Assembly: GCA_000388065.2 (NCBI GenBank)
Contig: KB932201.1
DNA: 64,000 nucleotides
Reading direction: 5' to 3' (one strand)
Source: Fonticula alba ATCC 38817
Taxonomy: Eukaryota; Protista; Nucleariida
Positions 1 to 64,000 of this stretch are shown here, piece by piece. A program made the translations under genes and the position numbers. The notes below the pieces were generated by a model that did no database searches, had not been told where the DNA came from, and worked only from the letters and a program-made list of their open reading frames with translations. The number at the start of each line of letters is the position of its first letter. Within the stretch, counting starts at the first letter, position 1.

Positions 1-16
1 GGACGCAGGAACGCAC

Positions 17-141
17 CTTGGACAGGGCACAGGAGCCAGACCGAAGTGGCCAACATCCGCCAAAAGGCCCGGCTCTCTGCCAGCCTCAAGACACTCGAGG
101 CCAGTTTCTCAAGCGGACCGGATGCCTGCACGCGAGACTGG

Positions 142-192
<51 letters not shown>

Positions 193-735
193 CACACATG
201 CACACATGCACGGACACCCGCCAAGTGATATGCTTGGGATAATCTTTAACAGACAGCAGGAGGGCCGGAGAGCCTTGCAGCGTCGCCGCAATGGGGGAAT
301 ATCGGAAGACAAAGCGCGGCGATTAGAGCAGATGACCATTTCAGGACTAGCGTCTGCGACGGGGGAGCGCAGACTATCGGCGTGTGTATCTCACTCTCAT
401 CGGTCTGGCCACTTGTCGGCCTTCATCTCATTGACCAAAGAGCGTGCCGAGCACCGGTCGAGCACCGGCAAGCCGCGAACCCTCCCCGGTAGTCTCCGCG
501 GGGTCGGCAAGGGGGAGGCGAGAAAGAGAAGCAAGGGTGGTCAGGGATGGAGAGGGGGGGGGGGGGGGGCAGGGGGGCATGCGCCACGCGAGAGGATCCA
601 TCCATAATGGTGGAGGTCATACACGACAGCGACTTGGGCGATGGCATCGGCAAAGCGCTCTGCCGGTCGGGGCTGCCAGGGTGCTTGGCACAAGGTCCCC
701 AAGCACAATGTGCCCCTTTTGACGGAGCAGGGCCA
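17..735 (-). CDS. Probable internal exons of an unidentified spliced gene that runs off the window start
   Basis: Minus-strand exon 17..125 is bounded by ...cgtgcag| and |gtgcgt and has one open frame (ASGPLEKLASSVLRLAESRAFWRMLATSVWLLCPVQ). Another donor lies at 217 and there is protein-like text near 585-735 (PAERFADAIAQVAVVYDLHHYGWILSR). No family recognised. Confidence 0.25.
143..190. repeat. (CA)24 microsatellite
   Basis: Direct reading. Confidence 0.95.
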
Positions 736-1538
736 TGCACACATACACACACATACACACCCCCTGCCGGGGAGCGCCTATGGAGGTTACGCTCCCTGAG
801 AGGCACCTTCGCATGGCTGGGACCTTAACGCATGGGCAAACCCATGGGGTTGTTTGTGTCCTGCGAGGGGGACTCTGGGCCAAGGAGGGAGCCCCCCTAC
901 CTGAGGGACAGGGGGAGGAGGGAGCCCGGGAGACGGCCAGCACCCTGGCACAATCGGATGTTTGTGCAAAGATCGGCGCCTGTGTCTCCCACACGCACTC
1001 GGAGACCGAATGTCACAGGACGGAAGAGACTCTATTTCAATCAACGAGGAGAGGGGGGGGGGGCAGACAAGACAGGGAAGAACTAGAAATACAGGAGAGA
1101 CAGTCACCGGGGGCTCACTTGCTTGCCGGGAGCAAAGCAGGAGGGAGGACCGGCTTCGGCGACAGCCGCGCCAAGGGCAATGGTAAAGGGGGGAGGGGGA
1201 AGGGGAGGGGGATGGGGGGCACGCATGGTGTGAGCACTGCACACACGCGCACATATGCAAGGGTGTGAGATGGTCACAGGGCAGATGAGTGGGGGAGGAG
1301 GGGAGGGGGGGGGAAGAGACAAAGGTCTAGAGGGTGCGGAAGGGCCGAAGAGGGATGGACACCCCCCGGCTCACGTCCCGTCGGTGTTGAATCTGGGACC
1401 TCTCTCTCCCTCGCCCCCCCGCCCCCCCCCCTCCCCCTCCCCCCCATGGGGAAAGTGGGGGCGGGGATAAAAATACAGGAAGATGATTGTGGGGTAGTCG
1501 CCAATGCCATTTCTCAAGGCGATATGGTCACGTGGAGA

Positions 1539-1704
1539 TCACTTGCTCTTCTTCTTGTCCGCGATGCGCTTCTCCCGGTCGATGGCCTCGCCGCGAGCGG
1601 CGGCCTTCTTCCCGACGACGCTCAGGTCGCCCTTGATCAGGCTGCGAAGCTGCTTGCGGTTCATCTTCTTGATCTTTTGGGTGTTGGTGATCTGCCGGGC
1701 GGGG
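1539..1704 (-). CDS. 3' end of a CGR1/CCDC86-like ribosome biogenesis protein (5' part lies in the N-gap 1705-2544)
   Basis: PARQITNTQKIKKMNRKQLRSLIKGDLSVVGKKAAARGEAIDREKRIADKKKSK* resembles the CCDC86/Cgr1 C-terminal QVIRNPAKLKRAKKKQLRRIEKRD motif. TGA at 1539-1541. Confidence 0.5.
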
Positions 1705-3837
1705 NNNNNNNNNNNNNNNNNNNNNNNNNNNNNNNNNNNNNNNNNNNNNNNNNNNNNNNNNNNNNNNNNNNNNNNNNNNNNNNNNNNNNNNNNNNNNNNN
1801 NNNNNNNNNNNNNNNNNNNNNNNNNNNNNNNNNNNNNNNNNNNNNNNNNNNNNNNNNNNNNNNNNNNNNNNNNNNNNNNNNNNNNNNNNNNNNNNNNNNN
1901 NNNNNNNNNNNNNNNNNNNNNNNNNNNNNNNNNNNNNNNNNNNNNNNNNNNNNNNNNNNNNNNNNNNNNNNNNNNNNNNNNNNNNNNNNNNNNNNNNNNN
2001 NNNNNNNNNNNNNNNNNNNNNNNNNNNNNNNNNNNNNNNNNNNNNNNNNNNNNNNNNNNNNNNNNNNNNNNNNNNNNNNNNNNNNNNNNNNNNNNNNNNN
2101 NNNNNNNNNNNNNNNNNNNNNNNNNNNNNNNNNNNNNNNNNNNNNNNNNNNNNNNNNNNNNNNNNNNNNNNNNNNNNNNNNNNNNNNNNNNNNNNNNNNN
2201 NNNNNNNNNNNNNNNNNNNNNNNNNNNNNNNNNNNNNNNNNNNNNNNNNNNNNNNNNNNNNNNNNNNNNNNNNNNNNNNNNNNNNNNNNNNNNNNNNNNN
2301 NNNNNNNNNNNNNNNNNNNNNNNNNNNNNNNNNNNNNNNNNNNNNNNNNNNNNNNNNNNNNNNNNNNNNNNNNNNNNNNNNNNNNNNNNNNNNNNNNNNN
2401 NNNNNNNNNNNNNNNNNNNNNNNNNNNNNNNNNNNNNNNNNNNNNNNNNNNNNNNNNNNNNNNNNNNNNNNNNNNNNNNNNNNNNNNNNNNNNNNNNNNN
2501 NNNNNNNNNNNNNNNNNNNNNNNNNNNNNNNNNNNNNNNNNNNNCCCACCCATCCACACACACACACACACACCAATCTCCAGTATCCTCGGTTCCTTTC
2601 TACGCAAAGACGCCAGGCACATTCGCGCTTCCGAAGAAGCGAAGGATGGCACACCCCATGGAAGTGGTCTTGGGAAGACATTTCCGAAAGGAGCCAGACA
2701 TTCTGTCCGGTGGCTTTGAGCGATTGGGCCGTCTGGGCAGGCTCTAGCGAAGGCACGAAGGCGCGCCCTCCCCCGTGCGAAACCGATAGAACTGGCTGAC
2801 ATGATCCAGCTACCCACAACGGCCACATATATGGACGTCCGAAAGATCATCGCCGAGCGGCATGCTTCCACCCAGGGAAAACAGCATGACCATCCATCTC
2901 TTGGCTTGGGCACCTCCCATTGCCCCCGGTCGAGGGGCTTGAGGAAGGGCACCTTGCTTCCCACCTGGGCCTCGGGATGGTCTCACACCAGGCGAGCAAT
3001 GTGAAAGCCGACGAATTCGTGGCCGGATCTCGGTGACAGAAAGAGAGGAGGGAAAGGAGGGAGGTACCGAACATGGAATCTATGGGTATATATTGTGCAA
3101 ACAAGTGCGGGATGCTCATCCACACAGAGAGAGAGAGGGGGGGAGGGAGGGAGGGAGGGGGGCAGAGAGAGAGAGAGAGACACACACACATACACACGCA
3201 TGGCATGTCAGGCCAGTGAGCGAGGCAGTCTCGGGCTGTACGCACAAGGACGCAGGGCGGCGAGAGACGGCAGACAACAGGAGGGAGGAGGAGATGGAAA
3301 AGCCGAAGCCGGACCAGCCAAGCTTGAAGACAAAAGGAGCGGGGAGAAAATATACAATGTCGAGGGCACGTGGGGCACGTGGAGCAATCCAATGCAAGGT
3401 GGAAGAGACTTGGCGTCGATGGACAGAGGGGGAGGCGAGGAGGAGGAAGCAAGACACGCCTTCTTGCGGAAGGTACCAGCCGCTGGGTGCGCCCCGAAGG
3501 GAGGAAGAGGGAGAGAGAGAGAGAGAGAGAACTCAAGGACAGAGGCCCGCCGGCAGTGCTGGGATGCACACCGCGCGGGAAAAGAGAAGAAGGGGAGAGG
3601 CAGCGCAGAAAACACGCAGGCCTGCGAAATGATAATGATACAATGTGTGTGTGGTCGTGTGTGATGCGTGTGATGCGTGTGGTCGTGTGGGTGGGTGGGC
3701 GCGCGGACAAGCGGACAGCCGGGCGGGCGCGCGTGCCGGACAAGACACAAACACGCGGGCGCCCAGCCCAGGGCAGGGCAGGGCCAATCCCGCGGAACCC
3801 AGCAACACATGGAGCCGGCGTTGGCCGTGCCGAGCCG

Positions 3838-6800
3838 CTAGTCCATGATGTCGATGTCGCTGTCATAATCGCCAGCAGCCGAAGAGGATGACGACGCCCC
3901 GACGACGGCATACATGCTGCCGGCAACAAGCGACGGGGCCGAGGCCGACCGATGAACAGGGCTGCTGGTGCCCGAGGAGGAAAGGGAATCCGACCCCGGG
4001 GCCGAGGCCGACAGGGCCAGAGTCTGCGCCAGCTGAAGGTAGGCCCCAGTGGCCGCGGCATATGGGCACTCATTGAGCGGCACCGAGGGCGACCGAGCCG
4101 GAGGCTCATGATCAGCCGTGCCGTTTCGGCGGCTGATGGAGGCTCGGGGAGCCGGTGCCTCGGCCACGGGCGCCGCGACAACCGGTGGATCAACCGCTGG
4201 AGCGGGCGCCTCGCCGCGAGCACGGCGGAGTGGCCGGCGGAGAAGACGCACCGGGGCCACAGGCTCCTCCGGAGGGGCGACCTGCGCTGCCAAGATAGCC
4301 ACCGCCGGCGGCGAGGGCGAGGGCGACGCGACAGCCTCGGCCCCCAGCCGCGCCTTGGCCGCCGAGCGCTGTGCGGCGAGCGAACGCCCGGCACTGGAGC
4401 GCGGCGCCGTCTCCACCGTGGCCGGGACAGTGCCAGCGGCGCTGGTCGGATCCGGCGTGTGGGCTCGGCTGCCCTTGCGCGACCGGGAACCGGCTGCCTG
4501 CTTGCGAGCAGCCTCCATTTGGGCGGCCTCCTCGCGACTCAGGTCATCGGCCATCTGAGACAGTCGGGCATTGGCCGCCGTGCTGGCAGCACGCCGAATG
4601 GGCGACACCGCTCGCGCAGTCGACCGAGTGGCGGTGGTCGGCCGCGTGGCCGGCCGACCGGCAGGACGCCCAGTCGGCCGGGCCGGGGCGCGCGCCACCG
4701 AGGAGGCAGCAACATCCATCACGGCCGGCACGACTGGCGGGACCGGCGGGACCGGCGGGACCGGCGACACCGGTGACACTGGGACCTCCGCTTCGGAGAA
4801 GTCATCGGCATCGATGTCAATCTCATCATCGCTGGGCGCGCTGTCCTCCATGTCGAGGTCCTCATCGCCGCTGTCAATGTCGCCGACCGACCGGCCGCCG
4901 GCCGGAGAGAGGACACCACTGGCGGGCGAGCCGGCACGCCGAGCAAGGCGCCGCTGGGTGTCGACAAACTGGTGCAGTGACAGGAGCTGGCTCTGGCTGG
5001 CTCGGGCCACAGCCAATAGCAGAGGATCCGGCCCGGGGGGGCTGTTGCTGGGACTCTCCTCCGACCAGTGCAGCAGGGCCATATGCCGGTCCACCGCCAC
5101 GGCCAGCAGCCCGAAAGCCTCGGCCATGTTGTCGATCGAGAGCACTCGCCGGATGGACCGGGTCAGGCTGGCCTCGAAGGATCCGCCAACCGGGACGCCG
5201 GGCGACGCGGGGCGCGAAAATGATCCACCAACCGGCGAGCCGGTCCACGATGGGGAGCCAAGCGAGGAGGTTTGAATGGGCGGCGGAGGTGAACGGACAG
5301 CGGCAGATGTGTCAAGTGGCGTCGATCCGGGTGCCCGGGAGGAGGCGGGCAGATCGACCGGGGCGGCCGCGGGCCCGGTGGCCCGGCCGGCCTTGGAGGC
5401 CGATGGCGGCCGGCCCGGGCGCCGGGAAACCATGCCCAGAGCCGGAGGGGGCGGCGCAAGGGCATCCTTCTTCCGCGGACGACCGGGCCCCTTGGGTGCT
5501 GTCTCGGCCTTGAGAGCGGCGGCCTCCTTGGAAGTGGGTTTGAGGGTCGCAGGCGTCGGGGCCGACACACCGGCAGGTGGAGAAGCCCGAGTGGCCGCAC
5601 TCGGGCCCATCACCGGCTCAGGAACAATGGTCGAGGCGACGGTCTGGGCCGCCGCCGAAGGGGAAGCACCCTCCACCGAAGCCGCGGAGGCCTCGGTCTT
5701 GGAGGCGGCCTTGCCCTTGGCAGCGGCCGCCTTCGGCTTGGGAGTGGCTTTGGGCTTGGGGACGGCCTTCGGCTTGGGGGGGGCCTTTGACTTCGGGGCG
5801 GCCTTCGGCTTGGGCGTGGCCTTGGCCCCGTCGTTGGGCTTGTCGGCGTTGGCAACCGGCGGCGCAGGGGCTGGCACCCCGGGCACCGGCGCCTCGGGGA
5901 CCGGCGCCTCGGAGGCCGGCTCCTTGGAGACTACTGACGCGGACGCCATCGAGGAGGGCTGGGGACCGGCCGCCGCCAGGACCTCCGGCTCGGGCACGGG
6001 TCCCGGCATGGGTGCCTCATCCGAGGAGGAGGAGTCACTCTCAATATCCGAGGAGGAGAGACCGGAAGAGGATGTGGAGGAATGTGCGGCTGGCAAGGAA
6101 GCCAGCACCGGGCCCTCGGAGGGGTTGATCGGCACAATGTGCGGGCCACCATCCCCCTCGGCGGGGAGCGCCGCCGGCGCAAGCGACACAATGCCGGCCA
6201 CCACCGAGGGCCGCCGAGACCGGGACACCGGCGATGGTGGCGTCGACAGCGATTGAGGTGGCGGCAGGTCCAGCGCCGTGGTAGACAGGCCACGCAGGGC
6301 CGCCGCCATGCGCTTGGGCGACACCGGCGCCGAGATGGACTTGCGCCGGCCGGCCAGACCCCCGGCCGCCGGGGGCAGCGAAGTGGCCTGCATGTGAAGC
6401 GGCTCGGTGGCCAGAAGCAGCGACGAGGCGAAGCCCCCGGCCCCGGCTCCGGCCGATGTGGATCGGACAATGTTGAAGAGATCCGCCGCGGTGGCGTGCG
6501 TCACGCCACCCGACGGAGCAACATATGTGAAGCTGGGGGAGCGGGCCAAATCCGCCCCAGCGCCGACCCCCCCGCCGACCAAGTCCACCGGGAAGGAGGC
6601 AAAGGGATCCGGCGATAGGAGCGGGCTGCCAAGGGACTTGGCCCCGATGGCCGCCGATACCGAAAGGCCGCGCGGCCCATTCGGCCGGCTTCCGGGCCGA
6701 GAGAAACTCCCATAGCTGCCAGCGCCGCCGGCCTCCGGCAGGAAGGACGATCCGGAAGCCAGGGCCGGCGTCAAAAGCACAGTGGCTCGGAGCTGCTGGG

Positions 6801-9800
6801 TGTAGTTGTCGTCATCGTCATCGAAATCCGACCCGCTGGACGAGGCATCCGAATCATAGGAATCATAGGAGTCATACTCGCTGCCGGAGCCGGAATCGCT
6901 GTCATCCTCATCACCATCACTGGTGCCGCTGCTGCTGCTGCTGCTGCTGCCGCCACTGTCGCTGTTGTGGGTGCCGCACGATCCGTCAGACGCGGTGCCC
7001 AGGCCACCAACCGCCACCGCATACCCGGGGATGGTCTCCATCACCAGGAGGGAGGCGCCATCACCGGCAACGTCGGCCGCCGGGCCGTCCAATTGCGACA
7101 GCGGGATGCCAATGGCAGGGCTGATGAATGACTCCGCCTCAGAGTCACTGGCATCAGAGCTGTCGATGAAATCGCCCGACTCATCGGAAGACTGGTCCGA
7201 CCGCGAGTATGGGTGGTCCACAACCCGGCCGCCTGGAGCCGAGGGGTTATTGTCCGATCCGGCGTGCGAGCCGTCATCCAGCAGCACCAGCATGGGCTCC
7301 GGGGCATCGGCTTCCCCGCCAGACGTCGAAGAGGCCATGAGCGCATGGCCAATCGACCCGACATCAGGCTCCTCGTCCGGAACCACCCGGCTGACCGACA
7401 GCAGCTCTACCTCGTCGGCACTCGACAGGCCGCCATAACTGGAGTCCACGTCGAAGTCGACAATAATGTTGGCCGGGGAGTCAGTGCCAGCTGTATCATC
7501 GATGCTGATGATTGACGAGCGCCGAAGGAGGCCCACGTGCTCGGCCAGAGAACCGATGACAACAAGTGTCTGAGGGGTGCGAAGAGGCAAAAGACAGAGC
7601 AGGGTAGGACAGAGTGAGTGAACGGTCAAGGTGCTCTTGAGAGGAGGAAGGTTGAGGGAAAGAGCAGGAGGAAGGTCGAGGGAAAGAGCAGGAGGAAGGT
7701 CGAGGGAAAGAGCAGGAGGAAGGTCGAGGGAAAGAGCAGGAGGAAGNNNNNNNNNNGAGGGAAAGAGCAGGAGGAAGGTCGAGGGAAAGAGCAGGAGGAA
7801 GGTCGAGGGAAAGAGCAGGAGGAAGGTCGAGGGAAAGAGCAGGAGGAAGAAAGGGAGAGAGAGAGAGAGCAAGAGAGGGAAAGGGAGAGCAAGAGAAGGA
7901 AAGGGAGAGCAAGAGAAGGAAAGAGAGAGCAAGAGAAGGAAAGAGAGAGAGGGAGAGAGAGAGAGAGAGAGAGAGAGAAACGGAAGACTGAGCGTCACGC
8001 ACAACTGGGTGGATGCTATCATCGTCATCACCGTCATCGTCGTTGTCACCATCGTCGCTGCCATCCGAGTCACTGGAACTGCAATCCAGAGTGCTTGAGG
8101 AGGACTCGATGTCGACGTCCGATTCGGAGGCACCGGCCGCCTCCGACTGGCGGCCTGTCAAGGCTGACGCCATGGCCGAGGTAATGACTCGACTGAGGCT
8201 ACCATCCTCGTCGAGATCTGAACTGAAGGAGAAAACGCCCACGTCGACGCTGGAATCACTGCCTTGCAGGGCCACCAGGCCGGTGGCCTCGATGTCCGAG
8301 TCACCCCCGCCACCGGACCCCAGCGGCGCAAGTTCGACGTCATGCAGAAGGTGCCCATGGCCCTGGAGCAGGAGGAACTCCACCTCGGACCCGGGTGACC
8401 CGATGTCGGAATCATCGTCGTCCGAGCTAGCCCGGTCCAGGATGGTGGTGGCAGCAGCAGCAGCAGCAGCCAGGGCAAGCTCATCCCCGGAGACATCCAA
8501 CTCCGAGGAGGCGGTGAACTCATCGTCCTCCTCCTCGCCACCATCATCAGCATCAGCATCATCATCATCACCATCGTCATCCTGCGCAGCCAGCACACCA
8601 ATCAGGATGTGCTGGTCGTCGCTGACGGGCGAGCCTTCGGCATTGGAAGAAGGAATGAAAGCGCCATCCGACTCGGCGTCCGACCCATCGGGGGACATCT
8701 GCTCGTGCAGGAGGGCCGCATACTCGGCGGCGGCAATGTCATCCGCTTCATCTTCCTCCTCCTCGTACTCGCCCTGGATGTCGTCAAAGTCCTCGGTCTC
8801 GTCGTCCTCCTCGTTGCCATCCTCCAGGTCGTCGTCATCGTCATCATCATCGTCATCGCCATCGTCATCGCCATTGGCATGACCATCGCTGCTGTCGATC
8901 AGAGACGAGGGGATCTGAGCCTCCCGATGGACTTCCTGGGGGCCGGCCTCGAGCTCGGCAACGAACTCGTCGAAATCGAACAGCCGGCTGATGGCCAATG
9001 CGGATCCCGGCGACACGGGGGCATCCAATTGGCTGGTGCTCATCTCCCCGAGGCCCGGATCGAGGTCCGGCCCGCAGCTGGTGTCCGAGCAGGATTCAAA
9101 GCCAGCCTCATTGTCGGAACCGAAGGCACCGGCCGACACGGACACCATGGCCGAAGCCACGCCGGAGCGGATTTTGACCGCCTGCAGGATGGACCCCGTG
9201 GACACCAATCGAGAGACCGGCATCGGCGATAGGCCTGACAGGTCGCCATCCTGGAGGAAGAGTCCACTCGAGGAGCCAAAGCCCGTAGACTGGCCCCCGC
9301 CGGCTGGATCGTCCATGTCCAGCAAGACCCCGGGCGGAAGGAAGGTCTCATCGGTGGCGAAGTCCGGCAGGGTGGACGACAGGGATGAAGGCGAGGGAGG
9401 ATAGGAAGAGGGAGCCGAGTGGTGATGGTGCAGGTGCTCGTGGTGATGCAGGGGCTCGTGGTGGTGATGGAAGAGACGCTCGCCGGACAGCGACCGGGGG
9501 TAGGTCGGGTCGCCGGGGAACCCAACCGGGTCGTAGCCGATGGCGATTTCGTCATATAGGTGGTCAGACACCGGCGATGCCTGCAGGGAGGTCGCGCCCT
9601 GTAAGACGGCCCCGGGGTGGTCGGCCACCGGGGCCACCGCCAGAGAGCCAATCATCGGAGAAACCAAGTCAGCCATGGGGGTGGACCCCTGGCTGAGCGA
9701 GTGATGAAAGGAGCTGGAACCGGAGGTGGGCGTGCTGGCGCCGGAGACCACGACGGGTGCCGGGGGCGCGGCCTCCAGAAAGTCCGTATTACAGTGGGCC

Positions 9801-10306
9801 GACGCGGTGGCGGTCAGCTGCTCGGAGGAGAAGACCCGGTCCAGGGTGGTCGACCCGCTGCCGGGCCCGGAGGGAGGAAGGGCGGCCGTTTGGTCGGGAT
9901 GAAAGAGCTGCTGGCTGGAGCTGCGCAGGGGGACGGCGGACGATCGCAAGAATTCCCCCCCCGGTGGCCGAGGCGGGAGGCCGGCATCGGCTGCCCCGAG
10001 AGACAGGGCAACCATCTTGGAGGGAGGGCCGGCCAGGGCATCCGGTCCGGCAGCACGGCCGCTGCCGCCAGGAACCACGGCCGCCGTGTATGAAGTCGCA
10101 GTGAAGGAAGCTCGACGTTTGTTGGTCGGGAGGGGCGAATCACTGGTATCCGATGATAGGTAGCTGGACGATTGCGAGTCGATGAATGAATAATTGTCCA
10201 GATCCTCCTCCTCGGCTTCGGCGGCCATGGGAATGGCAGGCCCCGGCAGGGGAGCGCCCCGGGCGGAGGCGCCCACATCGAAGGAGGTCTTTTCCCCGGG
10301 AGCCAT
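3838..10306 (-). CDS. ~2018-aa low-complexity, probably intrinsically disordered hypothetical protein (Ser/Asp/Ala/Pro-rich)
   Basis: Exons 10306..7982 and 7569..3838 are joined by a phase-0 intron (TCC|gtttct...cccctcag|ACA) that links the two long ORFs in frame. TAG at 3838-3840. The 5' end may extend further upstream. Confidence 0.75.
7643..7849. repeat. 24-bp intronic minisatellite (GGAGGAAGGTCGAGGGAAAGAGCA), about 8 copies, spanning a 10-N gap
   Basis: Direct reading. It is followed by GA-rich simple repeats to ~7980. Confidence 0.9.
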
Positions 10307-11523
10307 CAGGTCTGGGGGGGGGGGGGGGGAGAAAGGATGACAGGATCAGTCAGGATCAGGTAGAGCCGAGGTCACAGACCGTCAGGAGGGCAGGAGGGCA
10401 GGAGGGGAGGGGGGGAGAGAGATGCCATGGGGTAGGTGGTGTACCGGTGGGATTGTCCGAGCTGCGGAGAGGGAGGAGGGCCGGGGCAATGTGAGTGATC
10501 AGCGAGAGGGAGAGAGAGAGAGGGGGGGGGGGGGCTGGGACATACCTGGCTGGCGAGGAGCAGGCATCGTCCTCCCCCTCGTCGCTGGCAGACGTGAGCG
10601 ACTGGTAGTCGATGTAGGAAGCGTGATCCAGAGATGAGGTGTGGAGGACACCGACGCTGTCGATGGGAAGATCAGGCGCCCCGGAGGAAGGGGGGAGGGG
10701 GAAGGAGGTCAGTTGCCACGAAGGCAGCCTAAAGCCGGCGTTAGCTTTGGAGCCAGTGTAAGGACGCACCTCCCCATCGTGCTGGAAACTCAGCCGCGGG
10801 AAAACTTCTCTCGCGGAGAGTGAGAGGGGGNNNNNNNNNNNNNNNNNNNNNNNNNNNNNNNNNNNNNNNNNNNNNNNNNNNNNNNNNNNNNNNNNNNNNN
10901 NNNNNNNNNNNNNNNNNNNNNNNNNNNNNNNNNNNNNNNNNNNNNNNGGGGGGGGGGGGAAGGCGCGTGCTATATAGAGGGAACCATGCAGGGGGAAGGA
11001 GAGAGGGGGAGGAAGAGGGAAAGGGTGAGGGCACAGGGCCAGGAGAAAGGTGAGGTCATAGCGGAGGCCCCTCGGGCAGAGGGAGGCCCGCCGGGGGCGG
11101 TGTCTCTCAGACTTGGTGCCGGCAGGCAAGGCTGGGAAGGATAAAGGACCAATCTCCACGAGGATGTGCAGAGGGGGCCGGGGGCAGGGAAAATTACCCA
11201 TGATCAAGCGGCCGGGACTGGCGAGCAAGCGAGCAGGCGCCCGGGAGCCAATCGGGGGCGCGCGCGCGCGCGCGCCCCCGCCCCCACACGGAGGCAGGCG
11301 GCCGCCAGACTGTGCTCGCATGCTGCCCCGGGCGGGTGTCGGGCTCGGGTTCCGCCGTGTGTAGCCGGGCCTCGCTTTGCCCGGCTCTTCAACTCCCGAG
11401 CGGGCGGTGGACGGGGGTCGGGTTATGGGGTGGCATTGGCGCGCAGCATGGCCAAAAGAAAAAAAGGCCCATGTGTGCCTGGGGGGTCTTGAGTTGAGCA
11501 TGGTACACACTCGTTAGTGTGTA

Positions 11524-11561
<38 letters not shown>

Positions 11562-13846
11562 CACGCGTGCCAGCATGCTTGAGGCGCGCCGGCAAAGGGA
11601 GAGATGTACGGCGGGGGCCGGGCCGGGGGGGAACCGGGAGCCGGGCAGGGGCGAGGGGGCCATGTGTCCCACTTTGGCGCGAGTGCGCGCGCGCGCGCGC
11701 ACACGCATGCACGCACGCGTTCCGCACTCGGCCTGAGACTAGTTTCTGCCGCGGCCACGACATAAATGCCTCACTTCTTGCCTCGCACACATTTTGCCCC
11801 GGCGCCCCGGCGCGCCCCCCCCCCCCCCCCCGGCCCGGTCCCCTCGAGCGGGACCGGTGGGAGCGGTCAAACACATGGGCACACCCAGCAAACGGCGGAC
11901 ATGCCAGGCCCCGTCCCGCTGCTTCGACCGTCCCTCACCGGGCAGGCTGGCCCGGGGCAACAACACAAGAGCCCTGATCCCCCACGCGGAGATGGGCAGG
12001 GCATTGCGCAGACCCTCCTTTGCGGGGGCTCTCGCCTTGGGGGGCGGGGGGGCACACTGGGCGGGAAAGTGCGGCGAGCCGGATCTCGCGAGCATGATCG
12101 GTGCCCGGTTGAGGTCGCGTCCGCCCGAAAGCAAGGGGCGCGGGAGGAAGCCGAACGGCCGAGCGCCCGCATGTTCAACCACAGGACTCGGGGACCGGGG
12201 CATGCTGGGGCGGGGGGAGGGGGGGGGGGGGTCTGGTCGGAGACAGGACTCCCCCCATACCGGGAGCCTTCTTCCCCGCCGATTGCAGCTGCCTCCGTGG
12301 GGCTTGGAGGGCTGGCCCCAGGCAAAGTCGATCGCAGCCAGCCACCCCTCGCGCACGCGCCTCCGGCGCCGCTCCAGACCGGCCGCCGCTCCCGGACACG
12401 GAGCCCGCCCGGGCCCGGCCAGGCTGCACACGGCCAGCATGACCTCCTTCGCCACAGGGCGCAGATTGCCACCCATTGAATGTCTTCCGTGGGCCCGCCA
12501 CTCGAGATCGCCCCCAGGCAGGTGTCCCTTGGCATCGGATCCGCCCGGGGGGGAGAGGGGGCGGGGCCATACCTCGCGGGCAAAAAAATATAACAGGCCC
12601 AACCGCAACAAGAGGAACAACGAGACCACAAGGGTGAAGCCCCAGCCAAACACGAAGGAGGGGGGGGCCTGCGGCCGGGGGCGCCATGCGTCGGCCCCGA
12701 AGGGCAGGGCCGCGTACGCCGGTCAGCCAGAGAGGGGGGTGGGCGAGGGCGGGGGGGGGGCACGGCTGTTATTGTTGTTGGCGTGCCCGCCGTCGCCGCC
12801 AGGACAAACGGCCGACGAGACTGCAGCAGGACCGGCACCTTTGCCGCTTCTCGCCCTGCCCTGGCCTTGCGGGCGCTTGGCCACGGGTCCCGGGCATCGA
12901 CCGTCGTTTCCGAAGGCACCGCATGCGTACCCCCCCCCCCCCCCCCCCCCCCCCCTCCCCCCCTCAGGCGTGCTTGCCTGGCGCATGAAGGAGGACCATT
13001 CCCCGTCCCCCGGAGTGCCCGCATGTACAGGCACAGGTCGTAGGAGAGAGGACACCGTTTACGGCTGAGAGAACACCACCCCCTGGTGCCGGGGCGCGCG
13101 CGCCGGGCTGGGAACGCGTGCTCGCTCGCGCGCCGGGGCCAGCCAACAAATTCTGAAAGTCATGGCGCGCATATTTCGAGATCGAAATGCCATTCTAGAT
13201 TCGACGTGATTTCGCTCAATAGGTCACGTACATGCGGTGGATTTCCCAGGCGCACATCAACCGGCACATGCGAGCGCGCGCGCGCGCACGCTCGCACGCC
13301 TCGAACAACAGGCCGTTGGGCAGCCTCCTCCCGACCATCCTGGTGTACACGACGCAAGAAGCGCGCGATTGGGCATGGAAAGGAGAGAGGGAGAGGCCCC
13401 TGATCTGCTGCCCTTCCCCCGCTCTCCCCCGACACACACGCACACACATGCACACATAGTGACACACAGATGTGCAAGAAAACAGCATCTGCAGGATCTG
13501 CAAAAGGTAATAACTATATTACAAAGTGGGCAAGCTGTAAAAAGAAGGAACGTGGCGTGCAGGCGCACACAACAGAGGCGAGCACTTGGGCGGTGGAGGG
13601 AGGGTAGGCAAAAATCGGCAGGGGAGGAGAGAGAGAGAGAGGGGGGGGGGGAGGGGGGAAGGAAGGAAATACGGGCGCGGGGACCCCTCCTTGGCACTCA
13701 CACCAGCCCTCCCCCCGTCCCCCGAGACACATCCCCCCCGCGCACACAATACTCCAAAAGAAAAACTGGAGTGCACATACAAATACACACAGACAAGCAC
13801 ACGCCCTCAGCTCCTGGACTTCTCCATCCTCTGCACTACCGCCCTT

Positions 13847-15672
13847 TCAGGGGGAGGGAGAGTAGGAGTACGGGCTGTAGTTCGTGGCGCCGCTGTCGCC
13901 GTCGTGCGCAGCGGCAGCAGCCGAGCTGCCGCCACGCGGGGAAACCGGCGACGCATCGCGGTGGTGGCGTGCGCCACCGGCGGACTTGCCACTGGCGCCG
14001 CTGACGCTCGACCGGCGGCCGGAGCCACGCGAGGACGAGGGCGCCGGGTCGGACGGCGAGATCAGGCTCGCGGGGTCCATGACACCCGAGTCGCCACCGG
14101 GGGAGTGATGGTGACGGCCGCCATAGGAGCCACCATCCTCCGCGGAGGGAGAGTGATGGCCGGCAGCGTGGGAGTCACCGGCGCGGCCGGCTTCGGAGCT
14201 GGCGCTGTTGCCGCCGTTGGAAACGTCATCAGACGCCGGGCGCCGGGAGGCGGCCGACCGGCCGCCACGGTCCTCGCCGCCATCGACGGCCGAGCCGCCA
14301 TGGTGCTCGCCGACATCGGCAGACCGGGAGGAGGAAGAGGCGTCGTGCTCGGAGGAGGAGCGCGAGTTGCCGCCCTGGTGGCCGCCACGGCCGCCACCAC
14401 GGCCACCACGACGGGACATCGAATCGCCGCCATACCCACCGGCACCATTGCCGCCGTTGTAGCCGCCGCGACGGTCGCGGCTGTTCCAGCCACCGCCGCC
14501 ATAGCCACCACGGCGATCACCGCCGTAGCGCTCAGTGGCATAACGATCGCCACCGTAACGATCACCGCCGTAACGATCGCCACCACCATAGCGGTCGCTG
14601 CCGCCATGGCGATCGCCGCCACCGTAGCGGTCAGCGCCACCATGACGATCGCTGCCGCTATGGCGGCTCCCGCGCTCCGGGCTGCGGCTAGACCCGCGAT
14701 GACGCTCCGGGCTGCGCTCGGACCGGCGCTCGGGGCTCCGGTCAGACCGGCGCTCATCCGGACGCGAGGAAGACGAAGAAGCAGAAGTGGAGGAAGACCC
14801 GGCAGCAGTGCCGGCGGTGGAGACCTCATCGCGGCGATCGCCACGGCGACCCTCGTCGTGGCGATCACGCGGACGCGAGGAATACCGGTCCGGGCTGCCG
14901 CCGCGAGTGTGGTCCGGGCTGCGATCGCGCTCGCGGCTGCGGTCGCGCTCGCGGCTGCGGTCGCGCTCGCGGCTGCGGTCGCGGCTGCGGCTGCGATGAC
15001 GCCCATAGCGCTCCGGGCTCCAGCCCCGGTCGTCGTAGCGATCACGCTCGCCGCCGTAGTAGCCGCCACGGCCGCCACGGAAGCCGCCACGACCGCCGCG
15101 GAAGCCGGGACCGCCATGATGGCTGCCACGACCACTGGAGGGTGGAAAGTCCGTGTCAGGGGGGAATCATCCGGCTGAGGGCAGGGAGAAGGGGGGGGGG
15201 CGGGAAAACGGAGGACAAGCAAATCGAGGGCATACCCATCAAGACGGCCGTTGCCACGACCGCGGTAGTTGTTGTTGGACCGACCGTGGGAGATCTCGAC
15301 CGAGATGCTCCGGCCCTCGAAGGTGTGGCCGTTCAGCTGCTCCATGGCGCGGCGGGCATCATCCATGTTGCCGAAGGTGACGAACGCGAAGCCTGGACAT
15401 CAACAACGGAGGGGAGAGGGAGGGGGAGAGGAAAGCCACGCGCAGAAGGGGCCGGAAGGGGGTGCGGGTCCAAATGTCAGGAGGGAGGAGAGGCGGAGGG
15501 GGGGGGAGGGGGGGGAGGGGCATGAGAGCCGAGTGAAGAGGCAAGCGCTTTTGACGAACCGGGAGGATGGCGGGCAACCCAGAAGTCGACGACGTTGGCC
15601 TGTGCCTCGAAGAGTCGGCGAAGCTCGCGCTCGTCGGTGTGGTTGCCCAGGTTGCCGACATGGACCTTGACA
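13847..15672 (-). CDS. SRSF3/SRSF7-like RRM protein with RGG box, RS/RD/RE domain and long Gly/Ser tail (start codon exon not resolved)
   Basis: Exons 15672..15560, 15392..15236 and 15134..13847 are in frame. The RRM reads VKVHVGNLG...VARHPPGFAFVTFGNMDDARRAMEQLNG...ISVEISHG, followed by RGGRGG and RSRSRDRSRERDRS repeats. Confidence 0.85.
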
Positions 15673-17147
15673 CTGAAGAGGGGACGATCGGAGGGGAGAT
15701 GGGAGAGGGGGCCGCGCGCGCGTGTGTCCCGGGTGCACAAGAGGAGTTAGGAGTCGGGTCTCACGTCGGGGGAGGCCGTGCACGGGAGGGAGGAGCGGCG
15801 GATGACGGCGGAGTCGGAGGGTGGGCGGTGGGCGGTGGACGGTGGCGAGCAGGCGAGCAGGCAGGCGAGCAAGCAAGCAGGCGGACAGGCGAGCAGGCAG
15901 GCAAGCAAGCAGCCTAGTGGCCAAACTGACAAGCAGACAGGCGGACAGGCGGACAGGAAGATATGCAGGCTTGATATCAAGTAGATAGTGATGCCAGTAT
16001 CGGTGCCAGTGGCGGTGGCGATGGGAAGCGGCGGTGGCGGTGGAGGCGGTGGAGGCGCTTCTCTCTTGCCCTGCGAAAGACAGAGCAAGAGCGCCATGTC
16101 GAGGGAGTAGGAACCGGAAAGGGGGGGGGAGGGAAGAAACAGGAGAAGGAAATATGCGGATGGCGGATGGGAATGGACGAGGCAGACGAGAGACCAGACA
16201 GCGCGCGGCAAGGTGGGGAGGGCGCATGCGCGGCATGTGGAAGCCCTGACGGTAGAGTGGACCAACATTCATACGTGCATGTGTATATGTGTGTGTGTGT
16301 GCATGCGCGTGCAGGTGTACACACGCAGACACATACATACATATACACATAACCACCCAAATACACATTCGCGTGGGCAAAGGTGTGTGAAGCCATGCCC
16401 TCACAGGCAGGAGCTGCACAGCCTCGAAGAAGACAGTATACACACATACACACACACACACACAGCAGGGGGGCTGCCTCGGAAAACCCGAGGCGAAGAC
16501 CCCTTCGGACAGTCGAACTCAGAGCATGGAAGGGAGGAAGAGGGGAAGCAAGGGAAGATGCTGGGAGGGGAGGAAAGTCACGGATGTGAAAGGGCATACG
16601 AATCAGGCATGGTTGGGGGGGGGGAGGTGCTGTAAGCGGGACGCGAGGGGGCGCGTGGAAGCAAACAGAAAACCGGGGGGGGGAGGAGAGGGGGTTGGTT
16701 GGACACCAATCGGGAGTCAAAGCTGGGGGAGCCACGTTTTCAGAAACAAGAGGAGGCCTCCCTGCGGAGGGCCCGCGAGAAGGAGGCGCGGAGACGTGCC
16801 GGTGTCGACCGTTGGACGGGAGGGGGGGCGTCCGCGCAATTCCGCCCCGCACCCCCCCCTTGGAGTGCGGGACTCCCGCCCCCATCCCCCCGGAGGACAT
16901 GGACAACCGATACCCCGTTCGCCAGGGCAGGGCGGGGGGGGGAAACTTGTCTGACAACTGACCGCGGTGTAGGCTGCCCCCCGAGTGAGAAATACCCCTC
17001 GCAAGGGACGACCAATAATCGTCCAATAATAGAAGTCGGGTTATATGGGGCGGGTACTGCGAGCCGGCCGAGCCGGCCCGGCGAAGGCAGGCCCCTTCCC
17101 CCCTCTCTCCAACCGGGGGAAAGCTATACCGAGCCGGGTTTAGTGAG

Positions 17148-17562
17148 ATGGAGTCACATGCCCGTTATCCGGTTATTCAGCATTCTCGTGCTGCTTCGGC
17201 GTCGGCACCTGACCCGGTCGCGGTTCTGGGTCTGATGCCCAAAGCCCCAGCGGGGCGCTGCCTTCTCGGCGCCAGGGCCGGGCGGGCTTCGAAAGGGTGT
17301 GTCCGCACCCGGAGCAGCCAAATCCCCCGGTCCTCGCCCCGGTTAACTCCCCCTATTTGTCGGCTTCGGGATGGCCCTCCGTGCCGGGTGCGGGGGGCGT
17401 TCTCTTTCTCGGAGAATACGGCTCCCCCTACCCGAGTTTCTCTCGCTCACTCTCTCTCTCTCTCTCTCTCTCGCAGTCCGTGTGTCTGGTCGCCTCGCCG
17501 ACAAGATTCGCGTCGAGCACATGCCGGCCGCGTGCACCTCACTGCCGTCGGGCGCTTGCTGA
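17148..17562 (+). CDS. Possible small two-exon hypothetical protein (~78 aa)
   Basis: ATG at 17148, donor AAG G|gtgtgt (~17296), CT-repeat tract then ctcgcag| acceptor (~17477), and an in-frame continuation VRVSGRLADKIRVEH...* . No homology recognised. Confidence 0.2.
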
Positions 17563-20177
17563 TGTCATCACCACGCGACGAGGACAGCGAGCCATGACCA
17601 TCGAAAGGCACCCTCAGGGTTGGGGACTTCAAGGGGGCGGGGGACGACACGGGAGAACAAGTATCTGTCTGTGCCTCTCTGCTCGACACGGCTGCCACAA
17701 CCGAGAGTCCCGGCCCGTGAGTCTGAAATAGAAGCATGTACTTCTGGTCTTCACCTGATGACACTGAGTGCTCCGCGGCGGGAAAAACGCCCCCCCCCGA
17801 CGTTGGCGCTTGTTTGTGCAGGCGTCTCTCCCCCGGCAGGAGCCCGGCTCCGGTCGATTTATCTCGCTCGCTCTGTCGCCGGCTCTTGTCCCCTCCCGCC
17901 GGCCCCCGACGGAGGGGGCGGGGCTGTAGGACTGGATGGCCGTCCTCAGTGTACCCCCCCCCCCCCCCCCCCCACCAGCCTGGTGAAGTGTCTCCTGCCG
18001 GCCGGGGGCTTCTCAGTGCGTGTGCGCGGAGAGGGGGAGGATACTTCGGAGAAACGGACAGCAACCAAACACCAGTATTTAGGTCAGCTGCCCGGGGACT
18101 ATCTTCCCCGAGCACTTGTGCGTGGTCCCACCACTCTTGCGCATGCAGCATGGTGCGTTCAGAGGTCCACCAGACAACTCCCCTGTGGCCCGGGCCATTG
18201 TGTGTGGCAGTGTGTGTATGTGTGGCAGTGTGTGTGTGTGTATGTGTGTATGTGTGCGTGCGTGCGTGGGCGGGGGGGGGTTAGAGGAAGGGTGGCGTGT
18301 GGATGGGTGTCGGGCGGGCAGGCTGCTTACGGGATGTTTGGTTAATGTGCCGCGCGGGAGGCCAAATGCCCTGGGCATTTGCGTCCAGAGTCTTTCCGGT
18401 GCTCGGCTGTTGGGCTAGCCTTCCAGCCAGCCACAGTCATCTAGTTTCCACGACCGTGGAAAGTCCCCCCTGTCCCCGTCCCCGGGCTGGGCGTCCACCA
18501 TGGTCGACCTCCAGCTCAACCGGCGAGAATATTCCACCGCTGGCCGCCCATCCCTCGGGCGGCAGGTTCTGTGGCCGGCCCAAAAATGAAGGCAACCCGG
18601 GGCGCCCTGGGGCGGCCTGCGCCCGTGCGGGTGCACGCGCCCGCCTTTGTACACGCATTTGCGCACTTACACTCGCACCCACAGAAAAGCACGTTGTTGG
18701 CCAGCGGCCCCCCCCCCCCTCCCCCCCGGGTCTGGCCGGATTGAGCAGGCGCACGCATGGGCTCGCCCCCCGCCAAGGTACAAGGTTCCGGGCCGGCACG
18801 CCGCGACACACGAGCGCGCCAGGTGCCAACATAGACCCGGCAGCGCATACGCCGCAGTATCGGGCCCCTCTAGACTGGCAAGTGATTAGGGCTGCTTGCA
18901 TGCCCTTCGCTCCCTCCCCACGCGCTCGTCCCGCCCCCGTCCCCCCCCCCCCCCCCCGGGGGGCCGGGGGTACACGCCAGCCCTGTTGTGCAAGCGCTCC
19001 TGCTGGAGGCCCGGGGGAATTCGGCTCGGTCTGCGAAGACCGCGGCTTCTCGGTGTTCCTGGATGGTTCCGATCGTGCGGGTCTCCTTCCGCGACCGAGT
19101 GACCGACCAGCCGGGCGGCAGGGGAGGGGGGGAATCCTTTAACGGCGGCCCCAGAAAGGGGATGGTCGACAGGTCCGCCCCGGAGTGTCCGACGCTCAGG
19201 AGACCTCGTGCCTCCGAGAGGCGACTGTCGGTCTCTGCAATTCCCCCAGGCCTCAAGTATCCCAGGTGCGGGTGAGGCTCACGGGTTGGATCGGCCGGGC
19301 GGTCCGCCCCTGGCCGCCGAGACACCCGCGCGCCTCGGGGGAAGTCCCCCTCCCCCTGAGCATCTGCTCACCGGCCCCTGTGGTTCTGAAGATGTGCTGT
19401 GCCATGTTGTGCAATTGCCCCGAAGAGCATGCCCGCCCCCCCCCCCCCCAGCCCTTCGACTCACCCTCTGCCCCGGGGGTGGGGTCGGGACAGGCGGGGT
19501 GCGTGAGTGTGGAAGCACTGAGGCTCTGCCGGCTCGGCTCACGCAAGTATGCTCTTTGCCCGGTGCGAAGAGAGAGGCGAAGGGGGATGGGGGTGGGGGT
19601 GGGGGGAGGGGACGGAATTATCTGCGCTTCCTCGACAGACCCCCCCCCCCCCGNNNNNNNNNNNNNNNNNNNNNNNNNNNNNNNNNNNNNNNNNNNNNNN
19701 NNNNNNNNNNNNNNNNNNNNNNNNNNNNNNNNNNNNNNNNNNNNNNNNNNNNNNNNNNNNNNNNNNNNNNNNNNNNNNNNNNNNNNNNNNNNNNNNNNNN
19801 NNNNNNNNNNNNNNNNNNNNNNNGGGGGGGGAAGGGGGGCAGAGTACATCATAAGCCACCGAAGTCGGAAGCTCCGGCGCAGGGCGGCGGTTTTCAGCTA
19901 GCCGATGGGTGTAAAAATCCTATTTTCCTCTCTTCCCCCTCCTCTTCCCTCGCTGCGTGTTTGTGTGTTCCTCCCCCACCCGCGCGTCCCCCTCCCCCCC
20001 CCCACCACACAGCAGAATCAGCTCCGTGAGTTTCTGCCTTCCTCTTTTCAGACCTTGCGATAGGTGCGCGCAGCCCCTTTCTCGGCCCCCCCCCCCCCAC
20101 ACACACGCCCCGCTCCTGGTTGCCCTTCTTTTTTCTCACACATCCCCCCCCCCCTCCCCCCGATCCGGTCATCGTAG

Positions 20178-20642
<465 letters not shown>

Positions 20643-22896
20643 GGAGGCCGGCGCACACTCCTCCCCCGAGCACACATGTGCTCGAGAGCAGTCCCGCCCC
20701 CCCCCCTCCCTCGCGCATGTGTGTCTGGTGCATACATAGGGTTTGCGCGCTGTGTGGGTGAGTGTGTCACTTGTGGACGTGCAGCCGCTGTGTGGTGATC
20801 CCAGTGTGTGTGCCCCCCCCCCCTTCCCACCCCTCTCTTCTCCCTCTCCTTGTAGTTGTTGGGCGCATGTGCATCCCCCTCCTTTCCCCTTGTGCATGTG
20901 TGTGTGTGTGCATGTGCCCCGTCGTCCTCTTTTCTCCCCCTCTCGCCTCCCTCTCTTCGCGCTCTCTCCCCCACCCCACCCCCTTGTGCCGATATACAGC
21001 GTCAGCCCTTTTCTCTTCCATATTCCCCCCACCCCTGCCTTGTGTTTCTCTCGGCTCCTTTCACCCCGCCCCACCCCACCCCCCCTGCCATAGCGCCATC
21101 TCCATCGCGCTTGCTTCCGTCTTCCCTTTCCTGTGTGGGGCATGGCTGGCCTTTCTCCCTTCATCTTCTTCATATGGGTCCCGCCACAAAGGGCGAGGAG
21201 GCGGGGGGATTCATGAAGATGACGGGGGAGAATGGGGGGGGGGGGGGGGGCCTGCCTTGTGCTCCCTTTCGTCATGAGAGATCTCCAGTGCTCAGATAGG
21301 ATGCAGTAATGGTCGGAGGGGGGGGGGGGGACGAGAGGGGGCCACAAAATCGGCCGGCGATGGGCTGGCCCGCCGGACGCCGCCGGGAGCTTCGCTTCGC
21401 GACCCCTGGCCCCCCTCGTTGTTCCTCTCTTTCTTTCCCCCTCCCTCCATCGCTCTTTCTCTCTGTCTCCGTCTCAGCCGACAATACCGGCGGCTGGCCA
21501 TTAGTCAAAGCAATCAGGGTGGGCAGAGGCGAGGGGCACAGTTTCCGGCATTTTCGGGCGCCCTGCCCCCCCCCCCCCCCCCTCGACCCGGGGGTACGTG
21601 CTTCCCCCCGATGGCCGGGAGACTTTGCGACGGAGGGCGTCTGTTGTCCCGGCCGACATTCTTTCAGCGAGGTCCCTTTCTTCACGAGCACCACTTGGAC
21701 GCTCGGCCGATGTCAGGTCAAACACGCGTCTTCTCTTGTCCCAATTTTCTTTGCCAGGAGGAGAAACTCTGGCAGCCTCCCAACCAGAAGTGTGGACACA
21801 CATACATCGATGCACACCCACATGCGCACTCTCACACACTCAGTCAAACACTGAGACCCACACAAATACACCCTCTCGCCAACACATGTAGACGTGCGCG
21901 GGGATGGACACACGTATTAAGACATACACACATACATGCAGACAGGACAAACATATTCGGACACACGGCCGCCGGTGAGGAGGGTGCACCAAGCATTTTT
22001 CGGGCTTGTCCCCGCTGGCGAAAGGGGGCAGGGGGGGGGGGGGCGCGCGCGCGCAGGGGCGGTTCATGCCACGCCATTGGTCTTTGCGAGGACCTTGGGC
22101 GAGTCGAGCGAGAGCAAATGGGCCCAGAGGCCATGGCGAATGGCGATATCCTCAGGCCTCCAATCACATGCACAGATGGCATGATCAGCCCGATAGAAGC
22201 ACGGGCCCCGCCAAAGGCGTGGCGTCAAAGTGGCATGGGCGCCCCTTTTGGCATTCCTCAGTGTCGGCTGACCAGTGGATGGGTCTAGCCCACAGTCTCC
22301 CAAGCCCGCCCGGCTTGATGTTCCCCGGGGACCCCTCCTCGCTTGTTTCCATCTTGGAAGCATGCCCCTCCTGGAGGCTGTTGCCCCCCCCCCATCCCAT
22401 CTGCCAGTCCCGCCTACTGAAGGCGTGCGAGGGTTTTTTTCTCGTGGGGTGGATCATCCTCCACAGTGGCCCTGCTGAATTTTTTTTTTTGGCGTAGGCA
22501 TGCCTTTTGGCACATGTGAACCACACACTCGCGACGGGGAATGCCTCAGGCCATGGTCGAGGCCTGGGGCGCAGGACGGGAAACGGGCGGAGAGGGGTCT
22601 TCCACAAAGCGGAGAGATATAAATAAAAGGGCACCCGGCCACAGACCTGTACATGCTCTCTTGCTGCTGGTCGGGGCGCTACCGGAAGAGGGGTCTCCTC
22701 TGGAGCTGGAGATACTGATGGGGGCGCGCGCATGAGAGGATGTGTGTGTGTATTTTGAGATGTCTGTCTATTTTTCTTTTCCGAAAATACAAGTGTGAGG
22801 GCGGCGCGCAGGCGGCTCGCGGGGAGGGGAAAGTACACCTCTCCACCGCCACCATGCGGCACGCATGCACGCTCATATCCGCGCCCTCTTGCGCGC

Positions 22897-25800
22897 TCAC
22901 TGTCCCAGGAGAACAAGACGCAGGAGTGCCATGCGCACGTACAGACCGTAGCGCATCTGGCGGAAGTAGGCGGCACGCGGGTCGAGATCCACACGCGGGT
23001 CAATCTCATCCACGCGCGGGAGCGGATGCATGACGATCATGTTGTCCTTGGCCTGGGCAATGCGAGCCGGGGTGATGGCACAGCGGGCCAGATACTCGGC
23101 ATGGGCCTCGCGCAGCTGGGCCGCCCCCTGCTCGGTGTCGGTGGCAGCGAAGCGCTCCCGCTGCAGACGCGTGGCATACACCACATCCACCAGGGAAATG
23201 ACCTCATCCACCGAGCCATGGTGCTGCACCGACAGGAAGCCCTGGCCGTTGTGGCGCCGAGCACCGGCCTCCGCATCGGCAAGGACATACTCCGGCAGCT
23301 CCAGCCCCGGAGGGGCCACCAGGTGCACATGGACCCCATACAGGGCCAGCAGGCGGACCAGGCTATGCACGGTCCGGCCATTCAGCAAATCGCCCACGAA
23401 GGCCACCCGCAGGCCGCTCACCGTGCCAAGCTCCTCGCGGATGGTGAACAGGTCCAGGAAGGCCTGGGTCGGATGCTCGCCAATGCCATCGCCGGCATTG
23501 ATGACCGGGGCCCGGGCCACCGTGGCCGCGGCCTCGGCCACCGCACCGGCACCCGGGTGCCGCAGGACAATGGCATCGGCATAGGAGTCCAGCGTGCGCA
23601 CCGTGTCGGCCAGGGACTCGCCCTTCTGGACGGAGCTCCGCTCGACCGGGATGCTGACCACCGAGCCGCCCTGGCGCAGCATGGCCGCCTCGAAGGAGGC
23701 CGAAGTCCGAGTGGAGGGCTCATAGAAGACCGTGCAAAGGACCCGCCCGCGGAGGGCCTGCTCAGCGCCAGCCAGGGCCCCAGTCGGGCCGCGCTCCACG
23801 AGCTTGCGCATATCCTGCGCCAGCTCAAACAGCCGGTGCAGGGCAGACCGGTTCCAAGTCCCAACTGCCAGGACATGCCGCGAGGCCAGGGCGGTCTTGG
23901 CGGCGCTCGGGGCCGCCGGGCAGCTGGCAGGGGGAACAACGCCAGCGCCGGCCAGAACAACCGGGGCCGAGGCCGGGGCCGGGGCCGGGGCGGGCAGCTC
24001 CTCGCCCGGGGCCGCCTCAGTCACGACGGCACTGTGGTGGCCTGGCTGCTGCGACTGCGGCGGCGGCTGCTGCTGCTGCGACTGCTGCTCGGAGGTGGCG
24101 ACAGCCGGGAGGAGATCGGCATGCGCGCCGGCGGGCGCATCAGTGCCGTGCTTCTTGCCGAGGCCCGCCGGGGTGCCAGCCCCAGCCGGGGCATCGACGC
24201 CCAGGCCATCAGCGCGCGAGGCCGCCGCCAGGACGGCCGTCCGCAGGGTGCCAACATGGCGCCGGCCCGACAGAGCGGCCCCATCAAGCACCAGGGTCCC
24301 GGCCGAGGAGAGGCCCGACCGGACGCGGCTATGCTCCGGCAACTGGGTGAACACACGAGCCACCTGCCCGCGGAGAACACCGGACTTGAGGACATTGGCG
24401 GGGCTGCGGCCATTCAGAGTGGGCAGAGCCCCGGCCCCGGCGACGCCGGCCCGGTCCAGCTCCACCTCCAGCAGCAGGCCAGTCGGAGAAGCGGCCTGCC
24501 AGCCGGTCAGCGGGGCCGCCGGGGCACTGCCCACGGCCATGGTGGCGGCGGTTCCCGGAAGGCCCACAATCCGGGCCGGGTTGTGGCAGCACTTGGCGAT
24601 GACCTCCTCCAGGGTGAGAAGGCCCTCATGGACAGCGGTCAGGAGCAGGGGCAGGAAGTGCTCCTGCGGGTGGTACTCCGTCGTGCTCTGGCCGTGGTCG
24701 GCATCGGCCTCCGCCCCAGCCGGCCGGGAGGGGCCGGGAGTGGAGGAGACATCGGCGAAGGGCGACGAGCCGGGCTGGATGACATCCACCAGGGCAATGT
24801 TCTTCCAAAGGTCACCAGCCTCCGGGCCGAAGAAAAGGTCCTCCGCGCTGACGTCACAGGTGACGGTCGCCACGCCGGCGGCCCGGGTGGCCGCGATCAG
24901 GCGCAGATCGGCCACCGAGGCCACGCCGGTGACATGCACTGGCCGGCGGCACACGCCCGCCGCCAGGAGCAGCCAGGCACCGAGCTCCGGGCCCGAGGCA
25001 GCCAAAACCAAAGCCCGGCCATCGGCGCCCTGCTGCAGGAGCTTCTGCGCCCGGGCCAGGGCGTCGGCCGTCGTGGGGAAGGGCTGCCGCAGGACCGCAG
25101 CCAGCAGGGGAGCCGCCGCCGCCGCGGCCAGGCCAGCACCGAGGGCCCCCACCAAACCGTGGTCCACCGGCAGCGGGGTCTCCGTGGCGGCCAGGGCCCC
25201 GGCCAAACCGGCGCCCAGCTCCTCCGGCAGGGCTCCCAAATCGATGCCAACAAAGCCCAAGCCCGACCGAAGAGACGCCTCGGCATAGGCGCCCACACGG
25301 GCGGCCGCTTCGGTGACCGTGGCCGGCATACCGGCCGACGCCGGGGGAGCCAGCGCCAGATCCACCAGAGCCGGCATCAGGGCCGTCTCGGCCGAGGAGA
25401 GCACATCGCAGGCGCCCACACGCACCGGCCGGGTGGCGGCCAGCGAGTCGCCGCTGCCGTCCAGGACCACCGGCAGAGCACGACGATCAGCCTTGGCAAG
25501 GGCATCAATGAAGAGCTTGGCGCACTTGACATTGGTGATCAGCGGCACGGAGAAGTCCACGGCCAGACGCCGGCTCAGGTAGCCAGCCGACACGTAGTTG
25601 GCCGGCCGGCGGAAGCTGTTCTTCGAGGGGAGGTTGATGTAGAGGTCGATCTGCTTCGAGGCCAGGGCATTGGCCAGGCTGTACTCATCACGCCGAGGGG
25701 TGGACGTGCCGGCGGTGCCGGAGGCCGCCAGGGCCGCCAGGTTGCTGCTCGAGGAGGATGGGCTGATGGGCGGGCTGTTGGCGGAGGAGCCCCCGCCACC

Positions 25801-28800
25801 GGCCGCCGGGGCCGGGGCCGGGGCACTGTCCTCGGAAATCTGCTCCAGGAAGCCCACCTCCACGCCGTTGGACGCCAGGAAGTCCGCCGTGCCCGGAGTG
25901 GCAAAGAGCCGGTAGCCCAGGGTGGCCAGCTTGCGGATGGCCGGCAGCAATTCCGACTTCTCGGCATACGACCCGATGGAAATGAGGACATTGCGAGCGG
26001 GCAGCCGGAAGCCGGTGGCCTCCAGGGCCTTGAGGTAGGCCTCATGGTGGGTGCGCCCGAAGCAGGCCACCTCACCGGTGGAGGCCATCTCCACGCCCAG
26101 CACCGGGTCGGCGCCGGACAGCCGGGAGAAGGAGAACTGCGGGACCTTGACCGCGACCACCGGACCGGAGCCCGACCCCGGGGTCGGGGTCGGGGCCGGG
26201 TAGGCGGTCACCGGCAGGCCGACCATGGCCCGGGTGGCCATCTCGATGAGGTCCACCCCGGTGACCTTCGAATCGAAGGGCATCGACCGAGAGGCACGCA
26301 GGTTGCACTCGATCACCTGAATGCGACGGTCCTTGGCGATGAACTGGATGTTGAAGGGGCCGGTGATGTGGAGCTCGCGGCAAATGAGCCCGGTGGCCTG
26401 GACAATCTTGTCGGTGGTTTCCTGGTCCAGGTCCTGCGGGGGCAGGACGAGGGTCGCATCGCCGGAGTGCACACCGGCATTTTCCACATGCTCGGAAACG
26501 ACATGCATGATGAGCTCACCCCCGCGGCCGACCGCATTCACCTCGATCTCCTTGGCGCCCTCGATGAACTTGGTCACAACCACCGGGTGCTCCGGCGAAA
26601 TGGAAGCCGCCTTGCCAAGGTACGATTCCAGATCGGCCTCCGTAAAGACCACATTCATGGCGGCGCCCGAGAGGACGTAACTCGGCCGGACCAGGACCGG
26701 GTAGGTGACCGCACGGCAGAAGCTCCGCGCATCATCGAAGGAGGCCAGCTCCCGCCAGGCCGGTTGGTCGACGTCGATCTTGTCCAGCATGCGGGAGAAC
26801 TTGTAGCGGTTCTCCGCGCAGTCGATGGACTCCGGCGACGTGCCGAGCACCCGGACCCCCTGCCGGTGCAGGCCGAGGGCAATCAAATTCGGCGTCTGGC
26901 CGCCCATGCTGATGACCACCCCCTGGGAGGACTGCAGGTCGTAGACATCCATCACGGTCTCGGTGGTGATGTTCTCGAAGTACAGGCGATCCGCCTCGTC
27001 GTAGTCCGTGGACACGGTCTCCGGGTTGTAGTTGATCATGACCGTGCGGAAGCCAGTCTCGCGCAGGGTCCGGATGCAGCGAACCGCACACCAGTCGAAC
27101 TCCACCGAGCTGCCGATGCGGTAGACACCGGACCCGAGGACGATGATGCCGCGATCCTCGAAGGCCACATCATCCTCGGTGGCATGGTATGTCAGGTAGA
27201 AGTAATTGGCGCGCGAGCCATCCAGACCGGCCACCGTGTCAATCTGCTTGACGAAGGGCCGGACGCCGCAATCAAGGCGCCGGCGCCGGACGGCCATCTC
27301 CGTAGACCGGAGGGCCCGGGCGATCTGCCCATCGGAGAAGCCCAGCTGCTTGGCACGGCGCAAGTGCATGGGGCTGATGTCGGCCGGGGTTTCGGCGGCC
27401 CCGGCCCCGGCGGCCAGGGCCTGGAGAGCCTTGTCGGCGGCCACGATGCGCGCCATCTTGCTGAGGAACCACCGGTCGATCTTGGTCAGCTCCCAGATGC
27501 GCTCGATCGAGTAGCCCGCATGCAGGCCATTGGCCAGGGCAAACAGCCGAGCGTCGGTGGGGATGCCGATGTTCTCGTCGGACGCCTCGAGGACGGTGTT
27601 CTGCAATCCGGAGCAGTGGGGCGGGGGCGGGGGCGGGGGNNNNNNNNNNNNNNNNNNNNNNNNNNNNNNNNNNNGGGGGGGGCATAGTGGGAGGGGAGAG
27701 AAGCGAAGACGGGCCATGACATACCGCCTCGAAGCCATGGAAGGAGTTGTCCACCGCGCGGATGGCCTTCTGCAGGGCCTCCTCGAAGGTCCGGCCAATG
27801 GCCATCACCTCGCCGACGGACTTCATAGCCGAGGCAATGCGGTTGGACACGCGCGTGAACTTGCGCAAATCCCACCGAGGGACCTTGACCACGCAGTAAT
27901 CCAGGGCCGGCTCGAAGCAGAGAGTGGTCGGGGTCTCGGTAACACGGTTGACAATCTCCGGCAGGGGGATGTTCAGGGCCAGCTTGGCCGCCACAAAGGC
28001 CAGCGGGTAGCCGGTGGCCTTGGAGGCCAGGGCCGAGGACCGTGACAGGCGGGCATTCACCTCGATGATGCAGTACTCATCGGTGGCCGGGTTGACGGCG
28101 TACTGGATGTTGCACTCGCCAACCACCCCCAGGTGCCGGACCACGCTCAGGGCGGTGGACCGGAGCCGGCGGTTGTCCGCATCGGTCAGGGTCATGGTCG
28201 GGGCCACGACAATCGAGTCGCCGGTGTGCACACCCAGCGGGTCGACATTCTCCATGTTGCACACGGTCACACAGTTGTCCGCGCAATCGCGCACCACCTC
28301 ATACTCGATCTCCTTCCAGCCCTGCATGGACCGTTCGATGAGCACCTGCGGCGCCACGGCGAAGGCCTTGGTGCAAAGGTCCACCAGCTCCGCCTCGGTA
28401 TGGGCAAACCCGGACCCAAGCCCACCCAGGGCAAAGGCCGCGCGCACGATCAGCGGGTAGCCAATGCGGTTGGCCGCGTCGATGGCCTCCTCCATGGAGG
28501 TGGCCGGCGAGCTCTCGGCGCACGACTCGCCAATCTCCTCCATGGCCTTGGCGAAGAGCTCGCGATCCTCGGTCAGGATGACCGTTTCGATGGGCGTCCC
28601 CAGCACTTGGACGCCGAGCTCCTTCAGCTCCTGGTGCAGCTCGATGCCGACGTTGAGGGCGGTCTGCCCGCCGAAGGACACCGAAATGCCTGTGTTCGGA
28701 GGGAGGGAAGAGAGAGGGGAGAGGGTCGGCCCGCCCCGAGAAGCGAGGACGAGTACAGAGGAAGGGTCGTGAGCGTGGGGACACACACGGGCGACAGTGC

Positions 28801-30993
28801 CCGGGAGGGCTGCTGGGGGAGGAAGGGCCGGGGCCATTCGGGACAAAGAGGGGGAAGAAGGAAAAGGCCAGACATACCATCCGGGCGCTCATACTCGATG
28901 ACCTTGCGCACATACTCGGCGTTGATCGGCAGGAAGTACACCTTGTCGGCCAGCCCGCGGGAGGTCTGCACAGTGGCGATGTTCGGGTTGATGAGAATCA
29001 CCCGGATGCCCTCCTCCTTGAAGGCCTTGATGGCTTGCGAGCCGGAGTAGTCGAACTCGCCGGCCTGGCCGATGGAGAGACCGCCGGACCCGAGGAGAAG
29101 GATCTTGCGCGGGCGCAGTCGGGCCGGGACCGCGGCATTGGCGGCCGCCGGCGAGGGGGCAGCCAGGGGGCGCATTGGGCGATCCTCCCCCCCGAGGGAG
29201 GAGATGTCCAGCAGGTCACGCGCGGCCTCGAGGAAGCGATCGAACAGGAAATCCGTGTCCGACGGGCCGGGCCGGCCTTCCGGGTGGAACTGCACCGAGA
29301 AGTGGGGCCGGCTGCGCGAGGCCACACCCTCGCAGGTGTGATCATTGGCATTGGCGAACAGCTGGTCCCAGGCGCCGGAGGCCTCGAGCGACTCGAAGTC
29401 CACGGCCACGCCGTGGTTCTGTGGGGGTGCGCGGCGGCGGTGGAGGCAGCAGGGTGGACCGGGGCGAAACGTGTGAGCGGGGAAAAAAAGCAAGGGCAAA
29501 TCTCTGGAAGGTGGGGTAGAGGGGGGGGGGGGGGGCATGAAATGGACACACCTGGGCCGTGATATAGCAGCGCTGGGTGAGCGGGTCCCGCGAGGGGACA
29601 TTCGGCGCGCGGCGAGCCTGGGCCAGGGCAGTCAGCGACCCCCCGGCTGCCAGAGCCAGCAGGTGGTGGCCAAGGCCGATGCCGAAAACCGGCTTCGGCC
29701 AGCGGGCCAGGAGGACCGCCAGCCGGGCAATGGTCCCGGCACAGGGGTGCTCGGAGGCGGAAAACCCGGCGGAAGACGGGTCCACCGGACCACTGGTCAC
29801 CAGAACCGCGTCCACCGGGCCGACAGTGGATGGGGCAGCCTCGCCAGCAGCATCGATGCCGAAGCTGGCGTCGGAGCCCGGGGCCACGACGGGGGCGGGA
29901 GCGGCCAAAGCGTCAGGCACCCAGGCGCCGGCGGGGCCGGCCGGGTCCTCCAGCCCCAGGGCCGTCAGAATGTCGAAGTTCCACGGCACAACGACAACCT
30001 CGGCGCCACGGTTGGTCAGAGCGCGGATTTGCGCATGCTTCAGGCCCATGTCAAGGGCCAGGACGCGCAGCGGACGCTTGCCATCCGTCGCCGGGGCGGC
30101 CGTCGACGGGCTGGAAGCACCAGCCCGGGCAACCGGGCCGGTCGGCCGGAAGAGCCGGGGCGCCTTGATCGAGGCTACACGCGCATATCAGGGGGGGGAG
30201 GGGGCAGGGACACGGCGATTCACAGGGAGATGGCATTTGTCAGTTGGCGAAATCCCGGTATGGCAGTCAAGAGAAGAGCCAGGCGGCGGCGGAGGAGGAG
30301 GAGGCGGCGGCGGCGGCGAAGAAGAAGAAGGCACACACCCTCGGCAACCAGGTTCCGTCCGGTGAAGGGGGCGCCCCATGTCATGCCGGCAACGACGGCC
30401 GCCGGGCCGGAGGCGCGAAGCTCGGCCGCCACACGGGCGGCCTCCTCGCCAATGAGGATCCGCGCCCACAGGTGGCCGGGTCCGGTGAAGCGGCTAATGC
30501 GCCGGGTCAGGGCACGGGTGTCCACACCGCAGATGGCAGGCACGCCCTCCCGAGCAAGCCAGGCGCCCAGGGAGTCGGCCGCACGCCAGTGGGAGTAGTC
30601 GGCCCCGGCGCCGGCGTCCGAGCCGACAACCACGGCCGTTGCCCGGGCCCGGGCGGACTCGCGATGCCGGGCCAGGCCATTGGCGTCGGCCTCATAGGAG
30701 GCGCTCGGCACACCGGCGGCACCGGGCATCGGGTGGGTCAGGACCAAAACATGGCCCCCGTGCGAGGGATCGGTGATGGACTCGATGTGGCCGACCGGGC
30801 CGGCGAGGACGGTCGCCAGGCCGGTGGCGCCGGCCGCCGCGCCAAAGGACCGGCCCACCAGCGGGGTACCGCCGTCGCTGAGAACAAGCAGGGCCAGCGG
30901 GAGGGCATCCTGCTCGTCGTCCACAGTCAGGGCCGGGGCATTCGACTCGAGGAAAGCCTCCGCACCGGGGAAGGTGTACTCGGGGGCCGTCAT
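22897..30993 (-). CDS. URA2: URA2/CAD-type multifunctional pyrimidine protein: degenerate GATase - CPS - pseudo-DHOase - ATCase (~2495 aa)
   Basis: Exons 30993..30339, 30174..29552, 29418..28878, 28689..27725 and 27600..22897, all phases consistent. CPS motifs: [67 protein letters not shown]. ATCase motifs: [35 protein letters not shown]. Confidence 0.97.
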
Positions 30994-32379
30994 GTTTGGT
31001 GTAGAGAGGGAGGGAGGTGTGGTGTAGAGTGTGCGCCTGACGTCACGAACAGGGGGGAGAGGGGGGAGGGGTGAGGAGGCCGGACAAACGGCGTGTATGC
31101 ATGTGGGGCGGACACAGCCACAGAAGGGGGAAAGAGAACAGCAGGGGGACATGTGTGTGCCAAGAAAGAGGCGCACCTCAGCAAGGGAGCGCGGGCTGGG
31201 ACAGCGGCGGGCGTGGCGCGCGCGGGTCTCTCCGGATCGGGGGTCAGGGAAGGGGGGAGGGGTCTTTGTTCTCACGGGAAAGGGAGGTCAAAAGGAGGAG
31301 AGGAGGGAAGGGGGGGGGGGGATATGCGCGTGTCGGTCTTGTCGGAGTTGTGCGCCGTAAAAAGGGAGGGTCTCCTTGTGCGGGCGAACTACTGAAAAGA
31401 GAACATCCAAGATTGCGACGCAGAGTCTCCTTTTATACCGGCCTGTATCGCCACTTGGGGAGGGAAGCCGAGGGACAGGGGTGCCCCCCCGGTCCTCCAG
31501 GCTTCGTGCCACGTTTGCACGCGTGTCAGGTCGCGCTTCCTCCCCCGGGGGAGGGAGGGCACAGGCGGCATGCCCGCTGGAGTGCAAACGCGCCCCCCCT
31601 CTCCGCCTTTTGGGTTGGGCCCGATCCGCAGAGACTAATGCCCCGACATGGGGCCACACCAGGGAGGCCTGCCCAAGTACAGGGTGAAAGGCGCACGAAT
31701 GCGTTCCTGTCCTGTCTTGTCTGTAAGTGTGTGGAGAAAAAGCAAGCGAGGATGACATGACAAAGAGAGAGAGAGAGGGACCGAGAACGGAGTGTAGCCG
31801 CGTGGAAGGAGGGAGTCCGTGTGTTGAGACGCAGCCTCTCGGGGGGGGGGGGGGAGGGGGGGACACGCTGCCCCGGGGACGGGGTGCCCACATCGTGAAA
31901 AAAAAAAAAAAGGAGGGACACATAGGATAAACGGCCACCCTCGCAGTCCCGGACGATGGGGAAAACAGTGGCTCAAGTGGGGCGCCACACGGGCCCCGGG
32001 GCAGGGAGCCACCCACAGGCAACCCCGGATGAGTCGGGGTCCCCCTGGGCCGGCTGCCAGGATGTCGGGCAGCCGCCCCCCTCCCCTCCAGGCTGGTGCC
32101 CTTCCACGGCCGCCGGGGACCATGCGGCCCCCGGGGGCAGAGGCGGGCCCCGAATCCGGCACATACCAACACTGCCCACGGACCACGCCCTCGGGCACGC
32201 GGTTGGCATGGCTTTGGTGGCGTGACTGGGCGCCCCGGGCGTGATGCTCCACATGAGCAGCGCTCGCGCGGCCGCCGGCGGCCCAGATGCCTCGCGAGTG
32301 ATCGGCATGGCCCCCCTTCTATTTTGTCGTCGGGCCCAGAAAAAAAAAAAACAACGACAACCTGAGGAAGAAACAGCCG

Positions 32380-32380
<1 letters not shown>

Positions 32381-32412
<32 letters not shown>

Positions 32413-32453
32413 AGGGGGGAGAGAGGGGAGGGGCGGGGGGAGGGGGGGGAAAA

Positions 32454-32483
<30 letters not shown>
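32381..32483. repeat. ~100-nt nearly pure poly-G tract
   Basis: Direct reading. It lies between the 3' end of the 32650 gene and the URA2 start. Confidence 0.85.
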
Positions 32484-32485
<2 letters not shown>

Positions 32486-32649
32486 AGCGTGTGTATGCAG
32501 GTACATGGATGACTCTACTTCACTGTGAAGAAAGGGGATGAGGGGGGGGGGAGGGGGGAGGGGATAAGAGACAAGGACAATGTGAAAAGACAAGGACAGG
32601 AGAGCTGAGGAGGGGGAAGGGGGCGGCATGTGCACCGGGAGAGGGAAAG

Positions 32650-35600
32650 CTAGTGGGCATGCGACGCCGGCGAGGCAAGGGCATAAGTCGTCCGGAGGAG
32701 GGCGCAGCGCTCGCTCAGGAGCACCGATGCCTCGGAGAAAATCTGCTGCAGGAGCTCGTCGGCTCGAGAGGAGTAGGGCGTCTCGGCGCCGGCCAGCTCG
32801 TCGCTGGCATCCGGGGCCGCAGCGGCGGACCGCTGCCGATGGCCCGCCCCCTCCTCCTCCTCATCCTCCTCCTCCTCGGGAGCAGCGAGCACACCCAGCG
32901 GAGCGGAAGAGCCGCCACCGGCCGCCAGGAGCCCGCGGGCCCAATCCGCGCAGCGTCCATGTTGGCCACACTCACAAAGGCATGTGGCTTCGGCCGAGGA
33001 TGGGGGAAGTGGCGCCTCGGCGCCGGCAGGCGTGGCCTCCAGAAGAGCAGCCGCGACACAGGCCCCGGCCGCCGGGCAAGGAAGCCCGACGATGGCCTGG
33101 TACCGGGTCGACAGGGCCACCAAATTCCACTCAATCACACGCAGGACGCGGAATTTGTCCCGGACCTTGGACCGGACCGCCTCATGGTAATGTGCCAGGG
33201 CCAGGTCCAGTTCGGAGGTCGTGGAGCCGGGGCCCGTCACCCCGGCGGCCCCGGGCCCGGCGGCTAAGCCCCCGCCACCGGGCGCCCCGGTGGAATGATG
33301 TGCATCCGAGAAGAAGGACGACACCGAGGCCGAGCTCCGACTGAGGGAGTTGTTGCGCCGCAGGAGGGAACCCCCGACAGACGAGGACGGGGGATCCACC
33401 GGGACCAGTGGCTCGCCACCGGGCCCCCCGGCCCCGGGCGTCGGGAGAGAGACCAGCTCGCGGATTTCGCGCGCGCCAGCCGGCGTGGGACCCGGCCGCA
33501 GACCCAGAGCCAGGAGCAGCCGCGTGGACAAGTCGCTCGGCAGGGGGGTGGCACACACGCGACATGGAGCACCCGCGGGCATCGGATGGCCAGTGGCAGC
33601 ACCGGCGCCAGCGCCGGCGCCGTGTTTGAGCTCCAGCAGCCCGGCCATCGACCCGGGCAGAGCATCGATAACCGGCATGCATGTCATCAGGGCCCGAGCT
33701 CGGGCCGGCGTCAAGCCGATCTGCTCCGCGTGGAACAGGTCATGGCGGTGCTCCTCCGGGGAGTAGACATTGAAGCGCCCACGGCCGCCGGCACCGGCCA
33801 TGTTGGAAGCCAATCCGGCCGACGAGGTGGCGGCATTTGGCCCGGATCCGGGGACGGTGTGCGTGCCGATGGCCGGGGAGGGCGAACGTGAGGCCGACCC
33901 ACCCGCCGGACCGCCGTCCAATGGGAGGGAGTTACACCGGCACCCGGTGGAGGGGGCCAGCCGCGGTGGCAGGACCATCCCCTGCGGGCTGACCCGGGCC
34001 CCCCCGGCCACCGGACTGCCACCGGAGGGGGATGGCGAGGCGGACAGCGAGGCAGCTGACACCAGCGACCGGCCGGCCGACATCAGCGGCGTAGCCACCG
34101 CCAGGGCCACCGAGCCATCATGCCCGGCGGCCAGTGACACGGGAGCCACGCTGATCGGCCGGCCATGGCTGGAGCCGGATTCCATGGGGATGGCCCCGGT
34201 GCCGAAGGACGGCTCCACCAAGTCCGAGGCAACGGCGATGACCGCCCGCGCGCAGGACACATGTCGAATGCTGCAGCAGCACTGGCAGATGACAAAGGAG
34301 GGCCCGGAAAGGAGCGGCGTATCCAGCGGCGGCGCGCCGCCGCTGGCGGGCCCCTGCCCAGGGCCGCTATCCCCCGGGGAGGCATGCGAGAAGGACAACG
34401 ACCGGCCGGTTTGCGGCCCGGCAGGCGACAGGCGCCCGACCGGGCCGGCCGAATTCGCGCGCAGGCGAATGTCTTGCTCGCGAGCGGCGACCGTGCGCGG
34501 GTGGGTGGCCGCCGCGGCGGCAACGGCCGCGGCTCTGACGCTCGGAGTGCAGGGCTCCCGAAGGATGGACCCCTCGCACACGTCGCAGGCGATGGACCCG
34601 ACCGCACCCCCGGGGCCGGGGAGGTCGTCAATCTCATCCAGCCGGAAGGGGTCCATGAGCAGGAAGTGCGCCGGCCGGAGAAGGGGCGAACTACGAGCCG
34701 GAGGTCAGAAGGTGGGCGAGGCAGCGGCGGGCATGTGCGCGGCGTGTGGATGGGCAACCGGCGAGGTGGCAAAGGGGCGACAAGGCGTCGCACCTGGATG
34801 GACGCGTTGCTCGGAGAGACCCAGCCACGCCGGCCAGGGGGATGGCAAACAGGGACGGAAACCCGGGGCTTGTGGCGATGCCGGCCATGAGAGTCGGCGC
34901 GGTGGGCGACCGGGACCCGGGGGGCGGGAGAACCCCAAGCTGGGCCAGGACCGCGGTCATCAGCCGGTCGGGGATGTCGTCCGGCGCGGCGGGGATGAGC
35001 CCGCGGCGCAGGAAACGCCCGGTGGTCACCGGGCACGGGCAGGGCGGACACAGGGGTCCGGTGTTGGCGGCGGCCGCGGCCGCGGCCGCGGCCGCCGCCC
35101 GTGTCGTGGGCTTCATGTGCCGGGGAGGCGGAGCGGGCCGATCCCGAGGATCGCCCCCGGGAGGCAGGAGGGGCTTGGTCGAGGCAAGCATGCTGACCGT
35201 GGCCCGAGCAACGGACTGGCCGGCATGCTGAAGGGCGCTGTCGGCGGCAGCCGCGGCCGTCACCGACTCCATGAACATGTCCATGCCAAAGTCGATGGAT
35301 GGGAAGCGGCTGACCCCGGCAAGAGGCGTAGCCGGGGCCGAATCAGGGGTCGGAGTGGAAGCCGGGGTAATGGCCGAGGGTGAAGTTGGCACAAGCAGGG
35401 GCTCCGGGGCGGGCATCGACCGCGGCCCCGTGGCTGGTGTGATGGTGAGTTTGGAAGATGCCGAGGTAGGACCAAGCCTGGCTGTGGGCCCAGAAGCCTC
35501 GGCGGTGGGCTCAGCACCGAGCTTGATTGCAGGACCTGAGGCGGCTTCGGACAAGGGACCAGTGGCACACTTGGGAGTGGACTCAGTAGCGGGCTCGGGA

Positions 35601-36343
35601 GCGGGCTCGGGAGCGGGCTCGGGAGCGGGCTCGGGAGCGGGCTCGGGAACAGGCTCGGGAGCAGTAGCAAGCTCAGTGGTAGACTTGGCGCTAGGTCCAG
35701 TGGTGGGCTCGGGCTGCGATTTGCCCAGAGAATCCGTGGAAGTCTCGACCAGAGAAGGGTCGGAAGTGGTCTTGGGCGGTGCGGCCAGGCCGCGCTCGGT
35801 GGATGGCTCGAGCGCGGGAGCAGGCGTGGGGGCGAGCTCCAAGCCGGACGCCGGGGAGGGCTCGGCGATGGGCTCGGCAGGGGCCCTGGAAATGGACTGG
35901 ACATCCGTCTCGGCAGCAGGCTTTGGCGCAGGGCCGGCAGACTGAGCGACGGCGAGATTTGTCACAGACACGGCAGCAGACCCACCTGAGGGCTGAGAGC
36001 AAGTCCCACGGCGGGCGGGTGATGTGTGCTCAGACGCCAGCTCTGGCGCGGGCGCCGATGGGGGGACGGCGCCGGTCGTTGCCGGAGGCTTGGAGACAGG
36101 CTGCGACTTGGCTGACGGTGTGCCTGGGGCCGGTGATCCAGAGGCCGATTTCTCCGGCAGGGAGGAACGGCCAGTGCCGGTGCCGCTGAAGGATGTGTGG
36201 ACCGAGCTCTTTGGCGACCCTCCCGGCGAAGATCCCGTCCGGGCATTGTAAGCCAGCTCCGTGGAATTGCTTGCCTTGGCTAGCTGCTGGATACGGTCGC
36301 GCAGGGACAAAACCGGCTGCTCCGAGGGGCCAGGCGCAGACAT
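32650..36343 (-). CDS. ~1173-aa hypothetical protein: Pro/Ala/Glu/Thr-rich N-half and dispersed Cys/His (PHD-like) motifs in the C-half
   Basis: Exons 36343..34863 and 34690..32650 are joined in frame by a phase-2 intron (CCC GG|gtttcc...ctcgtag|T TCG). Motifs: CDVC, CQCCCSIRHVSC, CRVC, CLCECGQHGRC. Confidence 0.7.
35588..35659. repeat. 12-bp coding tandem repeat (AGCGGGCTCGGG) x5 plus 1 variant, encoding (PEPA)n
   Basis: Direct reading. Confidence 0.95.
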
Positions 36344-38100
36344 GGCGATGGGGCGACCAACACCCACGGAGGCGAGAGCAAGCGGGAATGTGGATGTGGG
36401 AGGGGGAGGGAGGAAGAAGAGGGGCGCGGCCGGGGGGGGGGGGCGAGAAGGGGAGCCCTGCGCGCCGCAGGGCCCCCCGCCGGGGCGGGGTTTTAGAGAC
36501 CTGCCAGAAGATGCGACCACATGCGCCCGCGCGTGCCGGGTGGCGACGCCTCACCAGCGCCCAACAGGCAGCTCGAGGGGCAAGAGCTGCGGCCCCTCTC
36601 TCAAGCAAGGGTGTATTTGTGAGTTTGTCCATGTGCGCGAGAGGGGGGAGAGGATGGGAAGGAGGGGGGAGGGGGAGGGAGGGAGGAAGGAGGAAATAAG
36701 GGGGCGGGGAGGGCAAGTGGGAGAGAGAGAGAGGTCGTGGAACTGGCCCCGTTTGCCCGAAGGGACTTGGATAGAACATGGTCCGGAAAAAAGGCCCCGA
36801 TCCGGTCCCAAGCACGAAGCGCAGCAACAGCCCGCGCCCGGTCACATCCCCCCCCCCCCCACTCAGACCTCAGCCCAGACTCTCCATTTCGCTCATCGCG
36901 CTACATCATCCCCCCCCCCCCACGGAGGGGCCGAGAATGCTGGCCCTGCCGGATTCGGTTAAAGGACCGGACGAGCAGGGGAATGCCCCGCACGGGCAAT
37001 GGGGGCGGGGGAATGCCGCGGCCGCAACTCCCAGGCCCAGTGGGGTGTGGGGCGGGGCAGAGCGGGGCACGGGCCAGATCGGTTCTTCTGCCTGCGGACC
37101 CCTGCACGCGTGAAAGGCCACGCCGGCTTGACGCCGCTCTCCGGCGTCCCCTCCAGCCTCCCTCCGGCGCGCGAGAAGGGGGGCAGGGCCGGGCGGAGGT
37201 GGCGGCGGCCCCTCGCCATATGGGGGGTTGATGGCAGAGCGGTCACGGGCCCGGGCTCGCCTGCCTGGCTGCGCCTGGTCTTGGCCGGGATTTCCCCTGC
37301 CGCCTGTCTCGACCGGCTCTCGGGCTGCGGGCCAAAGGCAACAAATGCGCCCTCCGCGAGCAAGCCCGGGTGCGTGTATTTCATTCTAGGGCAATAATGT
37401 GTCGAGGGCATTGTGTGTTGTGTGTACTGTGTTTTGTATGGGTGTGAGCGAGGGCGCATTATCGACCGCATGAATGAGCGGATATGTTGTTATTTGGGGT
37501 CAGACTTGTCCTCTGCAGAGTCGGGCCGATGAAAGACGGCCAGCGCAGGGCAACCCGGCCCGGGGCTCGGGGCCTTTATTCGCCAATATTTATTTCTCAT
37601 TTGATGTGCGTCGTGCTCACGCCCCTTTTCCACCCGACCCGCTCGATCACACTCATTCGCACGCATGGATGATATCTGCCCCCCCNNNNNNNNNNNNNNN
37701 NNNNNNNNNNNNNNNNNNNNNNNNNNNNNNNNNNNNNNNNNNNNNNNNNNNNNNNNNNNNNNNNNNNNNNNNNNNNNNNNNNNNNNNNNNNNNNNNNNNN
37801 NNNNNNNNNNNNNNNNNNNNNNNNNNNNNNNNNNNNNNNNNNNNNNNNNNNNNNNNNNNNNNNNNNNNNNNNNNNNNNNNNNNNNNNNNNNNNNNNNNNN
37901 NNNNNNNNNNNNNNNNNNNNNNNNNNNNNNNNNNNNNNNNNNNNNNNNNNNNNNNNNNNNNNNNNNNNNNNNNNNNNNNNNNNNNNNNNNNNNNNNNNNN
38001 NNNNNNNNNNNNNNNNNNNNNNNCCCCCCCCGGCCCCGTTGCGCCCCGTTGCGCCCCCCCCCTCTTCTTCTCGGCCTCCGACTCCTCTCCTCTCGCCAAA

Positions 38101-40162
38101 ATGGGCGCCCCTGATACGCTCCGGTCCTTCCTGCCGGATGACCCGGCTGAGTTGACCGAGGTCGTGGTCCCGAATCTCCGGCGGGCGGATGTCGATGCCT
38201 GCGCCACTGGCGCCTGGTCTGTGGGGCTGGCCTCCCTGCAGGTCCCCTCCCTGGTGGTCCCCCTGTCGCGGGTCTTCATCAGGGGCTTCCTCGAGTCGCA
38301 CTCGCTGTATGTGCCATCGGCCGGGGAGATGGCCGAGTGGCCGGCCCCGGCTCCGGCCTTTTCCGCGGCCGATCTGGACAACACCGATGCCCTGTGGGAG
38401 GCGGACCAGGCTGGTCGGTCGACCGAGGAGCTGCAACTCCTGGTCCGGTCTCACGTTCGCGCGGTCTTCCTGGCCGTGCAGGAGGCCATCGCCTCGCTTG
38501 GCGGTGCTGTCCTGCCAAAGCTCAATTGGAGTTCTCCAAAGGTTCGTCGTCTCCCTCTCGCCCTCTTCCCCGCTCTCGGCTTGCTCTGTGGGCTGCCCGT
38601 CTCGCTGGCCGGCTGTTCCACATGGTTTTCCTGACCCCTTGAGGACTCCCCTCCCTCCTCTGCTTGCTCAATCGGCCCGCTCAATCGGCCCGCTCAATCG
38701 GCCCGCTCAATCGGCCCGCTCAATCGCCCAGGACTCCACCTGGATGCTCCCCAACCAAACACTCAAGTGCATGACTGCCGAGGATGTCTTCCTGCTGCTG
38801 GGAGCCTCGGATTATGTCAGCCACGACATCCTTCATCCGTATGCGTCTCCCCTTGCCTGTGTGCCGGTGTCCTTGGCTGAGTGGCCCTGCCTTGTTTCTG
38901 ACCTGCACCTGTGTTGCCATCTGCCTGGCTGTTTGATCGACAAGCTACGATGCCTGTGACGATTTCGAGGGCGGGCCCGTTCGGCCTCTTCGCCTGTCGT
39001 TGACCCTGCGAGCCTGGCGGGTGTTCCACGTGGCGCGTGAGTTCCGGTGTTTCGTGAAGAACCGCCGCCTCATTGGTGCGTCCTGTTTCTCGATGCATCT
39101 CCCCTCTGCTCCCCTCCTGGAGCCCCCCCCCCCCCCCCCGCCCCCCTTCTCTGTTCTTCCTCCCTGCTGACTTGTTCTCACTCGTCTCCTTTGTTTGCAG
39201 GGATCTCCCAGCGTGACTATGCCACGCACTATGACTTCCTGGGCGCCGAGCGCATTTCCATTGTCGAGGCAATTGTCCGCTTCTTCTATAGCAAACTCTG
39301 TCTCGCGCCGGCCATCACGATCGATGACTGTACGTTGGTTCCCTTCTCCTTCTGATACGGATCACCTTTTCTTCGCTCACCGGCGCAAATGCGCTCCTTC
39401 TGTCTCTCTCTCTCTCTCTCTCCATCTCTCCTTCTCCTCGTCGCTCCTCTGCTGCGTGTTGACCTCGACACTGCCACAGTCGTCTTCGATGTTTTCATCC
39501 CGGAGTCCTTCAAGCGATGCATTCTTGTCGACATCGCGCCCTACGCCACGGTTACCGAGCCTCTCCTCTTCAACTGGACTGAGTTGACACAGGGTACACA
39601 TTCTCTCGCCCTCTCCTTGACCCTTTGCTTCGCCACTCTGGCCTCGGCCAAGATCGATGCACTAGCCTCTGACTGTGGCTTGTCCCCGCCCCCCCCCCCC
39701 CCCACCACGCCTGTTTCACGTGGCACAGCGGTTGTTCCCCCGAAGGAGGATCTCGAGCCCTTCATCCACCCCCCCCTCACTCGGGATGACGACATTCCGC
39801 CCGAGGTGTGTTCCGATTTCCTTTACACAGCCGTTCTCTCTCTCTCTCTCCCTCTCTCTCCCTCTCTCCCTCTTCTCCTCCTGGTTCTTCTTGCCCTTGT
39901 TCTTCCCCTCCTCCTTCCCGCAAACCCATGCACTGACACGCTACTCAAGCTCCTTGAGCCGGTTATCCTCCGACTCTCTGGCACGGCGGTCGGAGTCCAG
40001 CCCGCGCGGGATACCTTCCTGTCGCGCGTGCCGAAGGACTTCATCGATGCCTCCATGGGCAGCATCGACATCAACGCCCTCGCCGATGCCTACCGCCAGC
40101 AGCTGCTGGAGTCTGATTCCTCCACCGACGAGGAGAGCGACCCGGAGGACGGGGACCAGTGA
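38101..40162 (+). CDS. CDC123: Cdc123 ATP-grasp eIF2 assembly factor (403 aa)
   Basis: Exons 38101..38541, 38732..38838, 38945..39075, 39201..39329, 39480..39593, 39729..39805 and 39950..40162. Motifs: LGGAVLPKLNWSSPKD, EFRCFVKNRRLIGISQRDY, FVFDVF, LLFNWTEL, RVPKDFID. Confidence 0.93.
38666..38731. repeat. 13-bp tandem repeat (GCTCAATCGGCCC) x4 plus a variant that ends in the intron-1 acceptor AG of CDC123
   Basis: Direct reading. Confidence 0.95.
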
Positions 40163-40613
40163 TCTGGCCCAAACAGACTGGCGAGTATCGTTGGCATCTG
40201 GGGGGCCCGGCGATCGCGCCGCAAGCACAAGCGCCGAACGGCACCACCCCCTCGGTTCAACGGGACAGAGCACCCCTGGCTGGGTGCCGGCAGGGATGCG
40301 GTTCGGAGCTCCTGTTTTCGGGGAAGACCCGGCGGGTGGCCCCAAGATCCCCCCCCTCCCCCCTCGACACACCCCTCAATCCTGCAGGCCGCCATATCTC
40401 CACGGCCTGCCGAATAGATTTATAGACATTTTTCCATACCGCCTGCAGATCAGCCTCCTTTCGTCCTTCTCTATGCGCATACTCGGCCGGCCCTATCCCC
40501 GCCGGCCCCATCCCTATCAACCCCGTTTCATCCCATCCCCATCCCCCCCCCCTCTCTCTCTCTCTCTCTCTGCATGATCCACCTCTTCTTCGCCACCTCT
40601 TCATCAACGCGCC

Positions 40614-43600
40614 ATGGTCGAATCAGCCATGCTTCAGATCCGCGTGCTTGCGGTGGACTATATCCTCTCCCCGTGCTCATCCCCGGAGCCGGTGGCCGCG
40701 GAGGTATGTTCCTCTGCCTCGAGCGCCGGCCGTTTGCCCGTGGTCCGACTATTTGGCCGGGTGATGGGCCTCCGTGATGTGCGCCAATCGCCCGACGACC
40801 CACCCTCGTCGACCGATCCAGTGCTGGGAGCCAGCATCTGCATCCTTGTGCACGGGGTACGCTCCCGAGTAGACGCTCCCACCCCCACCCACTACTCAAA
40901 AGCACATTCCAATGGCATTCTTACTTCTACATTGGCGACAGTATTTGCCCTACTTCTATGTTCCCTACGAAATGCCCGGGAGTGGTGCCCCCGCCGAGGA
41001 GGAGCCCAGCATCTTGGACAGCGGTGCGCCACACTCGCCAAGTGCGCGTGGATTGCCCCCTTTGAAACTCGCGCGCGCGCATCTCCCTCTCTCGCTCTCT
41101 TTCCCTCTCCGTGTGTTTGTGCAGAGACACATGTCGATCTCTCTCTCTCTCTCATTGACATCATGCCATCCGGTGGTCTGGCATAGATGCCACACACCGG
41201 CACATTGGTGAATTCATGCATACATGCAATGAGGCCATGCGGGCCCTTGCCACCCGACAGCAGGGCCCCGCTGGGCGCCGGTCCTCGGCCGAGCCACTGC
41301 CCGCTGTGCATGCTGTTCACATCGTCCGAGGCTTCTCCTTCTATGGGTTTCATCATCGGGCAAGCCTGTTCATGAAGATCTTCATGTGCGTGGCCATATG
41401 GTGGACATCCCGCCTGCATGCTCGGGCCGCCATCCGCGCGCGCGCGCGCTCTTTTCTGACCATGAATCCCATTCTCCCCCTGAAGGGTGGACCCGCGCCT
41501 GGTTGCCGGCTTAGCGGTGTTGCTCAGCAGCGGGGCAATCCCGCCCGGCCGGATGCAACCTTTTGAGGTGCGACCTTGTGGCCCGTTGCCTGGGGGTCTT
41601 TTCGCTCCTTTTGGTGCCGCCCCAGCATGCCCTTTTCCCCATGTCCTCCGGTCTAATCGTGCAGGCCGCCGCGAGCAGGCACACATGGATTTTGTGTCGC
41701 GCTTCCACTTGGACGCCAGCATCGCCGGCGGGGGCCCGGTCGAGTTCCCCCTTCGCCGCTTGCAAATCCGTCGTGGCGGCGACCTGGTCAAGCGGCCCGG
41801 TGCCCGGCGGTCCCCCTGGCGCCCCGAGACACACTGCGCTTTGGAGATGGATTGTTGGTTTGGCGGTGCGCCACGTGCCCCTCGGGGATTTCCCCCCCTG
41901 TCGGTTGGGCCTCCATGCTCGAATCCGTCTGACGGGTTGATTGCCCTTTTCCCCCCTTGCGACACAGATATCCACCCGGTGGCGATGGAAATCGTCTCCG
42001 CACAGCCGATAGGCACCGGCGGCCGATTGGAGCCCGGATCTGCCACGCCCACACAGCGCCTGTCCGGAGCCGAGCGCCATGCCGTTGGCCAGCGCTGGCA
42101 TGGGAGCCGCCCTCCGGAGGCCAGCCAGCTGTTGCGCGACCTGCTAAAGCCCGGGGCCGAGCATGCCGGCGAGGAGGAGCAGCCGGCGGCCTCCCTGCGG
42201 CTGCCGGAAAGCCCATGCATGTCAGACACGTCGCAATCGCAGCTCGAAGACACTTTTGCCGGTGGCGGGCCCAACTCCGGGCCTGGGCCTTCGTCAACAA
42301 TGTCAGCATCATTCGCCGGATCCATGCCGGCGACCCCCTTTGCTCCCGGGTGCCCTGGTCGGCCCGGGCAGGTCCTCTTCACGGTGGAGGCTTCGGCCCC
42401 GAAGTCGGCGGCCCCAAGCTCCATGGTGGACATGGCCGCTGTGGCCCGGGTCCATGAGGGGCTCAGTCAATCGGTTCGGCAGCCGGTCGATGTGCGTATT
42501 TGCTCCCGTTCCCTGTCTATTTACCTCTCTCTTCCTCTCTCTCTCTCTCACACTCTCTTCCCCTCTTTGACTTTACCTCCCGTACTGAGCTCCTCTCCTT
42601 ATATCACCGATTCTCCTGGGGCCAGTCGACTGGGATCCCGCCAAACGAGCTGAGCCAGGTTGAGGTGATGTCCCTGCTCGACGCGCTGACCTGCCTGCTG
42701 GGGACGGCTGACGGTGGGACTTCCCTCCCTTTTGCGAGCGTCAGCAGCACTTCCTCCAGGAGCCCGACCGAGCGCCTATCCCCGTCGACTGGGCAAGCGG
42801 GCGCGATCGCCCTGCCGGTGCTTGCGCCAACCCGTCGTGCGATCCAACATCCGACACCAGCCACGGCCCTTTTGCCCGTGGCCACTAGCCAGCCCAGCCC
42901 CGTCGCTGTCGATGGATGCCTCCCTCCGGCACACTACTTTTCAGAGTATGTGCCCTCCCCTCCACCGGGGGGGAGGCNNNNNNNNNNNNNNNNNNNNNNN
43001 NNNNNNNNNNNATGGATGCCCCCCTCCGGCACACTACTTTTCAGAGTATGTGCCCTCCCCTCCACCGGGGGGGAGGGGCGGAGTTCCCCTGCCCTCGTTC
43101 TGTCCCGTTGCACCGTTCTGATCGTCCTTCCCTCCTTTGCATGCACATGTGCATCCGCCCCGGGGGTGGTCCCTGTCCCGGCTTCCATCGGCCATGGTGG
43201 TGCCGCCTGGCTTGGGCAGCGCCCGCGATCAGGCAGCAACACGCCGCCTGGGGCCGCTTTTGCCCTTCCACCAGCGGCAGCGACACCCCATCTGCCCAAG
43301 GAGATATCCGGCCGCAGATCGGAAGAGCGTCGTGTACTGATCGTCCTTCCCTCCTTTGCATGCACATGTGCATCCGCCCCGGGGGTGGTCCCTGTCCCGG
43401 CTTCCATCGGCCATGGTGGTGCCGCCTGGCTTGGGCAGCGCCCGCGATCAGGCAGCAACACGCCGCCTGGGGCCGCTTTTGCCCTTCCACCAGCGGCAGC
43501 GACACCCCATCTGCCCAAGGAGATATCCGGCCGCCATTGGACGATCGCCGGCGGTCCTGGCCCTGCCGCGACGTGGGCTTGCTCGCCGGCACCCAGTCCC

Positions 43601-44798
43601 GGCATCGTCCTCTGGGCCTCGCGCTGCCATGGCACCGAGCCTGGCTGCTCGTGCTGACACCCTGTCGCGCTCCTTTCGGTGGATCGATCCGCTTGTGTCG
43701 GCACTTGCCGCGCGGTCTGCCTCCGATGCCGGCTTGGCTGCTGTCCCGGGCACATCCCCGGCCGATGGCCCGGCGACGGGGGCTCTCCTTGTGGACACGG
43801 CCACCGGTTGCCTGTTGGTCAATGTGGAGATCATTGGTTCGCTGACGCATGGTCTTCTTGTCGCTCCTCGCTCGTGTTGGCCCTCCCTCGCCGTGGTCCT
43901 CTTCGCCCCTCTGACTCGGTGGCCTCCTCCTTTCCATCGGGCTTGTTGCGCATATTCTGTCCCCCCCCTCCCCCCCCCTCCCGCGCAGTCGACATGCGAG
44001 ATTCCCCCCCCGGCCAACACATCGCTCCGGATCCGCACATCCATCGGCTCCGGGGGTTTCTGGTCACAGCGGTCGGCTGCTCACTCGTGGCCCCGGCCCG
44101 ATCGATGGGCGACACACCGATATCCTCGGTGTTGCTGGCGGATGACCTGGCCGCCGCACAGTGCGTCAATCTCCGGCCAGCACACCCGCACCACGGGCTG
44201 GCCTTCCGTCTTGTGCGCCCGACGCCGGCGCTGACGGCCGATCAGGTGGAAGTGCACCTGCTCCGGGGATTTGTGGCACATATCCGCCAGCTGGATCCCG
44301 ACTTGTTGTGCTTCTTCGGCGACCGAGTCCAGATGCTGGGCCCCGGGGCCGGTTTTGGCTGGGCATGTGAGCGAGCCTGGGCACGCTTCGGTGCGCTGAT
44401 GCCCTTTCCCATGGGCCTTTGGCTTCAGCCCCTCCCCCTTCTCCTTGCTCCCTTCTTCGCCCTGTCTCTCTCTCTCTCTCTCTCTCTGCCTCTCGATTGT
44501 CTGCAATGGTGTATATGGCCCACTGGCTGACCCATTTGTCCAGGGCTTAATCTACCGAATGAGCTGGCTCGCGGGCCGGCCGGGCCAGTTTCACAAACCC
44601 CCCTGCCCTGGTCTTCCCCAATGCCGGGGGCCCAGCGCGTGCCTTTCCCCCGCCTGGCCGATGTCCGGGTGGCCGGGCGTCTGCTGCTGGACGTGCAGCG
44701 CCTGGTGGCTCGAGATACCGACCGCCTGGCGCTGCGTGATTACTCCCTCTCAGCGGCCACATTGCATCATCTCTCCGTCCGGTGTGTGTGTCTCTCTC

Positions 44799-44830
<32 letters not shown>

Positions 44831-47800
44831 GGTCTGTGGCTTTGGTCGTCGCTTTGCCCCGTTCGCCCTTGCCCCCTCGGGTTCGCAACAATCTCACCTG
44901 TCCTTCCATCAGCTTGCCCGCCCTGCCGCCATGGGTTCTGTGTCGCCTGCCGCTGGCAGCCGCTGGGGCGGCCCTGCTCCAGCGCTCACACGCCGTCGTG
45001 GCTCTCCTCCTGATGACCGGGGCATTGTCCGATGCGGCGGAGCTGGCTCGGACCCTTGGCACCCCGCTGGCCGCCATGTGCCAGCATACCCCACGCGGGT
45101 CCCAATATCGGGTGGAGGCTGTCCTGACCCGGGCCATGCGCATGGTCCCGCCGCGCAGCCCGCCCACTGGTCTGGCCACCGAGCCCCCGGCCTCGGAAGG
45201 GTACCTGATGCCGACCTTCCGACTGGCCGATGTGCGGCGACTGAGAGCCCCGGATGCCGGGCCGTTGGTTCTGCTGCCGGCTCGGCGGCTGTTTTCCTTT
45301 TCCCCGGTCAGGGCGAACCTGCCCACAGGGGCGGACCTCGCCACACCGGCGCATCCTCCCTCTTCCAGTGATGAGGACACCGATGAGGATGGGCGGGAAT
45401 CCAAGGGAGTCCGAACTCCCGGCACCATGCCGCCCGTGATAGATTCCACCCGGTGGGATGATGCCCCGGTGGCGGTGTTGGACTTCCGCAGTCTCTATCC
45501 CTCAGTGGCCATTGCTTATAATTACTGGTGCGTGGCCAGGGAAGAAAGCCGGGCGCATGAGGGCCCATGCTTGCCGCATGGGCACATTCGCATGCTCTCG
45601 CACCCTCTCTTTGTCATCTCTTCGCTTCCTCGCTTTCTCCCCTTGTCCCTCTCTGACACACCCGTGCTTCGGTGCCTCATTGCACGCATTCAATGATCGG
45701 GCTTCGGCACATTCCCCCCCCCCTCCATCGCATGGCCTCCTGGGAATTCGCAGTTACTCCACATGTCTCGGACGCCTGGATGACCTTCCGAAGCCCCTGA
45801 GCCAGGAGCCCACTGAGATTGCCTTTGGCTGCGGGACCTTGCGCACCCCGCCACCGGGCCTTCTCCGGGACCTGATGGATGCCGGGGCTCTGCACATTTC
45901 GCCGACCGGTGTCCTGTTTGCAGCGCCGGCCTACCGTCGCGGGGTGCTGCCTGTCCTGCTGGCATCATTGCTGCAGGCACGTCAGCGCGTCCGGCGGCGA
46001 ATGCGAGTCGCCCCGGGGCCGGAGTACGCACGGCTTGACGCGCGCCAGCGTGCCCTCAAGATGGTGGCCAACTTGGTGTACGGATACACCGGGGCCCGAG
46101 CCACCGGCCGGGCTCCCTGTACCGATGTGGCCGATGCCATTGTCGGCGCCGGTCGCTGGCACCTGGACACCCTGGTCGGGCAATTGCCGGGGCGCTTCCC
46201 CGAGGCGCGGGTCCTCTATGGGGATACGGACTCGGTGTTTGTGCTGGCCGGCGGCGGCCCCGCAGGCGGGAGCCCGGCTGCTCGCCTTCGGCGCGCCATG
46301 CGCCTCGGTGCTCGGATTGAGGCCCGCGTGTCGCGCGAGCTTCCCGCCCCCATGCGCTTGGTTCATGAAAAGGTATACTGGCCATGTGCGCTGGTGGCGC
46401 GCAAGCGGTATGCTGGTCGACGCTTTGATCCGGGCCCCCCATCGGCCACCGACGGCACCTCCGGCCTGCCAGCAGGCAGCCTGGAAAGCCGCGGCCTGGA
46501 GACCATCCGCCGGGATGCCTGTCCGGCCGCGGGGCGCATCTTGCATACGGTTCTGTGCTGGTTGTTTGCCATGCCCAATGACGGGGGCTTCACTGGAGCC
46601 GCCATTGCCGGGGTGCCGGCTTGCGCCTCGGCCCCGCTGCGGATGTGCCCCACTTGCGATCTTCCCCTGAAGCCGGTCTTCGGGCGGGTGTTGCCCCCGG
46701 TGGTGGCTTATTGGTGTGTTTGTGCCACCGGCCCGGGCGGCGCCGGCCAGCTGGACTTGTCCGACCTCCGGCGCTTGGTGGCCGAGGAGCTGACCCGCCT
46801 GGCGGGCTTCGCACGGAGTCCCCGGCAATCCGGCTACTCGCTGCATGACTTCTCCCTTGCCCAGCGGCTTCGTCCCGGCCGGGCTGGCGCCTGTCGTCTT
46901 CCGGGCCCCAGCTCGGCGGCCAGACAGCGCCTCCTGGCGGCAGATCCACGGGCGGCTCCCGCATTGGGGGATCGCTTTCCCGTGGTCATTCTCCGAGCCC
47001 CGGGGCCCGGGTCTCCGCGGGACTTTGCCCGGCTGTATGGCACTTCCTCGGCCCCCGGTCGTCGAGGGGACTTGCCCTTGGCCGCCGGGCCGATTGCCAG
47101 CCGGGCCATGCCCCTTGACCGGGCGCTGCGGCATGCCGACCACTTCGGGGGTGTGGACATGACCTACTACATTGAGCGGTGCCTCCTGCCGCCTTTGGCC
47201 CGGATTCTGTCGCTGGTGGGTGTCGGTGCGTGCCTTTCGGCCGCCAGCGGCCTTCTGTTTGTTTGTTGCATGGTGCTGAGACATTTCGATGCAGACATAT
47301 TTGCGTGGTACTCGGCCGTGCCGCGCCCGGTGGTGCTGGCGCCGCCGGTTGGCCAGGCACGCCGCCAGGGCACCCCGGGCCAGCGGCCATTGATGCATTC
47401 GGTGCTGGCCTTCATCGCGACTGGCCAGTGTGCGGGTGGCTGCGGGGAGACCACCACCACCGCTCGAGGTCTTTGTGGTAGTTGTAGCCCGGGCGCACCC
47501 GGCTCGGCCGGGCGCCAGCTCCGCGCGGCCAGCCGCTATGCAATGGCACAGCGCCGGGCAGATCGTGTGGCAGCCGAATTCCGCACCGCACAGGCTCGCT
47601 GCCGAGATTGCATGGGGCTTTGTTTGTCACCCTCACAGGAGGCGCGCCTGTTCATGGGCGGACTGCTCCAGGAGGAGATGCGCATCCCTTCGGCCGGTCG
47701 ACGTCCATGGGTTGACCTGGCTTGCGAGGCTGAGGCCCAGCCGGGCCGGCCGGTGCCCCTGATGTCGTCACCGGCCAGCGTGCCTGGCTTGATTGAATGC

Positions 47801-47917
47801 CTCAACACCGAGTGCGCCTTTCTCTACGAGGCACAGGCCCTCCTGGACCAATTGCAAGACAGCCTCGATCGGGCGAGAGAGCTGTGGCGCTGCGCAGCTG
47901 CATTTGAGGTGGCCTAG
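40614..47917 (+). CDS. REV3: DNA polymerase zeta catalytic subunit (~1794 aa)
   Basis: 13 exons with consistent phases: 40614..40856, 40942..41041, 41187..41385, 41486..41567, 41679..41865, 41968..42473, 42626..42945, 43439..43836, 43989..44390, 44544..44781, 44913..45527, 45754..47225, 47295..47917. REV3-type N-terminus (LPVVRLFG..VHG|YLPYFYVPY; GFSFYGFH), RGSQYRVE, pol B motifs LDFRSLYPS, LKMVANLVYGYTG and YGDTDSVF, and C-terminal Cys clusters. The exon 7/8 junction crosses assembly artefacts. Confidence 0.93.
43316..43336 (+). other. Illumina adapter sequence AGATCGGAAGAGCGTCGTGTA embedded in the assembly between two copies of a 198-bp segment (43118-43315 = 43337-43534)
   Basis: Exact match to the TruSeq adapter prefix. 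The flanks form a direct duplication. Confidence 0.97.
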
Positions 47918-48495
47918 GCCCCAGTGGAGGAGGCCCTTCTTCTGCCAGGGGGGGGGGGTCCCCTTGGCCGGGGAAGCAGGTGGGTCTTCGGAAAATCTAG
48001 GGGTGTATTGTCCCTCCTTTGTCAAGGGGAAAATGATGCCACCACAGAGCGGGCTACAACAGGATGGGGCGCCAGCTCAATGCCACGCATACACACACAC
48101 ATAGACACACGCAGGCACACACATACACACACACACACACACACACGGGGCGATGGCAGTGGTCGGTGGCCGAGACAGAGGGGGAAGGCAGAGGGGGAGG
48201 GAGATTGCACAAGGACAGTGTGGGGTGAGGGGGTAGGCCCAGGGGAAATGGGCAGGGTCGTCTTCTTCTCGGTCCTCTTCTTCCCTGTCAGCACCGGCGC
48301 CCAGGCTCGGGAGTGGGTGCGGATGTGGGCGGTGCACATGTACATGTGTGTGTGTGTGCACATATGTGAGCGTGGGGGGGGGGGGATATATCCAGTGGAC
48401 AGCCGGAAACAGGGTGCCGAGGGAGGGCCGCACGGCTGCTACGGCTGTCGCTTGCCCGGGGCACGTGGGGAGGGGGGGGGGGGTGACACGTTCAT

Positions 48496-50893
48496 TCACT
48501 CGAAGTCGGTCGGCCCGCCACGGACAGCATCATACTCACGCAGAACAACCGGCACACTCGACGGCGGAAGGAGCCCAATCTCGGTGATAATCAGCGTCGC
48601 AAAGGAGGCCGGAGTGACATCGTGCATCAGGCTCAGCCCCTGGAGGCTGCCCTTCGGTTCGACCGACGCCTCGATGTGGGGAAGCCTGTGCCGCCACAGT
48701 GAAAGGGCGGAGGGGGGAATGGAGGAAGGAGGGGGGACAGCGGGAGGATGAGTTTAGGAGGTCACCGGCGGCAGCGCGAGGGAGATATGCCCCATCCGGG
48801 CGGCTGACGCACCAGGGAAGCGACCGGCGTTCGTTGGAAACCAGCGAATCAAGCTGCACGGCGCCGGAAAACTTGATGGTCTCAGCCAACACCATGACCG
48901 GGATGGAGGAGTTCCGCGCCAGCAGGCAGACCGCCGACGAGCCGACACGGCCGAGGACATTGCCATTGGCGAAGACCCCATGCGCGCCGATGATGACGGA
49001 GGTGACGTTCTTGAAGGCGAACGACAGGCCGGAGAAGGGGAGCAGCGTGCAGTCGATGCCGACCTCGGCGAGGCACTTGGAAAGGCAGAGGCCTTGAGGA
49101 GAGGTGCACGTGTGCGGCGGAGGAGGCGCGGGTGGCAGCCATGTCAGAGAGGGCCAAGCGCAGCGAGCGGGGGGGGGGGGGGGGGGGGGGGAGAGACAAA
49201 AAGGCCAGGAGGGCACGCGCGTACCCTCGTTGAAGGGTGCATTGTTGACGATGATGACGCGGAAGGAGGGCCGGCCATCCGGGCCGCGGAGATGCGACGA
49301 GGCGGCAGCAGTCAGCAGAGCCTGGCGCACGGTGGACGAGTGGCCGATGGTGAGGATCACATCGTTCGGGCGGATCTTCTTCAGCGCATGCAGGGAGATC
49401 ATCCGCTGGGGAAGGACCACGCGCTCCTGGACGACCTTGTCGAAGATGTCGCTAATGGTCTCGGCCAGCTCGAGGGCCTCCTGCAGGGTTATGGGGTTAG
49501 CGATCGTGCAGGCCGGGGGAGTTGCGCATCGTGTGTGTGTGTGTGTGTGGGGGGGGGGGGAAGGGGCGCACGGTTGGCGACTGGTTGCCGGACAGGAAGG
49601 CCAGGGACTTCTTGATCAGGCGAATGCCATTGCCCATGGCAATGCCCATCGGCCGGCGGTTGGTGACACGACGCTCTTCCGATCTGAAGGGGCGCACGGT
49701 TGGCGACTGGTTGCCGGACAGGAAGGCCAGGGACTTCTTGATCAGGCGAATGCCATTGCCCATGGCAATGCCCATCGGCCGGCGGTTGGTGAGGTAGGTG
49801 ATCTGCGGGCGGAGGAAGGTCTCCAGCGAGCGGGTGATCACCTCGACATCGTCCTTGCGCGATGAGTGCTCCACATAGTCCAGGAGGGCCTGCGTGTCGG
49901 AGCGGGGTGGAGGGGCCGAGGGAGGAGGCATGTTAGCCCTGGGAGAGGCTGTCGAGGGAAGGTGGCTGGGTGTGACACGGGTGGTGGCATTCGGCAACGC
50001 ACGCATTTAAGGGCAACCATGANNNNNNNNNNNNNNNNNNNNNNNNNNNNTAGTCCAGGAGGGCCTGCGTGTCGGAGCGGGGTGGAGGGGCCGAGGGAGG
50101 AGGCATGTTAGCCCTGGGAGAGGCTGTCGAGGGAAGGTGGCTGGGTGTGACACGGGTGGTGGCATTCGGCAACGCACGCATTTAAGGGCAACCATGGTGG
50201 CAACCAGACGCGAAATGGCGCCATTGGTGCCGATGTCATCGGAGTGGAAGAGCTGTCCAAGCTCGATGATCGCCGGGTGGATGGCTTTATAGGCATGCAG
50301 GACACCGGGAGTGGGGGTGAGAGGCACTGGCAGAGGGCAGCATGCCAAGGCCGATGGGGGAGATACGCACGCGTTGAGTTGAGAATCATTTCGTGGCTGA
50401 CGGACGGCGCCGGAGCAGTTTCCACCATGTGGGAGAAAAAGTGAAGCTGGGTCTTCTGCATGGATGGAGGGAGAGAGAGAGAGAGGGAGAGAGAGAGAGA
50501 GCAAGTGGTCAGGACGCCGGGGAACCCGAGGGGCAGGTCAGGCAAGGGATGGCATGGTAAGGCGCGCACCTTGTCATTGTGCGTGGCGGCGGCAGATGCC
50601 TCGGCCTTGGTGCCGTCCTGAGCAGCGGCCTTGCCGGACGACTTGCCCGGGGCGGCGGCCTTGGTGTCCGGGGCTGGGGCATCCTTGCCCTTGCCCTTGC
50701 CAGCCTGGGCGGGCTTGCCACCGGCGCCGGCGGCCTTCTGCGCGCGCTTGTACTCCTGATAGGCGGCCCGCTCGGCGCGAGTCATCTCCTTCATGGGCTT
50801 GAGGGGGAAGCCATCGGGGCCGATCTGCAGGTCGACCTTCTCCTTAGAGGGCGGAGGGGCGGTCTTGCCGCCCGGGGCCGCCTTGGCAGCCGG

Positions 50894-50935
<42 letters not shown>

Positions 50936-51791
50936 CGGGGTGGCGGCGACAGCCGGGGCGGCAAAGCCAGACTTCACCACGGGCGGAATGGGCTGCCGAG
51001 CGAAGGTCACCTCCGGCAGGGCGCCGCCGGCCGGAGCACTGGTCACCGGGGCACCGGCCGTCAGCGAGGAGGAAGACAGCGAGGCAGACAGGGAGGACAC
51101 GCTGGTGGACTTGAAAGACCCCACGTGCACCGGCGGCGGGGACCCCACCACGAAGGGGGTCTTCTGGAAGGAGCTTGACAGGCTGGACTGCTGCTGGTAG
51201 CCGAGCAGCACCGAGGACTGGGAGGAGGCAGCCGAGGGGGTGCCACCGCCAGGGGGGAAGGCGCCGGCCCCGGTGCCCATGACATTGAAGCCAACCGTGC
51301 GGGTGTGCGTTTCGCCGCTGGCCACGGTGCCGGGGGCCGGCTGGCCAGGGCCCGGCGCACCGGACCCCACCAGCGAGCGAGACAGCGACTTAGCCGGCAG
51401 CAGGGCGGACAGGGGTGTCAGTGGTGTGCCGGAGCAGGGCCATCGAGATCAGGGGGGATGTCCCTGGGCCGGGGGGGGGGGNNNNNNNNNNNNNNNNNNN
51501 NGGGGGGGGGGCAGTGTGTGTGTGCGTGTGTGTGTGTGTGCAATGGGGCGAGGGGGATTCGCCGCGTACGCTGGTCGAGGAGATGCTGATCGGGGCAACG
51601 CGCTGGAAGGAGGAGCCCGAGGGCGAGGCCGAGAAGGAGGTCGACAGACTGGACTGCGGCGGGGGGAGGAGGATCTGCCCGGTAGGGGTGGATGAGGGGA
51701 TGGCCCGGTTGGCTGAGAGGGCCGAAGAGTGCTGGCGGCGGTCGATGGACCGGCCGAGCTCGTTCATGTCCTGCGAGGGGCCCAGCGGCAT
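48496..51791 (-). CDS. EIF2B4: Translation initiation factor eIF2B subunit delta (~712 aa, long low-complexity N-terminus)
   Basis: Exons 51791..51570, 51388..50570, 50455..50371, 50284..50178, 49889..49698, 49480..49225, 49092..48825 and 48685..48496. GCCACCATG start. Motifs: IHPAIIELG, RPMGIAMGNGIR, IIGAHGVFANGNVLGRVG, ETIKFS..VQLD, DVTP..ITEIGLLPPSSVPVVLRE. Confidence 0.92.
49666..49685 (-). other. Illumina adapter (ACACGACGCTCTTCCGATCT on +) between two copies of a 106-bp segment (49560-49665 = 49686-49791)
   Basis: Exact adapter match. The flanks form a direct duplication. Confidence 0.97.
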
Positions 51792-53396
51792 GGTGGCGGC
51801 AAAGAGGCGAAGGGGAGAGCGGGGGCAGGCGGAGGGCGAACAGACAGCAAGAGGCAAGGGGGGGGGGTGAGAGGGGAGGAGAGGGGAGGAGAAGCCTGAT
51901 GCCCGACCCCGGCTGGCCGGCTATCTCGGGACGGGGCCGGAAATTAATGACCAAGCGCCATCACCCTTGACCAGCGCGCCCAGAAGCACCCTCCCCCCCC
52001 CCACCCACCCTCCGCCTCCGGTCACTTCCCGCCCCGGTCTCGCAGGCATGCGCAGGCCCACACGGGCGCCGTGGGACGGGTGTGCGATGTGAGTGGGGAC
52101 CAGTTCCCCCTGCGGCAGGGCCGGGGGGGGGGGGGGGGGGGTCGCCCTCACGGGGAGACTCGTGAGCACGCCCTCGTCCGCCGCCCTTGTTCCTTCCCCC
52201 CTCCGGGCCCCTAAGCAGCCGGGCCCGAGGATGGAAGGGGAGGGAGCGCGTGCCTGGTCCCCTCTTTGCCCGACGCCCGCCGCCGGGACCGGGGGGTGGT
52301 TTCCCCTTCAGCGAGGCGCGCGTGCGGGTGGCGGAGGAGAGACACACGCCCCCGGGGCGTCTTACAATTGGCAGCAGCCTGGGGTTTCCGGGGTCATGAT
52401 CTGCCATTGCAGAATGTGCCGAGCGATATGATGGCCCCAGCTGACCGCCGCACATGATCCGATCGCCGGCGGCGAGGTTGGACACTTGCCTGAACCTCTC
52501 ACAACTACGCTCCCCGGGGAGGGGCCCGGGTAGCGGGGGCGGGGGGGGTATGCGTGTGTGTATATGCGCGGGCACGGGCGAGGGTGCCGGGGAGTGAGGG
52601 GACGCCGTGTCTCGGTGTCCGGTGCATGGCTGCTGTCCCGGCAGTCATATCATCAGCGCGCCCGGGAACTGAGGGGCCATGGAAGGTACTGGGCGATGGG
52701 GGGGGGGGGGGGGGGGGGCCCCGGCGGGGGGGGCGGTTTCTTTGGGGGGGGCCGTTTTTTGGTGTTCCCTCTGGAGTGTGCCTCCCTCAAGGTGGGGATG
52801 TTGCCGGCAGGGCGGCGAGGTGCCGGGGGGGCTCTTCCTTCCAGGCCGGAGCAGGCCCACGGTCGCATATGCTAGTCTCTATGCATCATCACCCGGTTCG
52901 AGGCTGCTCCGCCGATGGCGCAAGAGACCGAGGCTCATGCCGATCTGGACTGGGTCTCTTTCCCTGGGACACGCACGCCACCGGCCTTTGCGTGCATGCA
53001 CGCCAATCGAGACGTCAGTTGTCGAAAGGTCGGGCTGGGGGGAGACCGGCCCCAGGGGAGAGGGAGGTCGCAGACAATTTGTTGGCTCTCTTTTGGCCTG
53101 GCGGCCTGGTGCCGGTCGGCCCGGTCGATGGGGACAATCCACTCCGGCTCTCCCCCACTTTCCCTCCCCTCGCTCTTTGCTCCGGCCCCTTTCCCACCCA
53201 CACCCGCGCCGAACTTCCTGTACTGCTCTCGCCATTTATGCCTCCCCCCGCCATGTCGCTTTGCCTGTCTCCCCTCCCCGATGACCCCTCCTCGCCTGAT
53301 TGTTTTGAGCGTACATCTGACGCGCCGCCCCGTCCTTTTCCCCCGCCCCCTTGAAGCCTCCCCCCTCCCCCACCCCTCGCCCCCTCCAACTTCACC

Positions 53397-54501
53397 ATGT
53401 TCCTCACCAAGTCCGAGTACGACCGTGGTATCAACACCTTCTCGCCAGAGGGCCGCATTTTCCAGGTCGAGTATGCCATCGAGGCTATCAAGGTGCGTGT
53501 TTCCGGTGCACGCGTTGGCTGTCCATCTGTGATCGGCCCTTTCTCGATTTCTCTCCCATCGCCTCCTGCTCCTCCTGGTCCGTGGGGCTCCGCGCTGCCT
53601 GCTGCTGACACTCGCTCTTTGCATAGCTCGGCTCCACCGCCATTGGCATCCAGACCTCCGAGGGTGTGATCCTGGCCGTCGAAAAGCGTGTCGTGTCGCC
53701 GCTGATCGAGCCCCAGTCGGTGGAGAAGATCTCCGAAATTGATCGCCATGTTGGCTGCGTCTGGTCCGGCCTCATGGGTGATTCGCGCACCCTGGTCGAG
53801 CATGCTCGCGTCGAGGCCCTGGTGCGTCCCTGCGCTCCCTCCCTCTCTCCCTCCCTCCCTCCCTCTCTCTCTCTCTCTCTTTCTCTCGCTTGTCTATGGC
53901 CGTCTGCTCCATGTGCATGGAGTCGTGCCTTATCTGCCCTGCTCCCCCGCCCCCGGACTCATCCTCCCTCCCTGCTGCCCCCCCTGCCCCCCCCCCCTCC
54001 GCACGCATTCAGAACCACACCTTCACCTATGACGAGCCGATGCGCATCGAGTCCCTGGCGCAGTCCATCTGTGACCTGGCCCTGCGCTTCGGCGAGGGTG
54101 TCCACGGCCAGCGTGCCATCATGGTGCGCCGCATGCTCCTCCCCCGCCGCATGCTCCTCCCCCGCCGCATGCTCCTCTCCCCTCCTTCGCCGGTCTCTGA
54201 CCGCCTTCCATCATGCTCTGTCTGATGTTCTTTGGGCCATTCCCTCCCCCCCCCATTTTCACACGCATGACCCAGGCCCGGCCCTTCGGTGTGGCTCTTC
54301 TGCTTGCCGGGCATGACGACCGCGGCCCGCAGCTGTACCACACCGACCCCTCCGGTACCTTCACCCGCCAGGATGCCAAGGCCATCGGGGCCGGCAGCGA
54401 GGGCGCCCAGGCGTCCCTGCGCGAGCACTTCCGCAAGGTGCGCACTCACCCCCTTTCGCCCCCCCCCCCCTCGCGCTGCCTCTTTGTCTCGAAGACACAC
54501 A

Positions 54502-54537
<36 letters not shown>

Positions 54538-54787
54538 TGGTCGCATCCTGCCCATCCCAATGCAGGACATGACCCTAGCCGATGCCGAGCGCCTTGCCCT
54601 CAAGATCCTCGGCGAGGTGATGGAGGAGCGTCTCTCCTCGCAGAACATCGACGTCGCCTCGGTCACCGCGTCCGGGGGCTACCGTCTGTACACCCGCGAG
54701 CAGATTGATGCGGTCATCAGCGCTGCTCCTGCGCCCACCACCGGCTCCGCGGCCATTGCCGCCGCGGCCGCCGCCGCCTCCTCTTGA
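53397..54787 (+). CDS. PSMA5: 20S proteasome subunit alpha type-5 (261 aa)
   Basis: Exons 53397..53492, 53627..53821, 54013..54123, 54276..54437 and 54566..54787. Reads [32 protein letters not shown]|LGSTAIGI...RPFGVALL...DPSGTF...[10 protein letters not shown]. Confidence 0.98.
54127..54177. repeat. 18-bp tandem repeat (CGCCGCATGCTCCTCCCC) x~2.8 just after the donor of PSMA5 intron 3
   Basis: Direct reading. Confidence 0.9.
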
Positions 54788-55539
54788 ACGGGCATCCCCG
54801 AATGCCCTGCTTCACGCCCAGCCCCCTTTGTTCCCGCTCCCCGCCCTTCCGGAGCCTCGACCTGCCATGGTATGCGTACGCCCTGGGTCTCGGCGTCCCC
54901 TCCCCCTCCCTCCTCCCTCGGGATCATCCGGTCCAGACTCCCTGGGGCCTGGCGCTAGGCCGGGCGTGAGGGGCGTGGGCGTGTGAAACAAAAAGACAAA
55001 AAAGAAGAGGCCCGCAAGAGAGCGCCCGCGCCTTCTCCGCCCTCTGCCTCTCCCCTCATCTCAGACCCCCCAAAAAACTCCTATTTAAATGCACGAGCCC
55101 CACACAGGCAAGTATGACAAGAGACTCAAGTGGTGCTTTGATTGCCTGGCGGGGAGGGGGAGGGGGGAGCGCTTGCTGGGGCTTTTTTTTTCCCTTTGCA
55201 GGGGTCGCCCCTCCTGTGGCTGGATGTGTGTGGGGCAATGGTGCTGGAGGGGGGGATGGGCGGGTAGAGCGGCGATCTTTCGCGGGCAAGGCTGGCCCCT
55301 GCGGCTGGCTTGGGTACCCGGGACTTCGGCCTCCCGCCGCCCGGACCCGGGATGGCTGCCCGAGCGAGAGGTCACGCGCCGGTCTCTGACACGGCTGGGA
55401 AGATCAGGCGAACACCTGGGCAAAGGCGTGATCCGGTTATTATTTTTGCCATCTACTTTCACGCGCCAGGGAGCGCTGTCCGCTCTGGCGTGGCGGCGGT
55501 TCACATGCCGTGCTTGAGTGGCGGGTGTGGGGCCGCGCT

Positions 55540-55576
55540 CGCGCGCGCGCGCGCGCGCGCGCGCGTGTGTGCGTGC
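55540..55576. repeat. (CG)13 plus TG alternating purine-pyrimidine tract
   Basis: Direct reading. Shorter equivalents occur at 11258-11275, 11683-11720 and 13275-13288. Confidence 0.9.
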
Positions 55577-56870
55577 CGGCGGGCAAATACGCGTACACGC
55601 GTCTCCTCCCTCTTTTGGTTCGCTCGGTGGGTGTGTTGCCAGAGGATGGGCCGCGGATGTCGAGGGCGCGGCCCCCTGGCAATTCTCGCTCCGACGCCGC
55701 GGGGTGCTGGCACTGTGGCAGAATGGCTAGCCGGAGGCATCCACGGCCGATGGCGTGTGGATGGGCTGAGGGCCGGGGGACGCCCCTGGCCCGGGGGCAG
55801 GGGCGTGGAAGAGGCCAGCCCCCCCCCCCCCTCCCCCTGGGGCGCTAAATCCGGCGCCCGAGCCTCCATCGTAGGATGGAGGGAATGCACTGCGACGTCC
55901 CCCCCCCCCCTCCCCCCGGTCCCTGGTTCCCCGGGCCGGGGGCGCGAAGGCGCTCCTGGAGGGCGATGGGGCGGGGGGACTTTCTCCCTCTCGCGCGGCC
56001 GGTGGCCAAACGCCCGGGGCCGGTGTTTCTGGATACCGAAAATGGGGTCCGGCCAACGGGGCCCGGCAAGCATGCCCAACGCGGTTGGCCCTGTAGAACA
56101 TCGGCGGTTCTGGACGGTGTCTTCGCACAGCTCGCCCGTTTGTCCGCCCGCCGGCTCGCTTGCGTTCCTGTGTCAAGTGCGGGGCGTGCTTGCCGCGATC
56201 GGGTCGAGCCCGCCGCCCGCCGGGCCCCGCAGCCTCGGCTCTCGCGGTGGCCGATCGCGAGCCTGTTCTTCCCTCGCTCGGCCGGGTTCGTTTCCCCCCC
56301 CCTGGTGGGAAGAGGGCCAGATCAATCCATATCGTGGCCACCAGCCGCCGCCCCCCCCCCCCTCCCCCGCCCTTCGTGCAGCCTCCCAAGCGCGAGCGCC
56401 TCAAGCGTGCCCGCCCCAGACCCGGGCCTCCCCTTGCGCGTTCCATCCGTCCCTTCCCCTCCTCCTCCGCTCCGCACATTGCCACCCTCCGTCCTGGTCC
56501 TTCGGTCCGTGCGTGCGCGTCCTCCCCCCTCCCCCGTTTGCAGATGAATATGCCTGTCACTCCTTCGGCCGTGGGCATCCTATTCAGCCCTTGGGCATTT
56601 GTCTCACCCACCAGCCCCCGGCCAAACTCCACCTCCCTCGCGAGTTCATCCTTTGTGTGCCTGTTCACCGACCGGCCCCTCGCTCTCGTTTCCCTGCCCC
56701 CTCCCGGTCTTTCCACTGCTCCATCCCCCCCGCCCCCGTCCCCTCTTCCCCCCCCCCCCCTCCCCCGCCCTTCGCCGCGCGACGCTGGTGAGCAAGCGAC
56801 CGTCAGCATGATCCGGTCCATNNNNNNNNNNCCCCCCCCTCTCTCTCTCTCTCTTCAGCTCTCGCCAAGC

Positions 56871-58067
56871 ATGCTATCTATTTCCTGCCAGCGGCGGCGG
56901 CGGCTTGCCCCTCGCCTGCTGGCCCTGTTGCTGGCGGTCGTGCTGCTGGCCGGCTCGGTGTCGGCGAACAACGAGCGGGTCATCGCGCGGGAAATCGCCC
57001 CGCACGAGTCTTGGCACGAGTTAGATGCCCGGTGTTCACACTGGTACGAGCACAGCCGCTGGGTTTTTTTTTTCTTTTACCTTCCCCTCCGGCCCTTGGC
57101 CCGGGTGTTAACTTCTTCGCCGGCCCAGGAAAACTCTGGCCCCACAGGCGGACAACGGCCTGCTAGATGTGTTGCTCGGCCCCTACCCGCGGTCCCTTTC
57201 GTCCGGGCCCATTCGCCTTGAGCTGCCAATCACCCTCTGCCTGCGCGTGCCACGCGGGACCCTCTTCCAGCCGGAGGGGGCGGCCTTGGTGCCGGCCAAT
57301 CGCCACCGGTGGCTGGCCAAGGTGTCGTGGCCTGCATCGGTGCGTCTTGCTGTTGGACCCTTTCCGGCCAATCTGCCCCTGCCCCCCCCCCCCCCACCCC
57401 CGCCTTCCAATGCCTCTTGGGCGGCGCGCTGCTGTTCCTTTTCTTTGATTGCCCTTTCTTCCGGCTCTGGCTGACTCTTCTTCCTTGGCGTGAATGCCTT
57501 TCCTGGCCGCCTCGCTAGCTTCCGGCCAAGGGAAGTATTGACTTTGTCCTGGACCGGCGGTTTGGCTCCGGATCTGACGGCTTCGTGGCATTGACCCTTT
57601 TGCCGGAGGGTGTTCTGCCTGGGCGCTTGGCCAAGTCCCTCTTCTCCCTCGGCCGGGGACATGACGTCCCGCAGGACACCCCCAACACCCTCCATAGCAT
57701 TGAGACACTGGTGGAGATCGGTACGCGGTTCATCCTGCCCGATGTTTTTTTTCCCCCCCCCCCCCCCCCCCCTCGCCGGGCACTTTTCCCTGCCCATCCA
57801 TCACCTTCTGCGACGGGCACTTTAAGTTGTGGAGCCTCGGCCTTGGAACTGCTGCCATTCTTCCCCCCATCTCACCTCCGGGTCCTCCCGACGCTGTCCC
57901 TTCTCCCCGTCCCCACCCTAGTGGTTTCGCCGGCTGTGAGTCGGGAAAACATCGCCGTGGGTATTCTTTCTGTGCTGATTGGCCTCGCTCTGGCGGTGGT
58001 TGTTTTTGTCCAGTCCCAACAAAGGCGCATCCATCACCTGGCAAACAAGCTGGCCGGCTTGAAGTAA
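56871..58067 (+). CDS. Hypothetical type-I membrane protein (~237 aa; signal peptide and C-terminal TM helix)
   Basis: Exons 56871..57043 (alternative donor at 57031), 57129..57321, 57519..57720 and 57922..58067 are in frame. N-terminus RRRRLAPRLLALLLAVVLLAGSVSA; C-terminus IAVGILSVLIGLALAVVVFV followed by a basic tail. Confidence 0.75.
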
Positions 58068-58513
58068 GAGCCCCGCCACCTCACCCCTCTCTTTGATTCC
58101 TCGGCGCATCCCTGGCCCTCAGATGGGGCGAACTCCGAGGAGGGTTGATGTGCCGATGGCGCGAGTTTCCCATGTCATCGAGAGCGCATGCGCGTGCGCG
58201 CGTGTATGTATGTATGTGCGCGTGCACGTACGCGCGCACACGCCCCCCCCCCCCCCCTCCCTTCCGCCGCAGGCTCGCTGCCATATCCATACACACAGAC
58301 ATATACACGTACATGTACACGTGCACGCGCGCACGCGCACATCCCCCCCGCAAGCCCCCTGCTCGGCCCCCGGGGCGCCCTTTCTTGGACACGCCCCTGA
58401 GCATCTGCTCTGCGCCTCTCCTGGCCATCGGTATTCTATGGATGTATGAAATGAAACAAAGGGCAAAGGAGGAAGGCCAAGAGGAGGAGGAGGAGGGGCC
58501 AGCCCGGCTACGC

Positions 58514-59964
58514 TCAGTAGGTCTTGGAGTGTGATGCGAAGGGGAAGCAGTGATCGCACACGCGAAGGCGCGTAGATGAGCCAAACTTGGGGATGGCACA
58601 GGACCGCGATGAGCAGGAGTTGCACACAAGCCGACTACAGTGCCGGCAATGGTGCTGCAGAATGCGCGGCACGGTGGCGAGGGGAAGGGGTGGAGGGACA
58701 CACACCACCGGGTCGGATGTCAGCGAAGGGAGAAGGGAACGAAGGAGGAGGACAAATGAAAAGGGCAGGAACAAAGCCCCGGCACGATTCCCCCCCCCCC
58801 CCCCCGCCCTCCCTCCCACAGGGCGGGACCACGCACCCGGCGGCGGCCGACCGAGGTGAAGCCCCGGCTGCACACCATGCAAGAAGAGGACTGGCTGTCC
58901 GGCACCCAAAGGGGAGGGCGCCAAAGTCGGCCGAGGACAATGTTCCGCAGGGCGGCATCCGCCTCGCAGATGGCCGTCCTCCCTGTGCGCGGGTGAGGGG
59001 CCAGGATGAAATCCGTGGGCGGGAGACCCGTCAGCAGCAGCGAGAAGTTGGTCAGCGAGGGGTCCACCTGCACCGAAGGCGCCTGGGCCGGGGGGGCGAC
59101 GGGGGCTGGAGCTTCTCTGGGGCCATCGCCGCCCGGGGCCATCGCCGGGGCCAGGTGGACCATCAGCTGGTAAAAGTGCGACAGCGGGTCGGCGGTGGTA
59201 TTGGCGTCGCCGGCGGCCGCAGCCACCAACGAGTAGGGGGTCCCATCCGGCTGACACATCATGGCCATGATGGACTCCAGGCTGAAGGTCTGCAAGCAGA
59301 GGTGCAGCGCCGTCAGGCCGGCGGCATTGCGGGCCAGTCGCAGGGAGGGATATCGCCAGCACAGGAAGGCAATGACCTCCAGCGGGGCCGAAAGGCCGGG
59401 GGCTGTCTGGTCGGCGGCTGCCACGTTGTAAGACACAACGTCCTGGGAGATGGCGTGGTGGAGGATTGAGCAGCCGTGGCTGCTCCGTAGCAAAGGCAGG
59501 ATGCCGGCCTGATCGGTGGCTGGGAGTACGTGGTCGGTGGTGGGGTGCGTCAGTGACGGCCATCCAGCGCACATGGAAGGCGGCGTGCGGGAGACAGACA
59601 GAGACAGAGAGATGGATAGGAAAAGAGGGAGGAGGGCGGGGCGGGAGGAAAACGGGTGGCAAAGTCCAGCCCCCGGGGGGGGGGGGGGGGGAGGCCGAAG
59701 CGTACAGCAAATCATTTTGACTGTCGGGAGATCTGCCATTTCGATGGCCTTCCAGCAATGCGCGAGGATGTCAGTGATCGAGGCCTCGGACATGGCCCGC
59801 ATGGCCGCGAGGCAGGCCTCCGTCTGGGCGAGAGTGTCGCGGAGTTGCTCCGGCGGGCAGGGGATGACGGGCGCCCGGCGAAGAAGCGCGATCTGCTCTT
59901 CGATATCCTGCGTCACACGCAGGGTATTGGCAACCGCCTTGGTTCGCTCGGCGGGACAGTCCAT
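58514..59964 (-). CDS. Ankyrin-like repeat and C-terminal FYVE zinc-finger protein (360 aa)
   Basis: Exons 59964..59706, 59519..58837 and 58654..58514. FYVE: WVPD..CMVC..RR|HHCRHC..CNSC..RVCDHC. Ankyrin-like starts: GCSILHHA, GLTALHLC, GRTAICEA. Confidence 0.88.
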
Positions 59965-61389
59965 GGCGAAGAGCGGGGGTATGCGGGAGAAGGGGGAGCG
60001 GGGGGGGGGGGGAGACAAGGAGGGGGAGGCGGTCCGAGGTAGAGGCGGGGAGCGGAGCCCGGAGAGCAGGGAGGAAAGGGGAACCGAGGAAGGGGCGAAG
60101 GGGGCTAGCGGAGGGCCGGGCAAGGGTGGGTTGTGGGGCTATTTTTTTCAACCACCGGACCGTCTGCGGACCGAAAGGGGGGGCTCCGGCCCCGAGGAGA
60201 GGCCACCGGGGCCTGATTATGGCCCCCCCCCCTTCTCCCCCCGCGAAGGGGTTGAGAGATAAGAGGGAGGGAATGTACAAGAACCGGTGCGTGTACTGCC
60301 GCTGCACCCGCTTCGCAGAGATGGGGTGCCCCGAGCCTTGGCGAGGGGGCGAGATTCGGCCGGACCCAGATGCCGCGGGCCGCGGTAATAGCGCGGCCCC
60401 GGGGGCGGGGCGCAGGCTGGCTGGCGGAGACAACTTCGCCCGGCTTCTGGGGCCGCGACCCGGGGCTGCCCGGGGTGGGGAGGGGGGCCGATCAAACTCG
60501 CCCGGGCGTCGGCGCAAGGCAATTTCGCCCTGGGTGGGTCCGAAGTCGGGCGAGCCATAATTGTGTTCCCACATTTCAGCGACGCCGCGGGTAGAGACCA
60601 AGCTGCTGGACGGACCAGTGCCACCCCGCCTACCGATGCGGGTCCCCTGGAGGTGGTCTTGCCGTGTCTCGGGCGGCAGAGGGGTCGGGGGGCAGGGAGA
60701 AAGAACATGCGCCTGTTGGCTCGACTGCCAGCGCACTGGGTATCTGAGACGGCCCCCCCCCCCCCGCGCCGTGGCCTTTTGTGTTTGGACCCCCCGCCGC
60801 GCCGCGCNNNNNNNNNNNNNNNNNNNNNNNNNNNNNNNNNNNNNNNNNNNNNNNNNNNNNNNNNNNNNNNNNNNNNNNNNNNNNNNNNNNNNNNNNNNNN
60901 NNNNNNNNNNNNNNNNNNNNNNNNNNNNNNNNNNNNNNNNNNNNNNNNNNNNNNNNNNNNNNNNNNNNNNNNNNNNNNNNNNNNNNNNNNNNNNNNNNNN
61001 NNNNNNNNNNNNNNNNNNNNNNNNNNNNNNNNNNNNNNNNNNNNNNNNNNNNNNNNNNNNNNNNNNNNNNNNNNNNNNNNNNNNNNNNNNNNNNNNNNNN
61101 NNNNNNNNNNNNNNNNNNNNNNNNNNNNNNNNNNNNNNNNNNNNNNNNNNNNNNNNNNNNNNNNNNNNNNNNNNNNNNNNNNNNNNNNNNNNNNNNNNNN
61201 NNNNNNNNNNNNNNNNNNNNNNNNNNNNNNNNNNNNNNNNNNNNNNNNNNNNNNNNNNNNNNNNNNNNNNNNNNNNNNNNNNNNNNNNNNNNNNNNNNNN
61301 NNNNNNNNNNNNNNNNNNNNNNNNNNNNNNNNNNNNNNNNNNNNNNNNNNNNNNNNNNNNNNNNNNNNNNNNNNNNNNNNNNNNNNNNN

Positions 61390-61480
61390 TTGCGGGACAT
61401 GGAGCAGTTCCATGGTCACCACAGTGGCGTCGGCCTGTGGGGAAGGGGCAAGGAGGAGAGAACGGAAAGTGCAGAGACAG

Positions 61481-61517
<37 letters not shown>

Positions 61518-63095
61518 GCACACGCGCGTGTGTGTGGTGAGAGAGTCAGTGAAGAAAGATGCGAGATTCCGGAGGAAGGGAAGAGCAAAGACAAAGGGGT
61601 GAGGCGAAGGACCATGAGCTGCGACGTACCACCGAGGAGGATGTTGCGCCGTACATCAGCAGGCGAAGGGCCCCATTGGCGGCCACCGTGCCCGAGGCAA
61701 AGGTCGTCAGCTTGGCCTGCTCTTCCAGGGCAGCTTCAAAGAGCAGGGACAGCTGGTCGGCCGACAGGGTGCCGGCGTGCCCGGGCGCCGGCAGGGTCAC
61801 CTGCCGCGCCTGGCCGGGCTGGGCAAACTGCCGCCAAGCCCGGCGGAAGCTCCCGGAGTCCAGCTCCAAGGCTGCCGGGGTCAGGGCAGACGTCCCGGGA
61901 GAGGAGGCAGAGGGGGCGGTGGCGGCGGCAATGGCCGCCCCAGCCGGCATGGTCGGCGGCGTGTCCAGCCCGAAGAGCTCGTCCATCGGCGACCGCGGGC
62001 TTCCGGAGAGGGCGACCGCCGAAGTGGAAGTCGCCGAGGAGAAGTCCAGTCCAAGCAGCTGGCTGGCCAGATCCTCGGGACTGGCCGAAGCACCGCCGGC
62101 CCGGCCCCCCGCCGAGAAGTCCATCACGTCCAGGAGATGGCCCGTGCCACCGGCGCCGGCTGACACGCCGGCCGCCGGGGCCATGGCCTCGCCGAGAAGT
62201 GGGCCCGCAAGCGGGTCGGCAGCCGGGGCAGAGGCCGCGGAAGTGCCGGCCACACGTCCAATCGGACCGGCCGACCGTGGCCTCTGGAGCATCGAGCTGA
62301 AGGGCGGCAGTGGAGTGGTGAAGGAGACCGCAGGCCGCTGGAAGACGACGCTCAGGGAATTGAACTCGAAGAAGTCGAGGAACTGTTCATCGGCCGGGGT
62401 CTTGCCGGCCTGGCCGGCCCCGGTGGCCGACGGCTGGCCGACAATCCGCTCGGCCTAGGGCGGTGCATGGATGTGCAGTCGGGGAAAGGGAGTCAGAGGG
62501 GAGGCTTGCGATGCGGGCGGAGGGGAGAGCAGAGCAGCCACGGCGGCAAGGGCGCCGAGAGCGCACCACTTCGGGCGAATAGTGCAGAAGACGCAAATAG
62601 AAGAGGGCTCGATCGCGGGTGTCGGCCTTGGCGAGGGGGAGCTCGGCGTCGATCTCGAAGCGAAGGATGCTTCAGGTGAAAGGGAAAAAAAGAGGGGGGG
62701 GGGATGGCCGGGGAACATGGGTGCTTGTCAGAGAGGAGCAGAGAAGGGAGAGGGAAGAAGGAGACGCCGGTCAAAAGGCCGAAAGTGGCCTCTCGCCCGC
62801 TGGTGGAATGGGCAGGCAGCGCACCGGGACAGGATTTGCTTCATGTTGGCCGGGTCCTTGAAGAAGAGGCGCATGGCTGCCGACAGGACGGCCAGGCGCA
62901 GCTCGGCCGATGTGCTCGGCCCAATGTCACGGCTAATTTCGTCCAGCAGGACGATGGACCCCTCGATGAATTGGCCGAAGTCCGCCATGATCCAAAGGAG
63001 CGACACGCGGGCTGCCTCGCTGGCCATAACCTCGAGCGAGGCGGACACCTGGGAAAGGATCTGCTCTGCACGGTCCGGGTGCTGCAGGAGGAGTT
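61390..63095 (-). CDS. AP4B1: AP-4 complex subunit beta, 3' part (5' exons missing from this window or displaced; last exon enters the gap at 61389)
   Basis: Exons 63095..62825, 62669..62567, 62454..61630 and 61434..gap. Motifs: VSLLWIMADFG, LRLAVLSAAMRLFFKDPA, DTRDRALFYLRLL, EFNSLSVVFQRP (AP-4 beta-like), and an appendage domain LDSGSFRRAW...FASG...LRLLMY. Confidence 0.8.
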
Positions 63096-63287
63096 CTGAA
63101 AGCGCGAGCCGTCGGGGGATATGACAGGAGCCGGAGAGAGGGGGAGAGAGGGAGGGAGGGCGCGCGCGCGCGAGCGAGGGAGACGGAACGCACAGCGGAG
63201 AGGCGGAAAGACGGCGGCACACGCATGGCTGNNNNNNNNNNNNNNNNNNNNNNNNNNNNNNNNNNNNNNNNNNNNNNNNNNNNNNNN

Positions 63288-63967
63288 GGGCGGCAGAGGG
63301 GTCGGGGGGCAGGGAGAAAGAACATGCGCCTGTTGGCTCGACTGCCAGCGCACTGGGTATCTGAGACGGCCCCCCCCCCCCCCGGCCGGGGCCTTTTGTG
63401 TTTGGACCCCCCGCCGCGCCGCGCACCCTTTCTCCGTGCGTCCCTCCTCCGGGGGGGGGGGGGGGGTTATTGTCTTTGGCCGTGCTTCTCGTGATTGGGA
63501 GGCTGGGGGGGGGGGCCTAGAACACGCAACGCCCATCAAAGGGGCCTTGCCCCTCACCAAGCAGGCGCTCTTGGCGTCGGCGCTTGGAAGACACAGCAGG
63601 GGTGAGGTGTGAGGAAGATCTGCAGGCGGGGGGAACTATTTTTTATTTGCCGAAACAGCAACAAAGAGGCCGAAGGCCGGGCGAAGGCCGGGCGACCTGC
63701 ATGCATGTGGGCGCGCCCTCTCCTCCCTGCGGACTTCCCTCCCCGCCCCCAAGAGGTCCGATCCCCCGGTGCCTACTGCATGGCTCGGGTCAGATCGTTG
63801 ACGATCGTCGTGAGGAGTTGATCATAGTCCACGGGGCCGGTGGCGATCCCGGTCTGGGGGGCATCCTCAAAGCAGAGCGCCGCCGGGCCGGCACGCAGCG
63901 TGACCGACACCTTGCCGGATTGCGGGACATGGAGCAGTTCCATGGTCACCACAGTGGCGTCGGCCTG
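63288..63967. other. Misplaced contig that fills gap 60808-61389
   Basis: 63288-63424 matches 60671-60807 (left gap flank) apart from poly-C differences, and 63931-63967 matches 61391-61437 (right gap flank). The 506 nt between the matches is similar to the 582-N gap. Confidence 0.88.
63773..63964 (-). CDS. AP4B1: Displaced last exon of AP4B1 (ADATVVTMELLHVPQSGKVSVTLR...DLTRAMQ*)
   Basis: Its start is identical to the exon at 61434 that runs into the gap. It is 64 codons ending in TAG at 63773-63775. Confidence 0.8.
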   Translation of the reverse strand, partial: ADATVVTMELLHVPQSGKVSVTLRAGPAALCFEDAPQTGIATGPVDYDQLLTTIVNDLTRAMQ

Positions 63968-64000
63968 ACAGCGGGTCGGCGGTGGTATTGGCGTCGCCGG

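Follow-up and report, generated by a model that had tools for sequence, protein, structure and literature searches.

A URA2-type multienzyme of Fonticula alba with a glutaminase-dead domain, a probable ammonia-using pyrimidine carbamoyl-phosphate synthetase convergent with CPS1

A stretch of 64,000 nucleotides of contig KB932201.1 of Fonticula alba ATCC 38817 (assembly GCA_000388065.2; hereafter the window) contains a URA2-like gene of five exons encoding 2495 amino acids (Table 1). The translation of the five-exon model was identical to the deposited F. alba protein P0001, 'likePyrABCN [Fonticula alba]'. All of the introns (164, 133, 188, and 124 nt) have GT..AG ends. The earlier note on this DNA had described an intact open reading frame with normal splicing. 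The 2495-codon frame was unbroken across the four introns, and introns 2 and 3 were seen spliced in RNA contigs carrying the exon 2/exon 3 and exon 3/exon 4 joints as modelled; the exon 1/exon 2 joint lies outside the RNA coverage. The gene is spliced and expressed. Pfam searches of ten flanking ORFs in the window gave a D123 match as the sole hit, and no neighbouring glutaminase or ammonium-transport gene was found among them.

Table 1. Features of the F. alba URA2-like gene and its product (positions in the window)
Feature	Position	Strand	Description
URA2-like gene	22897..30993	-	Exons 30993-30339, 30174-29552, 29418-28878, 28689-27725, and 27600-22897 (with stop)
CPS small-chain N-terminal domain, strongly eroded	30493..30888	-	Residues 36-167; Pfam PF00988, 80.9 bits
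Eroded N-domain motif	30712..30822	-	37 residues, against a 37-residue consensus; alignment with relatives
Class-I glutamine amidotransferase (GATase)-like domain	29212..30082	-	Residues ~250-495, intron 2 within; PF00117 weak (two pieces, 36.9 and 42.9 bits)
Ala/Pro/Gly-rich insertion, Fonticula-specific	29813..29971	-	Residues 287-339 (53), in the GATase-like domain; disorder predicted
TSGPVDP (consensus SNGPGDP)	29777..29797	-	Oxyanion/glutamine pocket loop; alignment with relatives
Nucleophile elbow FGIGLGHH	29663..29686	-	Gly385 (GGC, 29675-29677) at the catalytic Cys; His389 at Gln273
ARRAPNVP (consensus GNRGxNIP)	29594..29617	-	Alignment with relatives
NHG	29410..29418	-	Retained, as is QNHG
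HPE	29278..29286	-	His471-Pro-Glu473; His and Glu kept from the former triad, also in human CPS1
CPS synthetase part, well conserved	25465..29100	-	Two ATP-grasp halves, oligomerisation and MGS-like domains; Pfam PF25596, PF02786 (272.6 and 101.2 bits), PF02787, and PF02142
DHOase-like linker, probably degenerate	23995..25437	-	~480 residues align to the fungal linker (26% identity); no Pfam amidohydrolase match here or in the linkers of the fungal URA2 relatives
Aspartate carbamoyltransferase (ATCase) domain, conserved	22900..23880	-	PF02729, 147.4 bits; PF00185, 107.4 bits

The top full-length matches to the protein were holomycotan, namely fungal pyrABCN/URA2 proteins. An unrooted tree separated Fonticula and a metagenomic sister sequence, P0002, from 58 fungi with a support of 1.0. 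The order of the domains was that of fungal URA2/pyrABCN (GATase-CPS-pseudoDHOase-ATCase), in which the DHOase segment is inactive; the linker of Fonticula is probably a degenerate counterpart of this segment. The features of the URA2/CAD type were present, since small-chain and GATase-fold domains are fused to a synthetase with oligomerisation and MGS-like domains, followed by a C-terminal ATCase, in a protein of holomycotan orthology. On these comparisons, P0001 is the F. alba orthologue of fungal URA2, with glutaminase, CPS, putative degenerate DHOase-like linker, and ATCase regions. URA2 stands at the head of the de novo pyrimidine pathway as its first enzyme complex.

When 60 full-length holomycotan URA2 proteins were aligned, Cys occupied the nucleophile column in 58/58 aligned residues and Gln the +4 column, likewise in 58/58, whereas Gly385 and His389 stand at these positions in Fonticula and correspond to Cys269 and Gln273 of E. 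coli CarA. One of the two glutamine-specificity residues is thus lost (Q389H). The earlier note had claimed both of these changes, the replacement of SNGPGDP by TSGPVDP, the erosion of the N-domain motif, and the survival of HPE and NHG, and each was found where it had been placed. Every sequence statement of that note that was checked held, apart from a slight overstatement concerning the CPS and ATCase motifs (see below). Fonticula also keeps the equivalents of Gly241, Leu270, Asn311, His312, and Gly313, together with the Lys of the D.G.K motif. Among the features of a competent class-I GATase, the nucleophile Cys is absent, Gln273, SNGPGDP, and GNRGxNIP are altered, and the other two triad residues, His and Glu, are present. 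With Gly in place of the thiol nucleophile, His in place of Gln, and altered pocket loops, the domain would form no glutamyl-thioester and would release no ammonia from glutamine. Judged from these residues, the small-subunit-like region is a catalytically dead pseudo-glutaminase.

The Gly codon, for which the earlier note had proposed confirmation in reads and RNA, was examined in independent material. Two independent DNA runs provided Logan contigs over the site: X4 (a 2025 run under another organism label; contig over 29531-29929) and X5 (a soil metagenome; over 29597-29775). Both were identical to the reference at 29675-29677 and carried strain SNPs elsewhere. GGC was thus found in two DNA samples, and the RNA-library contigs, which reach part of exon 2, stop short of this codon. 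The agreement of the independent contigs rules out a sequencing error at 29675-29677. A broader artefact, be it faulty base calling, misassembly, or a pseudogene copy, could be suspected from the many N runs in the window, one of which lies in intron 4. This is nevertheless highly improbable, given that the codon is identical in two samples with differences from the reference elsewhere, that the frame is intact across four introns with spliced RNA contigs in existence, and that at least 18 concordant substitutions are spread over ~450 codons. The earlier note had likewise argued that multiple concordant changes speak against a single base error.

The erosion was concentrated in the small-subunit region. 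Among the positions invariant in 59 relatives, Fonticula was changed at 10/34 in the N-domain and 19/63 in the GATase domain (~30%), besides C385G and Q389H. The corresponding figures were 17/243 and 13/218 for the CPS halves (6-7%), 3/93 for the ATCase, and 8/38 for the oligomerisation domain. The CPS and ATCase motifs, described earlier as fully conserved, are more exactly conserved at 93-97% of the family-invariant positions. In a 70-sequence small-subunit alignment, Fonticula had lost 18 of the 81 columns conserved at 90% or more (22%), the most of any row, compared with a median of 1.3% and with 11% in CPS1-like rows. Its CPS halves were 72-73% identical to those of fungi; for the small-subunit region, the identity to fungi was 44-47% in Fonticula and 61-66% in P0002. 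The terminal branch of Fonticula accounted for 19% of the tree length in the small part versus 9% for CPS and ATCase, and in the CPS part it was 3.8 times as long as that of its sister. Part of the small-subunit erosion is therefore general, because Fonticula is fast-evolving in all domains. P0002, the nearest relative, has every motif intact, which indicates that the loss of the glutaminase is specific to the Fonticula lineage. The orthologues of related taxa, a check proposed earlier, thus all carry the Cys where aligned. No close relative with the same dead motif was found, the best cluster representative being 46% identical.

On the other hand, the dead region appears to have retained its fold. 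An AF2 model of the small-subunit region, built from a 70-row alignment, had a pLDDT of 86.7 and a TM score of 0.87 to E. coli CarA (a 10-row alignment gave a pLDDT of 59.7 and was set aside), and human CPS1, through its N-terminal moiety, gave structural matches comparable to those with CarA. Strain SNPs in the structured part of the dead domain were synonymous in 4/4 cases (P ~0.006 if neutral, from four sites only). Both of the non-synonymous strain SNPs fall in the 53-residue insertion, which has no counterpart in relatives and a pLDDT below 50. The possibility that this insertion is an unannotated intron was rejected, as it has no donor-like site and an RNA-library contig at 29833-30001 is unspliced. 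From the predicted fold, the retention of interface-type motifs, and the synonymous-only polymorphism, we infer that the dead region persists, as it does in animal CPS1, in the form of a folded module that docks on the synthetase. Every check that was run agreed with the proposal that the CPS-ATCase is intact and that its dead glutaminase domain has a structural role. An inactive glutaminase-like domain on an intact synthetase is also a feature shared with ammonia-dependent CPS.

CPS1, in which the catalytic Cys is replaced by Ser, uses ammonia as its only nitrogen source (PMC4655335). Human CPS1 gave the best sequence match to the Fonticula protein among solved structures (E 2.6e-54), and like Fonticula it has a fused small-subunit moiety that has lost the catalytic Cys, keeps FHPE and QNHG, and is docked as a structural module. 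Unlike CPS1, however, the Fonticula protein carries an ATCase, groups with holomycotan URA2, and serves pyrimidine synthesis rather than ureagenesis, which places it outside the CPS1 family proper; moreover, its substitution is Cys to Gly and its erosion is deeper. By these sequence criteria, the resemblance to CPS1 is convergent. A substitution at the equivalent position is also found in the Cys269 mutants of E. coli CarA (structure 1C30 is C269S), although these are laboratory point mutants and Fonticula combines many natural substitutions with an insertion. The holoenzyme with mutant CarA, described by Rubino, Nyunoya and Lusty in 1986, reportedly lacks glutamine-dependent activity and keeps NH3-dependent activity. 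Isolated bacterial CarB functions with ammonium, and CarB2 of Bacteroides thetaiotaomicron has been proposed to be an ammonium-dependent CPS when ammonium is plentiful (PMC8121099). CarB2 resembles the Fonticula enzyme in its proposed use of free ammonium but has no small subunit, whereas Fonticula retains a dead one in cis.

Taking the residue changes, the model, and these analogies together, the protein is probably an ammonia-using pyrimidine CPS that bears a glutaminase-dead, structurally retained domain and has converged on CPS1. The pseudo-glutaminase would contribute no ammonia and would remain folded and docked on the synthetase. The synthetase domains would then produce carbamoyl phosphate from bicarbonate, two ATP, and free NH3 of the ammonia pool of the cell, and the fused ATCase would use up this product. 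Fonticula alba appears in the literature among dung sorocarpic protists, and its earlier description as a bacterivorous amoeba was right in lifestyle, the host being a slime-mould-like, sorocarpic amoeboid organism from dung that is related to fungi. A dung-derived bacterivore that catabolises protein would plausibly have enough ammonia for the glutaminase to be dispensable. Efficient use of ammonia may need further adaptations, since canonical CPS II has a poor Km for ammonia. A literature search on CPS or pyrimidine synthesis in Fonticula found nothing relevant.

Other functions for a protein of this kind were weighed. In yeast, two carbamoyl-phosphate pools are partly interchangeable. By analogy, the synthetase of Fonticula might also be redundant, with the N-terminal two-thirds of the protein drifting and the ATCase fed from another source, for instance a CPA1/CPA2-type CPS dedicated to arginine or the phosphorolysis of citrulline in an arginine-deiminase pathway. 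The changes at 8 of the 38 invariant positions of the oligomerisation domain would fit such drift. However, the ATP-grasp halves keep 93-94% of their invariant positions, near the 97% of the ATCase, and have strong Pfam scores, a pattern unexpected for an idle enzyme of 1100 residues, and this reading is considered unlikely. Glutamine could instead still be the donor if it were split in trans, by a stand-alone subunit of the CarA/CPA1 kind or by some other glutaminase, and the ammonia were passed on to the synthetase, as the earlier note had allowed. We give this little credence, because the fused dead domain, with its predicted CarA fold, presumably fills the docking site of the small subunit. 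Moreover, a non-exhaustive search with residues 1-426 returned nothing above 48% identity and no Fonticula-labelled small subunit among the matches listed, and ammonia freed into the cytosol would amount to the ammonia-dependent model.

The dead domain might also have been repurposed beyond a scaffold, as a sensor or regulator through which glutamine or another metabolite tunes the CPS. Glutamine binding persists in the Cys269 mutants of E. coli, and the retained HPE, QNHG, and Lys of the D.G.K motif, as well as the lack of non-synonymous polymorphism in the structured part, are consistent with such a role. Nevertheless, the glutamine-specificity residue Gln273 has changed, as have the SNGPGDP and GNRG loops, and CPS1 has the same retained residues with no known glutamine sensing, so that a sensor seems improbable. 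Ammonia-dependent synthesis with the dead domain as a structural module is the reading preferred here.

Dead CarA-type small subunits with a change of Cys269 to Gly were also observed in an uncultured Sporosarcina, Thermosyntropha lipolytica, the euglenid Rhabdomonas costata, and the rotifer Rotaria socialis, and a Porphyromonadaceae genome provided a further parallel case. The Sporosarcina subunit lies within a pyr operon and adjoins an intact carB. No papers on the dead small subunits of Sporosarcina, Thermosyntropha, Rhabdomonas, or Rotaria were found. These subunits, known here from sequence, belong to independent lineages, and most of them lack His353, which is kept in Fonticula. Such sequences suggest that pyrimidine CPSs with a dead glutaminase are recurrent and are masked by automatic 'glutamine-hydrolyzing' annotation.

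Textbooks reserve the use of free ammonia by a CPS for CPS1 of the animal urea cycle. In a review, all CPSs but CPS1 are held to take glutamine (PMC4655335), and the eubacterial CPSs studied so far are all glutamine dependent (PMC8121099). If the present reading is true, Fonticula would represent a second, independent origin of ammonia-dependent CPS, within a CAD/URA2-type multienzyme. It would offer a natural experiment on the role of the small subunit beyond glutamine hydrolysis, on the route by which external ammonia reaches the carboxyphosphate site, and on nitrogen economy as a shaper of enzyme decay in ammonia-rich niches. More tentatively, and with more doubt than confidence on our part, several glutamine amidotransferases of Fonticula, CPS included, might have lost their glutaminase and run on free ammonia, and ammonia-dependent pyrimidine CPSs annotated as 'glutamine-hydrolysing' might form a recurrent class in bacteria and eukaryotes. 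If this genome-wide reading were true, the nucleotide and cofactor synthesis of Fonticula would bypass glutamine as a nitrogen carrier.

The catalytic motifs of the small-subunit part of the Fonticula alba URA2 protein were compared with those of nine, later 59, holomycotan URA2 sequences. The motifs quoted in the earlier note, which had proposed a catalytically dead glutaminase and an ammonia-dependent carbamoyl-phosphate synthetase (CPS), were all found in place. The nucleophile elbow FGICLGHQ reads FGIGLGHH, with Gly385 at the position of the nucleophile Cys and His389 in place of the Gln; Cys and Gln occupy these two columns in all 58 holomycotan relatives having a residue there. SNGPGDP is changed to TSGPVDP and GNRGxNIP to ARRAPNVP, and the N-domain motif carries the substitutions E59L, V61T, F62V, T64A, Y69H, Y78H, Q81H, N92A, and Y93A. 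QNHG and HPE are retained. In the alignment with E. coli CarA (the CPS small subunit), Gly385 and His389 correspond to Cys269 and Gln273, respectively, and the retained His and Glu to His353 and Glu355. Gln273 is said, after Saeed-Kothe and Powers-Lee, to be one of two residues determining glutamine specificity. In addition, the GATase part contains a 53-residue Ala/Pro/Gly-rich insertion (residues 287-339), to which the relatives have no counterpart. Glutamyl-thioester formation can be taken from the sequence to be impossible with Gly at the nucleophile position, and it is nearly certain that the glutaminase of Fonticula URA2 is dead.

Features of the Fonticula alba URA2 gene
Feature	Position	Strand	Remarks
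URA2 gene	30993 (ATG) to 22897 (stop)	minus	5 exons
URA2 exons	30993-30339, 30174-29552, 29418-28878, 28689-27725, 27600-22897	minus	
Gly385 codon	29675-29677	minus	GGC; replaces nucleophile Cys
Oligomerisation ('integrating') domain	~26100-26900	minus	residues 931-1069
MGS-like domain	~25500-25950	minus	split by a second Fonticula-specific low-complexity insertion of ~45 residues, Ala/Pro/Gly/Ser-rich
DHOase-like segment	23995-25437	minus	very degenerate; 26% identity to fungi, without Pfam match

The spliced product of 2495 aa does not differ from the deposited protein P0001, 'likePyrABCN [Fonticula alba]', and all four introns are of the GT..AG type with GTRTGT donors. The G+C content of the window is 64%. 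Numerous N runs occur in it, at 27640-27674 and eleven other places (1705-2544, 37686-38023, 60808-61389, etc.); the coding sequence of URA2 is free of them, and the run at 27640-27674 lies within intron 4. The flanks of this run are C-rich, so that low-complexity sequence, masked or left unresolved, may account for the N runs.

Four runs were compared with the reference over 27700-31100 by way of their Logan contigs. X4 (other organism label, 2025) and X5 (soil metagenome), both DNA runs made independently of the reference sample, contain near-identical contigs. The Gly codon, for which the earlier note had asked for confirmation at the read level, is the same in both, being covered without difference by X4 record 14 (29531-29929) and X5 record 21 (29597-29775). 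X4 and X5 represent another Fonticula strain and not the same data as the reference, since they have six differences from it in common (29899, 29907, 30640, 30685, 30835, and 30886); the single runs have further differences, mostly intronic. Contigs of RNA libraries labeled organism A contain the joints 29418|29552 and 28689|28878, exactly introns 2 and 3 as modelled, and also span 29833-30001 in exon 2; their coverage excludes the Gly codon and the exon 1/exon 2 joint.

Pfam searches gave the domain order CPS small-chain, class-I GATase, two pre-ATP-grasp/ATP-grasp halves, oligomerisation domain, MGS-like domain, and both ATCase (aspartate carbamoyltransferase) domains. The class-I GATase match was weak and split into two pieces, and the MGS-like match extended over 140 residues against a 94-position profile. 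No amidohydrolase match was obtained by Pfam in the ~480-residue segment ahead of ATCase. This layout is that of fungal URA2, and the top full-length matches were fungal URA2/pyrABCN (45-50% identity). Two out of the four enzyme domains seem to be pseudo-enzymes. The nearest relative, P0002, is a 2138-aa URA2 encoded by an intronless, eukaryotic gene on metagenome contigs (L001:3001-9417; ERZ27263088, SRR1955887), and likewise gave no amidohydrolase match in Pfam. Since the match is absent from both proteins, the fungal-type pseudo-DHOase seems to be older than Fungi.

P0002 and Fonticula grouped with a support of 1.0 in an unrooted tree, yet every glutaminase motif is retained in P0002. The loss of the glutaminase is therefore assigned, on these sequences, to the Fonticula lineage. 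P0002 may come from an unsampled relative of Fonticula or of the nucleariids.

The mean identities to 58 fungal sequences for Fonticula and P0002 were 44% and 61% in the N-domain, 47% and 66% in the GATase domain, 72-73% and 76-82% in the CPS halves, and 58% and 63% in ATCase, respectively. Where all 59 other sequences of the alignment share one residue, Fonticula is altered at 10 of 34 such invariant columns of the N-domain and 19 of 63 of the GATase domain. For the two CPS halves the counts are 17 of 243 and 13 of 218, for the MGS-like domain 2 of 37, and for ATCase 3 of 93; control rows were altered at 0-4% of the small-subunit, CPS-half, and ATCase columns. With the topology fixed, the terminal branch leading to Fonticula was 2.56 substitutions per site for the small-subunit part, 0.57 for CPS, and 0.83 for ATCase, corresponding to 19% of the tree length for the former versus 9% for the latter two. 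Because Fonticula evolves fast everywhere, the domain-specific excess by this measure is estimated to be roughly two-fold. In a broader alignment of 70 rows including bacterial CarA, CAD, and CPS1-like sequences, Fonticula had lost 18 of the 81 columns conserved at 90% or more, the most of all rows (median, 1.3%; CPS1-like rows, 11%). The identity, invariant-column, and branch measures indicate that the decay is specific to the small-subunit domain. Eight of 38 invariant positions were also altered in the oligomerisation domain, well above the ATP-grasp halves, and these changes may be connected with those in the small-subunit region.

An AlphaFold2 model of residues 30-500 built from the 70-row alignment had a mean pLDDT of 86.7 and a pTM of 0.88, with low confidence essentially confined to the 287-339 insertion. 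Foldseek matched the model to E. coli CarA (target-normalised TM, 0.87) and to the N-terminal moiety of human CPS1, the animal ammonia-only CPS (30% identity). The model leans on the family alignment, and the fold evidence for a retained module is supportive rather than decisive. All four strain differences affecting codons of the structured part (36, 53, 103, and 118) are synonymous, and the two non-synonymous ones both lie inside the insertion. As 27.9% of possible changes are synonymous, four of four has P ~0.006 under neutrality, in a small sample. These results speak for a folded module under constraint and against a decaying spacer.

In human CPS1, loss of the corresponding Cys explains why glutamine cannot be used; the rest of the triad is retained, and ammonia has to be taken from the surroundings (PMC4655335). 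Purified bacterial CarB functions with ammonium (PMC8121099). The conserved synthetase of Fonticula URA2 would similarly take free NH3, and the carbamoyl phosphate would then be used by the fused ATCase. Fonticula alba is listed among sorocarpic protists from dung, an origin that fits an ammonia-rich setting. In a Pfam search, the ten ORFs neighbouring the gene gave a single match (D123), and none to a glutaminase or ammonium-transport gene. Ammonia-dependent function is the best-supported reading and is considered fairly probable; sequence, population, and structure-prediction evidence supports, as far as it reaches, the interpretation of the earlier note, with ammonia as the presumed nitrogen donor.

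Of the best 150 cluster representatives for residues 1-500, about 16 are CarA-type proteins in which Cys269 is replaced by Gly or Ala, most also lacking His353. Eight proteins altered at Cys269, including one with Asn, were scanned, and all exceeded the NCBIfam cut-off for 'glutamine-hydrolyzing CPS small subunit'. One of them, P0180 (L073:6001-7104), from an uncultured Sporosarcina MAG, is encoded within a complete pyrimidine operon, pyrP-pyrB-pyrC-carA*-carB-pyrK-pyrD, and was found again in two other runs (L003:3481-4584 and L004:804-1907). In this CarA, Cys269 is replaced by Gly and His353 by Tyr, and the adjoining CarB is intact; Cys and His are retained at 79 other Bacillales/Lactobacillales loci. 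This operon likely encodes a natural ammonia-dependent bacterial pyrimidine CPS. Other small subunits with Gly at Cys269, most without His353, are P0265, P0196, P0177, P0254, P0153, P0175, P0205, and P0258. Their sources include Thermosyntropha lipolytica (WP_073092557.1), a Porphyromonadaceae MAG (HBJ77229.1), and a 43-member ENA cluster; the named members are annotated as 'glutamine-hydrolyzing'. Gly also occupies the nucleophile position in fused GATase-CPS fragments of the euglenid Rhabdomonas costata (P0137; EukProt EP00906_P003610) and the rotifer Rotaria socialis (P0133; CAM4984383.1, L005:3791-8109), where the His of the triad is replaced too, and the Glu mostly so. These cases are interpreted as independent losses; they raise the plausibility of ammonia dependence and weaken the claim that Fonticula is unique.

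Among open-access papers, none was found that deals with the CPS of Fonticula or with a CAD/URA2 whose glutaminase is dead. The Fonticula enzyme is predicted to work similarly to CPS1, but it lies outside the CPS1 family, has ATCase, and groups with URA2; its Cys is replaced by Gly instead of Ser, and its domain is more eroded. It would represent a CPS1-like pseudo-glutaminase of independent origin, in a pyrimidine URA2.
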